Sequence record: PQ433349.1
Strand: one strand, 5' to 3'
DNA from: Escherichia phage vB_Ec-G1
Length of the DNA: 64,000 nt
In this document: in pieces, positions 1 to 64,000 of the stretch
How positions within the stretch are numbered: position 1 is the first letter of the stretch
Layout: each line of letters starts with the position of its first letter
Made by a program: the position numbers and the translations under genes
The notes under the pieces: generated by a model
Told to the model about the DNA's origin: nothing
Seen by the model: the letters and a program-made list of their open reading frames with translations, nothing else
Database searches by the model: none

Positions 1-1619
1 CAACTACAATTACTAATTTACCCGAAACATCAAAAGTTAATGGTTCAGATTACCTGGTTTTAGACCAACCTGATAAGACTGTTAAAAGCACAGTTTCCAA
101 CTTTCTTGCTGACACTGGGGTGGTTTTAGCCACCCAGTTGAAAGATACAGATGGAGCAGATTTAATAGGCTCACCACATGCCGGAACTCTGGCACAAATG
201 TTGCCGTGGGTTACTCCAGAGCAATTTGGCGCTGTTGGTGACGGTGTAACAGATGATATTGCGGCTCTTGACGCCTGTATGTCATACGCGAGAGAACGCG
301 GAGTAGATATCGTATTTTCCAAAACTTATGCCATTTCCAGACCCTACGTAATATATATGGGGCTACGGAGGAACCCACGCCATATAGGTATGGGTAATAT
401 GGCAAAAATAATCATTACAACTACGGCCACATCTGGGCTTCCGGTTGATTCTTATGAGATTCCTATGGACGTTAACGCGGCTGTTATTGTAGCCGCGATC
501 ACAGGTACAGGGTATAACCAGCAACCACAGAACTTCCGCTGGGAAAACATCGACATTGATACTACTGTAAATGCAGATTACGGCATGTATACGACAAAAA
601 TGCAATCAGCATCCATACGGAACTTCAGGACTCATAATTTCAAAACAGGTATCCAAGATAACGGGTCATGGAATACTTTGTATGAAAATATAAAAATGAC
701 AAAACACAGTATTGTTGGCTTCCGTAAGACTAGGGGTACTAGCACTACTATACGTAACTGTTATGTAGAGCAATCCACCGTAGGGTATCACGTTCGCAGT
801 GGCTATTCTCAGCTTGAGGGTTGTGCTTGTGATACAAGTACAGATGTATCTTATTGGATTGAAGGCAACCCTGTAGCGTCTAGTAGTGACGATACTTTCT
901 CTATTGTATCTTGTGGCTCAGAGAACTCAGGCAAAGCTGTTATACGATTAACTGGTACAGTTACACTTAGTGTAAGAAACTTCCAAGCATTTAACTGGGC
1001 GCAGCAGCAAGACCCTATACCTGAATACTTCATGGATTTACAGTCAAATAGCGCTAGTATATCTCTTGAAGATATACGGTATTTAGGTATTAGCGCCGGA
1101 CGAATAAAAGATACTGGGGTTAGTAACAATATAACCATTCGCAACATGACTACACGTGGAAGCGATGTGCGCAGCGGCGATGTACTGCCGAATAGCACCA
1201 AGATTATTGAAATGTCGCGTTCAGGTGTTCGTGTGTCTTCCGGTTATTCCCCTGATGGGATACTTATAGATTTTGACAATCTCTTCTTCACCACAGGGTC
1301 TAGCACTCAGCCAGTAAACTACAGTCCATTATTCAATAAGCAGCGTATATACCGCACGAAGGTGACGGTAACAAGAACATCGGGAACATATGGGAGAGCA
1401 CAAGTAACTTTGCCATTCAATTTTTCTGATACAAGTTATGTAGTGCAACTTACACCCAATGTGTACCATACCGACATAGCTACACATGCTCTCGTGGCTA
1501 CTGTTGGGCCTACAGACAAGACAGTAAACAGTTTTTATGTAAATTTAGGTAGCATCAACGGCAGCAGTACGTGGACTAGTTGTCAGGTTGATGTTACCGT
1601 TTTCGGACTGACTCCATAA
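1..1619 (+). CDS. tailspike/depolymerase-like protein (pectate-lyase-like), 5-prime partial
   Basis: Reading frame of track ORF 120..1619 stays open back to window start (no stop from nt 3); FGAVGDGVTDD motif typical of pectate-lyase-fold tailspikes. Confidence 0.6.
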   Translation, partial: TTITNLPETSKVNGSDYLVLDQPDKTVKSTVSNFLADTGVVLATQLKDTDGADLIGSPHAGTLAQMLPWVTPEQFGAVGDGVTDDIAALDACMSYARERGVDIVFSKTYAISRPYVIYMGLRRNPRHIGMGNMAKIIITTTATSGLPVDSYEIPMDVNAAVIVAAITGTGYNQQPQNFRWENIDIDTTVNADYGMYTTKMQSASIRNFRTHNFKTGIQDNGSWNTLYENIKMTKHSIVGFRKTRGTSTTIRNCYVEQSTVGYHVRSGYSQLEGCACDTSTDVSYWIEGNPVASSSDDTFSIVSCGSENSGKAVIRLTGTVTLSVRNFQAFNWAQQQDPIPEYFMDLQSNSASISLEDIRYLGISAGRIKDTGVSNNITIRNMTTRGSDVRSGDVLPNSTKIIEMSRSGVRVSSGYSPDGILIDFDNLFFTTGSSTQPVNYSPLFNKQRIYRTKVTVTRTSGTYGRAQVTLPFNFSDTSYVVQLTPNVYHTDIATHALVATVGPTDKTVNSFYVNLGSINGSSTWTSCQVDVTVFGLTP

Positions 1620-1625
1620 AACTAA

Positions 1626-1643
1626 GCCCCCGAATTGGGGGGC
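1626..1643 (+). terminator. GC hairpin after tailspike gene (weak terminator)
   Basis: gcccccgaattgggggg inverted repeat right after stop; no clear T-tract. Confidence 0.35.
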
Positions 1644-1660
1644 ACAATTACGGTAATATT

Positions 1661-2104
1661 ATGAATGAATCAGGTGAACTGCTCCTAGTCAGACTGGAGA
1701 AACGATTGAAGACTCTGTTTGATAATCAGGCAATGGATAGACAGGACCGTGAGAAACTGGAGGAAACTTTGGTAGAACTACGGGATTCAATAAACGATAT
1801 AGTAAATAGACTTAACAGCGTGGAGGATATCTTAGCTAAATCTGAACCTACCATCGAAGAGTTCATCACCATTAAACATAAAGTTGCTGGTGCTGGAATT
1901 TTTGGCAAGTGGGCTTCATTAAGGTTCACACAAGATATGTCCTGCAAGCGCATGTCATCGCCATGTGATAAAATGATGAAAACATATCGTAGCAGGGTTA
2001 ATCTTGTCTTTAATTACTATCGTACTAACTCAAAGTGTTGTCACTACCACTGCAAGCCCCTCTTTGGAGGGGGCTTACTTAGAAAAACAAAGAGGTTGTT
2101 ATGA
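1661..2104 (+). CDS. hypothetical protein, coiled-coil N-terminus
   Basis: Track ORF; no clear RBS; 3-prime end runs through a hairpin, real stop may differ. Confidence 0.3.
   Translation: MNESGELLLVRLEKRLKTLFDNQAMDRQDREKLEETLVELRDSINDIVNRLNSVEDILAKSEPTIEEFITIKHKVAGAGIFGKWASLRFTQDMSCKRMSSPCDKMMKTYRSRVNLVFNYYRTNSKCCHYHCKPLFGGGLLRKTKRLL
2055..2080 (+). terminator. stem-loop
   Basis: agcccctc tttg gagggggct inverted repeat. Confidence 0.4.
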
Positions 2105-2409
2105 ATGAAATGTTCTCCCAAGGTGGTAAAGGTTCAACCGGAATCTTAACCAATAAACAAGCAGTAGCCCGTCACTTTGGAGTTAAACAATCTGAGGTTG
2201 TTTACTTCTCAGTTGGTGTGGATTTGGGTGGGTATAAGGTTGTCTATGATAAGGAGACGCAAAGGGCGTATTCCCTACCTGCTGATATTGCCTCAGGTAT
2301 TACTGCCATTAGTCTTAGTGCTGCTGTACTTGTGCATTCAGCGGGTTCTGTAGACCTTGGGGAATTAGCTGTATATCGTGATTTAAAAAGTAATGAGAAC
2401 GCACCATGA
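2101..2409 (+). CDS. hypothetical tail-module protein
   Basis: Track ORF; AAGAGG RBS upstream of ATG; start overlaps previous stop. Confidence 0.5.
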   Translation: MNEMFSQGGKGSTGILTNKQAVARHFGVKQSEVVYFSVGVDLGGYKVVYDKETQRAYSLPADIASGITAISLSAAVLVHSAGSVDLGELAVYRDLKSNENAP

Positions 2410-2648
2410 GAAAATTTTTAATAGGTATGTTTTGTACATATCCTGATAATAAAGTCAGTTCTACTAAAGTCTGGAACGCTGTAGGCATGTCGGTTATGAC
2501 AGGCATGTTTATCTTTTTAGGAATAGAAAAAGAAATTCCTGAATGGATGGGTTGGGCTTTTGTTTTCATGATAACCCCTTCTCGCCTCATGAAAAATCTT
2601 ATTGATTTACGTTGGGGCAGATCACAATCTACCAAAGAGGATGACTAA
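2406..2648 (+). CDS. small membrane protein
   Basis: Track ORF; hydrophobic segments; ATGA overlap with neighbours. Confidence 0.45.
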   Translation: MRKFLIGMFCTYPDNKVSSTKVWNAVGMSVMTGMFIFLGIEKEIPEWMGWAFVFMITPSRLMKNLIDLRWGRSQSTKEDD

Positions 2649-4135
2649 TGGACGAATATGGTTTGACAGATGCGGGATTTGTAATCCCGACTTTTGACGA
2701 TGTTCTAAACAATTATATGACAGCAGTAAAAAACACATTTGGTGCAGATGCAGCCACTTCGGAAGATACTGTGATCGGACAACTGTTTAGAATAATTGCA
2801 TACACAGATTACACATTGTGGGAAGGTATGCAAGGTGTTTATAATACTCAAACACTGGATGGTGCAGAAGGTATTTATCTTGATGAAATCTTTTCTAAAC
2901 GCGGTTTCTATCGAGCAGGGGCAGCAGCAAGTACAGGTTATGCATATGTTAAGAGTAATAACAAAGCAGCTTGGACTTATGAGCTAGGCACGGATATTTA
3001 CTTCAACTCTGATAGTGATATGAACTACTATGTTAGCACACCAACTATGTTGAATGCTAAGATTGCAGCTTATCAAATCTCTCGTGCTAATGCAACTGCT
3101 ACAGGTGTTCCAAATATTACTTTTTATGCACAAAGTGCGGTAGATGGAGGACTAAACAGTAAAACACTTGCACCTGGTTCTTCTACATTTATAACCGATC
3201 TTGAAACTTTTATCAAGGCAAATTTAACAGAAGCTGATCGTAGTCTTGTATTTTCTGATTCAGGTAACTTATCAATTGGTTTTACTTCTTTAACTAGTGA
3301 TACTCCAGTGGGACTGGTAACTCCTATTAAATTTTATGCTAGTGTTCCGGTTGGAACCAAGTGGAGTGAGATTCCGGTAGTTGCAGCAGAGAAAGGATAC
3401 AATCCTGTTGGTGTGGAGTCTATTACAGGGATATCTTCTACCTTTACAGGTTATCTTGACAGTGGTAACTTCTATTCATTTTCTCCTGGTCGAGATGTTG
3501 AGACAGACGCAGAATTCCGCTCTCGTTTCAATGACAATGTTGATGAAGCTAACGCAGGGACACGAGCAGCCATTGTGAAAGCTCTGCTACTTACAGATGG
3601 TGTTACTAAGGTGAAGATTTACGATAACCCTACGTTACATGATCAAGAACATGCTCCGGCTATGACTTTCCAGACTATAGTTTATGGAGGAAGTGCTGAA
3701 GAAGTTGCTGAAGTTATTTACAAAACTAAACCAATCAACAGTTTGACACATGGAACAACCAACATAACTGTTACAACGGAAGACGGAGGACAAGAAATTA
3801 TTCGCTTCTCCCCTGGTGCTTCTGCTATGTATTCCGTAAAACTTGTTTATCAAACTGTCAACGGAACAACTTTAAGTGGAACAGAAAAACAAAACATCGT
3901 AGAAGCTTTACAAAACCTGCAAGCTTACTTTGAGTTAGGTTCTTCAGTAACGAACGATCAAATCAAAGGTGTTATTTATGCAGCACTTGCTTTTGGACGC
4001 TTGACTTCTCTTCGTGTTTATGTTAAACTTAATACTGAGGATGACAGTAAATATACAGAGAATAATATAGTTCCTGCTTATAATGTTGTCCCTTCTTTTG
4101 ACCTTGATAACATTTCTTACGAGTATGGAGTGTAA
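2648..4135 (+). CDS. baseplate protein (Baseplate J-like)
   Basis: 495 aa; position in tail module and N-terminal resemblance to baseplate J-like wedge proteins (from memory, not searched). Confidence 0.5.
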   Translation: MDEYGLTDAGFVIPTFDDVLNNYMTAVKNTFGADAATSEDTVIGQLFRIIAYTDYTLWEGMQGVYNTQTLDGAEGIYLDEIFSKRGFYRAGAAASTGYAYVKSNNKAAWTYELGTDIYFNSDSDMNYYVSTPTMLNAKIAAYQISRANATATGVPNITFYAQSAVDGGLNSKTLAPGSSTFITDLETFIKANLTEADRSLVFSDSGNLSIGFTSLTSDTPVGLVTPIKFYASVPVGTKWSEIPVVAAEKGYNPVGVESITGISSTFTGYLDSGNFYSFSPGRDVETDAEFRSRFNDNVDEANAGTRAAIVKALLLTDGVTKVKIYDNPTLHDQEHAPAMTFQTIVYGGSAEEVAEVIYKTKPINSLTHGTTNITVTTEDGGQEIIRFSPGASAMYSVKLVYQTVNGTTLSGTEKQNIVEALQNLQAYFELGSSVTNDQIKGVIYAALAFGRLTSLRVYVKLNTEDDSKYTENNIVPAYNVVPSFDLDNISYEYGV

Positions 4136-4137
4136 AA

Positions 4138-4767
4138 ATGGCAGTGAGTGTTGACCATGTAACAACTTGGGCCAGTATCAATGAAGACGTTAAAAACCTT
4201 CTGATTGAAGATTTTAAATCTTCTCCTAACATTGTCAAGCTCCTCTACATCGTATCCAGTGAAAAGCAAAAGATAGATCAGGCAATGATCTATCTTGCTA
4301 AACACCGCTTGATCTCCACAGCCACAGGCAAATACCTAGATATCTTAGGAGAAGAAATGGGGATCGAACGTAATGGCTCTGATGATGAAGAGTATAGAAC
4401 AATATTAAAAATCAGGGCTTACCGCGTAGCCTCATCGGGGACTCGTGGTGACATAATTGATATCTTCGCCCGTTTCACAGGAACCGAGCGTGAAACGCTT
4501 AATACTTACGTAGGTTTGAATAAAACCTTTGATGTGTTTTTCTACAACCTGTGTCTTCAATCTGATCAAGCTTTAGAGCAGTTGCTAAGTGTTTTTCCTA
4601 TTATTAGCAGCTACCGTCTTGGAGCAAAAGCAGGATCAGCTTTTGGTTTTAGTTCTTATTATGCTACCAAACCGCCTCATGGTATTGGTGGTTTAGGTTC
4701 CCTGTACATGGAATCTACTGGGGATGAAACAGGACGCATGTGTACGCTTCTCAAGCAAATAGATTAA
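4138..4767 (+). CDS. baseplate/tail formation protein (P2 gpI-like, tentative)
   Basis: Track ORF directly downstream of baseplate J-like gene. Confidence 0.4.
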   Translation: MAVSVDHVTTWASINEDVKNLLIEDFKSSPNIVKLLYIVSSEKQKIDQAMIYLAKHRLISTATGKYLDILGEEMGIERNGSDDEEYRTILKIRAYRVASSGTRGDIIDIFARFTGTERETLNTYVGLNKTFDVFFYNLCLQSDQALEQLLSVFPIISSYRLGAKAGSAFGFSSYYATKPPHGIGGLGSLYMESTGDETGRMCTLLKQID

Positions 4768-4776
4768 GGAGTTTAA

Positions 4777-5838
4777 ATGGCGAAGCCAATATATTATCCT
4801 GACTGGGCTACACAAACTGTAACGCTCCCAGGAACTTTAAACACAAACAAAATTAGACCTAAAGAAACCATCCGCACAGTTGGTATGGATTATGGTCAAA
4901 TCATGACTTGCGAAGAAATGAACTGGATTCTTAATAATATCGGTTTATGGATTCGTTATTTGGTGGATGACTTTATTCCAACTTTACCTAATACTTACTT
5001 GCCTTTAGTTGGAACTAAGATTACAATGGCAGGCGATGCTACTGGTGAGGCTACTTGGAACGGTGATAAAGAAGTTATTTTATCTATCCAAGTTCAAGAT
5101 AACAGTCATAATCACTTATCGGCAAACATTACAGATGCTACTAGTTCAATAGTAACACCAAATGTGTTGGTAAAACGTGATGCAGGTGGTGCTATTTATG
5201 GTGGTGATGTTTATGTTAATGGTACTTCCACAACAGATCCTGCAACCCTGTTTTTCAAGAACTTTGCAGGACAGACTAATGGTGAGATTTCTGCCGAATA
5301 CCAAAGTGGAGGTCAGCTTTATATTTATCGTAGAAATCCTAGCACAGGTAGTGTAGCCGCAGGTGTTCGTTTATATGATGCAGGTTATGTTCTAATAGAC
5401 AATCCAAGATCAAACAATGGACAAGACACTTCTAACGGAAATGCTTTAGTTCGTTTAGATTATCTGAACTCTCGTTTGACTTCCCTTCAGAACACATTGC
5501 AGACGAATATTAACACTGTTCAAAACAACTTGAATAATGTTAACAACAACCTCTCTTCTCGTATAAACAATGTAGAAAGTAATCATCAAAGTCAGATTAC
5601 AAATAACTACAACTATGCTAACGGAACCTTTGTAAGAGATATTCGTTATACTAGCCAAGGTGTGTATTATCCACCAGGGAACGAGGTTTCTTGGACTTAT
5701 ATCTGTTCTTCTGGTTATGTTCTTTCTGGTATTATCGTACAGGAAACAGGACGTAGCTCTGCGGATAACATCGGTGGGGTTTACTTCAAACGCCTCCAGC
5801 GCAACGTTAACGGAAACTGGTACGATATTGGAGGCTAA
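4777..5838 (+). CDS. tail fiber protein
   Basis: 353 aa; Asn-rich coiled stretch NNLNNVNNNLSSRINNVESN; followed by Tfa-like chaperone gene. Confidence 0.55.
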   Translation: MAKPIYYPDWATQTVTLPGTLNTNKIRPKETIRTVGMDYGQIMTCEEMNWILNNIGLWIRYLVDDFIPTLPNTYLPLVGTKITMAGDATGEATWNGDKEVILSIQVQDNSHNHLSANITDATSSIVTPNVLVKRDAGGAIYGGDVYVNGTSTTDPATLFFKNFAGQTNGEISAEYQSGGQLYIYRRNPSTGSVAAGVRLYDAGYVLIDNPRSNNGQDTSNGNALVRLDYLNSRLTSLQNTLQTNINTVQNNLNNVNNNLSSRINNVESNHQSQITNNYNYANGTFVRDIRYTSQGVYYPPGNEVSWTYICSSGYVLSGIIVQETGRSSADNIGGVYFKRLQRNVNGNWYDIGG

Positions 5839-6384
5839 ATGATATTTACAAACTTTAAAAAATATATTCCTGAAGACCCTGAAATAAAAGAATTGGTAGA
5901 AGCAGAGAACATTCTTTTTCTTCGTTGCGATCAAGGTTACGATTGGTATGATTTACGTAGCACAGAATTCAATAACGATAAAATGAAAGTCGTTTTTGAC
6001 GATCAAAATCGTATTGTGTTTTGGAACACTGATCCTACATTACTTTGCCCTGAAGATCTTTCTATAGCACAAGTGGACTTTAATATAGACACTTTTGAGG
6101 ATATTAGAAACAAGGTTCTGGATTTAGAAACTTTGACTCTTAAGGATAAAGAGTATTCCCGTGAAGAGTTGATGACACAAGCTAGTGCAAAAATTCGCTC
6201 TTTACAAGAAACAGCGGTAGCACTTATAACACCTTTACAGTATGCTAAAGATTTAGAAATGGCTACTGAAGACGAATTAGCTTATCTTAAAAATCTTCAA
6301 GTTTATGTAGTTAAACTAAATCGTGTTCCGCTTCAAAAAGACTATCCTTACGCTATAGATTGGCCTACATTACCGACAGAATAA
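5839..6384 (+). CDS. tail fiber assembly chaperone (Tfa-like)
   Basis: C-terminal LQVYVVKLNRVPLQKDYPYAIDWPTLP resembles conserved Tfa C-terminus. Confidence 0.65.
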   Translation: MIFTNFKKYIPEDPEIKELVEAENILFLRCDQGYDWYDLRSTEFNNDKMKVVFDDQNRIVFWNTDPTLLCPEDLSIAQVDFNIDTFEDIRNKVLDLETLTLKDKEYSREELMTQASAKIRSLQETAVALITPLQYAKDLEMATEDELAYLKNLQVYVVKLNRVPLQKDYPYAIDWPTLPTE

Positions 6385-6393
6385 GGGATCACT

Positions 6394-6729
6394 ATGGAAT
6401 TTCAAGAAGCATGGGGACTTGCAAAGGATGCAATAATCCCTTTAATCGGAGTCATCTGGTTCTTTTTCAAACAAAAAATGGATAAATTCGGCTCTGATCT
6501 TGAGGAAATGGAGGAGAAAAGTCGAGAGCTAGAGAAGAAGTTGGTCTTTGTTGAATCAACTTATGCAACTAAAGCCGAACTTACCCAGATGCTAAATCAA
6601 ATTAACTCTACATTAATGGCAAATAATAACACCCTTGAGCAAAAAATTGAAAAGATTATGGACCTCAAGAATGCGACTATCCAAATGATGCTAGATGACA
6701 TAGTTAAACGTACACAGAATAAGGGGTAA
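6394..6729 (+). CDS. membrane-anchored coiled-coil protein
   Basis: N-terminal TM helix (IIPLIGVIWFFF) then coiled coil. Confidence 0.45.
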   Translation: MEFQEAWGLAKDAIIPLIGVIWFFFKQKMDKFGSDLEEMEEKSRELEKKLVFVESTYATKAELTQMLNQINSTLMANNNTLEQKIEKIMDLKNATIQMMLDDIVKRTQNKG

Positions 6730-6732
6730 TTA

Positions 6733-9700
6733 ATGGCAACATTCCCAACATATCCAGCAACGTCTCTCGAACAGGGCGTAGACCTGGTTATTTTCTCATC
6801 TAACCAACTCCATGATGTTATTAATGGAAGTGCTACAGAGAGTATTGAAACAGAATCAGGGTTGATACCAACCCTGAGAAAAGCCCTTGTTGACAACTTT
6901 TTCTTTAAAAGCCCATTGGATTGGGCGCAAGGCACAAACGAAACAGTTTTTAACCAACTTCGTTATTTCCAGAATGGAGTATTGAGCGGTTATTACTATG
7001 CCCCTAACGCTACATTGGTTAACCCAATCCCTATGCAAGGGACTCCAGTAGGAGATAACAACTGGGTATTGTGGGGACTGAAAACAGAACAATTAGCAAC
7101 AGAAGTCACCCCGTGGGTATACTCTGGTGCAACGGGTTATGAAACAGTAATTAGTCCTCCTTACATCTTTGATAGTGCTATTGTTACGATCAATGGTGTT
7201 ATTCAGGTTCTGGGGGAAGCTTTCCGTATAGAAGATAGTAAGATCATCCTATCTGAACCTTTGGGACACGATCCTGCAACAGGACTGCCAAACAAGCTTT
7301 TTGCTTACATTGGTAAAATCGTAGCTTCCGCAGATACAGATCCTAACCTAGAGAACCGTCTTGTCAGTTTAGAAACAAAAACGGAAGAACTAACAGAAAG
7401 CATGGATAAAGTCCCTCTGCAAACTATTGCTCGTAAATATGGTTTGTTAGATGATGAGGTGGCTTACGCAACAGCAGGTCAATCGTTAACAGGGATTAAA
7501 GCTCTGTATGATCCAGTAGCACAGTCTTCCTACACATTACCTCCTAACATCACAGGAACTTTAACATCCTTGTCTGTTTCTGGAGTAATGACTTATTCTG
7601 GGGGGTCTGTAGATCTTTCTGCACTAGCTGTTGAACGTGGACAGTTTGTTCATTTGCCTACAAGCTTTGGTAATAACGTAACTCTGACAGCTAAAAATCA
7701 GACGATTGGACGTGGTGCTGGTCGTTATCGTTGGGCTGGAAGTTTACCAAAAAGTATTTTGGCCTCCGATACATTGGAGACAAGTGGTGGATTAGGTCCA
7801 AATGCATGGGTTCTGACCAATACAGAAGGACTGTTAACCCCTCGTGGTGGAACATACAACGATTTATTCGATGTTGTCTACTTGTCAGAATTTGCTAACA
7901 ACACAACAACATATACCACACCAGAAGCAGCTTTCCAAGCGGCACTGTTAGCAGCAAAAGCTTCGAAAAGCAAGATTCTCGATGCTTACGGTTGCGATAT
8001 GACTTTCACGACAAGCTCTTTTGATATTCAAGGTATCACTTTGCGTGGGGGTGTGTTCCGTGGTCAACGCGACTATCGTGTGCAAAATGCTACAGTAGAA
8101 GGCACAACTTTCCGTAACTCTCGTGTTATGTATTGGGGTGGTGCTGTGCGCATGTTCGATTGTTTGTGGGACGGTGCTCCTCGCGCAGGTCAAGTTGGTA
8201 GCTTGGTATTCCAAGGCAACCCAATATCAGGTACTTTTGAAATTGATAATTGTACTTTTAAAAACGGGTTGTATGGCATCCTTCAACAAGGAACAGGGGA
8301 ACCAGTAACACGTGGTGTCTTCCGTAACCTTACCTTCATGGACATGCAAGGTGATGCAATAGAACTGAACGTCATCAATAAACATTATGACGATGGTTGT
8401 GTGATTGAGAATATTTACCTGTCTAATATCGATGGGACTAACGCTCCTATTCCTCTGTCCAACTGGGGTATCGGTATCGGTGTAGCTGGTAAAGGACCAT
8501 ATGGTTACGGAATCCCTGATGATCAATATTGCAAGAATATTACAATTCGTAACGTTTTTGCAAAACGTTGTCGTCAGATTGTCCACGTAGAAGTTGGTCG
8601 TAATATCTCTATCGAAAACATTCATGGCGATCCAGACCAGACCGTATCTGTTGGGACAGGTTTGGCAACTGGCGCAGTTGTAATGTACGGAAGTAAAGAT
8701 TTTACGATTGACGGTGTTTACGGAGAGCCTAAAACAGACGGTAGCACACTTGCAAGTAATATCCGTATGATTTATTTGGAGTGGGGAACTAACGCAGTTC
8801 TGGACGGAGAGGGTAATCCGGTAGTTCCGGCACAGGGTAGACCTTCAAACCCATGCTTTAACTATTCTGTTCGTAATATTCATACCAAAACTGGACGTGT
8901 TTTTGCGGGAGTTTCCGCTGGGCCAGGTTATGAAAACAGAGTTAGCTTTGAAAATATTCGTTGCGCTGCATTGCAGTTGTTCGGTATAGCTTCTTGGCTT
9001 TCAATGTCTAACATCACCTGTAATATCTTCGATTGTGTTGGTCAACCTGAATCTGGTCCAGGGACATTTTATGATGGATTCTTCCGTAGAGAAAAATCTG
9101 TTCTTGAAATGGTTAACGTAAACTGTTACCCAGATGGCAAGACGATGGTTACTGGTCGTCCACAGTGGAGCCGTTGCCGTTACTCGGATATTCATCGTGT
9201 CAACTGTAATGTTGAAGCTAATATGTATACCAATATCGCAGGTGGTATTGGAGCTATTGTAGGGACAACGGGCAAAGTTTATTACTTAGAGCCTAATCCT
9301 AGTCGAAACATTGATGGAATGCATTTCCCAACAGGGAAAGAGTTTGACAAAGGGGATATGATAGTCAAGGCGGATAATACGTTCTTCCTTGTAACAACAA
9401 GTGGGGCATATATTCCAGATATCCCAGCTTTCGGTATTCGAGCTACACAGGCAGGAGATACCTTCCTGACACAGAACTTGACTCCTAACGGGACAGCAAC
9501 AAATGCTTCTTGGTTGTATCATTACCCTCTGTCAGCAGGGACACGTATCCGTATTCCTGGTGCTGGCGTAGGTGGAGCAGATTTGGACACAGTTATTACT
9601 CGTGCACCTTATCAAGATAATGATACGTGGACTAACCCAGTTAAAATAGACATTGCAGATCCAATTGTAACGCCTACAAGTGCTGGAGTTAGAATTAAAA

Positions 9701-9786
9701 CCATACCTAATGATTCCAGTAATGTTTCTGTAGGTAATACTGCGGTTATTCGCCCAACGCCAGTAGTAGATGTGCCAACAACCTAA
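6733..9786 (+). CDS. tailspike protein with beta-helix domain
   Basis: 1017 aa; conserved N-terminal anchor region then repetitive beta-strand-rich region typical of polysaccharide-degrading spikes. Confidence 0.7.
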   Translation: MATFPTYPATSLEQGVDLVIFSSNQLHDVINGSATESIETESGLIPTLRKALVDNFFFKSPLDWAQGTNETVFNQLRYFQNGVLSGYYYAPNATLVNPIPMQGTPVGDNNWVLWGLKTEQLATEVTPWVYSGATGYETVISPPYIFDSAIVTINGVIQVLGEAFRIEDSKIILSEPLGHDPATGLPNKLFAYIGKIVASADTDPNLENRLVSLETKTEELTESMDKVPLQTIARKYGLLDDEVAYATAGQSLTGIKALYDPVAQSSYTLPPNITGTLTSLSVSGVMTYSGGSVDLSALAVERGQFVHLPTSFGNNVTLTAKNQTIGRGAGRYRWAGSLPKSILASDTLETSGGLGPNAWVLTNTEGLLTPRGGTYNDLFDVVYLSEFANNTTTYTTPEAAFQAALLAAKASKSKILDAYGCDMTFTTSSFDIQGITLRGGVFRGQRDYRVQNATVEGTTFRNSRVMYWGGAVRMFDCLWDGAPRAGQVGSLVFQGNPISGTFEIDNCTFKNGLYGILQQGTGEPVTRGVFRNLTFMDMQGDAIELNVINKHYDDGCVIENIYLSNIDGTNAPIPLSNWGIGIGVAGKGPYGYGIPDDQYCKNITIRNVFAKRCRQIVHVEVGRNISIENIHGDPDQTVSVGTGLATGAVVMYGSKDFTIDGVYGEPKTDGSTLASNIRMIYLEWGTNAVLDGEGNPVVPAQGRPSNPCFNYSVRNIHTKTGRVFAGVSAGPGYENRVSFENIRCAALQLFGIASWLSMSNITCNIFDCVGQPESGPGTFYDGFFRREKSVLEMVNVNCYPDGKTMVTGRPQWSRCRYSDIHRVNCNVEANMYTNIAGGIGAIVGTTGKVYYLEPNPSRNIDGMHFPTGKEFDKGDMIVKADNTFFLVTTSGAYIPDIPAFGIRATQAGDTFLTQNLTPNGTATNASWLYHYPLSAGTRIRIPGAGVGGADLDTVITRAPYQDNDTWTNPVKIDIADPIVTPTSAGVRIKTIPNDSSNVSVGNTAVIRPTPVVDVPTT

Positions 9787-9792
9787 TGGAAT

Positions 9793-9818
9793 AGAGGGGG
9801 AATTCCCCCTCTTCTTCC
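9793..9818 (+). terminator. intrinsic terminator
   Basis: agaggggg aatt ccccctct hairpin then T-rich run. Confidence 0.5.
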
Positions 9819-9848
9819 AATAGAATGGTCTAATGATAGGAGAGATAA

Positions 9849-11873
9849 ATGAATTTAACAAGACCTAATAGTGCGATAGCCGATCTGGTAGAAGCTACTT
9901 ATCGAAAACGTCGCAGCTTTGAGGCAGGTTTTACATTACGTAATTCCCGTGAAGTTTTGCTGTTAGCAGCAGAAGGGAATTATTACCAATGGAAAGGAAC
10001 TTTTCCTAAAGTAGTTCCAGCAAACTCTACGCCAGCCACCACAGGTGGTATTTCTTCCCTTGCATGGCAAAGTGTTGGGACCGCTGATGATATAGCAATT
10101 ATCAATGCCAAGTTTACGGCAATGCAGCAACAGATTGATGATCTGTCGGAAACAATACCTGAAGCTGGTAAATCGGCTTATCAGATCGCACTTGATAATG
10201 GTTTTGTTGGAACAGAAGCACAATGGCTTGCTTCTTTGAAAGGGGATACTGGTGCTCAACTTAATATTAAAGGATCATTAGCAAGCACTAGTGAACTACC
10301 ATCCACAGGTAACGTTGCAGGGGATGGTTATATCGTAGGTGATGTAATCTACGCTTGGGATGGTTCTGTTTGGAAACTTATTTCTTCTCTTGGGCCAGAA
10401 GGTAAATCAGCTTACGAGGTATGGTTGGCAGATGGTAATACAGGATCTGTTTATGATTTTCTTACCTCTATAAAAGGTGATAAAGGCGATGTTGGTCCTA
10501 CAGGGCCACAGGGAGCACCTGGTGTTAACGCCAACGGTTTTGATTATCGTGGGGATTTGCCTTCTACAAGTAACTTACCACAACCTAACTCTGAAAACGT
10601 AAGCCAAGCTTATTCTATCAATGGTAATCTTTATGTCTCTAATGGGACAGCTTGGGTCAACATGGGTAATATTGTTGGTCCTCAAGGTCCACAAGGTGAG
10701 GCAGGTAAAGACGGTCTAGATGGAACAGATGGGGATGAAGGGAAATCTGCATATCAAAGTTGGCTGGATGCTGGTAATGAAGGGACAGAAGTAGATTTTA
10801 TTGCCTCACTTAAAGGTCCAAAAGGAGACAAGGGTGATCAAGGAGAGCGAGGTCCACAAGGTGAACTAGGTCCACAAGGACCAGTGGGTGCAACAGGATC
10901 AGGCTTAGAGATTATCGGGGTTCTGAACAGTGAAGCTGAACTTCCTCCTACTGGAGAAGTAGGTGATGCATATAAAATTAATAATGATTTGTATGTTTGG
11001 GTTCAAGATGCTACGGAATGGATGAATGTTGGCAGTCTTGGAGGAACATCAATTACAGCTAAAGGTCATGTTCCGAACAGTGAAGCTCTCCCTGTTTATA
11101 ATAACTATGGTGATGCCTACTTAACTGAAGATACTAGTAATCTTTACATCTATACCTACGATCAAGACACCAATTCCGCATCTTTTGTTGACATGGGAAG
11201 TATTAAAGGCGACAAAGGTGAAAAAGGGGATAAAGGAGATAAGGGTGATCCTGGAACAAACGGAACCAACGGTACTAATGGGACCAACGGTAAGGACGGC
11301 GCACAGTGGTTTGTAGCAACAACTAATCCAGTCGCAGGTGATGGTGTTATCAATGATTACGCTTTCAATACTACCACTGGGGCAGTGTTTAAGAAAACAG
11401 ATTCTTCTACGTGGACACTTATAGGAACTCTTCCTAGTATACCAGAAGCCCCTCAAGATGGCTTGACGTATGGTCGTTCTGATGGAAACTGGATCGAAAT
11501 ATCAGGATCAGATCCTACGGAAGCTATAACACCAACTAGAGTTACAGCAGGTTTCATGGAACTTGAAACAACTACTGCCAACTCTGGAGCATCTTGGACT
11601 CCTTCTGGAACTTCCAATATGTATGTTGTTACAGTAACTGATGCTCTGACAGTTGGAGCATGGCCTGGTGTCACTGGCTCTACAAAACCTAAAGCGTTTT
11701 CAGCAATGATTTATTTGATTCAAGATACAACGGGACACACGGTTACACTAGATGCGTCTTATGGAGCACTAAATGATACAGAAATAGCAACTGCTGCTAA
11801 CGCAGTAACAATTTTGCAATTAACGTATCCTGGTGTGGGTGATATCGTGGACATGGTTGTTGTAACACGATAA
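9849..11873 (+). CDS. collagen-like tail fiber protein
   Basis: Several Gly-X-Y runs (GPQGPQGEAGKDGLDG, GDKGDQGERGPQGELGPQGPVG, GDKGEKGDKGDKGDPGTNGTNGTNGTNG). Confidence 0.75.
   Translation: MNLTRPNSAIADLVEATYRKRRSFEAGFTLRNSREVLLLAAEGNYYQWKGTFPKVVPANSTPATTGGISSLAWQSVGTADDIAIINAKFTAMQQQIDDLSETIPEAGKSAYQIALDNGFVGTEAQWLASLKGDTGAQLNIKGSLASTSELPSTGNVAGDGYIVGDVIYAWDGSVWKLISSLGPEGKSAYEVWLADGNTGSVYDFLTSIKGDKGDVGPTGPQGAPGVNANGFDYRGDLPSTSNLPQPNSENVSQAYSINGNLYVSNGTAWVNMGNIVGPQGPQGEAGKDGLDGTDGDEGKSAYQSWLDAGNEGTEVDFIASLKGPKGDKGDQGERGPQGELGPQGPVGATGSGLEIIGVLNSEAELPPTGEVGDAYKINNDLYVWVQDATEWMNVGSLGGTSITAKGHVPNSEALPVYNNYGDAYLTEDTSNLYIYTYDQDTNSASFVDMGSIKGDKGEKGDKGDKGDPGTNGTNGTNGTNGKDGAQWFVATTNPVAGDGVINDYAFNTTTGAVFKKTDSSTWTLIGTLPSIPEAPQDGLTYGRSDGNWIEISGSDPTEAITPTRVTAGFMELETTTANSGASWTPSGTSNMYVVTVTDALTVGAWPGVTGSTKPKAFSAMIYLIQDTTGHTVTLDASYGALNDTEIATAANAVTILQLTYPGVGDIVDMVVVTR
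11209..11297 (+). repeat. tandem 9-bp repeats encoding GDK/GTN collagen triplets
   Basis: gataaagga-type and ggaaccaac-type units repeated 3-4 times within the fiber gene. Confidence 0.6.
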
Positions 11874-11875
11874 CA

Positions 11876-11901
11876 GAAGCCCCGAAAGGGGCTTTCTTTT
11901 T
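11876..11901 (+). terminator. intrinsic terminator
   Basis: gaagcccc gaaa ggggcttt hairpin followed by ctttttt. Confidence 0.7.
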
Positions 11902-11914
11902 ATGGAGGGTTTAA

Positions 11915-14587
11915 ATGTTTCCAATTCCAATATTTACTATTATGACCAGCACTGGTGTCGTTCCTCTGCCAGCAGGTATTGTTAAAAAAGTAATTACTTT
12001 AGATTACCCAGATAACGCTGGTAATTCTAACAGCAGTTTAGCAATTTTGCTTAATGATGGTAGATTGTTTACTCAAGGTGCAAACCTCTTTGGTGAGATT
12101 GCAGATGGAACTCGTAGTGCACGATTCAATAATTTCCACTTAGCTTCTACTGTAGTAGCAGATGTGTTTACCGCAGATCGTTGTTTTGTTATTAAAACTA
12201 ACAGTGGGGGATGGCAATATTCAGGATTGACAGCAGGGTTGGTAGGATCTATAGCAGCAGGTGGTACGGATGCATGTGTAACTACTTGGACCAGCTTTCC
12301 ATCTGTGATAACAGGGACTATTTCTTTAGCCAATCTTAAAGAGGTTAAAGGAGGGTATAACAATACTCTCTGGTTAATGAATAGCGGCGTTCTTTATGGA
12401 TCGGGTCAAAACACAGTAGGCAGTTTAGGTGCAAGTACTACTAACGAAGTTTCTACTCCTCGTCAGATAACAAGCGCAGCAGTTGCTTTTGATGCAGGTT
12501 ACAACCAATGCTCTTATGTCAACAATGTGGGAACCTTGCGTGTTTGTGGAGCTAGTAAAGGTTTAGCAGGTAATAATAACACAACAACAGCTTTTGTCAA
12601 TGCCAAGATATCCGCTACTGAAACAGTGTATGTCAAAGATTACATCAATACAGTTTCCCAGACAATAGTTGTAGGAGATACCTCCGGTGGCACGGGTACA
12701 GTAAACTACTTATATGTTAGATCTAATACAGAAACAACCTACACTAAACTGGATACCTTTGCAGCAGGTTTCTCAACATGGAAGTTTCCACCAAGCCGCC
12801 ACTCTTTTTTCGTTGGGATCAATAATTCCTTGTGGGCTATTGGTAAGAACTACACTGCAAACTTAGGTTTGGGGTATGATTCTGCGAGCGGAGATCCACT
12901 CCAAGTGGGAAAACCAGTTAAACCTGAAGGAGTGGGTTCCTGGGATATAAACAAGCTCACAAGCGTTCATACGCTGAATATGGATGTTACTAACCAATTA
13001 GGTTATCAAGGAACCTTTTTCGTTTATAATGGAGATATGTATTATTCCGGTATTTGGAAAGATGGGAAAGCCTCGTATCTGTTCAATAGTGGTCTAAACT
13101 ATAATAAATTCACACCAATAGCAAGCTCCGTGATTACGGGTGATATTCTGGCAACTGGTTTAACTACAGATTCTTTAGGAATTTGTATTGTAGGTGGAAC
13201 TAAACAGTTGACACATTCTGTTAGCCCAGAAGGAGGTAAACTTTTCAATATTAAATACACTTCTTCTGCCCCTCCAAACATGACAATATCATCTACTGGT
13301 TTAATGACTTTCCATGCAGAAGGTGGTTTTGATGCAGGTATGACAGCCTTAAACGCTGAAGGAACAACTTTATCAGATACCTCTGGAGGATATGCTTCAA
13401 CATTGAGCGTTTACACCCCTAGCTTATCTGCGATGGATGTAGGAACAACACAAACAATGGTAGCAGAAATAACACCAACAGGAGCAGCAAGCTTACCTGA
13501 TATGGTTGTTGAGTATACAACTACAGATCCTAATGTTGCTACAGTAGATCCTACAACTGGTGTAATAACTGGTGTTGGTGATGGTGGTTGTAGGATTGGT
13601 TGCACAGCTACGTATCAAGGTGTTGTTACCGCTTCTGATAGTTCTTATTTAACGGTGAATGCTGTTGCGGGAAAGGAGTTAGCTCCATCTCCGAGTAGTA
13701 GTTTAACGGTTCTAAACGGATATTTCAACCACTCGGCAGATGGGGCAATTACGTTCCCAACTTTATCGGGTACTGTTACACCAGCTAACTTTGTAGTTAA
13801 GGTGGATGACGTTGTAGTTCCTTCAAGTAAAGTAATATTTAGAAACAAAGCTTTCTCTACAGTGGATAGTTATCCAGCAGGAGAATATAGACTGACTATT
13901 GAATTTGCAAGTGCTTCAGTAGTTAATAGTGTGGAAGTGTCTATGGAAGCAAACCCAAGTCTTTTAGAACTTTGGGGCGGTAATAGAATCAGTTATTCTA
14001 CAAGCCCAGCCTCACAATTCTTAAAAGGTTGTGCTAACTTAAGACGAATAACTTCTGATTGTTTTAGTAACACATCTTACACCGGAACATCTATAAGCGG
14101 TATCTTCTCTGGCTGCACAAGTTTGACAGCTATCCCTGAAGGATTATTCAGTGATGCTTTATTTCCTTCAATGACAACAATGTCAAGCACGTTTGAAGGT
14201 TGTACATCTTTAACATCTATTCCTTCAGATTTATTTAAGAATCTGTCAAAAGTTACAAGATATTCTTACACCTTTAAAGATTGCACCTCTCTTGCAGAAG
14301 TTCCAGCAGGAATGTTTGATAATATTCCAACGAAAGTGACCTCTTTAACAGCTACATTCCAAGGTTGTTTAGGACTTACAGATTTTAATAAGATCTTTAA
14401 TGACAACCCAGGGTTAACTGTTTGTGGTAAACGTGGAGCATTATCTTCTTTCTTTAGTGGATGCACAAATCTTACAGGAACAGGAACAACATTAACAAAT
14501 ACATTAGGCGGAGTAGCTAATAGTTACCTATTCAGGTATTGCACAAAACTTTCTGATTATAACAACATTCCTTCGGGTTATAAATAA
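11915..14587 (+). CDS. tail fiber/adhesin with Ig-like (Big_2) domain and leucine-rich repeats
   Basis: 890 aa; Big_2-like segment (ATVDPTTGVITGVGDGG); C-terminal repeats FSGCTSLTAIPEGLF / FEGCTSLTSIPSDLF / FKDCTSLAEVPAGMF. Confidence 0.6.
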   Translation: MFPIPIFTIMTSTGVVPLPAGIVKKVITLDYPDNAGNSNSSLAILLNDGRLFTQGANLFGEIADGTRSARFNNFHLASTVVADVFTADRCFVIKTNSGGWQYSGLTAGLVGSIAAGGTDACVTTWTSFPSVITGTISLANLKEVKGGYNNTLWLMNSGVLYGSGQNTVGSLGASTTNEVSTPRQITSAAVAFDAGYNQCSYVNNVGTLRVCGASKGLAGNNNTTTAFVNAKISATETVYVKDYINTVSQTIVVGDTSGGTGTVNYLYVRSNTETTYTKLDTFAAGFSTWKFPPSRHSFFVGINNSLWAIGKNYTANLGLGYDSASGDPLQVGKPVKPEGVGSWDINKLTSVHTLNMDVTNQLGYQGTFFVYNGDMYYSGIWKDGKASYLFNSGLNYNKFTPIASSVITGDILATGLTTDSLGICIVGGTKQLTHSVSPEGGKLFNIKYTSSAPPNMTISSTGLMTFHAEGGFDAGMTALNAEGTTLSDTSGGYASTLSVYTPSLSAMDVGTTQTMVAEITPTGAASLPDMVVEYTTTDPNVATVDPTTGVITGVGDGGCRIGCTATYQGVVTASDSSYLTVNAVAGKELAPSPSSSLTVLNGYFNHSADGAITFPTLSGTVTPANFVVKVDDVVVPSSKVIFRNKAFSTVDSYPAGEYRLTIEFASASVVNSVEVSMEANPSLLELWGGNRISYSTSPASQFLKGCANLRRITSDCFSNTSYTGTSISGIFSGCTSLTAIPEGLFSDALFPSMTTMSSTFEGCTSLTSIPSDLFKNLSKVTRYSYTFKDCTSLAEVPAGMFDNIPTKVTSLTATFQGCLGLTDFNKIFNDNPGLTVCGKRGALSSFFSGCTNLTGTGTTLTNTLGGVANSYLFRYCTKLSDYNNIPSGYK

Positions 14588-14617
14588 GAAAAGGAGCCAT
14601 TTGGCTCCTTTCTTTTA
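14586..14617. terminator. bidirectional intrinsic terminator between convergent modules
   Basis: aaggagcc atttg gctcctt hairpin flanked by A-run and T-run. Confidence 0.7.
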
Positions 14618-14651
14618 TTCAGCGTTCAACCTCATACACTTGAAACAAACC

Positions 14652-15578
14652 TTAGAAGCAATGCAGGAAGTTTCTACCATATTGCAGTCCAATAGGGGCA
14701 AATGGAATATCATCATCGAAGTCCATTGGAGGTTCTTCTTGATTACTTGGTTCTGGTTGTGGTTCAGGTTTCTTCTCTTCTTTCTTCTCTTCTTTCTTAG
14801 GTTGTTCTGCGGAACCACGAATGGCAGCAGCAACTTTATCAGACAGAGCCAGAACTTTACGAGCAGAATCAATCAGATCTTCTACAGATACAGTCTTAAT
14901 GGTATGGTCTTTACAAGCATTGAGAATAGCGTGACCAACAGATGCCCCAAGATCATAATCATTAATATCAACGCCACGAGATTCAGCAATTTCAGATTTC
15001 AGCGTGACAGTTGCAGATTGAACAACCCCAGCGATATCGAAAGCATCGCCTTTAACACCATTACGAATCAGTTCCAGTGCACCATTTACTGCGTGACCAG
15101 TTTCCAGACCTACAGTATCACGTTTTTTATAGGACTGTTTAGGAGCAGCATCGTTGGAACCTTTATTGCCAGAAGATTTGTTAGACTTCTGAACACCATC
15201 GGTAGACAATACTGTAATACGAGATTTTTTAGTATTGTAGTAAGTTTTACCGCCTTTATTATCAACGCGATCAATATCAATACTTACTTCTACACCTTTT
15301 TCAATAGTGATCCAATTATCACCTTCTTTGACTTGCAGGTTTTCATAACCTTCTTTCAGTTCAATATCACCAAGAGAAATCCAAACACCTTTCTCATCTG
15401 GTTTAGCACCTTTCTCTTTCAGAACAAGAGAAGCTCGGTGAGTTGAAACAATCGTTTTTCCTTCCCAATGAAAAGTTTTAGGTTCAGCGAATTTATCCAG
15501 TTTAACGTAGTCTACGATACCAGTTGCATAAGTTACGGTTTTGCCTTTACGATCAGTTTCAGTATTAATTACGGACAT
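14652..15578 (-). CDS. single-stranded DNA-binding protein-like
   Basis: 308 aa; KEEKKEEKKPEPQPEP linker then acidic DFDDDIPF motif (E. coli SSB-Ct-like), followed by 15 more residues. Confidence 0.55.
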   Translation of the reverse strand: MSVINTETDRKGKTVTYATGIVDYVKLDKFAEPKTFHWEGKTIVSTHRASLVLKEKGAKPDEKGVWISLGDIELKEGYENLQVKEGDNWITIEKGVEVSIDIDRVDNKGGKTYYNTKKSRITVLSTDGVQKSNKSSGNKGSNDAAPKQSYKKRDTVGLETGHAVNGALELIRNGVKGDAFDIAGVVQSATVTLKSEIAESRGVDINDYDLGASVGHAILNACKDHTIKTVSVEDLIDSARKVLALSDKVAAAIRGSAEQPKKEEKKEEKKPEPQPEPSNQEEPPMDFDDDIPFAPIGLQYGRNFLHCF

Positions 15579-15594
15579 TATTATCTCCTCTACA

Positions 15595-15987
15595 TTACAT
15601 TAATTTTGCACAGAAAGAGCGGAGTCTTTCCATATCATCTTGCTCTAACAGGTATTTACCTTTACCTATTCCAACTCCAATTTCACCATTAGGGAAATGA
15701 ACTATTTGCACTGGAAAACCTCCGAGTTTAATTGTGGCAGCTTTGCCTTCTTCGTCTATAACGTTTCGGATTGTATCTTGCAGTGAAATGAATTCTTTGT
15801 TTGTAACAGTGGTTTCAATTATTTCAGATGCTTCAACACGAGCAGTTAGCTTCTTGTTTCCACCTTGAATAACCAAAATCTGAAAATAAAAAGAGTTGTC
15901 AAGACCTACAACATTTTTCTCAACTAGTGTTAAACTGGTATAGTTTCCATAAACAGTTTCAACAGCTATCTTAGAACGTTCAGTCAT
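15595..15987 (-). CDS. hypothetical protein
   Basis: Track ORF 130 aa in replication module. Confidence 0.5.
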   Translation of the reverse strand: MTERSKIAVETVYGNYTSLTLVEKNVVGLDNSFYFQILVIQGGNKKLTARVEASEIIETTVTNKEFISLQDTIRNVIDEEGKAATIKLGGFPVQIVHFPNGEIGVGIGKGKYLLEQDDMERLRSFCAKLM

Positions 15988-16032
15988 TGAATGCTATCCT
16001 ATCATAAAATGTTTAATATTGTCAAGCTTTAA

Positions 16033-16626
16033 TTACCAAGGAATATCATCTTCTTCTAATCTGGTATCTACTTGAGGTGGACGTGGAACCTTAACCTCTT
16101 TCACAAAACGAAGATATGGGAAACGTGTAGCAATTTTAATAACATGTTTGGCATCTTCTCTAACATCTTTGTGCAAGAAGCAGATCCCTGTTTCCAAGGT
16201 TGTTTCAAAATCTTTAGAATAATAACAGTCCTTCCCATCAAATGCAGCCTGGCAGATGGATAGATCGAACTCATTTAGAAAGGTTGTCATTACGCTTGGT
16301 TCCATAATCATAAGGTTGCAAAGCTGACCATCACGTTCAAACTCAAAAACGTGTTTAAGACCAGTAACACCCTCGTAGTTATCCGAAGCTTCTTTGTTTC
16401 CTAATTTACGAACATTAGTTCCCATCAAAGCAGATGCAATCAATTCTTGTATTTGCTCTTCTGATCGATGTGCAGGAAGAGACGTGTAAAAATCCAGATC
16501 ACGTCCAGCAATATCAAGAATACGCCAATCACGAACAGCGCCGCCAGCCAAGACAGAATTAGGATCAGCAATCTTTAATACGGTAAGAATTTCTTTGGCA
16601 ATATTGATTTGTTTTGATTTAGTCAT
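16033..16626 (-). CDS. nucleotidyltransferase (Pol-beta superfamily) with acidic DDIPW C-terminus
   Basis: GGAVRDWRILDIAGRDLDF matches GG[AS]VRD...DxD head motif of CCA-adding/polyA-polymerase class; ends EEDDIPW-stop. Confidence 0.55.
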   Translation of the reverse strand: MTKSKQINIAKEILTVLKIADPNSVLAGGAVRDWRILDIAGRDLDFYTSLPAHRSEEQIQELIASALMGTNVRKLGNKEASDNYEGVTGLKHVFEFERDGQLCNLMIMEPSVMTTFLNEFDLSICQAAFDGKDCYYSKDFETTLETGICFLHKDVREDAKHVIKIATRFPYLRFVKEVKVPRPPQVDTRLEEDDIPW

Positions 16627-16837
16627 GGATACGCTCCACAGTTACTTTTACAACATCGTCCATATTAATCTCATCCCCCAAGACCTCAATAACACCTTCC
16701 TCATAAAGTCGAGCACATTCTTCCCACACTTCAGCTTCCGTCATTCCACCTGCAATCTTATTTGCAAGACCTTTAATAACATCTTCATTTTGTTCATCAA
16801 CAAGAATTGAAACATTAAAGCTCACTAATTTACGCAT
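16619..16837 (-). CDS. hypothetical protein
   Basis: Track ORF 72 aa, start overlaps neighbour. Confidence 0.4.
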   Translation of the reverse strand: MRKLVSFNVSILVDEQNEDVIKGLANKIAGGMTEAEVWEECARLYEEGVIEVLGDEINMDDVVKVTVERIHD

Positions 16838-16847
16838 TGTTTTCTCC

Positions 16848-17015
16848 TTATACTTCTAAACGGAAAGTTTCTTTAGATACAAAATCGTATCCACCTTTTT
16901 CAAGCCAGTCATTGTAAACCTCATCGGCTTGAGACTCTATCATAAAATACCGAGTGATAACTTCGTCTCCGACAATACGCACAATTTTATAGCAAATCAT
17001 GATACCATTTCCCAT
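16848..17015 (-). CDS. small hypothetical protein (about 55 aa, not in ORF track)
   Basis: ATG overlaps upstream stop (TAATG); stop 10 nt before next ATG. Confidence 0.35.
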   Translation of the reverse strand: MGNGIMICYKIVRIVGDEVITRYFMIESQADEVYNDWLEKGGYDFVSKETFRLEV

Positions 17016-17206
17016 TAATCTTCCTCCAGATCAATTTCATTATAACAATGTATGCAGAAACCATCATTGTGCATATGTTGTTCATAGGACATATCTTTAC
17101 CACAAGACCAACAACGGATATCCCCATCGTCCCATTCACGTTCTTCTTCACCTTCAAATTCATCTGGTAGGTAAGGCATACCAAGACAATCTAAATCGTA
17201 ATGCAT
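17015..17206 (-). CDS. zinc-ribbon protein
   Basis: CWSCGKD...CIHCYNE (two CxxC pairs), acidic ends. Confidence 0.45.
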   Translation of the reverse strand: MHYDLDCLGMPYLPDEFEGEEEREWDDGDIRCWSCGKDMSYEQHMHNDGFCIHCYNEIDLEED

Positions 17207-17254
17207 ATCTCCTCCTATAAAGGGGCAGAAGCCCCTTATAAAACAATGAGTTAA

Positions 17255-20200
17255 CTAGTGACAGGACGCCCAGGAGTTACCCACATCATATCCGGCAGTA
17301 AGCTGAACATTAAGATTGTAAAATTCTCCAGCCTTAGTAACAGCTAAAGCAGCAAGTTCACCTGCCCGACTATAGGCTGTAAACCATCCACCTTTGGGAG
17401 ATTCATGAATGTTAGCCCAAATTTGCCCTGTCTCTTTTTCCTTATTATGCTTCCATTCTTCAACTTTAGCAAGGCATTCTTTATCAATTTTCTTTTGTTC
17501 TTCAGGATCGTCTACTTTCTTCCAACCTAATGATTCAGGTGAAAACCATTTAAATTCTACAAGGTTACGAGAAACTTCAAGCTGGGCTTCATCGTGATAT
17601 GCAATCATTTGTTGCACGAAGTCTTTATTCTTCCAGTCATCTTTAAAGAAGTCAACACTTAGCCCTTCTTCTTCGATCATGTCGTCATAAATAACCATTG
17701 CACGTTTAGCACAGATAACCCCACCACTTTGGAACAGAGAGTTAAGAATCGCGTGAGCAGAACGAGTAGGAACCTTACGACCGTCAATACCCAAAACATA
17801 CTGTTTACCAGTCTTAACCCAGAAATCGTTTAAACGTTCTTTAAGACGCGCCAGTGGGAATGCAGCTTCCCAGAAAGCATCGAACACCAACTGACCTGTA
17901 AACTTATCGCTACCAATTGTTTTAGCAACCTTGTCGGCTTGTGCACCATAAGTAATACCATACTTAACAGATTTAGCAGGACTACGTTCAAATTTACGTC
18001 CAATAGTTTCAGTGATACGTTTTGCCATCATTGTGTGAACATCATTAGGTTTCTCTAACAACAGAGCGTTACAATATTCATGTGGCTCCGGCTCGTACCG
18101 CCAACAGTTTCCTGTGATGGTAATGCAGTCTTTCTGACGCATGACCCACGTACCAAGTTCTGTTTGTGGACACCAAACATCCTCTACACCCCACTCTTCA
18201 ATAGTCAAACTTTGAACAGGAATGTGAGAGCGGTTAGCCAATGTTACCACTTTTACTTTCTGCTCTTTTGTATTGAAAGCTACAGAGATATTGCCTCCAT
18301 GCACCAGGTACGAGGCAGTTAAAGCTGCTTCAAAAAGTTCACCTGGGTTCTGCGCCCAACGCCAAACAGGTTTTTGTTTATGTTCATGCCAGTAACCATC
18401 TGCAATCAAGAAACCTTCCAAGAAAGCTACACGCTCGGCATGAGACATATTAACTACACGCTCTACCCACGGAACATCCCATTTACCTTGTTGAACAGAA
18501 GTTAAACTATTTACCTGATCTTGTTCCATGTTAAATGGAGCATTACAAATAATATTATCTCCTGTGCAAAGCTCGGCAGTTGTTCTGACTTTAGGCACAT
18601 AAGTATTCCCTTTACTACGGGTATTAACATACCAACGGTGATCTGCTGTTGCACGGTAAGTGTGTGATTTCCCTTTAATCTCAAACGTCTTACTATTTTT
18701 ATAGAAGACCTTACCTTTTACTTTAGTCCATTCTTTCAGACCTGTTTCAGCATTGTACCCTAAAATCTCATCCCCTTCCTTCAGGTCGTGATATCCTACC
18801 CAACCTTTACGAGTCAAAGCTTGAGCATCCATCGGCACACAGTAGTGTGACTCAATCTTTGCTTCCAAAGAGTCGAAGTCATAACCGATCTGGAAGTATT
18901 TAGGAACTTCTACACCAAACAAGTTACGCATCTCCCATCCAAACAAAGATGTGACACGAGGAATATTAGCTACAGATCTATGTTTCATACGAGAGGTTGC
19001 AGCATCACATGTAGCGGCTGGGGTAGGAATACGCCCATCTGCCCTTACTGCGGCTAAGAAACCTTTATCGTATTCTTGATCTTCTTCATCTTCTTCCCAA
19101 TCAGCACCGCCACCTAAAATAGAGTTCCTACGATGCTTATACGTTAAGTATTCTACAATCTGTGTAGCATAGGGAAATTTCTCACCCAAAGCTTGCAAAT
19201 TGGGACAGATTTCTTTTTCCTGACCTTTGGTAAAACATGGGTTAGTCAATACTTTAAGACCGCGACCTTTACCTTTTGCTATACGCTCTTGAATCTTCCT
19301 TTCCAAGGTTTCCGGTGTGCACTCCAGATGATCACAACGGTCCTGACAAAAATTAGAAGATAAAGTTTGCTCAACGTAAGCTCGAATACCTTTCTGAAGT
19401 TCTTCCTCACTCTTTTTAATCTTGGTGCCAGATTTAAGAGTCAAATCTTTATCTTTATATTCTGATGGTACCCAACCTAATCCTACAAGCCAGTTTTTAA
19501 TATGGGTTGTATCGTTCAATGTTGCAGGGATGTTAGGATCACACAGAGGCTCATCTGCTGCAACTGGCAGTTTCCACTCTTTCCCCAACATAACTAACCA
19601 CCAATCGCCATCCCTCTCTTCCAAATGACCATCATGTTTCTTAGCAAAATTGATCATATGGTTAGTTGGTTCTAGGTTCTTTTTAATTTGCAATTTAGGC
19701 GGAATAAAAGCTTTAAGATAACCTTTTGTTGCTGGTTTAGGTGGCAAAATAGGCTCAACGAGTAAACGAAGACGCTCCATTTCTGCATCCAAAAAAGCAA
19801 GGTTCTCTTCTGCTTGTTTCATGTTAAAAGCAAACCCACGGTGTTCCTGGCGTGTAATAATGTCTGCTACACGTTGTTCAAGTTCAAATGGACCTTCCCA
19901 TTTATCATAATCACCCCATTCTTCCATAAGGTAATTATATACGCTCGTATTGGCTTTGTTGTCATAGATACAGTAATAAAGCATATCCGCAGCAAAAGTC
20001 TTAAATCGATCTTCTTCTGGAATCTCTTTACGGAAATCTATTTTTACATCACCACCTGCTTTTCGAGAAAGTGCTGCCAAGCTATGTCCTGATTTGCCCT
20101 CAATCTTTCGATCTGGGTTTAACACTTTACTCAAAATCAAGGAGTCAATAAGTTTTACCTTATTTTTGCCCCACGTATTATATTTAACACTGTAATCTAA

Positions 20201-20587
20201 TCCATAAAACAGTTTTGTAGCCAACCAGTCGTAGTTGATACCGTTGTGAGCCACAGCCATTTCAACCAGATATTCAGGCTTGTCTTTAAAATAACCTTCA
20301 TGATTAATAAAATCTGGGAAATCTTTTAGTTGAAAATGCGTGTAATCTTGCGCCACATACTCTTTAAGAACATATGTGTATTTACCATCTGACTCTTCAT
20401 AAGGACGCCCATCAAAGATGTATTTAGGGCCATCGTGGAAAGCTACTATTTCTCCTGTTTCATGGTTCTCTAAGACAATACAGTGCATTTGAAATGTGTC
20501 TTTGAGACGATAAGGACTAGCTAAATAATCAATAGTGTCATTATTCAACAATCCGTTTGCTTCAATATCCCATGTAAACTTACTCAC
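17255..20587 (-). CDS. DNA polymerase A (Pol I family) interrupted by an intein
   Basis: Motif A-like DFDSLEAKIESHY, motif B-like KSVKYGITYGA, motif C YHDE; about 245-aa insert after motif A. Confidence 0.85.
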   Translation of the reverse strand: MSKFTWDIEANGLLNNDTIDYLASPYRLKDTFQMHCIVLENHETGEIVAFHDGPKYIFDGRPYEESDGKYTYVLKEYVAQDYTHFQLKDFPDFINHEGYFKDKPEYLVEMAVAHNGINYDWLATKLFYGLDYSVKYNTWGKNKVKLIDSLILSKVLNPDRKIEGKSGHSLAALSRKAGGDVKIDFRKEIPEEDRFKTFAADMLYYCIYDNKANTSVYNYLMEEWGDYDKWEGPFELEQRVADIITRQEHRGFAFNMKQAEENLAFLDAEMERLRLLVEPILPPKPATKGYLKAFIPPKLQIKKNLEPTNHMINFAKKHDGHLEERDGDWWLVMLGKEWKLPVAADEPLCDPNIPATLNDTTHIKNWLVGLGWVPSEYKDKDLTLKSGTKIKKSEEELQKGIRAYVEQTLSSNFCQDRCDHLECTPETLERKIQERIAKGKGRGLKVLTNPCFTKGQEKEICPNLQALGEKFPYATQIVEYLTYKHRRNSILGGGADWEEDEEDQEYDKGFLAAVRADGRIPTPAATCDAATSRMKHRSVANIPRVTSLFGWEMRNLFGVEVPKYFQIGYDFDSLEAKIESHYCVPMDAQALTRKGWVGYHDLKEGDEILGYNAETGLKEWTKVKGKVFYKNSKTFEIKGKSHTYRATADHRWYVNTRSKGNTYVPKVRTTAELCTGDNIICNAPFNMEQDQVNSLTSVQQGKWDVPWVERVVNMSHAERVAFLEGFLIADGYWHEHKQKPVWRWAQNPGELFEAALTASYLVHGGNISVAFNTKEQKVKVVTLANRSHIPVQSLTIEEWGVEDVWCPQTELGTWVMRQKDCITITGNCWRYEPEPHEYCNALLLEKPNDVHTMMAKRITETIGRKFERSPAKSVKYGITYGAQADKVAKTIGSDKFTGQLVFDAFWEAAFPLARLKERLNDFWVKTGKQYVLGIDGRKVPTRSAHAILNSLFQSGGVICAKRAMVIYDDMIEEEGLSVDFFKDDWKNKDFVQQMIAYHDEAQLEVSRNLVEFKWFSPESLGWKKVDDPEEQKKIDKECLAKVEEWKHNKEKETGQIWANIHESPKGGWFTAYSRAGELAALAVTKAGEFYNLNVQLTAGYDVGNSWASCH
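18107..18841 (-). mobile_element. intein with LAGLIDADG homing-endonuclease domain inside PolA
   Basis: Insert begins with Cys (CVPMDAQ), contains VAFLEGFLIADGY, ends ...ITGN followed by Cys; junction codons checked against nucleotides. Confidence 0.6.
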
Positions 20588-21381
20588 TATTCCTCCTTTC
20601 TAATGTTCTCCAGAACCCACTGAAGTTCTTTTAAACTTAAACTTCTTACTCCCGCAGTTTTACTAGCTTCAGCTTTAAGTAACGGGTAAGCCTCAATGAT
20701 ACGCGTTTTAAGATCAGAAGTCAAGGCTTTTAAAAAATAGGTAGATGCTTCAGATAAAGAATCTTCTTCTGATAACACTTTACCTGCACTTGCTCCCGCT
20801 CTCCTAACGGCTATATCGTAGTCTTTACTGTTACCTAATACGAATAGTCGATTCTCTCCTAAAACAACGGGAGAACGCTTCTCGTTGCGTTTAATCCATA
20901 TCTGGAATACACAAGGAACATCCCAAGGTTCTCCATGAAGAATAAAAGATCCTTTTGGACATTCTTCTTCGTAAAGAAGATGCATGTGGGGATTTAGTTT
21001 GTGTGCAAAAAAGATTTTTTGAAATGTGCGAGGCAAGATAAAACAAATACCACCTTCGTTATCCAACATTTCAGCACAATGGTTAAAGAACTTAATGGCA
21101 AGACTAGCATTTTTTCCAAACGGAGGATTACCGACAAAAGCAGTTACACTACCAACAGACTCAACAGATTGAGCTAAAAAATCTGCCTCAATACAATCTT
21201 CAAACTTAGGGTCAATATCAAAAGAAGTTATGTTTTTAAAACAAGAAGAGAAAGCTCCTTCTCCCGCAGATGGTTCTACGTAGTTAGCTTCCTCTCCAAA
21301 AATTTCTTTGATCTTATCACATAAGAACCCCGCATAAGCGGGGTTAGTGTAATATTGATCAAGTGTGTTCAACTTGCTCAA
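20587..21381 (-). CDS. DNA N6-adenine methyltransferase (gamma-class amino-MTase)
   Basis: SAM motif VEPSAGEGAF and catalytic NPPF (VGNPPFGK). Confidence 0.75.
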   Translation of the reverse strand: MSKLNTLDQYYTNPAYAGFLCDKIKEIFGEEANYVEPSAGEGAFSSCFKNITSFDIDPKFEDCIEADFLAQSVESVGSVTAFVGNPPFGKNASLAIKFFNHCAEMLDNEGGICFILPRTFQKIFFAHKLNPHMHLLYEEECPKGSFILHGEPWDVPCVFQIWIKRNEKRSPVVLGENRLFVLGNSKDYDIAVRRAGASAGKVLSEEDSLSEASTYFLKALTSDLKTRIIEAYPLLKAEASKTAGVRSLSLKELQWVLENIRKEE

Positions 21382-21390
21382 TAGTCCTCC

Positions 21391-21822
21391 TTAGTTGTTA
21401 GCGAACTCAATAGTGAGGTCAACTTTACCATCATCAGAAATAACCATGTTTTTAGTATTTTTAAAGATGATATCTACTTTACCTTCACTTACACGACAGA
21501 ATGCAACACCATCTGCAACTTTATCGATATAATATTTGTAAGAAAGAATACCCACTTTACTACGACCAGCACCTTTTGTGAAAGAAGGGCTTACATCGAA
21601 ACGGAAACCTTTAGAAGAAACAACACGGTAAGAACGTCCAGTTGGGATATGTTCAATAACAGAGACATTGTTCTCAACAACTTTTACAGCAAACTCTTCA
21701 GGATGATCCTCAACAATCATGTGCGGAATGGCAAATGCCAACGCTTGTTTGTGTTTAATAACACCAGCACCCAGAGCACCAGCAGCTTTAACTTTTGCAT
21801 TCAGATCGATTGTCATACGCAT
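21391..21822 (-). CDS. hypothetical protein
   Basis: Track ORF 143 aa; own promoter upstream. Confidence 0.5.
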   Translation of the reverse strand: MRMTIDLNAKVKAAGALGAGVIKHKQALAFAIPHMIVEDHPEEFAVKVVENNVSVIEHIPTGRSYRVVSSKGFRFDVSPSFTKGAGRSKVGILSYKYYIDKVADGVAFCRVSEGKVDIIFKNTKNMVISDDGKVDLTIEFANN

Positions 21823-21855
21823 TTTTACTTCTCCTCTTGTTTGGTTGATGAGACA

Positions 21856-21884
21856 AGTATAAGTCCCTTCCGCAAAGTTGTCAA
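21856..21884 (-). promoter_or_regulatory. sigma70-like promoter
   Basis: On minus strand TTGACA, 17-bp spacer, TATACT, upstream of gene 21391..21822. Confidence 0.45.
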
Positions 21885-21914
21885 CAGGTATTTTTAATAA
21901 AAGGGCCGAAGCCC

Positions 21915-23693
21915 TTAATAGTTGCTATCCGTAGGCAAATTAGCAGGATTGTTGAAATACTGCTCTTTGTCATGCAGAGTTGCAGTTCTAATATCATAGT
22001 AAAACTGCCCTGCTGGACCAGTTTCCGAGAACTCACGGTTTTTTAGGATAAAGCAATGAGTCGTATTGCGTTCTACAGGGTCTTCAGCGGCTTTATCTCG
22101 TTCCAAAGCCAAGGTAATACCAGCACCTTTAGCCAAGAAACTACTACCCATTGCATCGTCCTCTGTTAAGTGTTCATTGCCACCATTAGCCGATTTCTTA
22201 ACGTGTGAGATGACGATAATAGTTATAGCATACTCTTTCATGATGCGCTTCAACCATGTTGCTAACTCTTCCTGGGCTTGAACATCCATACCAGAAAGCA
22301 AATCAGAATAAGGGTCGATAACAAGAATTGTTACTCCAAAATAGATGATCATCTCCAAAACTTTTTCTTTGATAGACTCCACATCTGCTCCACGATCATC
22401 ACACACATAAAAACGTGGTGATCCATCTTCTCTTTCGTAAAAATCTAGGATTTTTTCTTTATTCTCTTCCAAGATTTGAAATTTCTCTTCCGGTGTTTTC
22501 CTGTGTAGAGGAATATGCAGGAACGAGGACAACAGGTTACGAGAATATTTCTTATAAGTTGCTTCCAAGGACAGAATACCTAGGGTATGTTCTGGGTGCG
22601 CAACAATAATATGTTTGGTGATCTCGTTCACCATCAAAGTTTTACCGATACTGGTCTTTGCCAGGATGACTGTAATCTCTTCCTCTACTAAACCACCACC
22701 CAGCATATTTGCAGCAACACGCATAAAAGGAGGCAAGGTAATCATCTTGGATTCCAAGCATTCTAATGCAGCTTCATACAAGACATTAGAAGCATAAACA
22801 CCTGCTGGGGTGTATAGACGAGCACTCCAAAAAGCTTTTACGAAATCTTTTGCACGACCTTCTTCCAGATACTGATTGGCATCCTTAAGATCCATCTGCA
22901 TACGGTAGACTTTGTTACGAGGCAGCACCTTAACAATATTTTCAAATGCCTCATTACCTGCTTTGTCATTATCCATGCAAACAATAATCTTCTTAAATTT
23001 TTCAAAGAAAGGGTATTGTGCCTGAACTTGTTTATACATACTGGTTTCACCAGTTGTGCCACTAACTACTGCTGGAAGTTCATATTTGTTGTCCAAGTTT
23101 TCAGACAGCATTTGATAAGCTGCCAGAGCATCGTGTTCACCACCTGTAATTACCACAGTATGAGAACGGTCTGCAAAACGGATTTGTCCAAAAAGATCTA
23201 CATCTTTACCTACTTGACCAATAGGTTTACTGAAATCTTTAGGATGAATACGACGCTTAAAACCAACCAATTCTTTACCGATAGTAGTTGGATATAAACA
23301 ACTTTCTACTACCATCTGATCCCCTTCCTGACGGTATTCATAACGAACACCATAGAAAGATGAAACTTTTTCTTTAATGCCTCGATAACCACGTGGGTTG
23401 GTTGATGTTTCTTGAACAATTTTACGATGAATCTGTTTATTAAATTCCGAACCCACAATCTCCTCCTCTTCTTCTAAAACTTCACCATTTTCTCGTAACC
23501 ATTCTACGCTAGGAATAGTGTATTCACACGCAAAGCACTTAGCACCTTTATGCTCTCCATTAGAATCTAATCCATAAACCATCAGGTTATTACGAGAGCG
23601 ATCCTTGCCATTTTTCATGCAGCGCGGACAACCTGTATGCCCTTCCTTGCTAAGATCAACATCAAATCCATATTTAGTTATAATGTGCGACAC
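21915..23693 (-). CDS. primase-helicase (zinc-finger/TOPRIM primase fused to DnaB-like helicase)
   Basis: N-terminal CPRC...CFAC zinc finger, TOPRIM-like acidic motifs, Walker A AKTSIGKT. Confidence 0.8.
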   Translation of the reverse strand: MSHIITKYGFDVDLSKEGHTGCPRCMKNGKDRSRNNLMVYGLDSNGEHKGAKCFACEYTIPSVEWLRENGEVLEEEEEIVGSEFNKQIHRKIVQETSTNPRGYRGIKEKVSSFYGVRYEYRQEGDQMVVESCLYPTTIGKELVGFKRRIHPKDFSKPIGQVGKDVDLFGQIRFADRSHTVVITGGEHDALAAYQMLSENLDNKYELPAVVSGTTGETSMYKQVQAQYPFFEKFKKIIVCMDNDKAGNEAFENIVKVLPRNKVYRMQMDLKDANQYLEEGRAKDFVKAFWSARLYTPAGVYASNVLYEAALECLESKMITLPPFMRVAANMLGGGLVEEEITVILAKTSIGKTLMVNEITKHIIVAHPEHTLGILSLEATYKKYSRNLLSSFLHIPLHRKTPEEKFQILEENKEKILDFYEREDGSPRFYVCDDRGADVESIKEKVLEMIIYFGVTILVIDPYSDLLSGMDVQAQEELATWLKRIMKEYAITIIVISHVKKSANGGNEHLTEDDAMGSSFLAKGAGITLALERDKAAEDPVERNTTHCFILKNREFSETGPAGQFYYDIRTATLHDKEQYFNNPANLPTDSNY

Positions 23694-23705
23694 TTTGTTC
23701 TCCTG

Positions 23706-23984
23706 TTAAAATGGTTCGTTAGTCTCCATCATATATTCTGCTTCTAGTTCTTCCATGTGCTTTCTAAATTGGAAAGCAATTTCTGCTACAGTTACATTTA
23801 AATCTTTTTCAAAAACTTCTGTAGAGCCTTCATAAAAACGAATACCGTCAATTAAAAGCCCTCCGTGGTAATCCCAATCACTTTCACGAGAAAGCGGGTT
23901 AGGCTCTTCATAATAGTAATCCACCTCCACGACTAAGGCTTTCCCGTTACGAGTGGTGTATTCAAAATCAAAAGTGTTAATCAT
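23706..23984 (-). CDS. hypothetical protein
   Basis: Track ORF 92 aa. Confidence 0.45.
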   Translation of the reverse strand: MINTFDFEYTTRNGKALVVEVDYYYEEPNPLSRESDWDYHGGLLIDGIRFYEGSTEVFEKDLNVTVAEIAFQFRKHMEELEAEYMMETNEPF

Positions 23985-24928
23985 TATAGCTCCTCAAATA
24001 AAAGTCTACGACGCTCATTCAACACATCAATGTGATAATGAGTCCTGACATACTTAGCTAATGCTAATCCTTTCTCCATGCAAACATCGGGAGCACTTAA
24101 TAAGTATTCCGTAATATCTTTCCACTCGGAAGGTGTTTCAGCAAAGAATAACAGATCTTTAAACTCTTGTGTATGATAATTCTCACGAGGAGAACAGATC
24201 AAAGGTAAACCCTTAGCACCTGCCTCAAGAATTTTAAGATTGCTTTTTGCATTATTAAACACGTTATCAATCAATGGCGCAAGACTGATTTGATGACCAT
24301 CGTAAGATTCCATGTAGTTGGCATATGGTCTTACACCTTCATAAACACAAGTTGGTGCTACATTTTCCCTGATTACAGACCATTCACGACTACTTAAAAC
24401 TTCAGAATCCCTACGAAAACCACATATTGTAAGATCTTTACCAAAATCGGGCAAGATAGCCAAATCTTGTTTATGTGTTTCACTTCCAGCCCAGACTAAT
24501 GGAGTTTTGGAGTAGCGATCACGGGTCAACACAAATTGACCTTCATCGTAAGGAAGTCCATTAGGGATTATGTGCACATTATCATTGTATTGTGAAAGTT
24601 CAACTTGCAAGGCAGGTGTCGTAGTTGTAACAAGGTCACTGTGCTCTAAAAACCATTTTAAATGTTCACGAATACCTGATTCAAAAATACCTTCTAACAT
24701 GTGTCCTTTTGGAATAACTAAAGAGTCATCCAAATCCATAACCATTTTAAAGCCTAGGTTTTTAAGGGCTAAAAAGCCCTCTTTACCTTTTGTTGGCACC
24801 CCGTTAAAAACGAAAACGTTGTGTTTAGGTTGTGAAGAGAACTGCCTTGAGTAAGGCAGCACTACCCTATGGAAATCGCAGACACTATAATTGATTCCGT
24901 TACGATTGTCAAGAATTATTTGTCCCAT
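23984..24928 (-). CDS. glycosyltransferase (GT-B-like), paralog 1
   Basis: C-terminal KILEAGAKGLPLI resembles GT1/GT4 EAMAxGxPVI motif; paralogous to next gene. Confidence 0.5.
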   Translation of the reverse strand: MGQIILDNRNGINYSVCDFHRVVLPYSRQFSSQPKHNVFVFNGVPTKGKEGFLALKNLGFKMVMDLDDSLVIPKGHMLEGIFESGIREHLKWFLEHSDLVTTTTPALQVELSQYNDNVHIIPNGLPYDEGQFVLTRDRYSKTPLVWAGSETHKQDLAILPDFGKDLTICGFRRDSEVLSSREWSVIRENVAPTCVYEGVRPYANYMESYDGHQISLAPLIDNVFNNAKSNLKILEAGAKGLPLICSPRENYHTQEFKDLLFFAETPSEWKDITEYLLSAPDVCMEKGLALAKYVRTHYHIDVLNERRRLLFEEL

Positions 24929-24935
24929 ACATCAC

Positions 24936-25883
24936 CTACAAACTTTCAATAACCTGGCGTCGCAATTCGTTTGCATCTGCCAGATTGTAGTGTGTTCGAA
25001 CATGTTCAGCCAAGAACAAGCCACGATCTTCCCGATAGTTTGGATTGCGAAGAAGCTTAACAATTTCGTAATGCCATTCTGCTTTATTCTCTGCGTAAGC
25101 AACAGCACGAGCATCTACAGGGTTAAAATAAGGTAACACCTTAGAACAAACAATCGGAATACCTTTTGCCCCAGCTTCCAGGATTTTGAGATTACTTTTG
25201 CAATTATTAAAATCATTATCTACCAAAGGAGCTATAGCAATAGCATGACTTTCGTAAACATTCATGTAATTATCTAAATCTTTTACAGCAGCTTTATATT
25301 TGGCATTTGGTAAATTTCTGCGAATCTTAATCCACTCTTGTCCCGTGATGCTCTGCGATGCTTCATATCCCGCAATAGTAAGAAGTTCATCATCGAAAGT
25401 ATTAGAGACTAGTCGTAAATCGGGTTCGTGACTAGCACCGCCAGCCCATACAACAGGGGTACCGGATGAACGATCATTTGACAAAGTGAATTGTCCACTA
25501 TCAAAAGGAAGTGCATTTCGGATCACAACAACATTCCTATTTAAGTGACGGATCTTATATGCCAAGTATTCCGTAGTCACAATAACCACATCAGCAAGCT
25601 TAACCATAGCCACAATAGCATGAGTGTTTGACTCGTATAAACTTGCCAAATAATGCTCTGGATTAAGTTGGTAAAAATCATCTAAGTCTACAACAATCTT
25701 AACACCTTGGCGTTTCAAAGATAAAACGTATTCTGCACCTTTAGAGTGGATACGGTTAAACACAACAACATCTTTCTTAGGTTGAATATTATTGTTGTTA
25801 AATGGTATAACAATACGATGATAGTCACAACCGCTGTGAGGTTTTGCATCAATTTTTAGTTTAGACCATTTTTTATTTGACAT
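24936..25883 (-). CDS. glycosyltransferase (GT-B-like), paralog 2
   Basis: Shares CD(F/Y)HR(V/I)V(L/I)P N-terminus and KILEAGAKGIPIV motif with 23984..24928. Confidence 0.5.
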   Translation of the reverse strand: MSNKKWSKLKIDAKPHSGCDYHRIVIPFNNNNIQPKKDVVVFNRIHSKGAEYVLSLKRQGVKIVVDLDDFYQLNPEHYLASLYESNTHAIVAMVKLADVVIVTTEYLAYKIRHLNRNVVVIRNALPFDSGQFTLSNDRSSGTPVVWAGGASHEPDLRLVSNTFDDELLTIAGYEASQSITGQEWIKIRRNLPNAKYKAAVKDLDNYMNVYESHAIAIAPLVDNDFNNCKSNLKILEAGAKGIPIVCSKVLPYFNPVDARAVAYAENKAEWHYEIVKLLRNPNYREDRGLFLAEHVRTHYNLADANELRRQVIESL

Positions 25884-26556
25884 GTGCTAGTGCCTCCTCA
25901 TAAGAAAGTCGGATTTTCCCATTTTTAATATCCTCTAAAGATGCTTTGTATTCTTCCCAGTTAATACCAATAGCAGCTTCTTTCTCTTCTTTTGTCAGAT
26001 TAGCAAAAGGCATAGGATTGTTTCCAAAAACATCGTCTGGGTGGATATAAGCCATGATACGAAGTGGACAAGGTGTTGCCTGAATACCATGATTCAAACC
26101 AGCAGCTTTCAAACGGTGTCCCCATTCAGCATCTTCAAAACCATAACCGTGAGTGTAAGGGCGGAAATAACCCATCTTCTCAACAACGGCACGAGAATAC
26201 ATTGCAAATTGACACATTGCAAGTTCCCAGAGAATAACTTCTCCTTTGCTTCCAACAACTTTATCTTTGAAATACTCCGGCATACCAAAGAAATCCCATC
26301 CTCCAGAAACAGCCTGATCTACAAAGTATGTTTCCCATCCTTCCATGACTGGGTAGCAATCATCGTCAAAAATAAACCAATAATCATAACCTTCTTCATA
26401 AAACTGGTGCATAAGTTCATTCCTGGCATAAGCTACACCTTTACGATCTGGATCGTTGAATACTCGAAAATCTGCACGTGGATCTGTTACAAGGTAGTCT
26501 TTAAGTGGACGGACGCCTACAGTGATAACACCCACTCCGATTTTAATATTTTCCAT
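25873..26556 (-). CDS. putative glycosyltransferase (GT-A-like, tentative)
   Basis: 227 aa with acidic DDD motif (WFIFDDDCYP); tentative. Confidence 0.35.
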   Translation of the reverse strand: MENIKIGVGVITVGVRPLKDYLVTDPRADFRVFNDPDRKGVAYARNELMHQFYEEGYDYWFIFDDDCYPVMEGWETYFVDQAVSGGWDFFGMPEYFKDKVVGSKGEVILWELAMCQFAMYSRAVVEKMGYFRPYTHGYGFEDAEWGHRLKAAGLNHGIQATPCPLRIMAYIHPDDVFGNNPMPFANLTKEEKEAAIGINWEEYKASLEDIKNGKIRLSYEEALAHVK

Positions 26557-26564
26557 TATCTCTC

Positions 26565-27128
26565 CTAAATAGTTTTACTGTGATCGTGACAGTGTAATAA
26601 ATGATGTATAGACCGTTGAGGATTTGTTTGACCTAATCTGTAAATGTGAAACAGATACATTCCCCGCATCAATCCTAACCTCTTTCCTTTTTCATGTAAA
26701 GTGCGAGAGAAAATTAAGTCGAATTGGATAGATTTTTCTTCGAAAGGAATTTCATTCCACAACGATTTTCTAAAAAGCAAAAAGAAACCTGCCAGAGGTG
26801 TTCCGAAAGGAACTTCTTCAACACTCACTTTATGATATTCTCTTGCAATCTTAGCATATTCTATATGGTTTAGAATATCTGGATCATCGTTAATTTGGTT
26901 AGAGAAAAGCTGATAACCACTACCTAACCTGTTACAAGTTGCACCTATTACATCAAAAGGTGGGTTTGAAATAACAAGCTCTTCAAGCATAGATGGTTGA
27001 TCAGGCAGGAGGAACATTGTATCGGTATCTCTTAAGCACACCCAACTATCATCTGGAAGAACGGCAATAGCTTCATTGATAGCCTTGCCGATATTTCCTG
27101 TCAGATAGGGAGTAATATAATAAATCAT
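26565..27128 (-). CDS. hypothetical protein, possible nucleotide-sugar transferase
   Basis: 187 aa; CLRDTDTMF DxD-like motif; tentative. Confidence 0.35.
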   Translation of the reverse strand: MIYYITPYLTGNIGKAINEAIAVLPDDSWVCLRDTDTMFLLPDQPSMLEELVISNPPFDVIGATCNRLGSGYQLFSNQINDDPDILNHIEYAKIAREYHKVSVEEVPFGTPLAGFFLLFRKSLWNEIPFEEKSIQFDLIFSRTLHEKGKRLGLMRGMYLFHIYRLGQTNPQRSIHHLLHCHDHSKTI

Positions 27129-27144
27129 TCTCCCCTCCGTTATA

Positions 27145-27336
27145 TTAACTGTCAGCTACAATCCCACGTTTAATCATTTCTTGTTGGATTTGGATGACAC
27201 GATCTCGTGCTTCCATATATTCTTTAAAAGATTCTTGGAGATGGTCACGAGCTACATCCCGTAGTTTAATCAGTTTGTCGTTTGTCACTTCTTGAAGAGA
27301 GATCTCGCCAGTTTCATTGGTCCCAAGCGTTTTCAT
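27145..27336 (-). CDS. hypothetical protein
   Basis: Track ORF 63 aa. Confidence 0.4.
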   Translation of the reverse strand: MKTLGTNETGEISLQEVTNDKLIKLRDVARDHLQESFKEYMEARDRVIQIQQEMIKRGIVADS

Positions 27337-27592
27337 TTACAACCTCCTTAATAGCTACTGCACAGTTCTTACAAATACATTGACCTTTGTTCTTAGAAAT
27401 TTCAATGTAAGGTTCATTTTCGTTTTCTCCGCGTCGTGAATCGTATATTACAGTATTGAAGCAGACAACGCAAATGTTTTTAATAACGACATATTTTTGC
27501 ACTTTCTGTTTAGTGCGGAAATTGACTTCAATGACTTCTCCCATCAGTGAATCTCCCCTAAAATGTTGTTTTGAGACATTACTGCGGAGCAT
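27314..27592 (-). CDS. zinc-ribbon protein
   Basis: CVVCFN...CICKNC; true start may be internal Met. Confidence 0.4.
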   Translation of the reverse strand: MLRSNVSKQHFRGDSLMGEVIEVNFRTKQKVQKYVVIKNICVVCFNTVIYDSRRGENENEPYIEISKNKGQCICKNCAVAIKEVVNENAWDQ

Positions 27593-27891
27593 TCTACAGC
27601 ATCATGAGTCCTTGCAAAACGCTCCCACAGCACAGCATCTACTTTAAGAACCATACAAGGATAAATACTGTCGTTGATCATATCAATGCTATATTTATCT
27701 ACATCCTTTTCATCTTCCATAAACAAAGTAGCGTATGCTTCCAAATGTTTACGGGTGTAGTATACGTCCTCTTCGGTAAGACCGACAACCAGGTAACTTG
27801 CTACAACAACAGTATTATCTTCTTGCATTTTAACTCCCCTTTGGTAGATAGAAACCATGCACTTTATCTCGATAAACAAGACGCATATCAC
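27544..27891 (-). CDS. hypothetical protein
   Basis: Track ORF 115 aa. Confidence 0.4.
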   Translation of the reverse strand: MICVLFIEIKCMVSIYQRGVKMQEDNTVVVASYLVVGLTEEDVYYTRKHLEAYATLFMEDEKDVDKYSIDMINDSIYPCMVLKVDAVLWERFARTHDAVECSAVMSQNNILGEIH

Positions 27892-28351
27892 GCTCCCAGT
27901 GTGTCCTTATATTCCGTTTCTTGAAGTATAGAGCACCTTTAGTAACATCTAAAACAGACCGCAATTCAGGAAAATGTTTCTCTAAATAAAGTAAACGCTC
28001 CGCTATTGCTTTTGCTTCCTGCCACTTATCTTTCTCTGTTACGTTAAAAGTTTTCGCATATGAGAATTGCCCTTTCTGGAACAAGACTCCTCTGACTGTG
28101 TTAGGAAAGTAGGCATCATTTCTTCTATTGATTACCACATTCCCAACGGCATTCATTCCTTTTTTACCCAGACCGCGACCTTCTGCGTAAATTGCACAAG
28201 CTAATAGAATTTTATCATTATATTGCTTTGTACATTTGTGAACTACTTTAGCGGTTTTTACGTTTGCAGCTTCGGCTTTCGCCACAACAGGTGTAAATGT
28301 AAAAGCAGTTAAGGATAGTAACGCAACTGTTACAAAGTTTTTTATCAGCAA
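27830..28351 (-). CDS. secreted cell-wall hydrolase (SleB/CwlJ-like), candidate endolysin
   Basis: N-terminal signal peptide; AIYAEGRG...NVVINRRND...FQKGQFS; TTG start with AAGGAGG RBS. Confidence 0.6.
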   Translation of the reverse strand: MLIKNFVTVALLSLTAFTFTPVVAKAEAANVKTAKVVHKCTKQYNDKILLACAIYAEGRGLGKKGMNAVGNVVINRRNDAYFPNTVRGVLFQKGQFSYAKTFNVTEKDKWQEAKAIAERLLYLEKHFPELRSVLDVTKGALYFKKRNIRTHWERDMRLVYRDKVHGFYLPKGS

Positions 28352-28383
28352 ATTTTGCCTCCTTTTTAAGTTAACGAATTTCT

Positions 28384-28412
28384 AGTATAACACGATAGAG
28401 GCTTTATTGCAA
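28384..28412 (-). promoter_or_regulatory. sigma70-like promoter for the hydrolase gene
   Basis: On minus strand TTGCAA, 17-bp spacer, TATACT, just after a GC hairpin. Confidence 0.45.
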
Positions 28413-28450
28413 GAGGGGGATTTCTCCCCCTCAAAATCATTTGTTAATTA

Positions 28451-29053
28451 TTATGGACATTCATACCATTCTTTTTTACCACCGAAGGCCATCACCACAT
28501 CACAAATATCCAGACCAGCTTTGCCTACACCATATGCTTTCAGCTTCCATTCCCCATCTTCACGAACCAAGGAAGCCACGTGGCAGATTGTGTTGCCAGC
28601 TACTTCAGGAGCCAGGAAGTCAAAATCCAGAATTTCCACATTGCGCTCGGAGTCGAAGATTTTAAGCATACCTTCAGAAGCATGACCAAAACGTTTCAGA
28701 CCTGTATCATCATCAATGGTCAGAACAAAGGCAATCTCTTGTGCATCAGGGGAGATTTTAGCCAGAGTAATATCAATCTGCTCCATGCTGCCAGTTCCAT
28801 CACGAACATCGTCACCAGCGAAGGTAGAACGTTCAGGATCAAACTTGTTAGCATAGCAAACCAGATGACGTGCAGACAGCATTTCAGGATTGCCAGCGGC
28901 ATTGTGACGACAAACCAGTGCACTTACATCCAGATCCAGTTTAGAATCAGATTTCCAAGAGAATTCCAGGCGCAGTTCTTTCAGAGCCGGAGCAACTTTC
29001 TTCAGGGAAATTTTTTCGCTAGAGCCTTTTTTCAGGGAAATTTTATCAGTCAT
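28451..29053 (-). CDS. terD: TerD-domain protein
   Basis: 200 aa; N-terminal KISLKK strand and GDDVRDGTG...IAFVLTIDDD core typical of TerD family. Confidence 0.75.
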   Translation of the reverse strand: MTDKISLKKGSSEKISLKKVAPALKELRLEFSWKSDSKLDLDVSALVCRHNAAGNPEMLSARHLVCYANKFDPERSTFAGDDVRDGTGSMEQIDITLAKISPDAQEIAFVLTIDDDTGLKRFGHASEGMLKIFDSERNVEILDFDFLAPEVAGNTICHVASLVREDGEWKLKAYGVGKAGLDICDVVMAFGGKKEWYECP

Positions 29054-29068
29054 CTTTTGTCTCCTCTA

Positions 29069-29338
29069 TTATTTAAGTGTAATACCAGTTACAGTCAATT
29101 CTACTTCCAAAAGCTTAGATGTGTTTTGGATTGATACTAATTGTGCATGATGGTTTAGTTCTACAGCAGAATAATCATTTTCCCCATCGTCTACTTTTAA
29201 ATAAACAATGATTTCACTAAGGTCTAAACCATTTTCGTCAAATGCATTTTCATAGACGAAAGTATCTCCTACATCCAAATCTTTAATGGTAAGGCATCGT
29301 TTATTTACTTTTTGCTCATCAATTTCGAAGTTTAACAC
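29069..29338 (-). CDS. hypothetical protein, paralog of 30360..30638
   Basis: Shares DLDVGDTF...EVELTVTGITLK with the paralog. Confidence 0.45.
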   Translation of the reverse strand: MLNFEIDEQKVNKRCLTIKDLDVGDTFVYENAFDENGLDLSEIIVYLKVDDGENDYSAVELNHHAQLVSIQNTSKLLEVELTVTGITLK

Positions 29339-29567
29339 TTCTTCCTCCTAATGTTATCTCCGGTTTGTATATACGAAGAATTATAGCGTTTTCATTTTCT
29401 TTGTCAACCCATTCTTCATAATCAGGCCATACATGAATCTCTACTCTACTTACAATATCTTCCATTCGCACAGTCCCAATGAAATACTCTTTGAGACTGC
29501 GCATAATGAAAGCTTCTCTCTCACGCCAATAATTTTCTATGACTTGAGAGGCAAGCTCGTCGATCAT
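29319..29567 (-). CDS. hypothetical protein
   Basis: Track ORF 82 aa. Confidence 0.4.
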   Translation of the reverse strand: MIDELASQVIENYWREREAFIMRSLKEYFIGTVRMEDIVSRVEIHVWPDYEEWVDKENENAIILRIYKPEITLGGRSVKLRN

Positions 29568-30358
29568 TTTTTAGCACCTACTTTAACAACCCACTCTCCG
29601 AACTCTTCAGATAAGAGTTTGTCATAAAGCTCTGAATCTGTCAAGTCTAAATCTTTAATACCAATAAAACCAACATTATCATAAGCATTTGCCAGTTCTT
29701 TCAGGAAGCCAAACTTCTCATTACCAACGCCAACCATGAACCAATAAATAGGTTTATTCTTATTCTCTTCGATAAGACGACGAACAGCACTAGGATCACC
29801 ATTCTCACCATCCGTCTGGAAGAATACAACACCAGGGGTAACGTCAGCACCTGGTTCAGATACAGCTACAACTTTTTCACGCTCTACAGACACTGTTTCA
29901 GTTTTACCAAGCAGACGATTAAAGAAGCCTTTCTTTGGAGCCTCCTCTTGTACCACTTGTTTAGTGGTAATATATTTAGTAACAGTGCCAAAATACTCAT
30001 CGTAGATATCCGCCATTACAGGGGCGTAATTTGTTCCACCTCCGATACGAACATTACGCATACATTTACCAACATAGTCATCGTAAACATCTGCTGTTGC
30101 TGGAGTAAGCTCTTGGGAACTCGTATTGAAGGCCCACATATCAATTTGTTGATTATCGTCGAACAGCATACCAAAAGGAAGCAGTTTACCTACAAAATCA
30201 CTCACTACCCCACTAGAATATAGACCATGCATACTACCAGAAATATCTAGAGCACATGCTACACGAAGAACAATCTTACCTTCATTCAGGTTCTTATTCT
30301 TTTTCAGAGAGAAAGCAAGGTTTTCTTGACGTTTTTTCAGGCTGATTTTCTCGGACAT
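29564..30358 (-). CDS. vWA-domain protein (TerY-like)
   Basis: MIDAS motif DISGSM, GGGTN, TDGENGD; TerD-like KISLKK N-terminus. Confidence 0.7.
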   Translation of the reverse strand: MSEKISLKKRQENLAFSLKKNKNLNEGKIVLRVACALDISGSMHGLYSSGVVSDFVGKLLPFGMLFDDNQQIDMWAFNTSSQELTPATADVYDDYVGKCMRNVRIGGGTNYAPVMADIYDEYFGTVTKYITTKQVVQEEAPKKGFFNRLLGKTETVSVEREKVVAVSEPGADVTPGVVFFQTDGENGDPSAVRRLIEENKNKPIYWFMVGVGNEKFGFLKELANAYDNVGFIGIKDLDLTDSELYDKLLSEEFGEWVVKVGAKK

Positions 30359-30359
30359 A

Positions 30360-30638
30360 TTATTTCTCCTTCTTAAGTGTGATATTGGTAACTTCTAAAT
30401 CTACTTCCACCATATTTGTATCTGGTGGGATGCAATGAGTATAGCCTCGTTGTGCTAGTGATCCATTAATACAGATCGCACTGTTTGTGGAATTTTTAAT
30501 GAACACCAAGTTACGGTAGGTATCCAACCCTGCGTCTTCATAGGCATCATAATACATGAATGTGGCCCCTACGTCAAGATCTTCGAAAGCAATAGGTAAA
30601 TCCTGACTTTTTTCTTCTTGAATATTGAATCTAAACAC
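30360..30638 (-). CDS. hypothetical protein, paralog of 29069..29338
   Basis: Probable GTG start with AGGAGG RBS (track ORF extends to 30704); shares DLDVGATF...EVDLEVTNITLKK. Confidence 0.4.
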   Translation of the reverse strand: MFRFNIQEEKSQDLPIAFEDLDVGATFMYYDAYEDAGLDTYRNLVFIKNSTNSAICINGSLAQRGYTHCIPPDTNMVEVDLEVTNITLKKEK

Positions 30639-31194
30639 GCATACCTCCTCTACCAATTTTGAAGCCCAAATCGTAAGCTTCCTTAGTGATCTTTTGTAAC
30701 TCACTTATAGGAAGTGTTACAAGAGGATCATCTTCTTCAATTTCCATCTTGTCATCTTCTGTTTCAATGAGAGTATTATGCACTTTGTGATAAGGGTTGT
30801 CAACACGTTTAAACTTATTCTTTTCTGTGCTGAAAAAACAGTCTGGATCTTCTTCACCATCACCCCAACCTTGGTTAGGATCTCCGTCAGATTGTTCTGT
30901 AGGGATTTCACCTGTAAAGTACTCTTCCAGCACCATAGCAATACCGTCCCTTGGATTTGAGGAATGCATTAAATCACAAACCTTACCCCAATCCATAGCC
31001 CATTCGAACCGTTCACGAATGCCATTTTCATCCTCCTTCCCAGAGAAAACACAACCATAACTATCATAGTTGCCATACATCTCTTCAATAACAACACCGT
31101 CCTTCAAAAGAAAGAGGTAGCAAGGTGATCCGTCGAAAGAAGTAGAAAGGGCAGCTTTGCCCGATTCTTTGCACAAAAAGCTAAAACAACCCAT
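30631..31194 (-). CDS. hypothetical acidic protein
   Basis: Track ORF 187 aa. Confidence 0.5.
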   Translation of the reverse strand: MGCFSFLCKESGKAALSTSFDGSPCYLFLLKDGVVIEEMYGNYDSYGCVFSGKEDENGIRERFEWAMDWGKVCDLMHSSNPRDGIAMVLEEYFTGEIPTEQSDGDPNQGWGDGEEDPDCFFSTEKNKFKRVDNPYHKVHNTLIETEDDKMEIEEDDPLVTLPISELQKITKEAYDLGFKIGRGGMRV

Positions 31195-31592
31195 TACAAA
31201 CCCTCCTTCAGATTATCAAGAGCTACAGTGGTTTCACAAAATTCTCCATAAGCTTTATGATGTTCCAGAAAAGCTTCGGGTCCACCCCAGTCATTATCTT
31301 GTGTATTCCAGCCATCAATAAAAGCATCTTCAATGATTGTGATCAGTTCCTGTCGAGTCAACGTAATGGTATCAGGTTTCTGCGTAGTTTCCACACGGAA
31401 CCCTGGTTCTTCATAAAAACCTTTAGTTACAATGGATTCTAACTCTTCTGCATCACAGAGGAAGTAGCCACAAAGATAACACCAACCGTCATCATCTTTC
31501 ATTACTTCATAAACTTCACCACTTGCTAACTTGGTGAAAAGAGTAGGGTCTGTTACTGTAAGTTTTAAAAGAATACCTGTTGGATTATACAT
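31194..31592 (-). CDS. hypothetical protein
   Basis: Track ORF 132 aa; start overlaps upstream small ORF (ATGTATAA). Confidence 0.5.
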   Translation of the reverse strand: MYNPTGILLKLTVTDPTLFTKLASGEVYEVMKDDDGWCYLCGYFLCDAEELESIVTKGFYEEPGFRVETTQKPDTITLTRQELITIIEDAFIDGWNTQDNDWGGPEAFLEHHKAYGEFCETTVALDNLKEGL

Positions 31593-31758
31593 CTTCTTCC
31601 TCCTCTAAAATATGGAACCCGTAATTACAATAATCCTGAAAGGTTTCGTGTGCAAGATCTTCTATATCCTCTTGAGACATATCATCTTCAATTTCGATAT
31701 CCACAACCTCATTGCATCCACACCAAGCAGTTTCAATATTCACTCGTAATATTTTCAT
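31585..31758 (-). CDS. small Cys-containing protein (about 57 aa, not in ORF track)
   Basis: GAGGAGGAGGAG RBS directly before ATG; coupled to both neighbours. Confidence 0.4.
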   Translation of the reverse strand: MKILRVNIETAWCGCNEVVDIEIEDDMSQEDIEDLAHETFQDYCNYGFHILEEEEDV

Positions 31759-31955
31759 TACTCCTCCTCCTCATTGAAGTCAATATCTGCAAGGAGTTCG
31801 AATTTACGGAAGTTACGACAACCTTCATAAATATAACAATCACGACAAACTGCTAGAACACTTGGGGGATATATGCCTCCCATCGGTGCGAATCGTTTTT
31901 CGTCATCATAACGGACACCAATGTCTTCATCAATTATATAGATACGGATTCTCAT
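31758..31955 (-). CDS. small Cys-rich protein
   Basis: Track ORF 65 aa; CRDCYIYEGC; acidic C-terminus. Confidence 0.4.
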   Translation of the reverse strand: MRIRIYIIDEDIGVRYDDEKRFAPMGGIYPPSVLAVCRDCYIYEGCRNFRKFELLADIDFNEEEE

Positions 31956-33064
31956 TTACCAAGCCCTCGTTTCACAGCAGCTACCATCCCGTCTTCCAGA
32001 GATTGAACTTCATTAATATAATCAACACGAGCAGCACGGGCTTCCGTATTGATGCGGTTAGTTTCTTCCAACATCTTAACCAAGTTTTCCTGATCGTGAC
32101 GCAGAGTTTCAATATCCAACACTTGACGGTTAGCCAGTGCTGCTGCTTCGATCTGATTCTGTGTAGCAAGATCGCTACCCAGTTTAATTGCCAGGTTAAA
32201 TTCATCAAGAACGTTATTCTGCGTCTCTGCTGCTTTCATTTGACGTAAGCTCTCGATATACATTGAGAAGTTAGCAGAGTAAGCAGGAATAACATTATTT
32301 ACTATGTTACGCGCAGATCGCATTAAGCTTGCAGAAACTTTTTGCATACCTTGTACACGCGGTCCCATTTGGACACACAGTAGGCGCAATGCTTTTAAAT
32401 CTGCAATACGAATCTCCAGAAGATCCAAAGTATCTCGGATCACTTGTCGCTGTTCTACTGCATCTTCTGGAAGAGCAGCCAAAGCTTGTTCTTCTTTTTC
32501 ATAGGTTGCTGTTAGAAGCTGCATATCTCGGTTCAAACTTGCAGCATATTGTCCAATAGCTTGATGTAGCTTTTCAAGATATACCAAGGAATCTTCTTCT
32601 TTGCGAATATCCATTTGAAGGTTCTTTACCAACTCTTCAATACGGTTATTAACATTATCAAACTCCCCAAACAGGTCTTCTTTCATACCCATAACTTTTT
32701 TAATGAGTTTAGTAATACCCTTGCTTTGTTTAATAGAGTTTGGATCAAGTTGTTTTGCCTGTTTAATCAAAGCTGTGAGTCGTTCACTCATCTGATCGCC
32801 TTGATTACTACGTTGATGTTTTAATACCTCGGCATTCAAGGAACGCAAGGTTGTTCCTGCCTCTGCCCCAATCTCTTCGATCTCTTGTCGGGTCATAGAA
32901 GGCAAAACTGGAACTTCTTGCGGTGCCGCTGGTGCATAAACAGGACTGGCATCTAACACGCTTGGAGCGAATACAGATTTACTTGCATCTGTTGTTGCAG
33001 CAAATACGCTCATTTCAGGCTTCTTCTGACCACCAGTAACTGCTTTTAAAAATGGACTTGTCAT
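31952..33064 (-). CDS. telA: TelA-like toxic-anion-resistance protein
   Basis: 370 aa, mostly helical/coiled; size and Ter context consistent with TelA/KlaA family (from memory). Confidence 0.55.
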   Translation of the reverse strand: MTSPFLKAVTGGQKKPEMSVFAATTDASKSVFAPSVLDASPVYAPAAPQEVPVLPSMTRQEIEEIGAEAGTTLRSLNAEVLKHQRSNQGDQMSERLTALIKQAKQLDPNSIKQSKGITKLIKKVMGMKEDLFGEFDNVNNRIEELVKNLQMDIRKEEDSLVYLEKLHQAIGQYAASLNRDMQLLTATYEKEEQALAALPEDAVEQRQVIRDTLDLLEIRIADLKALRLLCVQMGPRVQGMQKVSASLMRSARNIVNNVIPAYSANFSMYIESLRQMKAAETQNNVLDEFNLAIKLGSDLATQNQIEAAALANRQVLDIETLRHDQENLVKMLEETNRINTEARAARVDYINEVQSLEDGMVAAVKRGLGK

Positions 33065-33651
33065 TCTTCATTCTCCTCTTCTGCATCTCTTATATATGGT
33101 GAAACACCGTACTCTTTAGCTACTTTAACCCAATCGTCCCATTTATACAACCATAATTTTCCTTCGGTCCCTTCTTTATCTGATTTCAACCACATATTAG
33201 GTTGCTTACCTGGGTACATGCGATTAGGTTTACGATTATAACCTCTAACACATCTTGTCGCAAACCTATCTACCAGAACAAGAACATATTTATATTCGTG
33301 GTTCAACGGCTCTTTGGAAGTGGCTTTAGGATTAGCCCCTAATTCTGCTGCCAGTTTTTGCCAATGAGCACCGTGCCTACTAAACTTACCCATACAACCA
33401 TCAATAGCATGAGCAATTTCGTGCTTCATTGTATCCACGATCATATCTCTTGTAGAGTTCTTATGCAAGTGCCAATTTACAACAACAATTTTATCTCGGT
33501 AGTTGCACCAACCGAAAGAGTTATTCACTTTGTTTCTAACACAAGCTTTATATCCTGCTTCACGTAACATGTTGTAGTAAACAGGAAAATCTTCTTTTAT
33601 TTCCTGCATCACTTCCCACCACAAGAGTTGCAAGTCTCTCTCGGTATACAT
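33061..33651 (-). CDS. SprT-like zinc metallopeptidase domain protein
   Basis: HEIAHAIDGCMGKFSRHGAHW (HExxH ... HGxxW). Confidence 0.55.
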   Translation of the reverse strand: MYTERDLQLLWWEVMQEIKEDFPVYYNMLREAGYKACVRNKVNNSFGWCNYRDKIVVVNWHLHKNSTRDMIVDTMKHEIAHAIDGCMGKFSRHGAHWQKLAAELGANPKATSKEPLNHEYKYVLVLVDRFATRCVRGYNRKPNRMYPGKQPNMWLKSDKEGTEGKLWLYKWDDWVKVAKEYGVSPYIRDAEEENEE

Positions 33652-33654
33652 AAC

Positions 33655-34248
33655 TTACACCTTAAAAGTGAAATGCGTGGTCGTGGTTTCAAAATCAGGA
33701 CCAGATAAACGTGCACTGAAATCTGAAATATTTGTAATTAAAAAGCTTTTATGCATACCTAACACAGCTACGCTTTCAATATCTTCTACTAACATTTCAA
33801 TCATGTTAGAAACATGGCTGAACGTAGAGTTTTGTTTTTTGATGGTGTAGAAAGAAAGATTACCACCTGCTGTATAAGATACCTCTTCAAAATCTTTAAT
33901 CGTATATTGTGTGCCATCAGTAAAGAAAATGGTAGCTTTATTAGTAGCACGTTTCTTGTTTTTTGGTCCTTTTTTACGTTTACTGCGAGTAGGCAAACCG
34001 TTTGGGAACACCATAGCTACAAATTCTTCAGCAGAAACCTCCTTACCGAAATCATAACCATAAGAAACAGCGTCTATAAACTCGTCATCTTCATTTTTAA
34101 AATAATGGAAATAGGGCCAATTTGAGAGATTATCGAGCATCTTATGCTCGTCCACAGCAGAGAATGTATCCCTCAAAGCGCGTGTGATTTGCAAAGCATT
34201 AGGCAACCTTTTAACACCTACGATGGAAGTACGAATAGAAATTGTCAT
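33655..34248 (-). CDS. hypothetical protein
   Basis: Track ORF 197 aa. Confidence 0.45.
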   Translation of the reverse strand: MTISIRTSIVGVKRLPNALQITRALRDTFSAVDEHKMLDNLSNWPYFHYFKNEDDEFIDAVSYGYDFGKEVSAEEFVAMVFPNGLPTRSKRKKGPKNKKRATNKATIFFTDGTQYTIKDFEEVSYTAGGNLSFYTIKKQNSTFSHVSNMIEMLVEDIESVAVLGMHKSFLITNISDFSARLSGPDFETTTTHFTFKV

Positions 34249-34262
34249 TGTTTTTCTCCTTA

Positions 34263-34700
34263 TTAACGTCGCTTGCTACGAGATGAACTCTTTTTACTTA
34301 AAGGGCTATTGTAAGATTTACGAGTTGTATAGCTACTATTTGTTTTAAAAGTTTGTCTCGGCTTTTCATAAGTTTTTATCTCTTGTTTAGGCTTACCATA
34401 AAAATTAGTTTTCGGTTTAGGTGTATTATAATGCTTATTAATAATCGTTCTGTTATCGTTATAATCCCCACTGTTACGATTACTACCACCACTCATCATA
34501 TGCCCTAACAACATACCTGTAGCAAACTCACCAACACCGCTACTACTAGAACCGCCACCATTGTTGATAATAGTTGTATCTCCGTCAGATCCTTGTTGAG
34601 CGTATTGTTGAGGAGGTTGTTGGTATTGTGCAGGATTTGTTTCATCCTCACAAGCTGTTAAAAAGATACAACCAATTAAAATCAGGGCTAGTTTTTTCAT
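34263..34700 (-). CDS. lipoprotein
   Basis: MKKLALILIGCIFLTAC lipobox then Gln/Gly/Ser-rich low-complexity region; start at internal Met of track ORF. Confidence 0.5.
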   Translation of the reverse strand: MKKLALILIGCIFLTACEDETNPAQYQQPPQQYAQQGSDGDTTIINNGGGSSSSGVGEFATGMLLGHMMSGGSNRNSGDYNDNRTIINKHYNTPKPKTNFYGKPKQEIKTYEKPRQTFKTNSSYTTRKSYNSPLSKKSSSRSKRR

Positions 34701-34883
34701 ATTTGCTTTCCTCATTTTGACTATTAATACATCTGTGTTTGAAATCTCCAGAGAAGCAATAAAGTTGCTCTCCATCTCGGTATAAACTCACTTTACTGCC
34801 GTTGATTACGCTTGTCAATACAAAAATTACAACAAACAACCCTATTGCAAAACAAATATTTTCAAACACAATCAACAAGTATT

Positions 34884-35234
34884 TCATTTTAAAAATACCT
34901 CATCATCAGTTTCATTATCCCAGAAGAACAAATCCCAACCATTCGGATCATTCCATTTGGCTGCTGGAGAAGTCCATATTTGTTCGATATCAATATTCAA
35001 AACTTCACCGTTTCGTTTTGAAACAGCTTTAGTTAATTCCCAACGAGATACAGGCTCTACTTCCCCTGAACCACTCCCACAACAAGCTACCACGTTAGGA
35101 GGCAAATTAATTGGATCTTTGGTCACGATCATAACGCTTACCCCAGGGTAAACTTTTGAAAGATAATCTAAAACGTAATCCACATCACCAGATAAATCCC
35201 AAACAAGTTCTTGAATTTCATCAAAATTATTCAT
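34884..35234 (-). CDS. hypothetical protein
   Basis: Track ORF 116 aa. Confidence 0.45.
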   Translation of the reverse strand: MNNFDEIQELVWDLSGDVDYVLDYLSKVYPGVSVMIVTKDPINLPPNVVACCGSGSGEVEPVSRWELTKAVSKRNGEVLNIDIEQIWTSPAAKWNDPNGWDLFFWDNETDDEVFLK

Positions 35235-35243
35235 AAGTCTCTC

Positions 35244-35270
35244 CTATAAAATAGCCTCCCGAAGGAGGCT
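35244..35270 (-). terminator. intrinsic terminator after terC
   Basis: agcctcc cgaa ggaggct hairpin then T-rich run on minus strand. Confidence 0.5.
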
Positions 35271-35276
35271 CATCTA

Positions 35277-36251
35277 TTAAACAGCAGCTTCTTCTTTTTC
35301 AGGGAAGATAAAGCTTGCAATAACACCAAGAGCTAATGTGCCTAGAACAATCATCAGACTTACGTTAGGGGAAATATCATGCGGGAGGAATGACCACTTG
35401 GCATGAAGTGTTTCACCGAACGGGTGATACATAAGTTTAGCACCGACAAATACCAGAACCACAGCAACAGCTTTCTCTAAGTGAACCAGATATTTCACAG
35501 CCACACTTAACACAAAGAAAAGTGCACGTAAACCAAGAACAGCCATCAGCATTGCAGAATAAACTAGCAGAGGTTCTTGTGTCACACCGATCACAGCCGG
35601 AACTGAATCAAAAGAGAAGACAATATCTGTAAGCTCAATAACAAACACACAAAGAAGAGCAGGAGTTGCATATTTAATACCATTCTTAATGGTGATGAAC
35701 TTTTCACCATCCAGTGCATTGTGCACAGGCAGAACTTTACCTACTAAACGAACAGCCCAATGCTTAGAGTAATCAATATCCTCTTCTTCGTCACCACCTT
35801 TGATGATAGCCACGGCAGACCAAGCTACAATCAAACCGAACAACACTTGGACCGACCAATGAAGGTTAAACAAAGCGGTCCCTGCTGCAACAAAAATACC
35901 TCGGAAGACAATGGCTCCTGCAATCCCCCAAAGTAAAATCTTATGTTGGAGATGTGTGCTCTTAATTCCAAAGCTTGCAAAAATTGCCATGAACACCATC
36001 AGGTTATCTACAGAAAGACTCTTTTCCAACACATAGCCACTTAGGAAAAGCGCGGCAAACTCTTTACCATGTTCTACCCAAATGAATGCGTAATATCCTA
36101 AAGCTAAAGCAATCCAAAAAACAGACCAAAGCAAAGCAGATTTAATTCCAATTTCTTTATTCTCTTTATGACCAAAGAAATCAATACCAATAGACAATGC
36201 TAAAATACCAACTAAAACAACTACATCAATAATGGGGAAACCAAGTTGCAT
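35277..36251 (-). CDS. terC: TerC-family integral membrane protein
   Basis: Multiple TM helices; signature EKSLSVDN and ELTDIVFSFDSVPAV. Confidence 0.85.
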   Translation of the reverse strand: MQLGFPIIDVVVLVGILALSIGIDFFGHKENKEIGIKSALLWSVFWIALALGYYAFIWVEHGKEFAALFLSGYVLEKSLSVDNLMVFMAIFASFGIKSTHLQHKILLWGIAGAIVFRGIFVAAGTALFNLHWSVQVLFGLIVAWSAVAIIKGGDEEEDIDYSKHWAVRLVGKVLPVHNALDGEKFITIKNGIKYATPALLCVFVIELTDIVFSFDSVPAVIGVTQEPLLVYSAMLMAVLGLRALFFVLSVAVKYLVHLEKAVAVVLVFVGAKLMYHPFGETLHAKWSFLPHDISPNVSLMIVLGTLALGVIASFIFPEKEEAAV

Positions 36252-36332
36252 TATTTTCTCCTTTCTCTTTGCGGGGAACCACTCCCCGCCTCATGTGATA
36301 CATCTTACTCTATTCTAAAACTTTGTCAACAC

Positions 36333-36554
36333 TTATTTTGAAGAACTTGAGGAAAAGATCCCACGTAGTACAGCCATGATAAATGCCACACACACCACAG
36401 TCCAGAAGGTGACAGGAACAGTGATATCTGTGTGACCCATCATTTCAACAACGTAGTTATAAGCCAGCAGCAGAAGCCATGCTGGAATCATACTAATCAG
36501 AAAAGCAATAACAAACACAATAATCACTGCAAGAATACCTGCTAAAACGCCCAT
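36333..36554 (-). CDS. small membrane protein
   Basis: 73 aa, two predicted TM helices. Confidence 0.5.
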   Translation of the reverse strand: MGVLAGILAVIIVFVIAFLISMIPAWLLLLAYNYVVEMMGHTDITVPVTFWTVVCVAFIMAVLRGIFSSSSSK

Positions 36555-36567
36555 AATATTTCTCCTC

Positions 36568-37044
36568 TTAAAGTTTATAAATAGTCACATCGTGACCTGT
36601 TTTTACTAAAGTTTCTTCAATCATCACTTCAATGATAGCCCAATTACCTCCTGCCAACCCTGCTCCAATCATAGGTAAGCCGATCTTACATTTTTGGTCA
36701 CGGAGAAGCAAATCATTAGCCATAGCTATTAGTGCATCGTACAAGGCATCATAGTCCAACTGACGACCTTTAGCATTGTATCCGTAACGGTATTGCCCGT
36801 ACAGATTATATACCAAAGGGTCTGATTGTTCGTCTGGCACCCCTAAACTAAAACAACCCAGTTTACTTTGATCACCAGCCATTGTGTCTAAGTCTGCTGC
36901 ATATGCGTAAGGAAATGCTCGTTTGATTTGTGGGGCAATACCTGCCCCCATATTACACATACAGTTGCAACAATGAGCAATAACAGTTACTTCACCTGCT
37001 TTAGCGGCATCAATAAGATTACCTGTTTTCATTTTAAGCATTTT
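36568..37044 (-). CDS. macro-domain protein (ADP-ribose binding/hydrolase)
   Basis: VIAHCCNCMCNMGAGIA and IGLPMIGAGLAGG resemble macro-domain motifs; start at internal Met of track ORF. Confidence 0.55.
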   Translation of the reverse strand, partial: KMLKMKTGNLIDAAKAGEVTVIAHCCNCMCNMGAGIAPQIKRAFPYAYAADLDTMAGDQSKLGCFSLGVPDEQSDPLVYNLYGQYRYGYNAKGRQLDYDALYDALIAMANDLLLRDQKCKIGLPMIGAGLAGGNWAIIEVMIEETLVKTGHDVTIYKL

Positions 37045-37054
37045 TAGCCCCTTA

Positions 37055-37882
37055 TTACAGAATGTGCTGTTTTGTGTAACGATCCAAGAATTCAAAGTTT
37101 TCAGCATACTTTGAAATTCGGTTGTAACCTTCTCCCAAGCATCCAAAGAAAAGTTGCTCTACATAGTAGTGTGGCAATTGACTAAGAATGATTTTGAAGT
37201 CTTCATGATTTTGGCCCATAAGATATTTAATAGGACGAACAAGACACTGTGCATCACGTTCTTCATTAATCATTTTAACAAACGCTTCTGGTGTATTAAT
37301 GTAGTTAAAATTCAGTTTAGCTTCGGTATCTGCTTGATTACCTTCATATTTTGCAAAATACAGGAAGTAAACATCATTTTTAACTTGATTTTCATCAAGA
37401 ATCTCAATCAGTTTGTCTTCATGCGTTCCAGTGATATTTACATCATCAATGAATACAAGCTTCTTATCACCCCAGAATTCTTTGTTGCAGTAGAATGTAT
37501 CCCCATCAATAAGTTTCTTACGACTAGCTTTATCCAAGAAACCATAATCGTTGATATAGCTAACTTTACGATGAATAATGTCCAGTTCTGCTGAACGACC
37601 TTGATCATATTGTGATTGCAACATGTTAAAGTAATTAATAAAATGATCTGTCATCATTGTTGCAGCATTATGCACATGGTTGTAAGGAGAAGGAATGATA
37701 ACAAATTGTTCCCCAATATGTTTCATTGCCACTTGAGCAAAAAACTGAAGTGCCAATTCTTTACCCATACGACGCGCGGCTTGGTTACTACCAAATTTCA
37801 ATTTTGAATAATCTTGGATATCAAAAGTAGCAGTTTCCAGGTCATCAAATTTATTTGCAAAAATTTGAGTTTGATTACGCAT
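37055..37882 (-). CDS. phosphoribosyltransferase (PRTase) domain protein
   Basis: PRPP-binding motif KKLVFIDDVNITGTHEDK. Confidence 0.65.
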   Translation of the reverse strand: MRNQTQIFANKFDDLETATFDIQDYSKLKFGSNQAARRMGKELALQFFAQVAMKHIGEQFVIIPSPYNHVHNAATMMTDHFINYFNMLQSQYDQGRSAELDIIHRKVSYINDYGFLDKASRKKLIDGDTFYCNKEFWGDKKLVFIDDVNITGTHEDKLIEILDENQVKNDVYFLYFAKYEGNQADTEAKLNFNYINTPEAFVKMINEERDAQCLVRPIKYLMGQNHEDFKIILSQLPHYYVEQLFFGCLGEGYNRISKYAENFEFLDRYTKQHIL

Positions 37883-38531
37883 TTACAATTTCTCCTCTTT
37901 TAAGTTTCTCTAGTAAGTCGTTAGGGTTCTTAATATGACAGAAGTTAAATCCTAAGTCAACACATTTTCCATCATATTCTTCACTATCGCCTACGTGCAA
38001 TACTTCGTGCCCTAACAGAGGGATCGGAGAATACGTGAGCGTGCGAGCAAAGAATCGCGGATCTGGTTTACAAAGTAAAGCTTCATCCGAGAAATGGGTG
38101 AACTCAAAACAATTCCAACTATCAAACTTACAAGCACGACGCAGGATATCCCCTGATATAAAGTTGGTATTGCTCTTAATACTCAAATCATAACGTCCCG
38201 AAAGATACAGCAAGTACATCGGCAGATCCACGGCTACGTGTGGTGGAAACTTAAGGAACCACTGTTCACACTCGAAACGAAGCTTTGCAGACTTCCAAGG
38301 TGTTATCCCAAGTTCAGAACCAAGTCTTTCCCAGGCGTATGCTGCACACTCGGCTTTGCCTTGAAGTGCTGCATTATCCAGTTCCTTTTTGATCTTCTTA
38401 TAAGCTGCTCTTGCTTCCACTTCCGTAATATCTCCATATTTTGCGATAGTCCAGGCTCGCATGTCTGCGTAATTGGAGTTTGCTGTGATCAGTGTGTTCC
38501 ATACATCAAAAGAGATATGTTTAATAGTCAT
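37875..38531 (-). CDS. HAD-superfamily hydrolase
   Basis: Motif I FDVWNTL, KPDPRFF, motif IV HVGDSEEYD. Confidence 0.6.
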   Translation of the reverse strand: MTIKHISFDVWNTLITANSNYADMRAWTIAKYGDITEVEARAAYKKIKKELDNAALQGKAECAAYAWERLGSELGITPWKSAKLRFECEQWFLKFPPHVAVDLPMYLLYLSGRYDLSIKSNTNFISGDILRRACKFDSWNCFEFTHFSDEALLCKPDPRFFARTLTYSPIPLLGHEVLHVGDSEEYDGKCVDLGFNFCHIKNPNDLLEKLKRGEIVNA

Positions 38532-38532
38532 A

Positions 38533-39138
38533 TTAAGCCCACCATGCGTCTAAGTTAAGATTACTGTCCACTACCACTTGTTCTATGTGGTAGCCTTTTA
38601 TCTGTATCCCACTGTTCAAGAGCATATCATACGCTTCATTGAAACGCAACTTATCTTCTGCGGAATATAAGCGAGCATTATAAAATCGGTAATCAATTTC
38701 TTCAGCATTAGAAGAAATACGGAAGAAGTTTGTTTCTACTTCGGGATCACTTGCTGAAGTCTTAATGTGAACTTCTCCATAATTTTCTTTACTTAGATCC
38801 ATGAAAAGAACACAGGCAACATGTTTAAACATTCGTTCCAGTTTGTAACGAACAACATTGAAACCTGCATTCTCAAGTTTTTCTACACACTGCAACATTA
38901 AAGTAGTGTCGAGATCGCTTTGATACTTTGTTAACATACGATCACGTTGAGACTTTGTATCCCGATGTAAATCAATTGTTGTGCATTTGGCACCAATAAT
39001 CTTAGCTGCTTTCATCAACTCTTCAGAACTAACGTTAGATAAAGTAAGATGAAAATGGGCTTTCCACACTTTTTTAGCAGGGACACCAAAAGATTTATCC
39101 CCACTATTCGGCATGTTGACTACTACACTATGTTGCAT
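38533..39138 (-). CDS. hypothetical protein
   Basis: Track ORF 201 aa. Confidence 0.45.
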   Translation of the reverse strand: MQHSVVVNMPNSGDKSFGVPAKKVWKAHFHLTLSNVSSEELMKAAKIIGAKCTTIDLHRDTKSQRDRMLTKYQSDLDTTLMLQCVEKLENAGFNVVRYKLERMFKHVACVLFMDLSKENYGEVHIKTSASDPEVETNFFRISSNAEEIDYRFYNARLYSAEDKLRFNEAYDMLLNSGIQIKGYHIEQVVVDSNLNLDAWWA

Positions 39139-39153
39139 TACTTATCTCCTCAC

Positions 39154-39378
39154 TTAAAATGGAAGTCTTTGAAGTTCATCTCCTCCGATATCAAGTAATT
39201 TAGCAACATCTCGATCAGAAAGCAACTCTTTTCTTTGTAAAATATCCACAAGGGTTGCAAGAATGTCCTTAACGTCCCGATCACTGTTCTTCAAAAGTTC
39301 TCCTGCCGTCCCTACTCTATCTCCTACAGCAAAATATGTAACCATGAAACCTCCTAAGTTAATCTGATTGCCAACCAC
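39154..39378 (-). CDS. hypothetical protein
   Basis: Track ORF 74 aa downstream of nrdG. Confidence 0.35.
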   Translation of the reverse strand: MVGNQINLGGFMVTYFAVGDRVGTAGELLKNSDRDVKDILATLVDILQRKELLSDRDVAKLLDIGGDELQRLPF

Positions 39379-39829
39379 TTGCCGTTTTGGTCCATAATCT
39401 TTGATTATCTGACCCTCTGAAAGGTTTTGTAGTTGGATTGTTTATTTCATACTTTCCGTCTACAATAATGTCAACAAGATTTTTAATATACAAAGGCACT
39501 TCCTCAAAAGTATATCCTGTATACACCATTATATCTTTGCTTGACCCATAAACATCTCTAACCTTTTCTATAAGGTTTTTAACATTGTAAATATTCTGCG
39601 GATCTAATGGCTCTCCTCCTAAAATTGTTAAACCTTTTACAAACGGTCTTGACAAATCTTTTAAAACTTGCTCTACATTTTCGTGAGTAAACGGTTTCCC
39701 ATAAGAATAAGACCAGGCTTTTTGGTTAAAACAGCCACGACAACCGTGGCTACAACCACTAACCCAGAGGGAGCACCTAACTCCCTCGCCATTAATAAGA
39801 TCTACAGGTTCATATCCTGCAAAATTCAA
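39359..39829 (-). CDS. nrdG: anaerobic ribonucleotide reductase activating protein
   Basis: Radical-SAM cluster motif CSHGCRGC near N-terminus; adjacent to nrdD. Confidence 0.8.
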   Translation of the reverse strand: MNFAGYEPVDLINGEGVRCSLWVSGCSHGCRGCFNQKAWSYSYGKPFTHENVEQVLKDLSRPFVKGLTILGGEPLDPQNIYNVKNLIEKVRDVYGSSKDIMVYTGYTFEEVPLYIKNLVDIIVDGKYEINNPTTKPFRGSDNQRLWTKTASGWQSD

Positions 39830-41640
39830 AGATGTTTCTCCCTTTGCAAAACTTCCTGCATTTTACCTTTGTTGTAAGGGCGTGAATTAGGGGCAGAAAG
39901 ATACCCTGACACACGTCTAACTACAGAAATAGTTTCTTCTTCATGGTTGCCACAATCAGGACACTCAAACCCTTTAGCCGTTGCCTTAAATTCTCCATGA
40001 AAACCACACTTAAAGCATTGATCCACGGGCTGATTAATACCAAAATAGTGAATATGTTCATAAGCGTAGTCTACTAAAGTCTCCAAAGCTTCTAAGTTAT
40101 TCTTTAAGTTTGGTGTTTCGACATAACTTATGTTACCACCATTACTAATCTGTGCAAAACCTGCTTCATAATCCCATTTTTCAAAAGGATTTGTTACCAA
40201 CCATACAGGTTGATGAAAAGAGTTAGTAAGATAATCTCTTTCTACCAAACCTGGGTATTTTTCATTTAAAGCTGTTGCAAACTTATAGCACAAGGATTCT
40301 GCTGGAGTTCCATAGAGACTAAACGCCAGCTTAGATCGTTCTTTAAACACAGCACACACATCTTTCATATGTTGCAGAATGCTTTTACCAAGTTCCTTTT
40401 TATCTTTTTCTTCTGGATAAAGGATTTCCAAAGCTTCGGCAAGACCTACATAACCAATACTAATAGAAGCATAACCACCTTCAAACAAAACACCAATTTC
40501 ATCATTGGCATTTAAACGCGCTAAAGCCCCTTCCATGAAAAGAATAGGGTTTTCAGATGCTTTGGTATGTCTGATACGGTTTACACGTAGCATGTGAGCA
40601 TCGTAGGCTATCTCCATATGTTTATTAAGAAGATCGGTGAAAGATTCTCCTTTACTTCTTGCTTCCGCAGCAATCAGAGGCAAGTTGATAGAAACTACTC
40701 CAAGGTTGAATCGTCCATCATATTTTTCTCCTTGTTCGGTGGCATAGTACGACAAAAAGGAACGACAACCCATACTCGTAACGGTACCATCTGCTGATCC
40801 CGTAACTTCTTTGTTCAAAGGAACAGAAATAAAATCTGGATAAATACGATCAGCACAACATGCCAAAGCTTGTTGCTTAAGGTCGTAGTTAGGATCACTA
40901 GGTTTCATGTTAACACCTTCTTGTAAAAAGAAAATAACTTTAGGGAATACAGGCGTTACATGATCTTTGCCTAGACCGTTACTATGCACTTTAAGATAGT
41001 TAGCTGTGATCATTCTGCCAAAAACAGAGGTATCCAGACCCATACTGATTGTAATAAAAGGAGATTGTCCATTAACACTCATTAAAGTGTTAACCTGATA
41101 CAAAAGAGTTTGCATAGCGTCATATACATCTTGTTCGGTCATTTCTAGGGCTTCTTTCCTTGCATAACAACCGTAGCGACGTTTGGTTATCTCCATGTTT
41201 TTAAGGAAACTGGCTTCAACATAAGGACTAAGACCTTTATCAATGTGCGCACACGTTTGACCTCCATACTGACTGGAGGCAACAGCTTGGATGATTTGAG
41301 TTAGCACTGTAGTAGCCACCCCAATAGATTTTGGTTTTTCTATCTGTGCGGCTCCGATCTTAAAACCATTCTCTAACATATCTTGATAATTAACAAGACA
41401 ACAGTTTGTAAGAGGAGAGAGTAGATAATCCAAGTCGTGAATATGTCCAAAACCTTCTGTATGCCATTCTGACAAGTTTTTTGGCAGTATCTGTGTCATT
41501 GCCATATGTTTGCTTAAAATCCCCGCCAAGAGATCCCTATGCGTGTTAACGAGGTGGGAAGGTTTGTTTGCATTCTCTCTAGTGTATGTTTCTGAAGTGC
41601 GATCTAAAAAAGAAAAAACATCTTGGTACAAATCTTTCAT
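39826..41640 (-). CDS. nrdD: anaerobic ribonucleoside-triphosphate reductase
   Basis: 604 aa; C-terminal zinc ribbon CFKCG...CPDCG and glycyl-radical motif RRVSGY. Confidence 0.85.
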   Translation of the reverse strand: MKDLYQDVFSFLDRTSETYTRENANKPSHLVNTHRDLLAGILSKHMAMTQILPKNLSEWHTEGFGHIHDLDYLLSPLTNCCLVNYQDMLENGFKIGAAQIEKPKSIGVATTVLTQIIQAVASSQYGGQTCAHIDKGLSPYVEASFLKNMEITKRRYGCYARKEALEMTEQDVYDAMQTLLYQVNTLMSVNGQSPFITISMGLDTSVFGRMITANYLKVHSNGLGKDHVTPVFPKVIFFLQEGVNMKPSDPNYDLKQQALACCADRIYPDFISVPLNKEVTGSADGTVTSMGCRSFLSYYATEQGEKYDGRFNLGVVSINLPLIAAEARSKGESFTDLLNKHMEIAYDAHMLRVNRIRHTKASENPILFMEGALARLNANDEIGVLFEGGYASISIGYVGLAEALEILYPEEKDKKELGKSILQHMKDVCAVFKERSKLAFSLYGTPAESLCYKFATALNEKYPGLVERDYLTNSFHQPVWLVTNPFEKWDYEAGFAQISNGGNISYVETPNLKNNLEALETLVDYAYEHIHYFGINQPVDQCFKCGFHGEFKATAKGFECPDCGNHEEETISVVRRVSGYLSAPNSRPYNKGKMQEVLQREKHL

Positions 41641-41704
41641 TATTAATCCTTATTTTGTGAGTAGAACTATTATTCTACCTCTTCCAACCGAAAAAAGCTT
41701 TGAG

Positions 41705-41734
41705 GGAAATCAAAAAAGGCGCAAAGTGCGCCTT
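41705..41734 (-). terminator. intrinsic terminator
   Basis: aggcgcactttgcgcct hairpin followed by tttttgattt on minus strand. Confidence 0.65.
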
Positions 41735-41743
41735 TAAGTTTTA

Positions 41744-43090
41744 TCATTTGGAGAGGAATTGTCTTCCCATGATCTTACCGTTCTTCACAGCGGTCCCATC
41801 GTGTCCATTGTAATCCCAGGTTCCATCGATATTACGCAAGAAGCTATCACGAACAGTATAGGCTTTACCGTTCTCTACTTTACTTTCTTCCACAATGATT
41901 GCCATAACAAGCTTATTTTCAATTTCGGTAGTAACCGATTCTTTGATACCCTCTGTAACTTCACGATCATATTGGATATAAACTCGCTCCTCGGTTACTT
42001 GCACGTCTACCACATTTTTAAATGTATAGGTCTGTTGTGTAGTGTAGAGGACACGAACGACACTCTTCTTACCTACTGGCGGCTTCTGACGACGCTTGCG
42101 GTAACGTGGAGACGGGTTAAGTTTAATATAACCTACAATATCTGATCCATCTCCAGAGTGGCTCCAATACAACGTCTCTGCCAACAAACCTTTTCCTTGG
42201 TCCCCATTTCGAAAAAGAACATTAACAGGACCATCACAAGGGCGTCTACCTCCGATGTGGGCTTGGTATTTTGCTGTTCTTGGGAGAACAAAATATTCTT
42301 CAATCTGCCATTCACTATCGTATTTCTCCCATTCAAAGTGGTTGGCTTTACATACTTCTAAAACACCATTTTTGTAACGGACTTGAACAAAGTCTTCACA
42401 AGGTTGAATACCTGTATTAGGAATATAGGTAGGCTCTGTGTCTTCTGGTTCAAAAGTCTCTTTTTGTTGTTCCACATCTTCCACTTTTCTTACATGCTTA
42501 GTATAAAACATATCTTTAAACTCCTGTGCTTCAACCTCAACTGCAAATTCATGTTCTCTGACAACCGGAGGCACAAGGCTTCCACACTCAAGATGTAGAG
42601 CATCCAGACCTGCCATTTTATCGTAAAAGATAACTTTTCGATACTTCTTACCGTCTTCTGGAATAGCAGGGTCTACTCGTTTAAGACGGGAAGCATCGCT
42701 TTTAGTCCAAAAACTCTTCCCTGTTGTATTATTGAAAGTAGTAATCATTTCTTCAATTTCTTCTTCGGAAAGGTTACTAGTGTCTGTGTAAACATCTTCA
42801 ATTTTTAGCATTTTAGTTTTCTTAAGAATTAAATCTAGCATTGCATCTCCTGTAAAACGCAGTTCATTATCTCCTACTGTCGGATCTCCAGTAAATTCAT
42901 TGGTCCCGACTGTGTGACAGATGTATGGAAAATTTGTGCAACCGTGTAAAAGAGCATATTTTCCTGTAAGTTTAGGATCTGTCTCTTTGGTCCAACCATA
43001 TGCAATCTCAATAGCTTTGCAAAGCCTGTCGAACAAGCCCCGATTGTTTGCCGCTGTTACCAAATCTTGCTTATGTGCATATACATTCAT
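41744..43090 (-). CDS. hypothetical protein
   Basis: Track ORF 448 aa; no motif recognised by eye. Confidence 0.5.
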   Translation of the reverse strand: MNVYAHKQDLVTAANNRGLFDRLCKAIEIAYGWTKETDPKLTGKYALLHGCTNFPYICHTVGTNEFTGDPTVGDNELRFTGDAMLDLILKKTKMLKIEDVYTDTSNLSEEEIEEMITTFNNTTGKSFWTKSDASRLKRVDPAIPEDGKKYRKVIFYDKMAGLDALHLECGSLVPPVVREHEFAVEVEAQEFKDMFYTKHVRKVEDVEQQKETFEPEDTEPTYIPNTGIQPCEDFVQVRYKNGVLEVCKANHFEWEKYDSEWQIEEYFVLPRTAKYQAHIGGRRPCDGPVNVLFRNGDQGKGLLAETLYWSHSGDGSDIVGYIKLNPSPRYRKRRQKPPVGKKSVVRVLYTTQQTYTFKNVVDVQVTEERVYIQYDREVTEGIKESVTTEIENKLVMAIIVEESKVENGKAYTVRDSFLRNIDGTWDYNGHDGTAVKNGKIMGRQFLSK

Positions 43091-43641
43091 AATAATCCTC
43101 CTCGTTTTATTGCAATAGATGCCCTAGGCTCTGCGATACCAGTGGCGTATAAATACGGATGACCTTGTGGAGAAGTTCTCATCCCAAACGAACCTAATTC
43201 TAACCCATACGTATCTTCCACGTCAAGACCAATATCTGTCTCTATGATTTGAGTTTGAACTTTGTAATACGTCCAAAAGAAATAGCGCATAGTTTCGGCA
43301 TACTCTTTGATGGACGCTCCTGGATAAAACTCAATAATTTCCAACTTCAAGAAAATGTTAAAATGAACATCATCTAACTCTTCCTCTGTTCGGTAGCAAG
43401 GTGTTAGAGCCATATAAGGATGATCTGTTGAAAATTCAAAACCATCTTTCTCCATCTGGAGGAAAGACTGCTCTGCACTGGCTACGTAGAACTTACCATT
43501 AGGATGCCCCAAGGGGCGATCCTCTTTACCTTCTGGTAATGTATATGCAAGGATATCCGCATCTACAAGATAAGGGACTTCCAACATCTCCGCAAATCGT
43601 CCGTAGTAATCAATAGCTTGAGCAATAACAGCTACGTTCAT
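43087..43641 (-). CDS. hypothetical protein
   Basis: Track ORF 184 aa. Confidence 0.5.
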   Translation of the reverse strand: MNVAVIAQAIDYYGRFAEMLEVPYLVDADILAYTLPEGKEDRPLGHPNGKFYVASAEQSFLQMEKDGFEFSTDHPYMALTPCYRTEEELDDVHFNIFLKLEIIEFYPGASIKEYAETMRYFFWTYYKVQTQIIETDIGLDVEDTYGLELGSFGMRTSPQGHPYLYATGIAEPRASIAIKRGGLL

Positions 43642-43889
43642 GATCTTCCTCCTGTGCGGAAAGCGCGTTTAGTAATGTTTGACATAATGATCAAATCTTG
43701 TAAAGTCATATCTGGGAACTGTTGTTCTAAAACTCCCTCTACAGCACCTATAATATCTGATAATTCAACAAGTTGCATTATTTTGCAATCCTGTTCAACA
43801 GCATCAAAAAGTTCTTCTACTTCCTCTTTAATCTTTTCTATACTGCCATAAGGTTGCTTCTTAATATTTGTTATGTGATACCCTGCCAT
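43638..43889 (-). CDS. MazG-like nucleotide pyrophosphohydrolase domain protein (tentative)
   Basis: EEVEELFDAVEQD...ELSDIIGAVEGVLE resembles MazG-type EExxE...ELgD motifs. Confidence 0.35.
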   Translation of the reverse strand: MAGYHITNIKKQPYGSIEKIKEEVEELFDAVEQDCKIMQLVELSDIIGAVEGVLEQQFPDMTLQDLIIMSNITKRAFRTGGRS

Positions 43890-45482
43890 TTAACGATCCT
43901 CTCTGATTTGATTAATCTTACGAGCAAGGGCAGCTATGAGCTTATCTTCTTCGGATACAGGAGCCGTGCTCTTACCTAAACGATGCATGTCTAAAATCTC
44001 TTGAACAGTCCGGTTCCATTGCAGACATTTAATACAACGTGTATGTGCAACATACAGAAGATTTCGTTCTGATTCTTCAAGACCTACCCACTCACCCTTC
44101 TTATCATAATTGGAAGGGAAGTCATTTGCAACAATAACCTGATCCCACTCCAAACCTTTTGATTTATGGGCTGTAGTTAAAGTAACTTTAGCCGTTGGAG
44201 AGTTACGGTGCATACGTAGAGTGTATGCAATATTATTAGCTTTACCAGAAACAACAATGTTTAAAAGTCGTTTTGCATCAGGATCTGATTCTGCACACTC
44301 TACAAATTCTTCCCAGGAAGTATAAGGTAGAACTGTCTCATGCTTAACTTTGTCCAAATCACCTCTACGTAAAGCATTAACACTATCAACCATAGAAATG
44401 AAATCTTTGGTATCTACGTTAATAATAATTTCTTCTCCGTTAGCGATTCGGTCCATAGCTTCGAGCAACAGAGTCAAATTCTTACGGAAAATAATAGTGT
44501 AAGGTTTACTATAATCTACCACATCAGAATGAAAACTTCCAGTGACAGTATCATAACCTTTGCCTACCAGCGGATGCTTCAGAGGTGAGCGATCAGAAAG
44601 GATCGCATTAGCAATGTCCGCAACTTTAGGACCAAAACGAAAACAAGCTGTCAGAGGCAACTCAACTCCATATGTAGCTGTTTGCTTCATCATATTCTGG
44701 CTTCCACGGAACTGATAAATACTCTGAAATTCATCACCCACAACAACAATACGTTTAGCCGATTTAGCATTACGAAGGATAGACAGGAATGCAGGGTTAA
44801 CATCCTGGAACTCATCTCCGAAAATAATATCATACCCTAAATCTTCTTTACTCAATTCAAAGAGTTTCACATAAGTGTCATGAGTCATAATGGTTTCTGA
44901 CTTAGGATCAATACGCTCACGCCAAAGTTGCTTCGCATATTTAACAACTTCGTTAATAAGTTTTTGTTCGTTGATGTTTTTACGTTTAAGATCTGACATA
45001 TGCACTTTAGGAAAATGTTTATGTCCAATATGTTCATCGTCAGAAAACTCATATTTAGCTAAAGTTTGTTTTACCATTAATCCAATCATTGCACGAGTCA
45101 GTAGCACTTTACCATTCTTATCAATCAAGTTCTGAATCTTGAATTTTTTGGCAATCTCACTACCAGTTCCAGCTACGTTAACATATTGACCTTCTGGACG
45201 AGATAATTTGTGTCGAAGGTTTTGTGGAAGACGCTGGTAACAGATAGAATGTAGCGTTCGGCACATAACATTAGGTGGCATTTTACGTCGAGCTTCCTCT
45301 GCCATACTTTTGTTAAATGCCAAGTATAGAATACTATCATTTGTGCCATTAGCCAACATATATAGTGTTGACGTTTTACCTGATCCAGATTTAGCTTGAA
45401 TTGTAACGAAACGATTTTCTTTATACCCACTTTCAATAGCATATTGTTCATCGGTAGGTGTAAAACTCAATTGTGTAGACAC
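43890..45482 (-). CDS. SF1 DNA helicase (UvrD/Rep-like)
   Basis: Walker A AKSGSGKTS, motif II IIFGDEFQD, motif VI-like TTAHKSKGLEWDQV. Confidence 0.7.
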   Translation of the reverse strand: MSTQLSFTPTDEQYAIESGYKENRFVTIQAKSGSGKTSTLYMLANGTNDSILYLAFNKSMAEEARRKMPPNVMCRTLHSICYQRLPQNLRHKLSRPEGQYVNVAGTGSEIAKKFKIQNLIDKNGKVLLTRAMIGLMVKQTLAKYEFSDDEHIGHKHFPKVHMSDLKRKNINEQKLINEVVKYAKQLWRERIDPKSETIMTHDTYVKLFELSKEDLGYDIIFGDEFQDVNPAFLSILRNAKSAKRIVVVGDEFQSIYQFRGSQNMMKQTATYGVELPLTACFRFGPKVADIANAILSDRSPLKHPLVGKGYDTVTGSFHSDVVDYSKPYTIIFRKNLTLLLEAMDRIANGEEIIINVDTKDFISMVDSVNALRRGDLDKVKHETVLPYTSWEEFVECAESDPDAKRLLNIVVSGKANNIAYTLRMHRNSPTAKVTLTTAHKSKGLEWDQVIVANDFPSNYDKKGEWVGLEESERNLLYVAHTRCIKCLQWNRTVQEILDMHRLGKSTAPVSEEDKLIAALARKINQIREDR

Positions 45483-45496
45483 GTATTTCTCCTCTC

Positions 45497-46006
45497 TTAA
45501 TAAAAACTCTTGACAATCCTCATCATTTCCTTAGCTCTGCTGGCGTAAGGTTCTTTTAGATTAGGTGGCAAATGTGCATTAATGTATCCCATTTGTTTTT
45601 CCCATGTCCACTTATCTTTAAATCTTGGCATGGTATCTCCTGCTAAACTGTTTTCTTTTCGTGTTTGAATAATCCAATTACATGGAAAATGCACACCACC
45701 TTTACGGAAGGGAATATAATGTCCCAATGTGAATGCCTTATTGTTCTTTAAACGTCCAGCTAAATTAAGATTAACAATAAGACTACGAAACACATAGTAT
45801 TGATAAAGATTGTCAACAGTATATACAGAGTAGTATGCTCTAAGTGCATTATCTCTACTAAGATTACCAACATCCAAACTGCACCAGTTTAAATTACTTG
45901 GATCATAGTTGTGATTATCAATCCATTCTTCTCTTTCCTCAAATTCTGCATTAACAGCAGATTGCCCTGCTGTAGATACAAAAAGAGAATTTGCATCAAA
46001 GAACAT
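45497..46006 (-). CDS. HNH endonuclease
   Basis: HYIPFRKGGVHFPCNWIIQTRKEN fits HNH H..P...GG...N...N pattern. Confidence 0.5.
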   Translation of the reverse strand: MFFDANSLFVSTAGQSAVNAEFEEREEWIDNHNYDPSNLNWCSLDVGNLSRDNALRAYYSVYTVDNLYQYYVFRSLIVNLNLAGRLKNNKAFTLGHYIPFRKGGVHFPCNWIIQTRKENSLAGDTMPRFKDKWTWEKQMGYINAHLPPNLKEPYASRAKEMMRIVKSFY

Positions 46007-46016
46007 ACTCCCTCCT

Positions 46017-46427
46017 TTAGTTTACATCGTTTAGAGCATTACCAATCTTTAAGATAATAACATCGTTAAGGGCTTCTTCTCCATTAAGGCCAGAGAAAGC
46101 AGGAGTAACGAAAGTTACCATATAATAATGGTCTTCTTGTAGGATTGCGATAACGCCGTCTAGTTTAACATCTCCTGTGAAACGAAAAACTTTCAACTTT
46201 TGTTCTAAAGGAAGATCTCCTTCAACATTTAAAACCATATCTCCAACACCAAACTTTTCTGCCCCGATGTAGATGTAAGCTTGGTCCTCTTTTTTATGAT
46301 AATATAGTGTTGCTTGTTTGTCTTGTAGTGTTGTGATACCAAACACATCTACATCAATAATATTTTTCAAAAATTCTCCTCCCAAATCCAATAATTGTCT
46401 ACATAAGTAGGATGCCTTTTGTCCCAC
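46017..46427 (-). CDS. hypothetical protein
   Basis: Track ORF 136 aa; start likely internal. Confidence 0.4.
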   Translation of the reverse strand: MGQKASYLCRQLLDLGGEFLKNIIDVDVFGITTLQDKQATLYYHKKEDQAYIYIGAEKFGVGDMVLNVEGDLPLEQKLKVFRFTGDVKLDGVIAILQEDHYYMVTFVTPAFSGLNGEEALNDVIILKIGNALNDVN

Positions 46428-46735
46428 TCTTTTCTAGCCCAAGCCACGGCTGCTACCAATACATCTCCATGACAAGGTTGAGGGGAGCAGAAGCAAACTA
46501 AATCTTTCCCTTCTAGCTCTAATAAATCTTCAAGAGTGATCTTACCACAACGAATTTGCTCCCACAACCACTCTTTATACCTTTGTATAGTTGATCCTCG
46601 TGGTTCATCATCTTTTAACTTAAAAGGGTTTGCAAACTTGGAGGCTTTTAGTCCCATATGTGGCATTGCTCTACCAATATAAACAGCACCCTCTGGGATT
46701 GTTTTGCCTAAATGGTAAAAGTTTAATACCTTCAT
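46367..46735 (-). CDS. DUF4326-like protein (tentative)
   Basis: YIGR...SKFANPF...LVCFCSPQPCHGDVL pattern recalled for DUF4326. Confidence 0.4.
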   Translation of the reverse strand: MKVLNFYHLGKTIPEGAVYIGRAMPHMGLKASKFANPFKLKDDEPRGSTIQRYKEWLWEQIRCGKITLEDLLELEGKDLVCFCSPQPCHGDVLVAAVAWARKEWDKRHPTYVDNYWIWEENF

Positions 46736-46736
46736 A

Positions 46737-47099
46737 TTAACCTAAACACATACGTGCGATCAGACCTTGAATTAGTTTATCTGCTTCTTCACGATCATAG
46801 TCGGTATCTTCTATACCACCATCTTCGTCACGATAAACTTTACCTTCCAGGTACCCAGCATCGATCAAACCAATAATCAAATCGAACTGCCAACAAGAAT
46901 TACCGAAAGGACGTTTTCCACTGAAACTGTCTTCTTCTTCCCAAAGTGTAGAGAGCAGTCGTCTGAAATATTCACGCACAGTAACAGTTCCAAGATCATC
47001 GTCTTCAAAAACAACATCTAAAGCGTCTGGTTCAGCTTTCTCTACAACAGGCACATAACGTTGACCATTAATAACAACATCTACAATCGTTTCTCTCAT
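46737..47099 (-). CDS. hypothetical protein
   Basis: Track ORF 120 aa. Confidence 0.45.
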   Translation of the reverse strand: MRETIVDVVINGQRYVPVVEKAEPDALDVVFEDDDLGTVTVREYFRRLLSTLWEEEDSFSGKRPFGNSCWQFDLIIGLIDAGYLEGKVYRDEDGGIEDTDYDREEADKLIQGLIARMCLG

Positions 47100-47458
47100 T
47101 TTTCCTCCTTCTTGTATTCTAAGAACATGTCAACTTCATAAGCTGTCCGTTCATTAAATTTACTAGGGTCTACTAAAATAAAAAGTTGTTTATTTATATC
47201 TTGAAACTCTTTTACTACAATGTAAAGGTGTTTCTTACAAGAGAAGCCTGTTGCTTGATAAGCATCGCCCCAATCATCCACACCTTTTAATGTTTCTACA
47301 TACTTACATTTTATTTTATCTTTACCGTCTTGGTAAAGTGCTTCACCTCCGAACCATGTGAAGAATTTAGTGCGATCTGCCCCAACCTTAAAGCCGTCAC
47401 GAGCAAAAACACCAGCAGAGGCTAATAACAGCAAGGCAAACAGCACTTTTCTCATCAC
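47096..47458 (-). CDS. secreted protein with signal peptide
   Basis: MMRKVLFALLLLASAGVFA signal sequence. Confidence 0.5.
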   Translation of the reverse strand: MMRKVLFALLLLASAGVFARDGFKVGADRTKFFTWFGGEALYQDGKDKIKCKYVETLKGVDDWGDAYQATGFSCKKHLYIVVKEFQDINKQLFILVDPSKFNERTAYEVDMFLEYKKEEK

Positions 47459-47766
47459 ATCTCCTCGTCGGACTTCAAGGCTTTAGAGAATACTACATTA
47501 AACATTTCACCGCAACCATTATTAACATAATACATGATGTAATTATCATCTTCGTCTACAGGCGCACGATACTCCAATTCATAACTATACAGATTAGAAT
47601 TACTTGTGCAACCTTGTGGATACCAAAAGTAAAGTTCACCACAAGATTCTACCCATTTAAGACCAGTCCGATCTTCAAACACCAATGTAGAAGGGTTTTC
47701 TGAATCTTTCACAGCTTCTTCATATTGTTGATGTACCATAACTGCTAATGATAATGTACTCATCAC
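47455..47766 (-). CDS. hypothetical protein
   Basis: Track ORF 103 aa (GTG/ATG start). Confidence 0.45.
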   Translation of the reverse strand: MMSTLSLAVMVHQQYEEAVKDSENPSTLVFEDRTGLKWVESCGELYFWYPQGCTSNSNLYSYELEYRAPVDEDDNYIMYYVNNGCGEMFNVVFSKALKSDEEM

Positions 47767-47936
47767 GCCTCCAAATAGTGTTTACAAATGACAAAACGCC
47801 ATGTTTGTTTATAATAGTCTCTTTTTTCAAGAGCCTCTTTGTAAGAGGGTATACGTTGCGACAGAAGCATCCATTCACAATCTGCACCCATTCTTCCATA
47901 AAGCGCGTAACGGATGTTACTTTGTTTATCTCCCAT
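47763..47936 (-). CDS. small protein (57 aa, not in ORF track)
   Basis: AAGGAGG RBS 5 nt before ATG; TGATG stop-start coupling to next gene. Confidence 0.45.
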   Translation of the reverse strand: MGDKQSNIRYALYGRMGADCEWMLLSQRIPSYKEALEKRDYYKQTWRFVICKHYLEA

Positions 47937-47979
47937 AAATGCCTCCTTAATCTTGTTTACAAGTATACCCTCTAATTAG

Positions 47980-48177
47980 TTACACTTTTTCCCAAGTACC
48001 AAAAGCACAGGAAGGGTAGATTCCAACTTGAGGGTTTCCGTTATCATCTTTGAAAGTAAAACTGTTGTTGTCTTTATCAAGAACTGTAGAATAAATCTTA
48101 CCAACAGTAACGCAGTTGGAAGCTTGACCCAGTTCAGTAAGAGTAAGACATTTCATTTTCTGTTTCTTTGTAGCCAT
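47980..48177 (-). CDS. hypothetical protein
   Basis: Track ORF 65 aa; AAGGAG RBS; promoter upstream. Confidence 0.5.
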   Translation of the reverse strand: MATKKQKMKCLTLTELGQASNCVTVGKIYSTVLDKDNNSFTFKDDNGNPQVGIYPSCAFGTWEKV

Positions 48178-48207
48178 TTATAAAATCTCCTTAGTAAGTG
48201 AATCTTT

Positions 48208-48237
48208 ATTCTACACAAAGAGCTTTGCACATGTCAA
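48208..48237 (-). promoter_or_regulatory. sigma70-like promoter
   Basis: On minus strand TTGACA, 18-bp spacer, TAGAAT. Confidence 0.5.
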
Positions 48238-48259
48238 GTAACTCTTTGTCAGATTAGTC

Positions 48260-48529
48260 TTAATGATTGGTGATGTTGATGACAATCTTAGTTTCAACCT
48301 TAGCCCAACAGGAATCTGCTTCATTAAAACGACTATTCACAATGTATTCTCCTGCACGAGAGCCTGTTAAGCACACTGCACCTGTATCTGTAGCCAAATA
48401 GTATTCCCGTTCTTGTTCATCTACTTCTGCAATGTAGTAGTAGAAAACAGACATAGGTTCAATTTCAGCTAAACGGTATAATTTTGGAACAGGGGATTTC
48501 TCGATAAACTCAACAGAAGTTTTACTCAT
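48260..48529 (-). CDS. hypothetical protein
   Basis: Track ORF 89 aa. Confidence 0.45.
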   Translation of the reverse strand: MSKTSVEFIEKSPVPKLYRLAEIEPMSVFYYYIAEVDEQEREYYLATDTGAVCLTGSRAGEYIVNSRFNEADSCWAKVETKIVINITNH

Positions 48530-48767
48530 TTGTTTTCTCCTAGATCTAAACTAATTAAGAAGTCACGAAGGATGATCATTTGTTCTGTAGACAATGATAA
48601 CACACTCTCCTATTATTGTTCTTGATCTTACGATCATCTACCGATAAGAACAAGTACTTAAATCTCTGTTCTTCGAACATCTAACGATAGAGATTAATCT
48701 ATTACATAATCTATACTCGCTATCGCTCGACCCTTCGGGGTTAGGGTAGCATATTTTTTGAAAAAAG
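48530..48767 (-). promoter_or_regulatory. long structured intergenic leader with palindromes
   Basis: About 235 nt without ORF in a tightly packed region; minus-strand TTGTTC-17-TAAGAT promoter-like element and several inverted repeats. Confidence 0.3.
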
Positions 48768-49124
48768 TCAACATTTATTTTTGGTAAGCAGATAAATCAA
48801 CTGTTCACCTGCTTCTGGTGCATATAGTGATTTAGTATCGAAGTCAAAGAAGTGAGTGACTCCTGTTACTTTGGATGCCTGAATAGATAATCGTGCAAGC
48901 TTAAGCAGATTATCCATTTCCGCAATCTTTGCACGAAATACTGCACGTGTAGCGTCAAAAGCTGCATGTGGCATGTATTTACGATTTAGACTACTACGTT
49001 TAAATTTACGATAATCTGCAATGATCTTGTTACGTTCTTTGTTCAAGTGCTTTACCAGTGCAGTGTATACATGTGGTTCTTTGTTAGCCATTGTTAATCT
49101 CCTCTTCATATGTTGGTAGTGCAT
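48768..49124 (-). CDS. hypothetical basic protein
   Basis: Track ORF 118 aa. Confidence 0.45.
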   Translation of the reverse strand: MHYQHMKRRLTMANKEPHVYTALVKHLNKERNKIIADYRKFKRSSLNRKYMPHAAFDATRAVFRAKIAEMDNLLKLARLSIQASKVTGVTHFFDFDTKSLYAPEAGEQLIYLLTKNKC

Positions 49125-49296
49125 GGTATGCGATCACAGGTGCCAAGTCAAAATAAAAATGACCATTGATAACAGCTATCGTGCCATTGCGTGTTTTGTT
49201 AACTTCACAGAATCCCTTCTTGCCGTTTGCCATGATTACAAGCCACTCTCCGATAGGAACATCCTCGGTACCAGATACTTTAATCCATCCACTCAC
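49084..49296 (-). CDS. hypothetical protein
   Basis: Track ORF 70 aa. Confidence 0.4.
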   Translation of the reverse strand: MSGWIKVSGTEDVPIGEWLVIMANGKKGFCEVNKTRNGTIAVINGHFYFDLAPVIAYHALPTYEEEINNG

Positions 49297-49550
49297 TTTA
49301 CTTCCCCTTTGTAATCGGACACTATACCAGGCCTTACTTTTGCCTTAAGATGTTTCAACTCTACCATAGGAGTTGCCACTTGTATAGGGCTAACTTCAAC
49401 CTTGTAGATAGTATATTCATAAGTCGCATATTTACCTATGGAATGCAAATACTTAATTGCGTGTTCAGGGGAATCTGCTTCAACATACCCTAAATCTTTC
49501 GTAGTACGACCTTCGGTATCGCCTTCAGTGGTTACGTGATAAAGTGTCAT
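49293..49550 (-). CDS. hypothetical protein
   Basis: Track ORF 85 aa. Confidence 0.45.
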   Translation of the reverse strand: MTLYHVTTEGDTEGRTTKDLGYVEADSPEHAIKYLHSIGKYATYEYTIYKVEVSPIQVATPMVELKHLKAKVRPGIVSDYKGEVK

Positions 49551-49870
49551 AAAACCTCCTTCTGGTTGGCTGCTTCAATCATAACGTTAAGAGTCTCCAT
49601 ACCGCTTTCAACTGCTTGAGCAATCTCTTGGAACACTGTTTTCTTAAAGATGTATAAAGATCCTGCCTGTAAGCGTTGCACACAGCATAAGAGGGTTTGG
49701 TGATCCATAACAAAGTCTCCATAAGCACAATCAATTTTCCCTGTGATTGGGTTGTCTCGTGAGCGAGGATCGTATTCTAATGTGATATGCGTTACACCAG
49801 GTAAAGTAACAAACTGACAACGGATGTTGACACGTGGTGCAATTGACACGCTAAACAAACTGTTTGACAT
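49547..49870 (-). CDS. hypothetical protein
   Basis: Track ORF 107 aa. Confidence 0.45.
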   Translation of the reverse strand: MSNSLFSVSIAPRVNIRCQFVTLPGVTHITLEYDPRSRDNPITGKIDCAYGDFVMDHQTLLCCVQRLQAGSLYIFKKTVFQEIAQAVESGMETLNVMIEAANQKEVL

Positions 49871-50017
49871 TTAAACCTCCTCGTAGTAAGGCAAAGCTTT
49901 GATCAGCTGTTCTGAAGTGCCATTCTCTGTCCATGTAACCCCGTTGTCAAGAGAAACATACCCTTTCTTATCGATAAATTTACGGAGACAACCAGTGAAC
50001 TTGTTTTTGTAGATCAT
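49871..50017 (-). CDS. small protein (about 48 aa, not in ORF track)
   Basis: ATG overlaps upstream stop; stop abuts next ATG (TAAATG). Confidence 0.35.
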   Translation of the reverse strand: MIYKNKFTGCLRKFIDKKGYVSLDNGVTWTENGTSEQLIKALPYYEEV

Positions 50018-50457
50018 TTCTTCTTTCCTTTCTTTAATTTGTTGTGACCTTTACCCTTATAAAGCTTGTGATTACGAGCAGATGGGTTATTTTGGTTCTC
50101 CAGTCGGCTAACAGGTGTATTCCAAAGATTTCCTGCTACAAAAGATGCTGCCACAAGTTCTTCCAGGTATACAAAATCCAAAGCAGGTATCTTTGTTTCC
50201 CTCATCTTGCGTTCTACATTAGACAACACGCCTTCTTCCTTACTGTCTTCTTTTTCAATTACAGACCAACCCTCTTCCTGCCAAGCTTCCCCTCTGAACC
50301 AAGTTTCCATGTTATAACCTTGTTCGTCGAGAATAACACCATCTCGCATCTCAAACCATTCGCCACCACAAAAATGGCGGTGCTCAACACGTCTACCTTC
50401 CTTCATTGCTTCTTTAGCTTCGGGCCAAGTCAGTTTGATGTTTTGGATGTTTTGCAT
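50014..50457 (-). CDS. DUF2829-like protein (tentative)
   Basis: N-terminal LTWPEAKEAMKEGRRVEHRHF resembles DUF2829 F.EAL.A.K.GkkV.R..W pattern; first gene after divergent promoter region. Confidence 0.4.
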   Translation of the reverse strand: MQNIQNIKLTWPEAKEAMKEGRRVEHRHFCGGEWFEMRDGVILDEQGYNMETWFRGEAWQEEGWSVIEKEDSKEEGVLSNVERKMRETKIPALDFVYLEELVAASFVAGNLWNTPVSRLENQNNPSARNHKLYKGKGHNKLKKGKKK

Positions 50458-50571
50458 TTGTTTTCTCCTTTTGTTTGGTAGGAGTTGATCTTAACAAGAT
50501 TAAAAAGTATGTCAATACTTGATCTGAAATTATTTTCAGGTATCATGTATGAACATTAACAAGAGAGGTAG
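50458..50571. promoter_or_regulatory. divergent promoter region
   Basis: Non-coding gap between minus-strand and plus-strand operons; TTGATC-17-ATCATG like element and imperfect palindrome GATCTGAAA...TTTCAGGTATC. Confidence 0.4.
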
Positions 50572-50865
50572 ATGATGAACATTACTTTAGCAACTAAGAA
50601 TATTTCTGAAACAATTAACGGTTTTGGTGTGATTGTAGCCTTGCACGGTAACAATGAGAAATGGTTGGCTTCTTTTGAAGAGGATCGTCAACACAACATT
50701 ATTTTAGATGCCCCTATAAAAGTTATGCATATCGTTGGTGAAAGCAAAGTGCTCACTTCCTCCCGTTCAAAAGAACAAATTACAAATGAATTAGTAAAAC
50801 TGCTTGACAATGTTCTTAACATGTTTGATAATGCACCCATCGATACAAAACGTGTCTTAATGTGA
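50572..50865 (+). CDS. hypothetical protein
   Basis: Track ORF 97 aa. Confidence 0.45.
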   Translation: MMNITLATKNISETINGFGVIVALHGNNEKWLASFEEDRQHNIILDAPIKVMHIVGESKVLTSSRSKEQITNELVKLLDNVLNMFDNAPIDTKRVLM

Positions 50866-50877
50866 GAGGAGAACAAA

Positions 50878-51165
50878 ATGTACTATTCACAAGACGAAGC
50901 AGCAAACATTAAACTGGCAGTTGGCGATCTTATTGTGTCACCTAACTACCATTGGGATAACACAGATTTGGTTGAAGTAGTAACTCATGTTGGGTTTGAG
51001 GGTGTTGTGCTCTACACACTGGGTGGAGGTGTTGTTGGGGAAATGGAACGTTATACAACAACGAAGAAACTGGTAAGCTCTTATCGCATGTTTTTACACC
51101 AAGGTTCGGAAGAGTATACAGCTTTCTTGTTGAAATTAGATGCAGATCGGGAGAAGGCACGATGA
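50878..51165 (+). CDS. hypothetical protein
   Basis: Track ORF 95 aa. Confidence 0.45.
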   Translation: MYYSQDEAANIKLAVGDLIVSPNYHWDNTDLVEVVTHVGFEGVVLYTLGGGVVGEMERYTTTKKLVSSYRMFLHQGSEEYTAFLLKLDADREKAR

Positions 51166-51518
51166 AAATTGTACACGATGAAATTCAAATAGAAGAAAGT
51201 GACCTGATGGATTTGGATGCAGTTTTGGGGAAGGTAATCTATGCAGGAATTAAAGCCTTCCGTGAGAAGGCAAACAATAGCACGTTTGTCATGATCCCCA
51301 CTAAACTGATGCGTGTTTTGTATCCAAATAGAAGTGCGTCGTATACAGATGAAGAAGAGGAGACAGGTAGAAGAGAGTGGTTAAATATTTTAGAAAAGAT
51401 GGAGAATGCTTTTATTGATAGTGGTAATCCAGAAATCGTGTATGCTGAAGATCAAAGGAAGGCACGGTTAGAGGGCCGTCTTTTATTCGCTAGTTATTTT
51501 GATAATCTTTGGAGCTAA
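51162..51518 (+). CDS. hypothetical protein
   Basis: Track ORF 118 aa. Confidence 0.45.
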   Translation: MKIVHDEIQIEESDLMDLDAVLGKVIYAGIKAFREKANNSTFVMIPTKLMRVLYPNRSASYTDEEEETGRREWLNILEKMENAFIDSGNPEIVYAEDQRKARLEGRLLFASYFDNLWS

Positions 51519-51697
51519 ATATGTCTGAATTCTTCATAATGGCTTTCTTAGGGATCTATCTGATTATTAGTGCTGTTGGCTTAATCATGTCTCTAATAGA
51601 GGAAATGGGAATTAAGTGGAATTGTGCATTCGGTATAGCTCTTATGCTCACTCCAGTTTGGATCTACATTTGCAAATCGGTTGAACTAATTGGTTAA
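51509..51697 (+). CDS. small membrane protein
   Basis: 62 aa, two hydrophobic helices. Confidence 0.4.
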   Translation: MELNMSEFFIMAFLGIYLIISAVGLIMSLIEEMGIKWNCAFGIALMLTPVWIYICKSVELIG

Positions 51698-51707
51698 TGG
51701 AGGTAAT

Positions 51708-52046
51708 ATGTTTAGTAAAGAAATGAGAGAGGTGATCGCTACTCTGGTAGTTGATCATGGTGTTGAAGTTGAGCGTCACGTTTGGAAAGACGAGCCTCCT
51801 TTCTTTGATTTGGCATCACGGGCTAAAAGTCACATGTATCTCCTTGAAGATGATAAGGATTTTATTCTGCGTATGCGTTATGATCGAGAGTTTAGAATTC
51901 CTCTTGACACAGATCCTGATGATGTAGTATTGTGGTTGGCAGAGCATTTCGCATTTAACGCTCTACATGGAAGAAGTTTTGGTAATGAACGTTGGGATAC
52001 CATTTGTCGTAAACATAATATTGAACCAGAATACGGGAGTATGTAG
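51708..52046 (+). CDS. hypothetical protein
   Basis: Internal Met of track ORF 51690..52046. Confidence 0.45.
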   Translation: MFSKEMREVIATLVVDHGVEVERHVWKDEPPFFDLASRAKSHMYLLEDDKDFILRMRYDREFRIPLDTDPDDVVLWLAEHFAFNALHGRSFGNERWDTICRKHNIEPEYGSM

Positions 52047-52297
52047 TGTTAAGTATCAAACCTAAAATGATTACTGAAGATCAAAAAGATTACATTTATA
52101 AATGTGGTCGGGTGTGGAAAGAATACACTAAAGGTAATGAAGTTATTGTAGTTACGGAACATGCTATTTCTTTATCAGATCTTTTTGGTGATTATTTGCA
52201 AGTCATTAAAATTGGTATTGACAGAGGTTTGGTGCAGGTGTTAACATTATCCCAAGTTGAAGCAGAACACTTAGACAAAATCATTGTCGAGTTCTAA
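52046..52297 (+). CDS. hypothetical protein
   Basis: Track ORF 83 aa. Confidence 0.45.
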   Translation: MLSIKPKMITEDQKDYIYKCGRVWKEYTKGNEVIVVTEHAISLSDLFGDYLQVIKIGIDRGLVQVLTLSQVEAEHLDKIIVEF

Positions 52298-52310
52298 AAG
52301 GAGAAAGAAT

Positions 52311-52475
52311 ATGATCTCTTTAGAATCAATAGCTTTTAAGAAAGGGTATACCGCAGGGTTCAAGTTTGGTATGTTTAATAAAGTAAATCCATATTGTCTA
52401 ATGACACACAAAAAGGAATTCGAAGAATGGGAAGATGGATTTTCTAAAGGCTATCAGGCAAAGGGTTGGTTGTAA
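52311..52475 (+). CDS. hypothetical small protein
   Basis: AAGGAGA RBS before internal ATG of track ORF 52284..52475. Confidence 0.4.
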   Translation: MISLESIAFKKGYTAGFKFGMFNKVNPYCLMTHKKEFEEWEDGFSKGYQAKGWL

Positions 52476-52484
52476 GGAGAGAAT

Positions 52485-52649
52485 ATGATTTTAAACTTCA
52501 TCATCAACTTGTGTTTGACATTGGGACTACTTTGTGCAATAGTATCCCCTTTGGTTGGTGAATATTGTTCTGAATTGGCGATGTTTATAGTTCTTGGTGC
52601 GGCTATTGCTAATATGTTTGTCGCTGCGATTTGTATGTTGTGGGAATAG
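52485..52649 (+). CDS. small membrane protein (54 aa, not in ORF track)
   Basis: AAGGAGAG RBS; entirely hydrophobic. Confidence 0.35.
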   Translation: MILNFIINLCLTLGLLCAIVSPLVGEYCSELAMFIVLGAAIANMFVAAICMLWE

Positions 52650-52660
52650 GAGGGAAGTTT

Positions 52661-53017
52661 ATGAAAAAATTAATCTTAGCCACATTGCTGGCTACCGTAA
52701 GCTTCACCACTTACGCTCAAAAATTTGTAGCAGTTAAAACGGATATTGGTAAAGATGTTGTGATCACAGGCAACAAGTTTTACTATACACCTGGGAATGG
52801 TGTTCTAGAAGAGTGCAAAGATGTTGAGGCATATACAGGAAAAGAAGATAACACGGAACGTCCTTTTTATTCGATTATAGCTACTTGCAAAAATGAAATA
52901 GTAGCTATTAAACAATACAAAGATGCCCCTGGAGGAGAGTACTTATTAATCAAGAATATTAAGAGTGAAAAAACTGCAAAGTTTACAGTAATTATTTTAA
53001 AAGGAGAAACGTTCTAA
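52661..53017 (+). CDS. secreted protein with signal peptide
   Basis: MKKLILATLLATVSFTTYA signal peptide; GGAGGG RBS. Confidence 0.5.
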   Translation: MKKLILATLLATVSFTTYAQKFVAVKTDIGKDVVITGNKFYYTPGNGVLEECKDVEAYTGKEDNTERPFYSIIATCKNEIVAIKQYKDAPGGEYLLIKNIKSEKTAKFTVIILKGETF

Positions 53018-54156
53018 TGAAATACACTATTTTTGGAGATGTAGCTGTTGTAAATAAGGAATATGGCGTTGAAGCTAATAAACTTCCTGCTGGAGTTTGG
53101 GTTGTCAACTGCGATCCGCACGGTAACTACTCTTTAGTGCGTGGCGAAAGTTTCTCTCTTCCGAACACTCTTTATGGGGAAACTAAAGACCGCGCCGCAC
53201 ATGTTATTAAAACATTTGCTCGTCGTAGTAAAGAAGGTAAAAATACTGGGGTGTTACTGACAGGGACAAAGGGCAGTGGTAAGACGATGTTAGCTAAACT
53301 GATTAGCATGTCCCTAATGTCCACAGAAGGTTTAGGTATTCCAACCATTTTGGTGACACAGCCTTACACAGATGCTGGATTCTTAGAATTTATGAGTAAA
53401 ATTACAGATCGTGCTGTTGTTTTATTTGACGAGTTTGATAAAGTGTACGCTAAGAAAGAAGATCAGGAAGCACTGTTGACCTTGTTGGATGGAACAGGAA
53501 GTGGAAATAAACTTTACATCCTCACTAAAAATAGTGGCTATATCTCGGAATATTTTGTAAACCGTCCTAGTCGTATCTACTACAGTTTCAATTACGATAA
53601 ACTGTCTAGTGAAACTATGTTAGATTACTTGGATAAGAACTTGGTAAATAAAAAGCACGTAGATAACTTCCAACGTTTATGGGATGTTAGCACAGAGTTG
53701 TCTTTCGATGTTATTCAAGGCATTGTAGAAGAATTGAATTTCTATCCAAAAATGACTTTTAAAGAATGTCTTGAAATGATGGGTATTTCTTTAGGGAACG
53801 ATGCTAAATGGAATGTGGCTTCTATCGTAGCTAATGGCAAAACCTTGAAGGTGAATTGGATCAATAACTGGCACGACTTCACCCCTACTAAGTTTTTGTC
53901 GGGTGCTTGTTCCCTGAACATCTATCTACAAAGTTTGAAAGATGATGAAGTGGAAGCAATGGAAACCAACAGTTATGTTATCCTGGATGAAGATGGTGAT
54001 CCACATATTGATCTATGTGCAACGGCTGATGGTCTAACTTGTGATCTGATTGAAGGTGGTAAGATTCTGGTTATGAGCACTACACCAGGAAACACTCTGC
54101 GAGTGGTGCTGGAGCCTGTAACACAACGTTCCACTACTTTGGGTAGCGTATTCTAA
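53017..54156 (+). CDS. AAA+ ATPase
   Basis: Walker A GTKGSGKT, Walker B VVLFDEFD. Confidence 0.6.
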   Translation: MKYTIFGDVAVVNKEYGVEANKLPAGVWVVNCDPHGNYSLVRGESFSLPNTLYGETKDRAAHVIKTFARRSKEGKNTGVLLTGTKGSGKTMLAKLISMSLMSTEGLGIPTILVTQPYTDAGFLEFMSKITDRAVVLFDEFDKVYAKKEDQEALLTLLDGTGSGNKLYILTKNSGYISEYFVNRPSRIYYSFNYDKLSSETMLDYLDKNLVNKKHVDNFQRLWDVSTELSFDVIQGIVEELNFYPKMTFKECLEMMGISLGNDAKWNVASIVANGKTLKVNWINNWHDFTPTKFLSGACSLNIYLQSLKDDEVEAMETNSYVILDEDGDPHIDLCATADGLTCDLIEGGKILVMSTTPGNTLRVVLEPVTQRSTTLGSVF

Positions 54157-54172
54157 TAAGGCTCCCTTATTA

Positions 54173-54197
54173 AACCCGCTTCGGCGGGTTTTGTTAT
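54173..54197 (+). terminator. intrinsic terminator
   Basis: aacccgcttcggcgggtt hairpin followed by ttgtt. Confidence 0.7.
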
Positions 54198-54224
54198 ATT
54201 GATTTCAGTTTAATAGGAAGAGAA

Positions 54225-55226
54225 TTGTTAGATATGCCAGTAAAGAAGAGTATTGAAACATATATGGAAGAATGTAAGCCGATAGCTGAGGCTAAAGGGA
54301 TTACCATTCTCGGCACGTATGGAGAAGATAAAGGTGTGCATACGAAGATGATCAATCGTTGTGAACATGGTCATGAATGGAACACTACAACCTTTAATAA
54401 ATTTAAGTCTGGTCGTGGTTGCCCTGTTTGTAGGTATGAGAGAGCAGGACAAGCTAAAACTATTCCAGATGATCAGCACATACAAGATTTTATGAATACA
54501 GGCAAGTTTAAACCTGGGACTATCTTCACTAATACAGGAAAACGAGCTAAAGGAGGGCGCAATATTTTATGGTGTGTAGAGTGTCCTGTTTGTAGTGTTG
54601 ATGAATATGTTCAAGCGGGTGTCTGCAATGGTAAATTTTACTCTACAGGGAGTAGCCTTAAAAAAGGGCAAACCCCTTGCCGTTGTGCAACTAACTATCA
54701 CCACACAGAAGAACAGATCACCTACAGAACAAAGAAGGAAGTAGAGAGTAAAGGATACATTTGGATAGGATGGATCGGGAAACCTTTTGCACATGGTAAG
54801 TTTAAATATGGATGTAAGGAGCACGGAGAGCAGATAGGACGTGCAAGGGATTTATTACACCAGGGTAGTGGTTGTCCTGGTTGCGCTGGCAAGAATCAAC
54901 AACAGGCATACATTAACAACGTCTATGATGAACAAGGTGTTCTTTGTGCATTGAAGTTTGGCATTGCCAATAATAGCGATCAGCGTATTAAGATCCAGAA
55001 CTACAACAATGTGTTTACGATGAAACAAACCCAAGTGTGGCGCTTCCCTACTGTGAAGCAATGCAAAGATGCAGAGAAGCGTTGTAAGCGTGTCCTTCAC
55101 ACGGAAGCAGTGAGCAAATATTCTATGCCAGATGGCTACACAGAGACAGTGGAGTTATCTTGCATGGCATCAATACAAAATATTTATAAACTTTATGGTG
55201 GAACATTACAGGAGGAAACATGTTAG
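54225..55226 (+). CDS. zinc-ribbon-repeat protein with GIY-YIG/T5orf172-like C-terminal domain (tentative)
   Basis: Three repeats of C.HG..W ... G.GCP.C; C-terminal YINNVYDEQGVLCALKFGIANNSDQRIK; sits right after a terminator. Confidence 0.45.
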   Translation: MLDMPVKKSIETYMEECKPIAEAKGITILGTYGEDKGVHTKMINRCEHGHEWNTTTFNKFKSGRGCPVCRYERAGQAKTIPDDQHIQDFMNTGKFKPGTIFTNTGKRAKGGRNILWCVECPVCSVDEYVQAGVCNGKFYSTGSSLKKGQTPCRCATNYHHTEEQITYRTKKEVESKGYIWIGWIGKPFAHGKFKYGCKEHGEQIGRARDLLHQGSGCPGCAGKNQQQAYINNVYDEQGVLCALKFGIANNSDQRIKIQNYNNVFTMKQTQVWRFPTVKQCKDAEKRCKRVLHTEAVSKYSMPDGYTETVELSCMASIQNIYKLYGGTLQEETC

Positions 55227-55585
55227 TTGACGTTCAAATTATGCGCAACGAAAGAATGGACTTCTTTGAAGCAGTAGAGAAACATCTGATCCGATGGGAC
55301 TATGAATTTGTTCCTGCTGGATGTGGACCAGTAGAGCATTTAGCGGAAGACGACGATGTATACATGATCATTCGTCAAGTGTACCAGACAGACCAGTGTG
55401 AAGAAACTCCCGAACTGATTTTGTTTGAGTGTAAAGATCTTGCAAAATATTTTGACTATGGCGGAAAAGAGGGTCATAATCTCTCCAGATACAATAAACG
55501 TCTACTTATCTTAGACTACATGCGGAACAACAAACACAAACTCATCGACGCAGACGCAGTTTATGGCTACTGGTGGATGGACTAA
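55220..55585 (+). CDS. hypothetical protein
   Basis: Track ORF 121 aa. Confidence 0.45.
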   Translation: MLVDVQIMRNERMDFFEAVEKHLIRWDYEFVPAGCGPVEHLAEDDDVYMIIRQVYQTDQCEETPELILFECKDLAKYFDYGGKEGHNLSRYNKRLLILDYMRNNKHKLIDADAVYGYWWMD

Positions 55586-55598
55586 CAAAGGAGAAACT

Positions 55599-55778
55599 AT
55601 GGCACGTTTAGCAGATCATGAAATCTTTAAACCTATTCTGAACCACTATGATGAACTTAAAGCAGTGTTGGATTGTTATAGAGAGGATGAAGAACGTTTG
55701 GAAGTCAATCTTAAGATAGTTCTGATGAAAGCTTTTCAAGACGGGCAAGCTAAAGTTTTAGAAGGCATGAAAAAATGA
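55599..55778 (+). CDS. hypothetical small protein
   Basis: GGAG RBS before internal ATG of track ORF 55563..55778. Confidence 0.4.
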   Translation: MARLADHEIFKPILNHYDELKAVLDCYREDEERLEVNLKIVLMKAFQDGQAKVLEGMKK

Positions 55779-56317
55779 GAATAACTGATGAATATGTATT
55801 CTTCTTTTCACATAAAGATGTGTTTAGTAATTGGTATATTGCACCCTTTACAGAAACTGAACCAGGTTACAATGAGACTTTCTGTTGTGTTGAGCAATAT
55901 ATGATGTGGCGTAAGGCTTTGCTGTTCAAGGATCATGCGATTGCAGCAGCTATCCTTGATCACTCAACTATACGTGACAACGAGAGGAAACAAGCATACT
56001 ACAAACGTATGGGTCGAGCGGTATCTGGTTTTAATAATGATATGTGGGAAGAGAACCGTGAGCGTATTGTTATGCGAGGCTTATGCTTGAAATATGTACA
56101 GAATCCAGATTTGTATGCAGACTTACACCTTTACCAATACAAAACGTTTGTTGAAGCAAGCCCCTACGATAAGGTTTACGGAATTGGAATGGGGATGTAT
56201 GAACCAGGGGTGCTAAACCCTGCTACCTGGAAAGGGCAGAATCTTTTAGGCAAATATCATAATAAACTGATCGAAATACTTTTCCCAGACAAAATACCGC
56301 AAAGACGATATTTGTGA
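55775..56317 (+). CDS. NADAR-domain protein (YbiA-like ADP-ribose processing)
   Basis: FSNWY, CVEQYMMWRKALLF, RMGRAVSGFNNDMWEENRERIVMRGLCLKYVQNPDL, ASPYDKVYGIGMG align with E. coli YbiA as recalled. Confidence 0.75.
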   Translation: MRITDEYVFFFSHKDVFSNWYIAPFTETEPGYNETFCCVEQYMMWRKALLFKDHAIAAAILDHSTIRDNERKQAYYKRMGRAVSGFNNDMWEENRERIVMRGLCLKYVQNPDLYADLHLYQYKTFVEASPYDKVYGIGMGMYEPGVLNPATWKGQNLLGKYHNKLIEILFPDKIPQRRYL

Positions 56318-56372
56318 TATTTTAACTTTTTTCATTTTTAGAACAAAGGTGTCACTTTGTAGCACAGAAATA

Positions 56373-56408
56373 AGGCTCCTACAGCACCGTAGAGAGCCTG
56401 TTATTTTG
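56373..56408 (+). terminator. intrinsic terminator
   Basis: ggctcctac agcacc gtagagagcc hairpin followed by tgttattttg. Confidence 0.6.
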
Positions 56409-56561
56409 TCCTATACAAACCCTTATCTTTTTCAGTTTGCATCACTAGGATTCGATCTAAGTGGGTTCCTGAAGGTCTGCCAATAAGATTAAAGGTTATC
56501 TCAAATTCCCACTACCTATTATCTCAAAAATCCCTCAAATTATTTAAACTTTTTAAGAATT

Positions 56562-56740
56562 TACAAAAGTGAAAGTTGAAAACCAAAATTTAAAGTTTAG
56601 GAAAATTATCTTAAAATGTTAGATACAAAACAAAACTCAAAAATCAAGGAAAATTTTAAAAATTTTGCGCGCCCACAGTATTTAAAGTTTTTTTGCTTTT
56701 ACAAAAATGAAAGTACAAAAGCAAAATTTAAAGTTTACAA
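56562..56740. repeat. two about 38-bp direct repeats in an AT-rich non-coding region
   Basis: acaaaagtgaaagttgaaaaccaaaatttaaagtttag (56562-56600) vs acaaaaatgaaagtacaaaagcaaaatttaaagtttac (56701-56740), about 33/38 identical. Confidence 0.6.
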
Positions 56741-56789
56741 AAATTTATGCAGATGGGAATGAGAAGAGTTCTCATATGGAAATGCAAAT

Positions 56790-56860
56790 GATAATGATTC
56801 GCATTTAGGTTTATAAATGAGATTGATTCTTATTCAATAAGGTAAATGATAATCATTCTC
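56790..56860. promoter_or_regulatory. pair of Fur-box-like sites
   Basis: gataatgattcgcatt and aatgataatcattctc versus E. coli Fur consensus GATAATGATAATCATTATC. Confidence 0.45.
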
Positions 56861-57097
56861 ATTTAAAGAATGACGCGCAGGGGCGGTGTTTGTCTCGCGC
56901 TCCCGTGTCCCCTCGCCATGTAATAAGAATAACAGATCCAGCCAGGAAAGCAAGCGATTATTTTATCTTTACATTTCTTTACAAATATATAGCGCCCAGC
57001 CTACCGGCGATCAACCTTCCAACCAGTGCCCCCTGGTATGTTAGCCCCGCCTTTACGCCGTGGGGTGGCGCTTCCTCTTCTGTATGTAAAACAGTAT

Positions 57098-57135
57098 AAG
57101 CCCGATCCCTGGGCTTGTCAAGATTATTTTTTGTT
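57098..57135. terminator. stem-loop with T-run
   Basis: aagcccgatccctgggctt hairpin then ttattttttgtttt on plus strand; also just past stop of minus gene. Confidence 0.4.
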
Positions 57136-57390
57136 TTCTTGCCAGGATAGGACACCTAACCAAAAATATATATCGCCCCGCGCCCCTGGTGGTATCTTGC
57201 TTTCCCCGCCGCCACTGCAAGCCCATAGATAACCATTTGCGAACGTATCAAAATGATCTATCTCTTCCACCTTATGATCGCCCAGGTTGAGAACGGTTTC
57301 AACCTTTAAGCCCGTTGCGCTTGCTACCTGGTGCACCGTGCCGCCTTGCCAGCCCAATGAGTGCATAAGGTGTAATGTAGTATTTGTCAT
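57124..57390 (-). CDS. hypothetical protein in GC-rich island
   Basis: Track ORF 88 aa; codon usage unlike rest of window. Confidence 0.45.
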   Translation of the reverse strand: MTNTTLHLMHSLGWQGGTVHQVASATGLKVETVLNLGDHKVEEIDHFDTFANGYLWACSGGGESKIPPGARGDIYFWLGVLSWQENKK

Positions 57391-57499
57391 GGTATCGCCC
57401 TTTCTTTGATGTGCGCCCTGGTTGGCGCGGTAGAAAGATGATAGCCCTTTCTTTTATATATAGCAAGCAAAAAGAAAATAAAAAAGATTGAAAAAGTGA

Positions 57500-57556
57500 T
57501 TGACGTTCGCCAGGTGGCGGCATAATATTTACCACGTAGGGCGGCAATGGTGCCGC
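57500..57556 (+). promoter_or_regulatory. promoter plus leader hairpin cassette A
   Basis: TTGACG-17-TAATAT, then ccacgtagggcggcaatggtgccgc hairpin. Confidence 0.6.
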
Positions 57557-57577
57557 TCATTATTTGGAGTTAAAATC

Positions 57578-57775
57578 ATGGCAACATTGCACATTGTGGC
57601 GAAAGCTGGACAAATAAACGTGGTAGTAAACGGTTTTACTGAGTTCAGTCATCCCCAGGATGATCATGAAACGGTTTTATCTTTCATTGATTCACTGTTA
57701 GAAATGGGAGTAATTACAGAAGACCAGCACGCTACAAAATGCAAGCGCGTTAATCAAATTGCAGGGATAGAATAA
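57578..57775 (+). CDS. small protein (65 aa)
   Basis: ATG after cassette A and GGAG RBS; internal Met of track ORF. Confidence 0.5.
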   Translation: MATLHIVAKAGQINVVVNGFTEFSHPQDDHETVLSFIDSLLEMGVITEDQHATKCKRVNQIAGIE

Positions 57776-57781
57776 AAAGTA

Positions 57782-57842
57782 TTGACAACAAACAACAACC
57801 TGATAAGATGTATCACATAGGGCGGCGGAATGGTCCAGCCGC
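57782..57842 (+). promoter_or_regulatory. promoter plus leader hairpin cassette B
   Basis: TTGACA-16-TAAGAT (TG upstream), then tcacatagggcggcggaatggtccagccgc. Confidence 0.6.
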
Positions 57843-57867
57843 TCACAACAGAAGAGAGATTATAATC

Positions 57868-58140
57868 ATGGCATCATATAGCGCAACAATGATCGTAGCT
57901 GGCACCACTGGTAAACCTATGCGCGGTGGCGGATCTTTCGCTAATATCAATATTGACGGGCGTTTATCCCTGGACGCAGCGATCACCGTGGCGCGGGAAA
58001 CATTTAAGAAAGAATGTAAATTCAATAAACAAGATTATCTCGGTTTCGCTATTGAAAAAACCGCGCGTTTTGTTGATTATAAAAGCCCAAAAATGGTTGA
58101 TACTACACTAAAAGCGCAAGATGTAGCGTTTTTGCTTTAA
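57868..58140 (+). CDS. small protein (90 aa)
   Basis: ATG after cassette B and AGAGAG RBS. Confidence 0.5.
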   Translation: MASYSATMIVAGTTGKPMRGGGSFANINIDGRLSLDAAITVARETFKKECKFNKQDYLGFAIEKTARFVDYKSPKMVDTTLKAQDVAFLL

Positions 58141-58143
58141 GGC

Positions 58144-58199
58144 TTGACATTAACGAATAATTTGTTAATATGTTACATAAAGCGGGAATAGTTCCCGCT
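58144..58199 (+). promoter_or_regulatory. promoter plus leader hairpin cassette C
   Basis: TTGACA-17-TAATAT, hairpin agcgggaatagttcccgct. Confidence 0.55.
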
Positions 58200-58216
58200 A
58201 TTTGTAAGGTGGTAGA

Positions 58217-58474
58217 ATGTTTTACATCAAATTAAAAGGTCACGTGATCGCGTTCAAAGATAACGCTTTTTACAGATTAGCAAAATATGCGTTAATACAT
58301 CCCCACTATGTTTATATAAGGGGGCGTGATGAAATAAATATCTTTGATCAAACAACATGCGAGAACATCGAGATCCGCAAGGTTGGCGTACGTGATTATC
58401 GTACATCTTTCTACCCTTGCAAGGATTCAGCAAGTCTTTTTAAAGTATGCCAATTGTTGAAAAAAGGTGGTTAA
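58217..58474 (+). CDS. small protein (85 aa)
   Basis: Track ORF; AAGGTGG RBS. Confidence 0.5.
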   Translation: MFYIKLKGHVIAFKDNAFYRLAKYALIHPHYVYIRGRDEINIFDQTTCENIEIRKVGVRDYRTSFYPCKDSASLFKVCQLLKKGG

Positions 58475-58475
58475 T

Positions 58476-59033
58476 ATGGGCCGCGAATATGTGATCCAGT
58501 CTTGGGTAAAACATGAAGCAGATGATCCGCGCATCATTCCCGATCATCTTATCGATGAATCCACGGGATATAGCGGTGAGCAAATAGGTAACAGATTAGC
58601 ACGTAGTAACGGCAACGTAAAAGCGCGTTATGTGCGCCCTGGTTGGCTGGCAAATGGTAACGCTGATTTATCCAGTGCGGAAGATGCGAGCGACGGCGCG
58701 AAAGATAATCCTTTGTACAAAGTTGATCCGGCTTTTCGTGTCCTGGATGAATACCCCAGCAAGATAGCGGCGCTCGATCAGGCCCTGGAAAGTAAGCGCA
58801 TCACCTGGACCGCTTACAACATGGCAAAAAACGTACTTGATGGTAAATTGATTCAAGCTGAAAGAAAATTAGCCAAAATTGCAGCCATAGCCCAGGAGGA
58901 AGACGAGGAGACAACGGAAGAGGAAGAGTACGAAGAGATCCCGCCGTTGTTGTGTGTTGATGCTTTTCCTGATTATCAGCCGACAGAGGAAGAAAAAAGG
59001 ATCGCACTAGAAAACTTTGAAAATAGTCTTTGA
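58476..59033 (+). CDS. hypothetical protein with acidic C-terminal region
   Basis: Internal Met of track ORF 58467..59033; no own cassette, likely co-transcribed. Confidence 0.5.
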   Translation: MGREYVIQSWVKHEADDPRIIPDHLIDESTGYSGEQIGNRLARSNGNVKARYVRPGWLANGNADLSSAEDASDGAKDNPLYKVDPAFRVLDEYPSKIAALDQALESKRITWTAYNMAKNVLDGKLIQAERKLAKIAAIAQEEDEETTEEEEYEEIPPLLCVDAFPDYQPTEEEKRIALENFENSL

Positions 59034-59086
59034 CATATCGCCGCCACTGGCATAATATTTACCACGTAGGGCGGCAATGGTGCCGC
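59030..59086 (+). promoter_or_regulatory. promoter plus leader hairpin cassette D
   Basis: TTGACA-17-TAATAT overlapping previous stop; about 45 nt identical to cassette A. Confidence 0.6.
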
Positions 59087-59115
59087 TCATAGTGAAATTA
59101 TGCAAGAGGCTTACA

Positions 59116-59211
59116 ATGATTAATAAAGAAAATAGCTTGACGGTTGGAACGATTAACGCTATCATTCTAGCCGTTCCATTTTGGATTGTAGTAGCGGCTA
59201 TTATTTTCTAA
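59116..59211 (+). CDS. small membrane peptide (31 aa, not in ORF track)
   Basis: ATG after cassette D; single hydrophobic helix. Confidence 0.35.
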   Translation: MINKENSLTVGTINAIILAVPFWIVVAAIIF

Positions 59212-59219
59212 AAATATTC

Positions 59220-59280
59220 TTGACAACGTTTTTTAATCTGATAAGATGTATCACATAGGGCGGCGGAATACTTCCCCGCC
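59220..59280 (+). promoter_or_regulatory. promoter plus leader hairpin cassette E
   Basis: TTGACA-16-TAAGAT, tcacatagggcggcggaatacttccccgcc. Confidence 0.6.
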
Positions 59281-59301
59281 AAAACAAAAAAGGGTAACAC
59301 A

Positions 59302-59664
59302 ATGAGCAAGCAAATCAATACTATCATGTTTAATCTGGTATCTTTCCGCGATGATATGAAAAATTTACCACGTGAAACGGTTGATATTCATGTTTCAGCT
59401 TATCGCGCCCTTATTGACATGTTACCGCTAAAACGTGATCAACATGCCGCTAATATGATGCTTAATGCTATGCTTAAAAAGATGATTCAAACGGATCTTA
59501 CTCTGGCGTATGAGTATCAAGGGCGCTTATATGCGACTTACAACAAAGCGGTACCTGGTCTGGGAAGTACCGAAGAGTTGCACGGCTTAAACCTGGATCA
59601 AAACACTTGGGATAGTATGCGCCGCGTTATGGTATGGGCCGAAAGCGGTAAAATTTACGAATAA
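59302..59664 (+). CDS. hypothetical protein (120 aa)
   Basis: Track ORF after cassette E. Confidence 0.55.
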   Translation: MSKQINTIMFNLVSFRDDMKNLPRETVDIHVSAYRALIDMLPLKRDQHAANMMLNAMLKKMIQTDLTLAYEYQGRLYATYNKAVPGLGSTEELHGLNLDQNTWDSMRRVMVWAESGKIYE

Positions 59665-59670
59665 AAACGG

Positions 59671-59726
59671 TTGACACTGTTTAAACTTCTGGTATAGTTT
59701 ATCACGTAGGGCGGCAATGGTGCCGC
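59671..59726 (+). promoter_or_regulatory. promoter plus leader hairpin cassette F
   Basis: TTGACA-16-TATAGT, tcacgtagggcggcaatggtgccgcc. Confidence 0.6.
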
Positions 59727-59747
59727 CAACAATAAAAGGTTAACATC

Positions 59748-59927
59748 ATGGCTATCATTGCAAAAACTGAGATTATAGGTTTAGATTCGATCCTCCTGGC
59801 TTATGAGGAAACTTTAAAAATGTATGTAGTGACCTATGGTGATTATGTGCGTGAATACGAATACATTGATCTTGCTTTCGAATGTTACATTCGCCAGGTC
59901 AATAAAGCCTATAATGATTATCGTTAA
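59748..59927 (+). CDS. small protein (59 aa, not in ORF track)
   Basis: ATG after cassette F with AAAGG RBS. Confidence 0.45.
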   Translation: MAIIAKTEIIGLDSILLAYEETLKMYVVTYGDYVREYEYIDLAFECYIRQVNKAYNDYR

Positions 59928-59946
59928 AAGTTTTAGTCTTATACTA

Positions 59947-59997
59947 TTGACAATGAGTGATAGTATAAGCATAATAACTTTTATCGGGAATACTTCC
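59947..59997 (+). promoter_or_regulatory. promoter plus leader hairpin cassette F2
   Basis: TTGACA-17-CATAAT flanked by palindrome cttatactat...atagtataag; hairpin gggaatacttccc. Confidence 0.5.
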
Positions 59998-60024
59998 CAC
60001 TAACCAAAAAGAGAGAGTGACACC

Positions 60025-60390
60025 ATGGCTATTAATATCAATGTTTCCGCTTATGCTACCCTGGCTAACACGGCTAAAATTGAATTATCCAGCATTGAGG
60101 CGGTGCATATTAGCGCCCGTCGCTGGTTTCAACGGTCCTACGGTAATACATATTTTTCTTTAATGGTTGACGTTGAGATCGGCGGTAAACTGATCGAGGT
60201 GGTTAACGTTCCGTTTCAATATGGCTATGGTGATCATTTTGATACCGTCGCCCTGGAAGAATTTAGCAAGGTTATTAATATGGAAGGTAAAGAGTTTTCA
60301 CGTGGCGCGTATCTTTCCCGTTTTTGCCGTGATAATGGGATCACTGTATACAGTCATGCAAGCGATGTAAAACGTAAAAAAGATTTATAA
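60025..60390 (+). CDS. hypothetical protein (121 aa)
   Basis: Track ORF; AGAGAG RBS. Confidence 0.55.
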   Translation: MAININVSAYATLANTAKIELSSIEAVHISARRWFQRSYGNTYFSLMVDVEIGGKLIEVVNVPFQYGYGDHFDTVALEEFSKVINMEGKEFSRGAYLSRFCRDNGITVYSHASDVKRKKDL

Positions 60391-60396
60391 AAAGCA

Positions 60397-60456
60397 TTGA
60401 CAGCACGAATAAAAAGAGTAAACTGTATTACATAGAGAGCGGGAATAGTTCCCGCC
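60397..60456 (+). promoter_or_regulatory. promoter plus leader hairpin cassette G
   Basis: TTGACA-16-TAAACT, ttacatagagagcgggaatagttcccgcc. Confidence 0.55.
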
Positions 60457-60479
60457 TCACTGAAAAAGAGAGAAAAATC

Positions 60480-60719
60480 ATGGCTAAATCTAAAATGTAC
60501 AACGGTCACAAAAACAAAACTCATTGGAATGTAAGCCTGTGGATTAATAACGATGAGGGATTGTATCGGTTTGCATTGGGATTGATCAATGAGTGCGGTA
60601 ATAAAGATCAGGCGGCTGATTTAATGTGCTACCGTTTGAAACAGGATGGAATCACTACAACGCCAGACGGCTTTAAGTATAGTAAAACTGCAATCCGCGC
60701 CGCTATGGTTGGAATGTAA
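60480..60719 (+). CDS. small protein (79 aa)
   Basis: Track ORF after cassette G. Confidence 0.5.
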   Translation: MAKSKMYNGHKNKTHWNVSLWINNDEGLYRFALGLINECGNKDQAADLMCYRLKQDGITTTPDGFKYSKTAIRAAMVGM

Positions 60720-60728
60720 TAAAAACAG

Positions 60729-60787
60729 TTGACAACGTTTAAAATTAGTGTAAGATGTATCACATAGGGCGGGAAATGGTTTCCCGC
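60729..60787 (+). promoter_or_regulatory. promoter plus leader hairpin cassette H
   Basis: TTGACA-16-TAAGAT, tcacatagggcgggaaatggtttcccgc. Confidence 0.6.
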
Positions 60788-60813
60788 TCACAACAGAAGA
60801 GAGATTAAAGATT

Positions 60814-61041
60814 ATGGCTATCAATATTGTTCGCGTATCCGGTACCGTTGGTAACTCCCAGGTTGTAGCAGTTATCACAGAGAAGAAAGGGGATGATCTT
60901 CACTCTTCCTTGAATAGCTGGGCGGTCGCTAACTTCGGGCAATGGTCGAGCGTTGAGTACATCGAATCCTACCAGGTGCCGACGATTAGCCTAACCGATC
61001 TCAACGTTGATCGCTTGTTGTGCCTGGATGAATTAATCTGA
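60814..61041 (+). CDS. small protein (75 aa)
   Basis: Track ORF after cassette H. Confidence 0.5.
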   Translation: MAINIVRVSGTVGNSQVVAVITEKKGDDLHSSLNSWAVANFGQWSSVEYIESYQVPTISLTDLNVDRLLCLDELI

Positions 61042-61051
61042 AAAAAGATTA

Positions 61052-61111
61052 TTGACACCGGAAAGAAAAAGAGTAGAATATATTACATAGGGCGGCGGAA
61101 TGGTCCACCGC
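61052..61111 (+). promoter_or_regulatory. promoter plus leader hairpin cassette I
   Basis: TTGACA-16-TAGAAT, ttacatagggcggcggaatggtccaccgc. Confidence 0.6.
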
Positions 61112-61136
61112 TCACAACAGAAGAGAGATTATCACG

Positions 61137-61352
61137 ATGGCTAATATCCGCACTTTACTGAAAAATGCAAGTCAAGTTTTATTTTCAGATGACGAGTATT
61201 TCAATAAAGACATTACAGGCGTGAAAAATTTAAAAGACGTGAAGGATGTTATCGGTATCCGTGGATCTTTACGTAAGGGCGATTACTACGGTAACAAGGT
61301 GCAATATAAACTGTCAAAGGATTACAATTTTACTTTGACAATTATTTCATAA
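61137..61352 (+). CDS. small protein (71 aa)
   Basis: Track ORF after cassette I. Confidence 0.5.
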   Translation: MANIRTLLKNASQVLFSDDEYFNKDITGVKNLKDVKDVIGIRGSLRKGDYYGNKVQYKLSKDYNFTLTIIS

Positions 61353-61358
61353 AACCGC

Positions 61359-61418
61359 TTGCAATACTGCAAAAATAAAGTAAACTATATTCATCAAGGC
61401 GGGGAATGGTCCGCCGCC
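61359..61418 (+). promoter_or_regulatory. promoter plus leader hairpin cassette J
   Basis: TTGCAA-16-TAAACT, hairpin ggcggggaatggtccgccgcc. Confidence 0.5.
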
Positions 61419-61442
61419 TAACAAAGAGAAGAGGAAAACATC

Positions 61443-61610
61443 ATGATCACTTTCGCTACCCGTGAAGCCGCTCGCAACGTTGCACGTAAAGTTAACGCCG
61501 CCAACCTGGGCGCTACGCTTAAAGCCCCGGTGAAAGATGAATCAGGCAAATGGATCTTCCCTGGTCTGCGTCATGCTGACAAGTTAGGTACTTTAAGCCT
61601 TAAAAAATAA
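61443..61610 (+). CDS. small basic protein (55 aa, not in ORF track)
   Basis: ATG after cassette J; first 21 nt identical to start of 61685..61906. Confidence 0.45.
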   Translation: MITFATREAARNVARKVNAANLGATLKAPVKDESGKWIFPGLRHADKLGTLSLKK

Positions 61611-61613
61611 TCG

Positions 61614-61649
61614 TTGACTTTTCGTTATAGCGCCTTACAATGGGCGCTA
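61614..61649 (+). promoter_or_regulatory. promoter-like element with hairpin, cassette K (variant)
   Basis: TTGACT then hairpin tagcgcc ttacaatg ggcgcta; -10 unclear. Confidence 0.35.
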
Positions 61650-61684
61650 TAGAGAAGAGAAACCACTGCTAACAAGGAAACATC

Positions 61685-61906
61685 ATGATCACTTTCGCTA
61701 TTGTCGCCGTTGTCGCTGGTCAGGTTTACGTAAACGATACATTCACCACAGAAGACAAGGCCGCAGGAGACATAACCGCCGTTTACAATGAGTGCAAGGC
61801 AGTAGAAAGGATGTTAGCGCCTTGTATGCTAATGAGTGAACGCCAGGACGGGATAACAGTATTTACTAACATTGAAACAGGGTACCAAATGGTAGTAACA
61901 AAATAA
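61685..61906 (+). CDS. small protein (73 aa)
   Basis: Track ORF; N-terminus MITFA shared with 61443 ORF. Confidence 0.5.
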   Translation: MITFAIVAVVAGQVYVNDTFTTEDKAAGDITAVYNECKAVERMLAPCMLMSERQDGITVFTNIETGYQMVVTK

Positions 61907-61909
61907 AGC

Positions 61910-61965
61910 TTGACACGGATTTAATTTTTAGTAAACTGTTACACGTAGGGCGGGAATAGTTCCCG
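61910..61965 (+). promoter_or_regulatory. promoter plus leader hairpin cassette L
   Basis: TTGACA-16-TAAACT, ttacacgtagggcgggaatagttcccgc. Confidence 0.6.
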
Positions 61966-61985
61966 CTCAAAAAGAGAGAAAGACC

Positions 61986-62339
61986 ATGAAAGCACAAAAT
62001 GCAATTAAAGAGTACATCCTTGCCGCTATCGATTTTAATGATTACGGTATTACAACCGAAAAAGAGAAGATCGCGGAATTGATGCGCCGTTTTAATTCCG
62101 AGTACTGGTACCCTGATAACCAATCACGTTTTAATTATAGTATTGTTAAAGCACTTGCATCATGGTTACAAGGCTTGCCATCAGATATCAATATCGCTTT
62201 CGAATATTGGGAAATTGATCGCCTGTTAACATCCTGGGGATACATTAAAGAGAATAGCAGCGATGATAAAATCCAACGAGAAAGGGAAAATTATTGGCTT
62301 TATATTGCAGGCGTGATCCTTGCTTGCTCTTATGAATGA
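61986..62339 (+). CDS. hypothetical protein (117 aa)
   Basis: Track ORF after cassette L. Confidence 0.55.
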   Translation: MKAQNAIKEYILAAIDFNDYGITTEKEKIAELMRRFNSEYWYPDNQSRFNYSIVKALASWLQGLPSDINIAFEYWEIDRLLTSWGYIKENSSDDKIQRERENYWLYIAGVILACSYE

Positions 62340-62345
62340 TAAACC

Positions 62346-62398
62346 TTGACAATTTTACAAAACAGTTTAAATTAACAATATAGCGGCAATGGTGCCGC
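62346..62398 (+). promoter_or_regulatory. promoter plus leader hairpin cassette M
   Basis: TTGACA, AT-rich -10 region, hairpin gcggcaatggtgccgc. Confidence 0.5.
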
Positions 62399-62418
62399 TC
62401 ATATGAAGAGGAAACAAA

Positions 62419-62565
62419 ATGAATACATCTAATCGCGCAGAAAAAATTCAATCTTCCAAGATCCGCAAGGCCTGGAACGAGGAAGTGATCCGCAAAGGCG
62501 ACAAGCGCAATAAAACAAAGCGCGGGAAGAGTGACAAATATAATTGGATGGATTTAGAGGATTAA
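62419..62565 (+). CDS. small basic protein (48 aa, not in ORF track)
   Basis: ATG after cassette M with GAGGAA RBS; terminator follows. Confidence 0.4.
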   Translation: MNTSNRAEKIQSSKIRKAWNEEVIRKGDKRNKTKRGKSDKYNWMDLED

Positions 62566-62572
62566 CATAACA

Positions 62573-62600
62573 AGGGCGCACCAAGCGCCCTTTCTTTTTA
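62573..62600 (+). terminator. intrinsic terminator
   Basis: agggcgc accaa gcgccct hairpin followed by ttctttttat. Confidence 0.75.
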
Positions 62601-62620
62601 TATACAGAGGATAAACAAAG

Positions 62621-62806
62621 ATGACTTTAAACGAGCTTAAAACAGCCTACAACGCAACATTAAAAATAGCCGTGCGTTACCGTGATGCGTATGGTTTTAT
62701 CGCGCAGGGCGTGATCCTGGGCTTTTCTGACGATGGTTTGATCTATGTTGATGCACATCACAACAAGGTTAAACCTGAAAACGTCATTAACATAAAATAT
62801 CTTTAA
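62621..62806 (+). CDS. small protein (61 aa)
   Basis: Track ORF; GAGGA RBS. Confidence 0.5.
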   Translation: MTLNELKTAYNATLKIAVRYRDAYGFIAQGVILGFSDDGLIYVDAHHNKVKPENVINIKYL

Positions 62807-62812
62807 AAACGG

Positions 62813-62870
62813 TTGACACCATAACCGGACCTGTTAAACTGTATTACATCAGGCGGGGGAATAGTTCCCC
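62813..62870 (+). promoter_or_regulatory. promoter plus leader hairpin cassette N
   Basis: TTGACA-16-TAAACT, ttacatcaggcgggggaatagttcccc. Confidence 0.55.
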
Positions 62871-62892
62871 ACCATACAAAAAGGTAAATATT

Positions 62893-63099
62893 ATGATCAC
62901 CGCAAAACAAGAAAAAATTATTATCGACGTTGCAGCCGTTGCCGCTATTGCTATTATTGGATCTTATTATGATACCCGTTTCCCGTCGGCTATGCATGAG
63001 ATCGCCGCCGTTGCATCAGTTGGCGTGCTGTTTTACGTTGGTAAACGCTATTTATCACCAATGATTAACAAGCTAACACCGTGGAAAAATAAAGGTTGA
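62893..63099 (+). CDS. small membrane protein (68 aa)
   Basis: Track ORF; two hydrophobic helices. Confidence 0.5.
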   Translation: MITAKQEKIIIDVAAVAAIAIIGSYYDTRFPSAMHEIAAVASVGVLFYVGKRYLSPMINKLTPWKNKG

Positions 63100-63150
63100 T
63101 CCTGCTTTATATTGTGTTATAGTTATCGTGTAGGGCGGCAATGGTGCCGC
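63096..63150 (+). promoter_or_regulatory. promoter plus leader hairpin cassette O
   Basis: TTGATC-16-TATAGT, tcgtgtagggcggcaatggtgccgc. Confidence 0.55.
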
Positions 63151-63171
63151 GCCCCCTTTGAGGATGAAATC

Positions 63172-63456
63172 ATGAGTAAAGCTAACACCGTGCTAATGTT
63201 TTCCTTGGTTAATGATGCCGCTTACTTGTCCAACATGACGCAGGAGGGTAACACATTAACGGCAACATTCACCAATAAGCTTAATCGAGTGATCATCATC
63301 TCACTGAAAACAATTAGTAAAGGCGTTTACTCGTTAGCTTATCATTGGATCACTGATACCAACGAGACAAGCCAGGACTATAGCGCCCCTTTCCCTGAAT
63401 CAATGGCACGGGAGATCATCGCCGCCGTTGTAAATGATGGTTTGTTTACTGCATAA
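63172..63456 (+). CDS. hypothetical protein (94 aa)
   Basis: Internal Met of track ORF 63112..63456, after cassette O. Confidence 0.5.
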   Translation: MSKANTVLMFSLVNDAAYLSNMTQEGNTLTATFTNKLNRVIIISLKTISKGVYSLAYHWITDTNETSQDYSAPFPESMAREIIAAVVNDGLFTA

Positions 63457-63474
63457 AATAATTTAGAAAAAGGC

Positions 63475-63530
63475 TTGCAATCATTTTGAGATAGTGTATA
63501 TTTAATTCATAGGGCGGCGGGAATAGTTCC
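63475..63530 (+). promoter_or_regulatory. promoter plus leader hairpin cassette P
   Basis: TTGCAA-16-TATATT, ttcatagggcggcgggaatagttccc. Confidence 0.55.
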
Positions 63531-63554
63531 CAAGGCAAACGAGAGGATTACACG

Positions 63555-63674
63555 ATGAGCAAGTACACAGTAGAATACACGGTACAAAATCCGGCAGTAT
63601 CCGAAGGTAAAAAGATGACATTTGCCATCAGTATAATCGCTTTCGTTGTCACTATCTTATTAATCATCTTATAA
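63555..63674 (+). CDS. small membrane peptide (39 aa, not in ORF track)
   Basis: ATG after cassette P with GAGAGG RBS; C-terminal hydrophobic helix. Confidence 0.4.
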   Translation: MSKYTVEYTVQNPAVSEGKKMTFAISIIAFVVTILLIIL

Positions 63675-63684
63675 GGTGCGTACC

Positions 63685-63846
63685 ATGAAAACAACAGACA
63701 TTATCAAAGAGATCGCCCTTGCCGCTGACGTTGAGATCGAGGAAGTGATCGCGCTCAATCTTACAGAAGAAGACTTGCGCAATTATGAAGCGGAAAGCGT
63801 GAAAGCAAGCGGCGCGGTCCTGGCATATAATCCGGCTAACAAGTAA
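63685..63846 (+). CDS. small acidic protein (53 aa, not in ORF track)
   Basis: AAGGTG RBS then ATG. Confidence 0.4.
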   Translation: MKTTDIIKEIALAADVEIEEVIALNLTEEDLRNYEAESVKASGAVLAYNPANK

Positions 63847-63855
63847 GGGGATAAC

Positions 63856-64000
63856 ATGAATCCGAAAGATATGCAAGCATGGAAAGGGTACGACGATCTA
63901 AGCGCCTTGCGCAATAAGTCAAGCCGTAACCTTAGACGGTTAGAAGCAAAGAAAAAGAAAAACAGTTTGACAAGTCCGCTTAATCTGGTAAAGTGTATCT
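63856..64000 (+). CDS. small protein, 3-prime partial at window end
   Basis: AAGGGG RBS then ATG; ORF open to window end. Confidence 0.35.
   Translation, partial: MNPKDMQAWKGYDDLSALRNKSSRNLRRLEAKKKKNSLTSPLNLVKCI
63966..64000 (+). promoter_or_regulatory. promoter cassette Q (partial at window end)
   Basis: TTGACA-17-TAAAGT followed by gtatct as in other cassettes. Confidence 0.45.

Follow-up and report, generated by a model that had tools for sequence, protein, structure and literature searches.

A tail-cluster protein of Phapecoctavirus with a conserved propeller-Ig trunk and an exchangeable leucine-rich-repeat head: a putative accessory adhesin

The window, a stretch of 64,000 nucleotides from Escherichia phage vB_Ec-G1 (PQ433349.1), represents a Phapecoctavirus with 98.8% identity to ESCO5. 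An open reading frame of 890 aa with an ATG start occupies exactly positions 11915..14587 on the plus strand, as an earlier note on this DNA had described, and is the last gene of the tail/tail-fibre cluster. It is the orthologue of ESCO5 gp226 ('tail protein'; PHROG 11922), and the PHROG families matching the protein are annotated as tail. The genes on its 5' side encode a Mu-like short fibre and the chaperone of this fibre, a tailspike that degrades colanic acid, and a collagen-like fibre (with Tail_spike_N and collagen repeats), the last directly followed by the 890-aa gene. This arrangement is syntenic in ESCO5, phAPEC8, PVP-SE1 (gp40) and rV5, and the large 'structural protein with Ig domain' at the syntenic position of rV5 has been described as a lateral tail fibre gene (PMC8594841). 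The gene itself is not new, being present in dozens of sequenced relatives.

Terminators flank the gene on both sides. An intrinsic-terminator-like hairpin (GAAGCCCC-GAAA-GGGGCTTT followed by a T-run; 11876..11895, plus strand) is located between the collagen-like fibre gene and the ATG, and a terminator is annotated at the same place in the phAPEC8 record. Since no promoter-like site was detected between this hairpin and the ATG, the gene may be expressed by read-through at a reduced level, and the position of the terminator just 5' of the gene suggests a lower dose than that of the main fibres. On the 3' side, a bidirectional intrinsic terminator (14590..14611) is common to the 890-aa gene and a convergent SSB-like gene.

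The N-terminal part of the protein, the trunk, is composed of a short peptide, a beta-propeller and two Ig-like domains. The peptide (residues 1-22, MFPIPIFTIMTSTGVVPLPAGI; 11915..11980, plus strand) shows near-invariant columns in alignment A2, with P3, P5, G14, P17 and G21 conserved, and low to moderate pLDDT (45-65); it is a candidate virion-attachment segment or may serve in propeller closure. The following seven-bladed RCC1-like propeller (residues ~23-400; 11981..13114, plus strand) is the largest domain, about 43% of the protein, and had been missed in the earlier note together with the beta-sandwich of residues 598-690 and the cassette exchange. The RCC1 model of Pfam (PF00415) scored 24.1 bits in this region against a cutoff of 21.7, while the whole-domain model WD40_RLD reached E=8.4e-11 (42 bits, below its 150-bit cutoff). 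In the AF2 model the pLDDT of the propeller is mostly 85-96, and Foldseek against the PDB retrieved UVR8 (6xzm; E=8.7e-14, target TM 0.70), the HERC2 RLDs and RCC1.

The propeller is followed by a tandem pair of Ig-like (Big_2) domains, at residues ~401-496 and ~497-583 (13115..13663, plus strand). The Big_2-like domain reported previously was confirmed by Pfam PF02368 (E=3.1e-8, 33.9 bits against a gathering cutoff of 22.8), which matched in two stretches, the best being residues 505-565, and residues ~401-583 form two all-beta Ig-like sandwiches in the AF2 model. PHROG matches of the region include a 'structural protein with Ig domain' and Ig modules of 'major tail protein'. No fibrous or trimeric shaft was seen in the AF2 monomer model, in which globular domains are strung on linkers. 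In-frame natural deletions of half the propeller were found on full-length phage contigs (P0164/P0169), which calls the need for the trunk into question.

The trunk is connected to the C-terminal part, the head, by a flexible linker (residues 584-597; 13664..13705, plus strand), recognized by its pLDDT and by a drop in identity; only within residues 584-589 does the interior of the protein fall to pLDDT<50. Next comes a beta-sandwich domain (residues 598-690; 13706..13984, plus strand), with AF2 strands at model residues 14-102 and pLDDT >90. In more distant relatives its place is taken by a PKD-like (DWGDG) domain, as seen in the A1 consensus and in PKD matches. The protein ends with a leucine-rich-repeat (LRR) solenoid (residues 703-890; 14021..14584, plus strand), capped at the C terminus by helices in the last repeats. 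Its seven repeats start at residues 703, 731, 760, 787, 815, 847 and 873 (window positions 14021, 14105, 14192, 14273, 14357, 14453 and 14531, plus strand), and each contributes one residue to a Cys ladder (C706/734/763/790/818/850/876). The C-terminal repeats of the form F(S/E/K)GCTSLT(A/S)(I/V)P..LF, as previously described, are thus real: two copies fit exactly, at 731 (FSGCTSLTAIPEGLF) and 760 (FEGCTSLTSIPSDLF), one nearly, at 787 (FKDCTSLAEVPAGMF), and four degenerate copies, starting at 703, 815, 847 and 873, stand in the same register. The core [G/D/Y]-C-[T/A/L]-x-L occurs seven times, at spacings of 28, 29, 27, 28, 32 and 26 residues. The LRR superfamily is characterised by tandem repeats of 20-30 residues with a hydrophobic and Asn/Cys ladder pattern, and the repeats found here measure 26-32 aa. 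When the protein was shuffled 20,000 times, the core motif was counted three times at most, and 0/20,000 reached seven. Variability among orthologues, mapped on the repeat register, gave no clear pattern.

Structure prediction, one of the checks proposed in the earlier note, gave a solenoid repeat fold, a parallel beta-sheet solenoid resembling solved LRR proteins. The profile check suggested there failed: Pfam LRR_5 (PF13306) gave no match at E<=1 with the full protein nor at E<=1e-3 with residues 585-890. The nearest models, DUF285 (PF03382; E=0.099, 12.8 bits against a cutoff of 25) and PARCEL (TIGR02167; E=1e-4, 21.9 bits against a cutoff of 30), both stayed below cutoff, and their signature sFNqdIs.Wdvs.V..M..MF is absent from the repeats of this protein, which show C.SL..IP..LF instead (P0021/P0022 being compared). 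Because direct LRR_5 support is absent, the LRR assignment is based on fold and transitive homology. By phmmer, the module is related at E values of 1e-43 to 1e-14 to proteins with PF13306, PF03382 or PF13855; LRR_5 was found in 44, DUF285 in 29 and LRR_8 in 9 of the 108 aligned relatives, and the profile matches 4fs7 at 1.1e-23. The head is confidently predicted to be an LRR solenoid of the BspA/DUF285 class, and the suggested likeness to bacterial LRR surface proteins holds for fold and transitive homology but not for the direct profile. The genomic contexts of distant LRR homologues are mixed (phage-like, mobile-element and bacterial), so that a tail role is not extended to the wider family.

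After comparison among close relatives, the linker was also identified as the left recombination boundary of an exchangeable head cassette, which includes the linker, the beta-sandwich, the LRR solenoid, the stop codon and its own terminator hairpin (13666..14611, plus strand). In protein terms the recombination cassette covers residues 585-890; as DNA it is ~0.95 kb long. Besides the analysed window, allele A is found in ESCO5 and about 35 records, whereas phAPEC8, ESCO13 and ZCKP1 have allele B; the flanks of the two alleles are ~98% identical, and homology resumes just past the terminator. Compared with phAPEC8, the DNA is 97.9% identical as far as window position 13665 and shows no identity from 13666, and this sharp boundary coincides with the sole disordered internal linker. 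At the protein level, the trunk is 91-100% identical to that of allele-B relatives, with nothing aligned from residue ~585. The allele-B profile matches 9occ, the solved 'Tail fiber protein gp17' (residues 168-455; E=5.3e-31), and 6tb9, the head-spike fibre of RcGTA (E=1.5e-13). Such homologues are fibre tips, which are usually trimeric, while the AF2 monomer of the 890-aa protein has no trimeric shaft. In allele C (P0021-P0025), a bona fide DUF285 domain occupies the head slot (E=6.4e-39), and trunk-only forms of 565-609 aa lack a head. One trunk thus bears heads of at least three kinds without relation to each other, namely the LRR head, the fibre tip like that of gp17, and DUF285. The retention of the trunk at up to 100% identity, with the C-terminal ~300 aa replaced, appears as the mosaic pattern typical of receptor-binding proteins.

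One contig, P0041, joins Tail_spike_N with the LRR head. Its reading as domain shuffling onto another anchor was rejected, as it corresponds to an in-frame deletion (window ~10092 to ~13616) with 16/18-nt microhomology at the junction. The case is weak evidence, and this single contig may represent a deletion mutant or an assembly artefact.

Based on these observations, we consider it probable that the gene product serves the multivalent tail-fibre apparatus of this Phapecoctavirus as an accessory, non-enzymatic adhesin with a conserved trunk and an exchangeable head. The trunk (N-terminal peptide, propeller and two Ig domains) would act as virion link and spacer, and past the flexible linker at ~585 it would bear the exchangeable head of beta-sandwich and seven-repeat LRR solenoid. 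The head would bind a host-surface ligand reversibly, without cleavage, complementing two neighbours, the colanidase tailspike, which is enzymatic, and the collagen-like fibre, and recombination of head cassettes between phages would retune adsorption and host range. No catalytic family was detected in the 890-aa protein by Pfam, PHROG and further profile searches; a binding role is favoured for a non-enzymatic module in a slot that holds a fibre-tip domain in sister phages. The receptor-binding module of the earlier note is supported to this extent, receptor binding itself and its ligand being matters of inference.

An accessory rather than an essential role fits the genetics of phage 536_P1, the module of which is 97.4% identical to the analysed head (the same allele). 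Resistance mutations against 536_P1 affected the LPS core (77%) and the K15 capsule (18%), and mutations in membrane proteins never occurred alone (PMC11495123). As these data, which concern the phage as a whole, place resistance in LPS and capsule, the head is unlikely to be the essential receptor binder.

The previous label 'tail fiber' is loose for a protein modelled without a fibrous shaft. In the literature searched, which covered rV5, CB7, O177 and phi92, no virion mass-spectrometry or EM assignment of the protein or its orthologues was found. Neither the rV5 paper nor its supplements list the syntenic protein, nothing on virion presence can be drawn from the CB7 paper, and the 'proteomics' paper on O177 contains no mass spectrometry. 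The phi92 cryo-EM structure was rejected as a guide to placement, since phi92 has no orthologue and shares only the Ig segment.

Other modes of action can be considered for the same domains. The beta-propeller is a common lectin fold, and the LRR a classic module of protein-protein interaction. The propeller itself could be a lectin, and the polarity of the protein might be reversed, with the propeller as the receptor-binding part and the LRR head in contact with another fibre, the baseplate or a chaperone. In agreement with such an arrangement, the neighbouring fibres are anchored differently, by Tail_spike_N, and in P0003-P0007, all of allele A, conservation of the head (89-97%) exceeds that of the trunk (76-81%). 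Among phages with the same virion, however, a docking domain should be the conserved part, whereas this head is replaced by unrelated folds or absent while virion genes stay ~98% identical; furthermore, the allele-B head has its homologues in distal fibre tips, and the N-terminal ~195 aa are shared with rV5 gp27, as expected of an anchor end. Reversed polarity therefore appears quite unlikely. The LRR head might also be an internalin-like protein-recognition module directed to fimbriae, flagella, an autotransporter/adhesin or an animal mucosal protein, and not to a glycan; we hold this choice of ligand to be unlikely.

Alternatively, the product might not belong to the virion at all, being a moron-like accessory protein encoded last in the late operon and set free at lysis, or active in or on the infected cell, for instance in superinfection exclusion or surface modification. 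The terminators on both sides, the tolerance of short and deleted forms and the lack of proteomic evidence of virion association in the literature searched agree with this possibility. On the other hand, the gene shares strand and operon with the tail genes, without a promoter-like site of its own between terminator and ATG, and the N-terminus does not resemble a signal peptide, with no visible basic n-region. Ig, fibre-tip and LRR modules moreover typify exposed virion proteins, structural fibre tips are homologues of allele B, and the covering PHROG families are annotated as tail, all of which makes a non-virion protein quite improbable. As for the target of the head, BspA-type LRR proteins let gut and oral bacteria adhere to host tissue, and retention of phage in mucus has reportedly been proposed for the Ig-like Hoc of T4. 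The Ig and LRR parts, the latter likened to BspA or internalin adhesins, could accordingly bind mucins or matrix proteins of the animal mucosa and hold the phage in gut mucus; a discussion of the BspA-type LRR family is given in PMC2843621. Gut metagenome contigs carry abundant relatives of the module, beside BACON-domain proteins, and the module is apparently not the essential receptor binder, both in line with mucosal binding. The exchange with a fibre tip of bacterial-receptor type in the same slot is, however, more simply explained by variation of the bacterial surface, and we regard mucosal binding as very improbable.

The host ranges of Phapecoctavirus are among the broadest of therapeutic coliphage candidates (PMC10844046), and the roles of the individual tail genes have not been worked out (PMC8594841, PMC13450770). 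A defined, naturally exchangeable head cassette of 0.95 kb provides host-range engineering with a ready site, and the prediction of host range from genotype with a marker that can be tested. The few folds known from phage binding domains would be joined by the LRR solenoid, which is noted for adaptable ligand recognition, and this fold is linked to a large pool of homologues from phages and bacteria that are found in gut metagenomes and are still uncharacterised. If the internalin-like reading were true, the head would be the first characterised LRR-type receptor-binding domain of a phage, and phages and gut bacteria would exchange adhesin cassettes from a common BspA/DUF285 pool.

The LRR fold is rare and unstudied on phages; the earlier note had called the module unusual for a phage, and indeed such folds are barely documented there, with no characterised phage precedent for the head in the literature searched. 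Among bacterial proteins, the nearest are the BspA/TpLRR surface proteins of the LRR_5 family, with these solved examples: BACOVA_04585 of Bacteroides ovatus (4fs7), a cell-surface protein (4gt6) and TpLRR of Treponema pallidum (6mlx). Their repeat period is ~23 aa, against ~28 aa in the present head, which does not reach the LRR_5 model, and their carrier is a bacterial lipoprotein or surface protein instead of a phage tail protein. The DUF285/PARCEL repeats (PF03382, TIGR02167) of surface lipoproteins from Mollicutes and Listeria, 26 residues long, are similar in length and hydrophobic register and are the best direct profile matches, yet below the curated cutoffs; their signature is replaced here by C(T)SLT(S)IP..LF.

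Among phages, the allele-B proteins (phAPEC8 gp086, ESCO13 and ZCKP1; 888-891 aa) are ~98% identical over trunk residues 1-584 and occupy the same slot, whereas their C-terminal ~305 aa are unrelated, gp17 (9occ)/RcGTA-like and devoid of Cys repeats. Salmonella phage PVP-SE1 gp40 (604 aa), at the same position, shares the whole trunk at 38% identity but has no head. The Ig-rich gp27 of rV5 (Vequintavirinae; about 1,878 aa), also at this position, shares the N-terminal ~195 aa at ~40% and has no LRR module. With the modular receptor-binding proteins of tailed phages, in which an N-terminal anchor is conserved and a C-terminal head can be exchanged, the present protein shares mosaic evolution and a sharp boundary at a linker; in contrast to their trimeric coiled-coil or beta-helix shaft, its trunk is a propeller followed by a string of Ig domains.

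The ORF at 11915..14587 (+) closes the + strand tail cluster of a Phapecoctavirus-type E. coli myophage (Stephanstirmvirinae) and encodes an 890-aa orthologue of ESCO5 gp226, a 'tail protein'. Over its 2,673 bp the gene matches ESCO5 and vB_EcoM_REC at 98.8% identity, and 33 phage records align over at least 80% of its length. Genomes of at least 96% identity have been deposited as 'Campylobacter phage B15/A150/A147', 'Pseudomonas phage PsgM04F' and 'Klebsiella phage ZCKP1', indicating either doubtful host labels or a remarkably wide host range. The genes located 5' of the ORF code for the baseplate wedge, the short tail fibre with its chaperone, a lipoprotein, a 1,017-aa colanic-acid-degrading tailspike (6733-9786, +) and a 674-aa collagen-like fibre (9849-11873, +). 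The anchor of the latter is a Tail_spike_N domain (E=1.3e-19); the fibre also has collagen G-x-y repeats in several stretches, and a module of about 60-70 aa (…KSAYQ…WL…G…F…LKGxKGD…) occurs in it roughly four times. In the tailspike, Tail_spike_N is internal (residues 302-361), after an N-terminal extension of about 300 aa, which suggests by analogy a branched attachment like that of Ackermannviridae TSP complexes.

Directly 3' of the ORF, transcription reverses into an SSB-like gene followed by the DNA polymerase gene; GC skew changes sign near 14 kb, and base composition shifts with the transcription switch. A strong terminator-like hairpin (11876-11895) lies 5' of the ORF, no promoter-like site was seen between this hairpin and the ATG, and a bidirectional terminator (14590-14611) lies on the 3' side. 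This arrangement suggests expression by read-through, probably at a dose below that of the main fibres. The SSB-like ORF (14652..15578, -) runs 15 codons beyond the canonical C-terminal acidic tip (...DDDIPFAPIGLQYGRNFLHCF*; 3' end at 14619-14700), unlike its ESCO5 and phAPEC8 counterparts, which stop directly after DDDIPF, because of a private insertion or replacement of about 54 bp between terminator and stop codon. The masked tip could alter partner binding or could be a sequence error. DNA polymerase I (17255..20587, -; 1,110 aa) contains a 245-aa insertion (residues 583-827; 18107-18841), missing from an 861-aa homologue on contig L003. The insertion starts with Cys, ends with ...ITITGN followed by Cys (ESHY|C...GN|CWRYE) and contains the LAGLIDADG-like LEGFLIADGY, an intein-like signature, with no Pfam match to a Hint or LAGLIDADG domain.

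The full-length structure model of the 890-aa protein (pLDDT 87.5; pTM 0.55, a value typical of domains joined by linkers) consists of a conserved N-terminal peptide (residues 1-22), a beta-propeller (~23-400), two Ig-like domains (~401-496 and ~497-583), a disordered linker (584-589), a beta-sandwich (598-690) and an LRR solenoid (703-890). The Big_2 domain claimed in the earlier note was recovered by Pfam (E=3.1e-8, 33.9 bits against a cutoff of 22.8), while the N-terminal propeller had been overlooked. The propeller is RCC1-like, with the Pfam RCC1 repeat over threshold and, in Foldseek, UVR8 as the best match (E=8.7e-14, target TM 0.70), followed by HERC2 RLDs, RPGR and RCC1. The monomer model of this protein shows no shaft.

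The C-terminal repeats were also borne out, the core [G/D/Y]-C-[T/A/L]-x-L being present seven times against a peak of 3 in 20,000 shuffles, with the ladder Cys at residues 706, 734, 763, 790, 818, 850 and 876 spaced by 26-32 residues. The motif as originally worded, F(S/E/K)GCTSLT(A/S)(I/V)P..LF, holds exactly for two copies and nearly for one; the other four are degenerate. The profile check gave no match to Pfam LRR_5, and both DUF285 (E=0.099, 12.8 bits against 25) and the NCBIfam PARCEL/Liste_lipo_26 repeat (E=1e-4, 21.9 bits against 30) stayed under cutoff. Despite the missing LRR_5 match, the LRR fold and homology of the head are established by independent lines. Residues 589-890 as the sole query detected 852 proteins at E<=0.01, many with precomputed LRR_5, DUF285 or LRR_8, and among the 108 aligned relatives these domains were present in 44, 29 and 9, respectively. 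A profile from this alignment matched the solved BspA-type structures 4fs7 (E=1.1e-23) and 4gt6 (E=5.8e-20) as well as TpLRR 6mlx (E=1.1e-7). The family consensus, F..C(T)SLTSIP..LF.....VT.F..., has a period of 27-28; in repeat length and register it resembles DUF285/PARCEL more than it does the LRR_5 unit of 23 residues, although the DUF285 signature itself is absent. The module is therefore placed in the BspA/TpLRR/DUF285 branch of the LRR superfamily, outside both Pfam families as now modelled.

Comparison of 40 homologues revealed a feature that the earlier note had missed: the trunk (residues 1-584) is conserved while the C-terminal ~300 aa fall into unrelated classes, so that the head is, on sequence comparison, a cassette under exchange. 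Allele A, the head in the window, is carried by P0001-7, 12, 14 and 15; allele B (P0008-10, 13, 16, 17, 26 and 38) has a GNGWYRV motif and no Cys repeats; allele C (P0021-25) combines a PKD-like segment with canonical DUF285 (E=6.4e-39); and P0020 carries a fourth type. Trunk-only proteins of 565-609 aa, among them PVP-SE1 gp40, show the head to be dispensable in some lineages. The DNA matches that of phAPEC8 at 97.9% identity as far as position 13665 (residue 584), cannot be aligned beyond it, and returns to about 98% identity downstream of the head. Each allele has its own terminator hairpin, homology returning directly after it, and the left cassette boundary falls at the sole low-confidence internal segment of the model.

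Homologues of the allele-B head are the distal part of 9occ, a solved 'Tail fiber protein gp17' (residues 168-455, E=5.3e-31), and 6tb9, the RcGTA head-spike fibre (E=1.5e-13); such fibre tips are normally trimeric, in contrast to the shaftless monomer model. The LRR module therefore sits where other alleles have a recognised fibre-tip domain, the strongest available argument for a distal binding head. In-frame deletion variants were found on near-full-length phage contigs in public assemblies: a 610-aa form lacking residues ~195-472 between two FDAG motifs (P0164/P0169), a 573-aa form without Ig domains (P0011), and P0041 (contig L002, 8001-9191), in which residue 74 of the collagen-like fibre is joined to the LRR head across a 16/18-nt microhomology (~10075-10092 and ~13623-13640). 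Retention of the head in frame in all of these hints at selection acting on it; the variants could, however, be laboratory deletions or assembly artefacts.

By tblastn, allele A is present in 35 phage records; beyond Phapecoctavirus only weak matches were obtained, in Klebsiella P2-like prophages ('tail protein I' region), the jumbo phages Eowyn (gp353), pEa_SNUABM_54 and KpHz_2, Synechococcus S-CBWM1 ('putative tail protein') and Butyrivibrio Bo-Finn. The BFVD viral structures gave 15 matches to the module at E<=1e-3, mainly metagenomic 'BspA family LRR surface protein'. The only close one is 'gp001' (310 aa) of phage anhysbys (MN850648/NC_052656), whose genome was linearised within the orthologue (positions 23-940), and 'gp001' is thus the LRR head alone. 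On 70-82-kb phage-like contigs from gut metagenomes (L007, 4847-8464, and L008), a 487-aa module homologue (146 cluster members) adjoins two BACON-domain proteins, which suggests a wider gut-phage pool of putative LRR and BACON surface-binding proteins.

Phapecoctavirus phages carry the complete trunk, and so do the Cronobacter, Enterobacter and Salmonella relatives EspYZU14, EC152 and PVP-SE1, in which its identity is 38-43%. The phi92-like Justusliebigvirus phages share the Ig part alone, within a 'tail carbohydrate esterase', and rV5-like phages have just the N-terminal ~195 aa, which open a syntenic 'structural protein with Ig domain' of ~1,878 aa, a gene treated as a lateral tail fibre gene by Maffei et al. 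(PMC8594841). The N-terminal region is thus the widest conserved part and is probably the virion-proximal end, as would fit this conservation. Less probably, the polarity is reversed, with the propeller as host binder and the LRR as phage docking part.

The structural claims are solid; as to function, we infer a non-enzymatic accessory adhesin, of which the trunk would attach to the fibre/baseplate network as a spacer, the head would bind a surface ligand reversibly, and specificity would be retuned through cassette exchange. Neither proteomic detection in virions nor an EM placement of the protein came up in the literature search; less probable alternatives are a non-virion, moron-like product and an adhesin for mucus or animal tissue. 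The genetics of 536_P1, a phage with a module of 97.4% identity, are consistent with an accessory role: among 57 resistant clones, LPS core synthesis accounted for 77% of mutations and K15 capsule for 18%, and each of three membrane-protein mutations was accompanied by an LPS core or K15 capsule mutation (PMC11495123). The BASEL data indicate ECA and LPS core as receptors of this phage group (PMC8594841).

The gene has been deposited repeatedly as 'tail protein', 'hypothetical protein' or 'BIG2 domain-containing protein'. The literature search found no paper on the architecture or cassette structure of its product and no functional work on LRR, BspA or DUF285 domains carried by phage particles; a jumbo-phage paper describes PARCEL/DUF285 as 'not described in phages up to date' (PMC7765460). 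The way of working proposed here is that of modular phage receptor-binding proteins, among which the 890-aa protein is unusual both in its trunk of RCC1 propeller and Ig domains and in its LRR head.

Follow-up and report, generated by a model that had tools for sequence, protein, structure and literature searches.

The C-terminal tip of E. coli-type SSB (...MDFDDDIPF-COOH), which follows the disordered linker of an OB-fold, ssDNA-binding-type protein, is the textbook case of a motif that must form a free C-terminus to function: its partners ExoI, RecQ, chi and PriA bind both the side chain and the free α-carboxylate of the terminal Phe, and it is this carboxylate that defines the interaction hub. 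In T-even phages, SegG, a free-standing homing endonuclease of the GIY-YIG type, sits beside gene 32, the T4 SSB gene, and free-standing elements of this class show presence/absence polymorphism between close relatives and presumed gene conversion. ShiLan is an HNH homing element that is neither an intron nor an intein, its DNA being read in the host frame with the nuclease encoded out of frame, and inteins and group I introns with homing endonuclease genes (HEGs) place a selfish nuclease at a conserved site of an important gene and leave that gene usable. Most recently, Bas52_0087 of the rV5-like phage RudolfGeigy was described, in the accessible text of a preprint, as an SSB-like trigger of the DRT10 (UG17) defence, its authors noting the protein's FDDDIPF tip and a link to ExoI; that text treats the tip as C-terminal and makes no mention of capped versions in sister phages (bioRxiv 10.64898/2026.04.29.721553).

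The window analyzed here (64,000 nt of Escherichia phage vB_Ec-G1, PQ433349.1) encodes an SSB-like protein with the same acidic-hydrophobic DFDDDIPF sequence after a disordered, Lys/Glu/Pro-rich linker, but the protein as encoded lacks the free terminal Phe carboxylate, 15 further conserved residues being present after the Phe (Table 1). By ORF translation the C-terminus is ...EEPPMDFDDDIPFAPIGLQYGRNFLHCF, also read as ...KKPEPQPEPSNQEEPPMDFDDDIPFAPIGLQYGRNFLHCF, in which DFDDDIPF is followed by APIGLQYGRNFLHCF (tip and tail together, DFDDDIPFAPIGLQYGRNFLHCF), and the +1 frame of the tail region encodes the remnant of another gene, MVETSCIASKVCFKCMRLNAE*. The original prediction had placed the tip 15 residues before the C-terminus, with a Lys/Pro-rich linker in front of it and no simple frameshift that would restore a terminal Phe, and these points stand: position and description agree with ORF translation and codon map, the linker proves to be rich in Glu as well, and neither of the other two frames terminates at the Phe. 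The main fact it missed is that the tail arises where the SSB frame reads on into the 5′ end of a homing-endonuclease cassette, a remnant of which lies just downstream.

Table 1. Features at the 3′ end of the SSB-like gene (positions in the window)
Feature	Position	Strand	Basis and remarks
Bidirectional terminator hairpin	14589..14612	.	Between the convergent SSB-like and tail-protein genes; downstream cassette boundary; common to all haplotypes
Putative homing-endonuclease ghost ORF MVETSCIASKVCFKCMRLNAE*, 21 codons	14615..14680	(-)	Retains codons 1-15 and the final 4 codons of the predicted HNH gene, which Mt1B1_P17 has intact; translation and alignment
Deletion junction	14632..14636	.	434 nt of the endonuclease gene exchanged for a 5-nt filler (tcata on the + strand), which removes a net 143 codons in frame
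SSB-like gene, 308 aa	14652..15578	(-)	ORF translation; OB-like beta domain at the N-terminus, then a disordered linker, a helical domain, the acidic tip and the 15-aa tail
TAA stop of the SSB-like ORF	14652..14654	(-)	Falls within TCT AAG, which encodes Ser-Lys in the endonuclease remnant
15-codon tail APIGLQYGRNFLHCF	14655..14699	(-)	Its final 8 codons share their DNA with the HEG start region, which is read in another frame; no counterpart in ESCO5-type alleles
DFDDDIPF, the SSB C-terminal-tip motif, here internal	14700..14723	(-)	Codon map; kept in all homologues

The identity of the protein is set by full-length homology: the phrog_4477 profile matches it from end to end (E=6e-97), 165 whole-protein homologues were recovered, and BLASTP against Bas52_0087 gives 2e-16 and 7e-13, which places it in the PHROG 4477/Bas52_0087-type SSB-like family of the Stephanstirmvirinae and Vequintavirinae. 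A Pfam search returned spurious low-complexity matches and no SSB domain (PF00436), and the SSB PHROG profiles match the C-terminal tail region only; the label SSB-like is reasonable, with canonical SSB family membership claimed by neither Pfam nor a full-length SSB PHROG. P292 and F293 are invariant across 75 aligned homologue sequences, and throughout the homologue family DFDDDIPF is conserved as the C-terminal tip, a chance match being excluded. In the AF2 model tip and tail are disordered (pLDDT about 50), and docking of either onto the core is not seen, so that the model offers no structural hint at what they do. A role as an ssDNA binder that recruits partners via the tip is putative.

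Comparison with homologues, which had been proposed as the deciding check, reveals a dimorphic family rather than one uniformly carrying the extension: of the 120 best homologue clusters of a whole-protein search, 34 have an APIGLQY-type tail and the other 86 stop at xPF, and in none of the 120 is the tip followed by any other, truncated or unrelated extension. An assembly or editing quirk, raised earlier as one explanation, does not fit these data. A lost stop codon or frameshift introduced by sequencing, assembly or annotation would account for the oddity of an internal tip and for nothing further, and we give it practically no weight: the identical structure, at 96.9-99.4% identity, is found in DIJ07P2, 536P1, ECO340P2 and DE16, four further phages that were sequenced independently, and related tails recur across hundreds of phage and prophage SSB records, conserved in amino acids with saturated synonymous change. 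This shared haplotype, together with the alignment described below, rules the artefact out.

The region of the window is 96-99% identical to Phapecoctavirus (phAPEC8-like) coliphages, which carry several alleles at the 3′ end of the gene. In the ESCO5-type allele, found in most Phapecoctavirus genomes, the gene terminates exactly at ...DFDDDIPF*; Mt1B1_P17 carries the identical 15-aa tail and, after it, a gene annotated as an HNH-type endonuclease, which is also present at the SSB-like site of ZCKP1, nieznany and PsgM04F; the window, DIJ07P2, 536P1, ECO340P2 and DE16 have the tail and a remnant, with no endonuclease gene; and nepoznato and AV125 have the HEG without the tail, their SSB ending in DDNIPF*. 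The ESCO5, Mt1B1_P17 and window/DE16 haplotypes sit in Phapecoctavirus genomes that are about 98% identical. A five-way DNA alignment of the window, Mt1B1_P17, DE16, ESCO5 and nepoznato resolves the differences to the nucleotide: window and DE16 correspond to Mt1B1_P17 less 434 nt, plus a 5-nt filler. The resulting ghost ORF retains the first CxxC within its 15 N-terminal codons, onto which the last four codons and the stop are joined, and these 15 codons are 93% identical to residues 1-15 of the HEG of phage Tr1 (tblastn). No intact nuclease ORF is found in the window, where 21 codons are left; it is intact in Mt1B1_P17, ZCKP1, nieznany, PsgM04F and Tr1. The alignment shows that, as judged from these haplotypes, the window lineage lost the HEG by an in-frame deletion of 143 codons, after the cassette had arrived. 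Independent remnant sequence downstream of the SSB stop is confined to the window haplotype; a +1-frame MVETS... peptide in Nernie and PVP-SE1 was considered as a second and third such remnant and rejected, its frame being dictated by the conserved tail.

Where the endonuclease is complete, its relation to the tail can be read directly. In the Citrobacter phage Tr1, the coliphage mEp554, the rV5-like phages EmilHeitz and MaxBurger and an IMG/VR contig (L022), the full HEG ORF starts inside the tail, its ATG spanning the Tyr-Gly codons (caA TAT GGt). The HEG AUG lies 5-30 nt upstream of the SSB stop, which falls within the first ~10 HEG codons, where TGT AAG or TCT AAG is read as ..T TAA G... 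For the Mt1B1_P17 endonuclease the RefSeq start (MADGH...) is internal; the true ORF start is MVETSCIASKVCFKCGVLKPLTEFYKHKAMADGH, which matches the PHROG 2340 N-terminus, as does that of Tr1. Four tail-bearing homologues chosen without regard to downstream content (P0016, P0045, P0050 and P0085) all have an endonuclease of the same family immediately behind the tail; in three of the four the two overlap, and the HEG start positions differ. In total, the tail is directly followed or overlapped by the endonuclease in 12 lineages and on three SSB architectures, namely the two-domain SSB-like protein, the canonical one-OB SSB and the Rtp/phiEB49-type SSB. The nucleases share an N-terminal zinc-ribbon-like module (CxxC...FYKH...DGHxNKCKxC) and have a nuclease domain of the PHROG 2340 HNH-like type or, in rV5-like phages, of PHROG 1035. 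Profile matches reach 1e-47 for PHROG 2340 ('endonuclease') and about 1e-6 to 1e-7 for PHROG 2255 ('HNH endonuclease'), and the rV5-type HEG matches PHROG 1035 ('endonuclease VII'). A motif CxxCG...HAHHCDYDKPL...WLCxxHH is visible in the HEG sequences, and the nuclease domain is named from the PHROG profiles, since a Pfam search with four of the endonucleases and a PDB sequence search with that of Tr1 gave no match. HEGs of the same family also follow SSB genes that keep their own stop, in nepoznato and in Vibrio phage F89 g1, and the tail is therefore not required for insertion. Together, these comparisons show the tail as the SSB-frame-translated part of a predicted HEG cassette, inserted after the Phe codon with removal of the host stop.

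An independent replicate is provided by the rV5-like phages (Vequintavirus). A tblastn search with the EmilHeitz protein matches residues 1-423, tail included, in about 31 of 116 Vequintavirus records, and in most of the annotated tail-bearing rV5-like records a gene at the site is labelled 'endonuclease VII' or 'putative homing endonuclease'; the remaining rV5-like records match residues 1-408, up to ...DIPF, and among the 29 of these listed none has an endonuclease there. The BASEL phages EmilHeitz (Bas49) and MaxBurger (Bas54) carry tail and HEG, and their sister RudolfGeigy (Bas52) has the empty, free-tip allele, Bas52_0087 being 408 aa long and ending in DIPF*. Relative to the empty site of AlexBoehm (Bas56), MaxBurger differs by a single 640-nt insertion placed exactly between the Phe codon (TTY) and the TAA; the insert consists of tail plus HEG, and the former SSB TAA now terminates the endonuclease (...EYF*). 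The putative site of cleavage in phage and host ssb genes would be ...GAYATHCCNTTY-TAA. Tail-bearing and tail-less phages alike were isolated and propagated on E. coli K-12 (Bas49/54 and Bas52/56), and these form natural near-isogenic pairs of capped (Bas49, Bas54) and free-tip (Bas52, Bas56) alleles. Presence/absence polymorphism at one exact site in near-identical genomes is thus found in both Phapecoctavirus and Vequintavirus, and the alignments show tail and HEG to have been gained as one unit with exact boundaries in the two genera.

Neither an intron nor an intein accounts for this arrangement. An Rfam search of positions 14300-15700 of the window and of two HEG-bearing loci (L003 and L037) gave no intron or ribozyme match with E<0.5, and these readings were dropped for that reason; intein boundary residues (Cys/Ser/Thr at +1, a His-Asn end) are likewise missing, the tail starting with Ala-Pro and ending with Cys-Phe, and the distance from the Phe codon to the terminator is only about 100 nt.

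The tail also occurs where no HEG is found. Related tails are present on the canonical SSBs of the lambdoid phages mEp235 and ECP1, of Cronobacter phage JK004, of Vibrio phages and of phage-plasmids, and on prophage SSBs of Vibrio, Pseudoalteromonas, Oceanisphaera, Glaciecola and Providencia. Of 5426 complete E. coli genomes, 299 carry the mEp235-type allele, annotated ssb, and tblastn with tip plus tail covers the tail in 214 phage and 45 plasmid records; scans of IMG/VR and of GTDB genomes gave 8 loci each, with a pattern that demands APIGLQY and is hence biased. Within 900 nt downstream of the tail-bearing canonical SSBs (prophages, phage-plasmids, mEp235, ECP1 and JK004) no endonuclease was found, and the genes that follow, 8-60 nt away, are mutually unrelated. 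Such loci are what would be expected if the APIGLQY tail were an older, independent SSB module beside which the HEG merely lodges, with ordinary recombination instead of homing having acted in the window, and the existence of tail-less HEGs of the same family and the variable HEG start positions within the tail point the same way. We regard this as a real possibility but a doubtful one, as tail and HEG were gained in two genera as one indel with exact boundaries, an HEG or its remnant adjoins the tail in most tail-bearing lineages of the two-domain SSB-like family examined (Nernie and PVP-SE1 have no independent remnant), and HEG sequence is retained downstream of the tail in the window itself. 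It is important to note that the question bears on the deep origin of the tail and not on the content of the window: at deep time depth the tail may predate its link to the HEG, because many tail-bearing SSBs have no HEG nearby, and the reading of the window is unchanged.

Substitution patterns within the tail bear on whether it does anything at all. The tail family follows the pattern F-[AS]-P-[IVL]-[GC]-[LK]-[QPM]-Y, with a further 6-10 residues leading to a mostly hydrophobic C-terminus (..YAL, ..HCF, ..HAI, ..LAM), and the 34 tail-bearing clusters contain 20 distinct tails of 13-17 aa. In 17 diverse loci APIGLQY is encoded by all four codons of Ala, Pro and Gly, all six of Leu and both of Gln and Tyr. 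Nei-Gojobori counts in the SSB frame give a pN/pS of 0.19 for tail codons 1-7 (pS 0.83, saturated), whose conservation is inflated in those subsets where loci came from queries needing tail similarity, the 120-cluster tally and loci L032-L035 being free of this bias; for codons 8-15 the ratio is 0.54 in the SSB frame and 0.80 in the endonuclease frame. The tails of the window and of Nernie, a Stephanstirmvirinae relative that shares about 63% identity in this protein, differ by 7 synonymous and 0 nonsynonymous changes, and those of the window and Tr1 by 5 and 0. In the HEG-less canonical SSB groups, pN/pS is 0.27-0.29 for the tail, 0.02-0.05 for the DFDDDIPF tip and about 0.5 for the linker. 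Together, these data show the signature of purifying selection in the SSB frame on the tail peptide (F-[AS]P[IVL]GLQY-x4-8-hydrophobic C-terminus), also on SSBs without an HEG. The tail could still be viewed as a meaningless by-product of insertion whose masking of the tip is paid for by homing drive, given its perfect linkage to a selfish element in two genera and a first tail codon (GCN) that leaves no single point mutation able to remove it. These selection data disfavor such a neutral scar, and we judge it very unlikely: synonymous changes strongly exceed nonsynonymous ones in the SSB frame, with less constraint in the HEG frame, and the 34 independent clusters contain 0 truncated or unrelated extensions despite one-step routes to stop codons at Gly (GGA), Leu (TTA/TTG), Gln and Tyr.

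The same data weigh on translational control, whereby the nascent tail peptide, the gene geometry or both would set downstream expression through termination-reinitiation coupling or ribosome arrest. The geometry is indeed conserved, with the HEG start in the tail and the SSB stop among the opening ~10 codons of the HEG; 17-20 nt beyond the stop there is a G+C-rich hairpin, conserved but with stems that differ, and FAPIG loosely recalls arrest motifs of the RAPG/HAPIRGSP type. Coupling, however, explains geometry and not peptide conservation, the tail is conserved where the next genes are unrelated and 8-60 nt away, and it is kept in the window although the HEG is gone, all of which makes this account highly improbable. 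Resemblances of the tail to the β-clamp-binding motif (QLxLF), the PIP box, ClpX C-motifs, the ssrA tag, Lon degrons and the SecM/ApdA arrest motifs are loose, and none was adopted.

Taken as a whole, we consider it likely that the locus is explained by an HEG-cassette origin, later deletion of the HEG, and a selected tail that makes the SSB tip internal. A predicted HNH-type HEG (PHROG 2340) inserts right after the last sense codon (Phe) of a phage SSB gene and removes its stop, upon which the SSB ORF reads 13-17 codons into the cassette and stops at a TAA inside the first HEG codons; the nuclease would home by cutting empty alleles near the highly conserved DDDIPF-stop coding sequence. In the window lineage the cassette arrived in this way and the HEG was then deleted, leaving the tail, the 21-codon ghost and an encoded protein with a permanently internal DDDIPF tip. 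Homing by the HEG is probable given the presence/absence polymorphism and the exact boundaries. The tail itself may act as a disordered short linear motif that turns a carboxylate-dependent tip internal; the internal tip could keep host SSB-interacting proteins from docking or send them elsewhere, and the sequence-specific part of the tail could engage a conserved gammaproteobacterial partner or fold back against the tip. The cassette could thus occupy an important gene without destroying it. We infer that the tail is a functional short linear motif because lineages with a fixed tail keep the tip under strong conservation, because the tail is conserved even without an adjoining endonuclease, and because both alleles occur in phages propagated on E. 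coli K-12; in our preferred reading the motif would change the partners recruited by SSB.

The main functional rival to such a retained motif is a removable pro-peptide: a host protease would cut off the tail and regenerate ...DIPF-COOH, rendering the cassette phenotypically silent in a protein-level analogue of intron or intein removal. This fits the logic of a selfish element, with which the tail travels, and it agrees with the strongest conservation falling on the residues directly after the Phe (APIGLQY), with the strong constraint on the tip in tail-bearing genes, with propagation of tail-bearing and tail-less phages on the same E. coli K-12 host, and with hydrophobic tail ends of the kind used by C-terminal recognition systems. 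We nevertheless think it unlikely, as no cytoplasmic E. coli protease is known to us that cuts at F|AP, the tail contains neither a nucleophile nor any other self-cleavage feature, and ATP-dependent proteases starting at a C-terminal degron would not halt precisely at the Phe. In an extension of the retained-motif reading, the APIGLQY tail would be a transferable module, carried by the HEG from one SSB gene to another unrelated one, that caps the SSB tip to stop the engagement of host partners such as ExoI, a beneficial cargo that pays for the nuclease. We consider this distinctly unlikely; were it true, recombination and replication intermediates could be protected, and defences triggered via phage SSB-like proteins (DRT10, possibly retron Eco8 or Hna) could be blunted.

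The implications depend in part on the fate of the tail. A conserved, selected peptide follows what should be a free C-terminus in hundreds of phage, prophage and phage-plasmid SSBs, and one tail-bearing allele is present, annotated plainly as 'ssb', in about 5% of complete E. coli genomes. If the tail is retained, many SSBs of mobile elements would do without canonical use of the hub, which bears on the portability of recombineering, on how phages take over host repair and on defences that phage SSBs set off; if it is removed, the locus would represent a new way in which an HEG can settle at the end of an important gene with no need of an intron or intein. In both cases a putative family of homing endonucleases directed at the DDDIPF-stop end of ssb genes is defined, and a simple annotation rule follows: where an ssb ORF continues beyond DIPF into APIGLQY, this is a sign of a cassette or its ghost. 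The window itself preserves only a decayed footprint, yet exposes a general exception to the free-tip rule for which natural controls are at hand.

A full-text literature search for the tail strings (APIGLQY, DDIPFAP and related) found no paper, subscription-only literature lying outside the search. The HK620 Sak4/SSB paper was rejected as a precedent, the SSB there ending in NDYPPF without a tail, and the ETfinder and Hna papers are not relevant to the tail. The individual parts are known, namely the SSB-tip motif, the free-standing HNH homing endonuclease and the out-of-frame 'hidden' HNH insertion exemplified by ShiLan. Their combination, an HEG family on the last ssb codon together with a tip-capping peptide that is widespread on canonical prophage SSBs, appears undescribed in the literature covered by the same search.

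Compared with E. coli-type SSB, the window protein falls outside Pfam PF00436 and belongs to PHROG 4477, with an extra helical domain. Bas52_0087 is of a homologous family but has a free tip at DIPF*, whereas its counterparts in the sister phages Bas49 and Bas54 are capped and followed by an HEG. Unlike SegG, the cassette described here removes the host stop and appends a conserved peptide, and its nuclease is predicted to be of the HNH type and overlaps the host ORF out of frame; unlike inteins and group I introns, it has no splicing machinery, and the window leaves too little room for either. ShiLan lies inside its host ORF and its whole insert is read through, whereas here the insertion is confined to the 3′ end and only 13-17 codons are read, and these read-through codons form a conserved motif beside a known interaction tip.

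A G+C-rich hairpin lies 17-20 nt 3' of the SSB stop in eight comparison loci (L008, L009, L011, L013, L032, L034, L035 and L037), within the 5' coding region of the adjoining endonuclease, where it spans the codons C-G-x-x-K-P-L. Its stems vary by lineage (GGGGCT/AGCCCC, GGAGAGGT/ACCTCTCC, GGTGGGC/GCCCATC, GGGGCG/TGCCCC and GGGGTT/AACCCC), T-runs follow two of the hairpins, and in coliphage mEp554 a terminator is annotated by ARNold at the same site. The hairpin may act as a terminator or attenuator between ssb and nuclease; in the window it has been lost by deletion.

The endonuclease gene of phage nepoznato is a mosaic, with a 3' half identical to the gene of the Phapecoctavirus Mt1B1_P17 and a divergent 5' half. 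The adjoining SSB gene retains its own TGA stop, and the tip of its product reads DDNIPF rather than DDDIPF, a substitution that may represent a target-site immunity change.

Features discussed in the text, with their coordinates
Feature	Sequence	Coordinates	Strand	Remark
Mosaic endonuclease of phage nepoznato	L013	1501-1932		
G+C-rich hairpin	L011	~1935-1950		
G+C-rich hairpin	L037	~2490-2512		
Tail-bearing canonical SSB and downstream ORF	L018	~4683-5000		IMG/VR contig
Tail-bearing canonical SSB and downstream ORF	L019	~594-900		IMG/VR contig
Nucleotidyltransferase gene, neighbour of SSB-like gene	window	16033-16626	-	PHROG 10174
Convergent 890-aa tail protein	window	11915-14587	+	

In the two IMG/VR contigs, a canonical SSB carrying the extension beyond its tip, or tail (APIGLQYGKSRIHALS), is followed by MEKAESTH in the endonuclease frame, with an unrelated ORF of 97 aa joined to it. 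The arrangement suggests that the body of the nuclease gene was replaced but its start region kept, along with the tail. Separately, in certain E. coli chromosomes (e.g., NZ_CP162303.1, 1514053-1514098) the match to the mEp235-type ssb allele is limited to its 45-nt tail; these matches, which overlap other genes or fall in DNA that carries no annotation, may be orphan tail remnants.

Many MG0656xx records, named as Campylobacter phages, share 97-99% identity at the SSB-like locus with phAPEC8-like, phi92-like and rV5-like phages of E. coli, which suggests mislabelled hosts or contaminant genomes.

The window's convergent tail protein ends C-terminally in repeated Cys-containing leucine-rich units (F..C..LT.IP) of DUF285/BspA-like type, and its L032 counterpart matches Big_2 and DUF285. 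The nucleotidyltransferase next to the SSB-like gene terminates in LEEDDIPW, an acidic-hydrophobic end resembling the SSB tip, which is not kept in the same-position gene of the related phage Nernie or of loci L032-L035. That gene encodes a SIR2-domain protein in L033, and in L032 and L034 it matches Pfam Gad2, an anti-Gabija nucleotidyltransferase.

Follow-up and report, generated by a model that had tools for sequence, protein, structure and literature searches.

A predicted minimal nucleotidyltransferase of Phapecoctavirus phages ends in a conserved SSB-like C-terminal tip

Phages of the genus Phapecoctavirus encode a small predicted nucleotidyltransferase whose disordered C-terminal tail terminates in the peptide E-E-D-D-I-P-W, a conserved mimic of the C-terminal tip of the ssDNA-binding protein SSB. 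By analogy with other carriers of such peptides this conserved tail suggests a recruitment of the enzyme to the machinery of DNA replication or repair. We give about an even chance to the reading that an active minimal nucleotidyltransferase docks via its SSB-tip mimic to the replisome or to the partner proteins of SSB. The gene was analyzed in a stretch of 64,000 nucleotides from Escherichia phage vB_Ec-G1 (sequence record PQ433349.1), which is called the window here. The assignment as an enzyme is not new: GenBank records already label this gene as “nucleotidyltransferase” or [quoted passage not shown] and therefore the novelty is confined to the tail. Literature searches with “DDIPW” retrieved nothing relevant, so a conserved SSB-tip mimic on a mini-nucleotidyltransferase appears to be undescribed.

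The window is 97–98% identical to Escherichia myophages of the phAPEC8/ESCO5 type (genus Phapecoctavirus, subfamily Stephanstirmvirinae), and 64 Phapecoctavirus-like records carry the mini-nucleotidyltransferase in full length with 96–100% identity. The gene and its surroundings are as follows.

17255..20587, minus strand: family A (T7-like) DNA polymerase, upstream of the mini-nucleotidyltransferase in the same gene string
16033..16626, minus strand: coding sequence of the mini-nucleotidyltransferase, 197 amino acids, stop codon included, ATG start, the single long open reading frame at this place
15595..15987, minus strand: conserved gene of 130 amino acids between the mini-nucleotidyltransferase and the SSB-like gene (phrog_16560; phi92 gp157)
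14652..15578, minus strand: SSB-like gene, 308 amino acids, with an OB-like beta domain at the N-terminus, then a helical domain and a disordered acidic tail
14589-14612: bidirectional terminator after the SSB-like gene

The 197-residue protein proposed in the initial annotation for 16033-16626, which gave no strand, is thus encoded on the minus strand; read on the plus strand, this segment contains many stops. Its ATG overlaps the stop codon of an upstream open reading frame of 72 amino acids (ATGACTAA) and therefore these two genes are probably translationally coupled. Along the minus strand the order is primase/helicase, methyltransferase, family A DNA polymerase, three small open reading frames, mini-nucleotidyltransferase, the 130-residue gene, the SSB-like gene and the terminator. 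The placement in a replication module, as first described, is correct, but the gene is not the direct neighbor of the SSB-like gene because the 130-residue gene lies between them. This intervening gene is syntenic in both genera of Stephanstirmvirinae, and the whole order from the polymerase via small open reading frames, mini-nucleotidyltransferase and 130-residue gene to the SSB-like gene is kept across both genera as well as in related metagenomic phages. The family A polymerase may be regarded as a candidate docking partner for acidic tails with aromatic ends.

Outside Stephanstirmvirinae the family gene sits amid small early-type genes and not in replication modules. Context look-ups for distant family members revealed no constant neighbor, and therefore guilt-by-association does not define the substrate. 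The target might be no nucleic acid at all: the enzyme could nucleotidylylate a protein or a small molecule, as do MntA, GlnE and the aminoglycoside and lincosamide nucleotidyltransferases, or it could produce a nucleotide signal, with the tail delivering it to a protein that possesses an SSB-tip pocket. We consider this reading unlikely.

The catalytic part of the protein is delimited by two features.

16096..16626, minus strand: folded catalytic core, residues 1-177, a predicted class II nucleotidyltransferase head with a short neck stub
16492..16548, minus strand: motif A, residues 27-45 (AGGAVRDW...DLD), from conservation in 151 family sequences and from alignment to PDB enzymes

Motif A comprises A27-G28-G29-A30-V31-R32-D33-W34 followed by D43-L44-D45 and would contain the nucleotide-binding glycines together with two metal-binding aspartates, D43 and D45. 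The family profile aligns it with GGAVRD...DxD of CCA-adding enzymes and poly(A) polymerase in the PDB. The GGAVRD...DxD head motif named in the initial annotation is therefore real (G28-G29-A-V-R32-D33...D43-L-D45). The profile match to the polyA_pol head, which had been proposed as its check, was obtained only below the Pfam threshold (PolyA_pol, PF01743, residues 26-74; 15.5 bits, gathering score 23). NCBIfam models of CCA-adding enzymes and PcnB reach about 12 bits (TIGR02692 12.2 bits against a threshold of 438.8). A sequence search of the PDB with close and broad family profiles gave CCA-adding enzymes and poly(A) polymerases at sub-significant level and in motif A only; Cas12f and allophycocyanin, which also came up in this search, were discarded as spurious. 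Sequence alone cannot place the mini-nucleotidyltransferase family. The predicted structure has the head-domain fold of class II nucleotidyltransferases and has CCA-adding enzymes among its closest matches (scores of 10.6 for 3h37, 10.2 for 1miv and about 9 for the human and plant enzymes), with at most 7.6 for other enzymes of the Pol-beta fold (TENT5, Pol X, LinB, MenT1). As the PolyA_pol match stays below threshold, the class II assignment relies on motif and modelled fold and not on Pfam.

A profile–profile comparison (hhalign) against four genuine CCA-adding enzymes (E 2.4e-4, 43% probability) pairs GGAVRD...DLD of the mini-nucleotidyltransferase with GGAVRD...DKD. It further places F-D-L-S-I-C-Q-A opposite R-D-L-T-I-N-A of motif B, without the two arginines of this motif, and R-E-D-A-K-H-V-I-K-I-A-T-R-F opposite the motif D helix EDPLRVLRVARF. 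In CCA-adding enzymes the RRD of motif B serves ribose recognition and EDxxR of motif D is the amino-acid template for CTP and ATP. Instead of R-R-D the mini-nucleotidyltransferase has N118-E119-F120-D121, of which position 121 is variable in the family. In this profile alignment E157-D158-A-K-H161 stands opposite E-D-P-L-R in the Phapecoctavirus clade; the family as a whole shows no conservation of E and D and has Y or H at position 161. These residues belong to the motif-D-like helix of the neck stub (E157-D158-A-K-H161...K164...R168-F169-P170), and the fold stops around residue 177 just past it, so that the body and tail domains that bind tRNA or RNA primers are absent. The protein is therefore taken as a class II head domain with a neck stub and without tRNA-holding domains. 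The four CCA-adding enzymes fetched for comparison have coding sequences of 1,242–1,344 nucleotides (about 413–447 amino acids); with 197 amino acids the phage protein indeed has about half the usual size, as noted at the outset.

Such an architecture bears directly on the possibility that a stripped-down CCA- or A-adding enzyme matures tRNA 3' ends or repairs those damaged by host defenses, with a tail that is merely incidental or has some other function. In structure the protein comes nearest to CCA-adding and A-adding enzymes and poly(A) polymerases, and one of the GenBank labels (“tRNA nucleotidyl transferase / poly(A) polymerase”) expresses just this role. Full-length CCA-adding enzymes are also common in phages (446 records), with repair of tRNA ends as their presumed role (PMC7824862). 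Moreover, the congeneric phage ESCO5 encodes ten tRNAs together with an RNA ligase and a phosphoesterase. The mini-nucleotidyltransferase, however, lacks the tRNA-holding body and tail domains as well as the motif B arginines (N-E-F-D in place of RRD), and its family shows no conservation of the nucleotide template ED...R in motif D, while the Pfam and NCBIfam models of CCA-adding enzymes remain far under threshold. Its gene lies between polymerase and SSB, whereas those for RNA ligase and phosphoesterase are found elsewhere in the genome. In addition, all ten tRNA genes of ESCO5 already encode CCA and therefore their maturation needs no CCA-adding enzyme, so that a role in CCA maturation is disfavored by these sequences. 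Repair of damaged tRNA ends would not depend on whether CCA is encoded. Altogether we regard this explanation as rather unlikely.

The mini-nucleotidyltransferase is a member of a very large set of phage enzymes of about 190 amino acids that are already annotated as such. It matches PHROG 10174 (“nucleotidyltransferase”) over the full length with E 3e-63 (3.3e-63) and phrog_1614 with E 2.9e-11. A HMMER profile search among 1.84 billion representative proteins retrieved 3,818 clusters (50% identity) at E <= 1e-3, with 194 clusters of the same family at E <= 1e-30, and almost all of these proteins are stand-alone with 170–230 amino acids. Many structural look-alikes from phages were found in BFVD, including ICP1 ORF223 and proteins of LKD16, PP2, Cd1 and phiAS7. 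The precomputed Pfam tag PF26128 on some relatives was not reproduced with the local Pfam, and no name for it was found in the Pfam copy or in the literature. A literature search for a characterized phage mini-nucleotidyltransferase or a Phapecoctavirus nucleotidyltransferase likewise found nothing relevant.

Conservation was followed in an alignment of the Phapecoctavirus protein with 150 family representatives (151 sequences). G28, G29, D43 and D45 are invariant (100%), A27, A30 and W34 are conserved in 99%, R32 in 97% and D33 in 93% of the sequences, and further conserved positions are Y84 (97%), Q/N104 (96%) and K164 (95%). No such conservation is seen in this alignment at E157 and D158, which form the “ED” of motif D. 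Two positions come into question for the third catalytic carboxylate, E95 with E or D in 65% and position 104 with Q or N in 96%, in a region of central strands where the profile alignment is unreliable. This pattern looks like the signature of a working active site and not of a pseudoenzyme, and we infer activity from it: the protein is probably a stand-alone, catalytically active member of the Pol-beta superfamily from the class II lineage. Its core is acidic with a pI of 5.4. Such an acidic core is not what would be expected from a nucleic-acid binder.

Beyond the folded core the following features form the C-terminal tail.

16057..16095, minus strand: disordered linker, residues 178-190 (VKVPRPPQVDTRL), pLDDT 60-79 dropping towards the end, variable among relatives
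16036..16056, minus strand: SSB-C-terminus-like tip, residues 191-197, E-E-D-D-I-P-W-COOH, pLDDT below 50, conserved

In the predicted model pLDDT amounts to 60 at residues 181-190 and 47 at residues 191-197, and secondary structure ends at residue 176, which points to disorder of residues 178-197. The protein ends with ...VDTRLEEDDIPW and its last residues are R-L-E-E-D-D-I-P-W; the stop codon follows directly, so the exact C-terminus EEDDIPW reported initially is confirmed. Its described resemblance to the SSB tail holds as well, and it extends to a conserved tip on a disordered linker. As in SSB, an acidic run and an I/L/V-P-aromatic sequence with a free alpha-carboxylate occupy the extreme C-terminus, but the last residue is Trp where the canonical motif has Phe. 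E. coli SSB and the SSB-like protein of the phage share the tip sequence ...PPMDFDDDIPF. The OB-fold of ssDNA-binding domains is missing from the mini-nucleotidyltransferase, whose fold is that of Pol-beta nucleotidyltransferases; it is not an SSB and has only the tip in common with it.

The tip is kept as [DE]DIPW in ten relatives at 59–99% identity with DDSFPW as sole exception, while length and sequence of the linker vary. Among relatives the forms EEDDIPW, EEEDIPW, DFEDDIPW, DFQDDIPW, SNDDIPW, DYKDDIPW, DTDDDIPW and TDEDIPW occur, and some equal the SSB tip at seven of eight positions including Phe at −7 (e.g., DFEDDIPW versus DFDDDIPF). The terminal residue in enzymes of the Phapecoctavirus lineage is always Trp and never Phe. 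Codons for the acidic residues vary (GAT, GAC, GAA) among lineages, including ESCO5 and phiWec186, that share only 63–66% nucleotide identity, and ATT-CCT-TGG-TAA is identical across them. This pattern would fit strong selection, with which a constraint at the DNA level is also compatible.

The DDIPW tip is not a chance match, because a C-terminal DDIP[FWY] is expected with a probability of 8.5e-7 for a single protein and of about 6e-5 for the window (calculated from the amino-acid frequencies of the window) and because only two of 271 open reading frames of at least 100 amino acids from the ESCO5 genome and the window, namely mini-nucleotidyltransferase and SSB, end in [ILVFTM]P[FWY]. The whole-genome background for such tips is zero in 268 other open reading frames. 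Within the window the mini-nucleotidyltransferase alone, among open reading frames of at least 50 amino acids, has a clearly acidic tail ending in I-P-aromatic. Compared with open reading frames from the same metagenomic loci the enrichment of tips is not significant (background 3.9%), since these loci are rich in SSB-like and replisome proteins with such tails.

Within the family the tail is a lineage-specific add-on and no general feature, because about 96% of the representatives have no SSB-like tip and because the ends in the sister genus differ. Ends of the type xP[FWY] are found in 6 of 150 representatives: P0007, which represents the Phapecoctavirus clade, ends with ...DDIPW and P0066 with ...FPDDIPW, and the remaining ones are ...EKPIPF (P0062), ...VVEIPF (P0164), ...VESIPY (P0165) and ...WETPF (P0121). 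Further tips in the family are ...HNNIPF (L047) and ...NDFPW (P0018). DDIPW itself is specific to the Phapecoctavirus lineage and the neighboring lineage of P0066, its closest outgroup. As the nearest relatives of the other tipped members have no tip, several independent gains of xP[FWY] are suggested by these sequences. Most distant members stop shortly past a conserved KFPDY motif. Orthologs in the sister genus Justusliebigvirus end with ...NNEEFKI (phi92 gp158) and ...DDAWDDDKI (FKP3), and related metagenomic forms with ...MDEI, ...TDEI or ...PDVFNF.

Such ends are relevant for a further explanation, according to which the tail is an intramolecular autoinhibitory pseudo-substrate that folds back onto the nucleic-acid-binding cleft of the enzyme itself, as happens with SSB, gp32 and gp2.5, or else is conserved for reasons that have nothing to do with SSB. 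SSB-type acidic tails are known to fold back onto the DNA-binding surfaces of their own proteins, and the acidic tails with hydrophobic ends in the sister genus and its relatives (...EEFKI, ...DDDKI, ...MDEI, ...TDEI) would fit a general need for acidic tails with a hydrophobic end better than a specific mimicry of SSB. On the other hand, the match to the SSB tip spans six to eight residues in relatives (DFEDDIPW versus DFDDDIPF), the acidic core argues against an electrostatic fold-back, and the separate acquisition of xP[FWY] tips by distant members speaks for a common external reader. Both variants of this explanation are judged to be quite unlikely.

The relation between the tip and the phage's own SSB is best seen from the C-terminus of the latter.

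14700-14717, minus strand: DDDIPF at the end of the SSB-like tail with EEPPMDFDDDIPF, followed by the extension
14655-14699, minus strand: C-terminal extension of 15 amino acids, APIGLQYGRNFLHCF

In the window's phage the DDDIPF of SSB is buried by this extension, and the mini-nucleotidyltransferase is the only protein with a free SSB-like tip. Frameshifting or readthrough as origin of the extension was rejected, as there is no early stop in either alternative frame; on the basis of its sequence the extension is taken as a conserved translated module. A free tip that is nearly identical to that of SSB and is also conserved could suggest a decoy, i.e., a competitive inhibitor that titrates SSB-interacting proteins of the host, be they nucleases, helicases or factors of restart or defense, and for which catalysis is irrelevant. 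In ESCO5, phAPEC8 and others, however, SSB has a free DDDIPF and the enzyme still keeps its tip. A mere scaffold would also not need the essentially invariant active-site residues that are seen in the 151 aligned sequences including the Phapecoctavirus clade. Because of this strict conservation and because most family members have no tip, a role as pure decoy appears to be clearly unlikely.

Among the three functions considered in the initial annotation, tethering to the replisome or to SSB partners is best supported, since the catalytic residues are invariant, synteny with polymerase and SSB is kept and such tails are known on phage replisome proteins. The structural part of that annotation, a minimal class II head with an SSB-like tip, has stood the analysis, while tRNA repair is weakened and the pure decoy is unlikely in view of the active site. 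In the proposed mechanism the tip would act as a short docking peptide that inserts its terminal aromatic residue and free carboxylate into the hydrophobic and basic pockets which read SSB tips. Candidate readers are the T7-like polymerase of the phage, its primase-helicase or SSB partners of the host. Docking would concentrate the enzyme at SSB-coated ssDNA and replication forks, where the core with metal ions bound to D43 and D45 could transfer nucleotides from NTP or dNTP to a nucleic acid 3'-OH without template.

That the tail binds SSB-tip pockets is inferred by analogy with well-studied proteins. More than 14 proteins bind to the SSB tip, which thereby acts as a hub, and their pockets recognize its terminal aromatic ring together with its carboxylate. 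In phage T7 the gp4 helicase carries an acidic tail similar to that of the ssDNA-binding protein. The T7 polymerase is contacted at a basic patch by gp2.5 through its acidic tail and terminal Phe (PMC12339929). Comparable ends occur in a T7-like metagenomic locus (L090), in which a DnaB-like helicase ends with ...ADDRVPF and a gp2.5-like SSB with ...DEDVPF. A terminal Trp in an SSB-tip pocket is chemically plausible, as indole-carboxylate fragments bind to the SSB-tip pocket of DnaG (PMC5872125). Acidic tips terminated by W are moreover the norm in the phage family phrog_862 (DDVPW, DKDIPW, GEDTPW), members of which are found near mini-nucleotidyltransferase genes.

A more specific version of this mechanism is put forward tentatively and is in our opinion rather improbable. 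It regards the tail-docked, template-independent nucleotidyltransferase as a replisome accessory that adds untemplated nucleotides to 3' ends of primers, DNA or RNA at forks and ssDNA gaps, with mimics of the IPW, IPF and IPY type acquired repeatedly by lineages of the family. If true, such additions could shield or label the ends of phage DNA, or obstruct SSB-guided host nucleases and restart or defense factors. To our knowledge a template-independent nucleotidyltransferase activity at a replisome has not been described.

Thousands of phage clusters bear the label “nucleotidyltransferase”, and the SSB-tip mimic is the first tangible clue to the site of action for one branch of them. Confirmation would extend the SSB-tip docking code to a further class of enzymes and would mean that phages reuse this code on non-SSB proteins beyond the example of the T7 helicase. 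Should the tail not bind SSB partners, the gene would be an ordinary accessory enzyme that is already annotated.

Compared with class II enzymes (CCA-adding, A-adding, poly(A) polymerase I) the mini-nucleotidyltransferase has half the size, W34 in place of the usual Leu and an SSB-like C-terminal tip that those enzymes do not possess. A stand-alone “CCA-adding enzyme head domain” of similar length is represented by NP_344798.1 from Streptococcus pneumoniae (PDB 2la3, 191 amino acids), but it is bacterial and not among the matches of the mini-nucleotidyltransferase family profile. HEPN-MNT systems (MNT/MntA) and MenT/AbiEii match in structure much more weakly than class II enzymes, and the phage protein shows no GSxxRG-type motif. 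PADLOC defense models gave no match to it and no partner toxin or antitoxin gene was found nearby; membership in HEPN-MNT or MenT-AbiEii was therefore rejected, since neither a family profile or best structural match nor a partner gene points to these systems. The closest counterparts are other phage mini-nucleotidyltransferases of PHROG 10174 and 1614 (phi92 gp158, ICP1 ORF223 and those of LKD16 and PP2), which share family, size and invariant residues. Identity to phi92 gp158 is 36% and look-alikes within the family reach Foldseek E values down to 6e-18, but these enzymes are mostly without tip and only a few distant members end in IPF, IPY or TPF. With SSB-Ct (DDDIPF) the tail shares disorder, acidity, the I-P-aromatic end with free carboxylate and an identical D-D-I-P, and it differs by Trp instead of Phe as last residue. 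In this respect it resembles T7 gp4, a protein of the replication module that is not an SSB and yet has the same kind of tail as the phage SSB. The carriers T7 gp2.5, gp4 and SSB are ssDNA-binding proteins or a helicase, whereas here the carrier is a predicted nucleotidyltransferase.

The SSB-like protein of the replication module contains the sequence DDDIPF, which is the C-terminal docking tip of bacterial and phage SSBs, but in this phage the motif is internal and is followed by 15 further residues (APIGLQYGRNFLHCF).

14652-14717, minus strand: C-terminus of the SSB-like gene (14652-15578), DDDIPF plus extension

An identical 15-residue extension is present in phi92 gp156. As judged from this sequence comparison, these residues are translated and selection acts on them, since all seven nucleotide differences between the two phages are synonymous. 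The SSB-like proteins of ESCO5, phAPEC8 and FKP3 stop directly after DDDIPF, and extended and non-extended forms are both found in each of the two sister genera (Phapecoctavirus and Justusliebigvirus). Endings of the type DDDIPF + AP[IV]GLQY... are common among phage SSB-type proteins, with 182 phage records at a query coverage of at least 80%, including PVP-SE1, Vibrio podophages and the lambdoid phage HK75. Because docking of the SSB tip is thought to require a free terminal carboxylate, the extension should either hide the tip or provide an additional motif.

A terminator hairpin and a promoter match lie close to this gene and to that of the mini-nucleotidyltransferase (the 197-aa enzyme ending in EEDDIPW).

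14589-14612: strong bidirectional intrinsic-terminator hairpin (GGAGCC-AAAT-GGCTCC, T-runs on both strands)
15996-16025, minus strand: sigma-70-like promoter match (TTGACA, 18 nt, TG-TAGGAT; 10/12)

The hairpin separates two convergent genes, a tail-protein gene and the SSB-like gene, and is also kept in ESCO5, phi92 and FKP3. The promoter match sits in the 45-nt gap between the stop codon of the enzyme and the next gene; it is rated good (10/12). The total of sigma-70-like matches across the region does not exceed that of shuffled sequence.

The DNA polymerase of the same module is interrupted by a segment that FKP3 polymerase does not have.

18107-18841, minus strand: insert of 245 aa, residues 583-827, within the polymerase gene (17255-20587)

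This insert starts with Cys, includes T-A-D-H as well as the LAGLIDADG-like stretch FLEGFLIADGY, and ends with ...TGN followed by Cys. On sequence grounds these features are hallmarks of a putative intein with a homing-endonuclease remnant; a Pfam search found no Hint/intein domain.

Concerning tRNA, the ESCO5 region outside the window contains a cluster of ten genes, every one of which encodes its 3' CCA genomically, and an RNA ligase and phosphoesterase gene pair is located about 5 kb away.

L096:6193-8204 (ESCO5 56.2-58.2 kb): cluster of ten tRNA genes

Orthologs of the enzyme of the Justusliebigvirus type have other tails.

L002:4974-5567: phi92 gp158
L003:4989-5648: FKP3 ortholog
L016 and L018: further orthologs of this type

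Their tails are also acidic but have Ile as last residue (...NNEEFKI, ...DDAWDDDKI, ...EFMDEI, ...HWTDEI), possibly representing a different docking code. The homolog ORF223 of Vibrio phage ICP1 (L043) comprises only 137 aa, i.e. the head domain alone with its C-terminus within the motif-B region, and thus members of this enzyme family that are shorter still are retained in phages that have been studied well.

Acidic ends with a terminal aromatic residue occur on other phage proteins as well.

23706-23984, minus strand: 92-aa ORF adjoining the primase/helicase gene (position of ESCO5 gp215)
L036:727-1416, L037:3134-3805 and L054:7807-8544: phrog_862 proteins in metagenomic phage loci
L090:3062-3904 and L090:6199-6750: DnaB-like helicase and gp2.5-like SSB in a T7-like locus

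The 92-aa ORF, with a weakly acidic tail and P-F at the end (...EYMMETNEPF), is the sole further replication-module ORF in the window with a remotely SSB-type end. The phrog_862 proteins (223-245 aa, function unassigned) are encoded a few kb from mini-nucleotidyltransferase genes and have acidic tails with Trp as last residue (...GDDVPW, ...DKDIPW and ...GEDTPW); they may be SSB-like proteins with a Trp-type tip. In the T7-like locus, which also has a mini-nucleotidyltransferase gene, the helicase (...ERADDRVPF) and the SSB (...EDLDEDVPF) have an acidic-VPF ending in common, the same arrangement as in gp4 and gp2.5 of T7.
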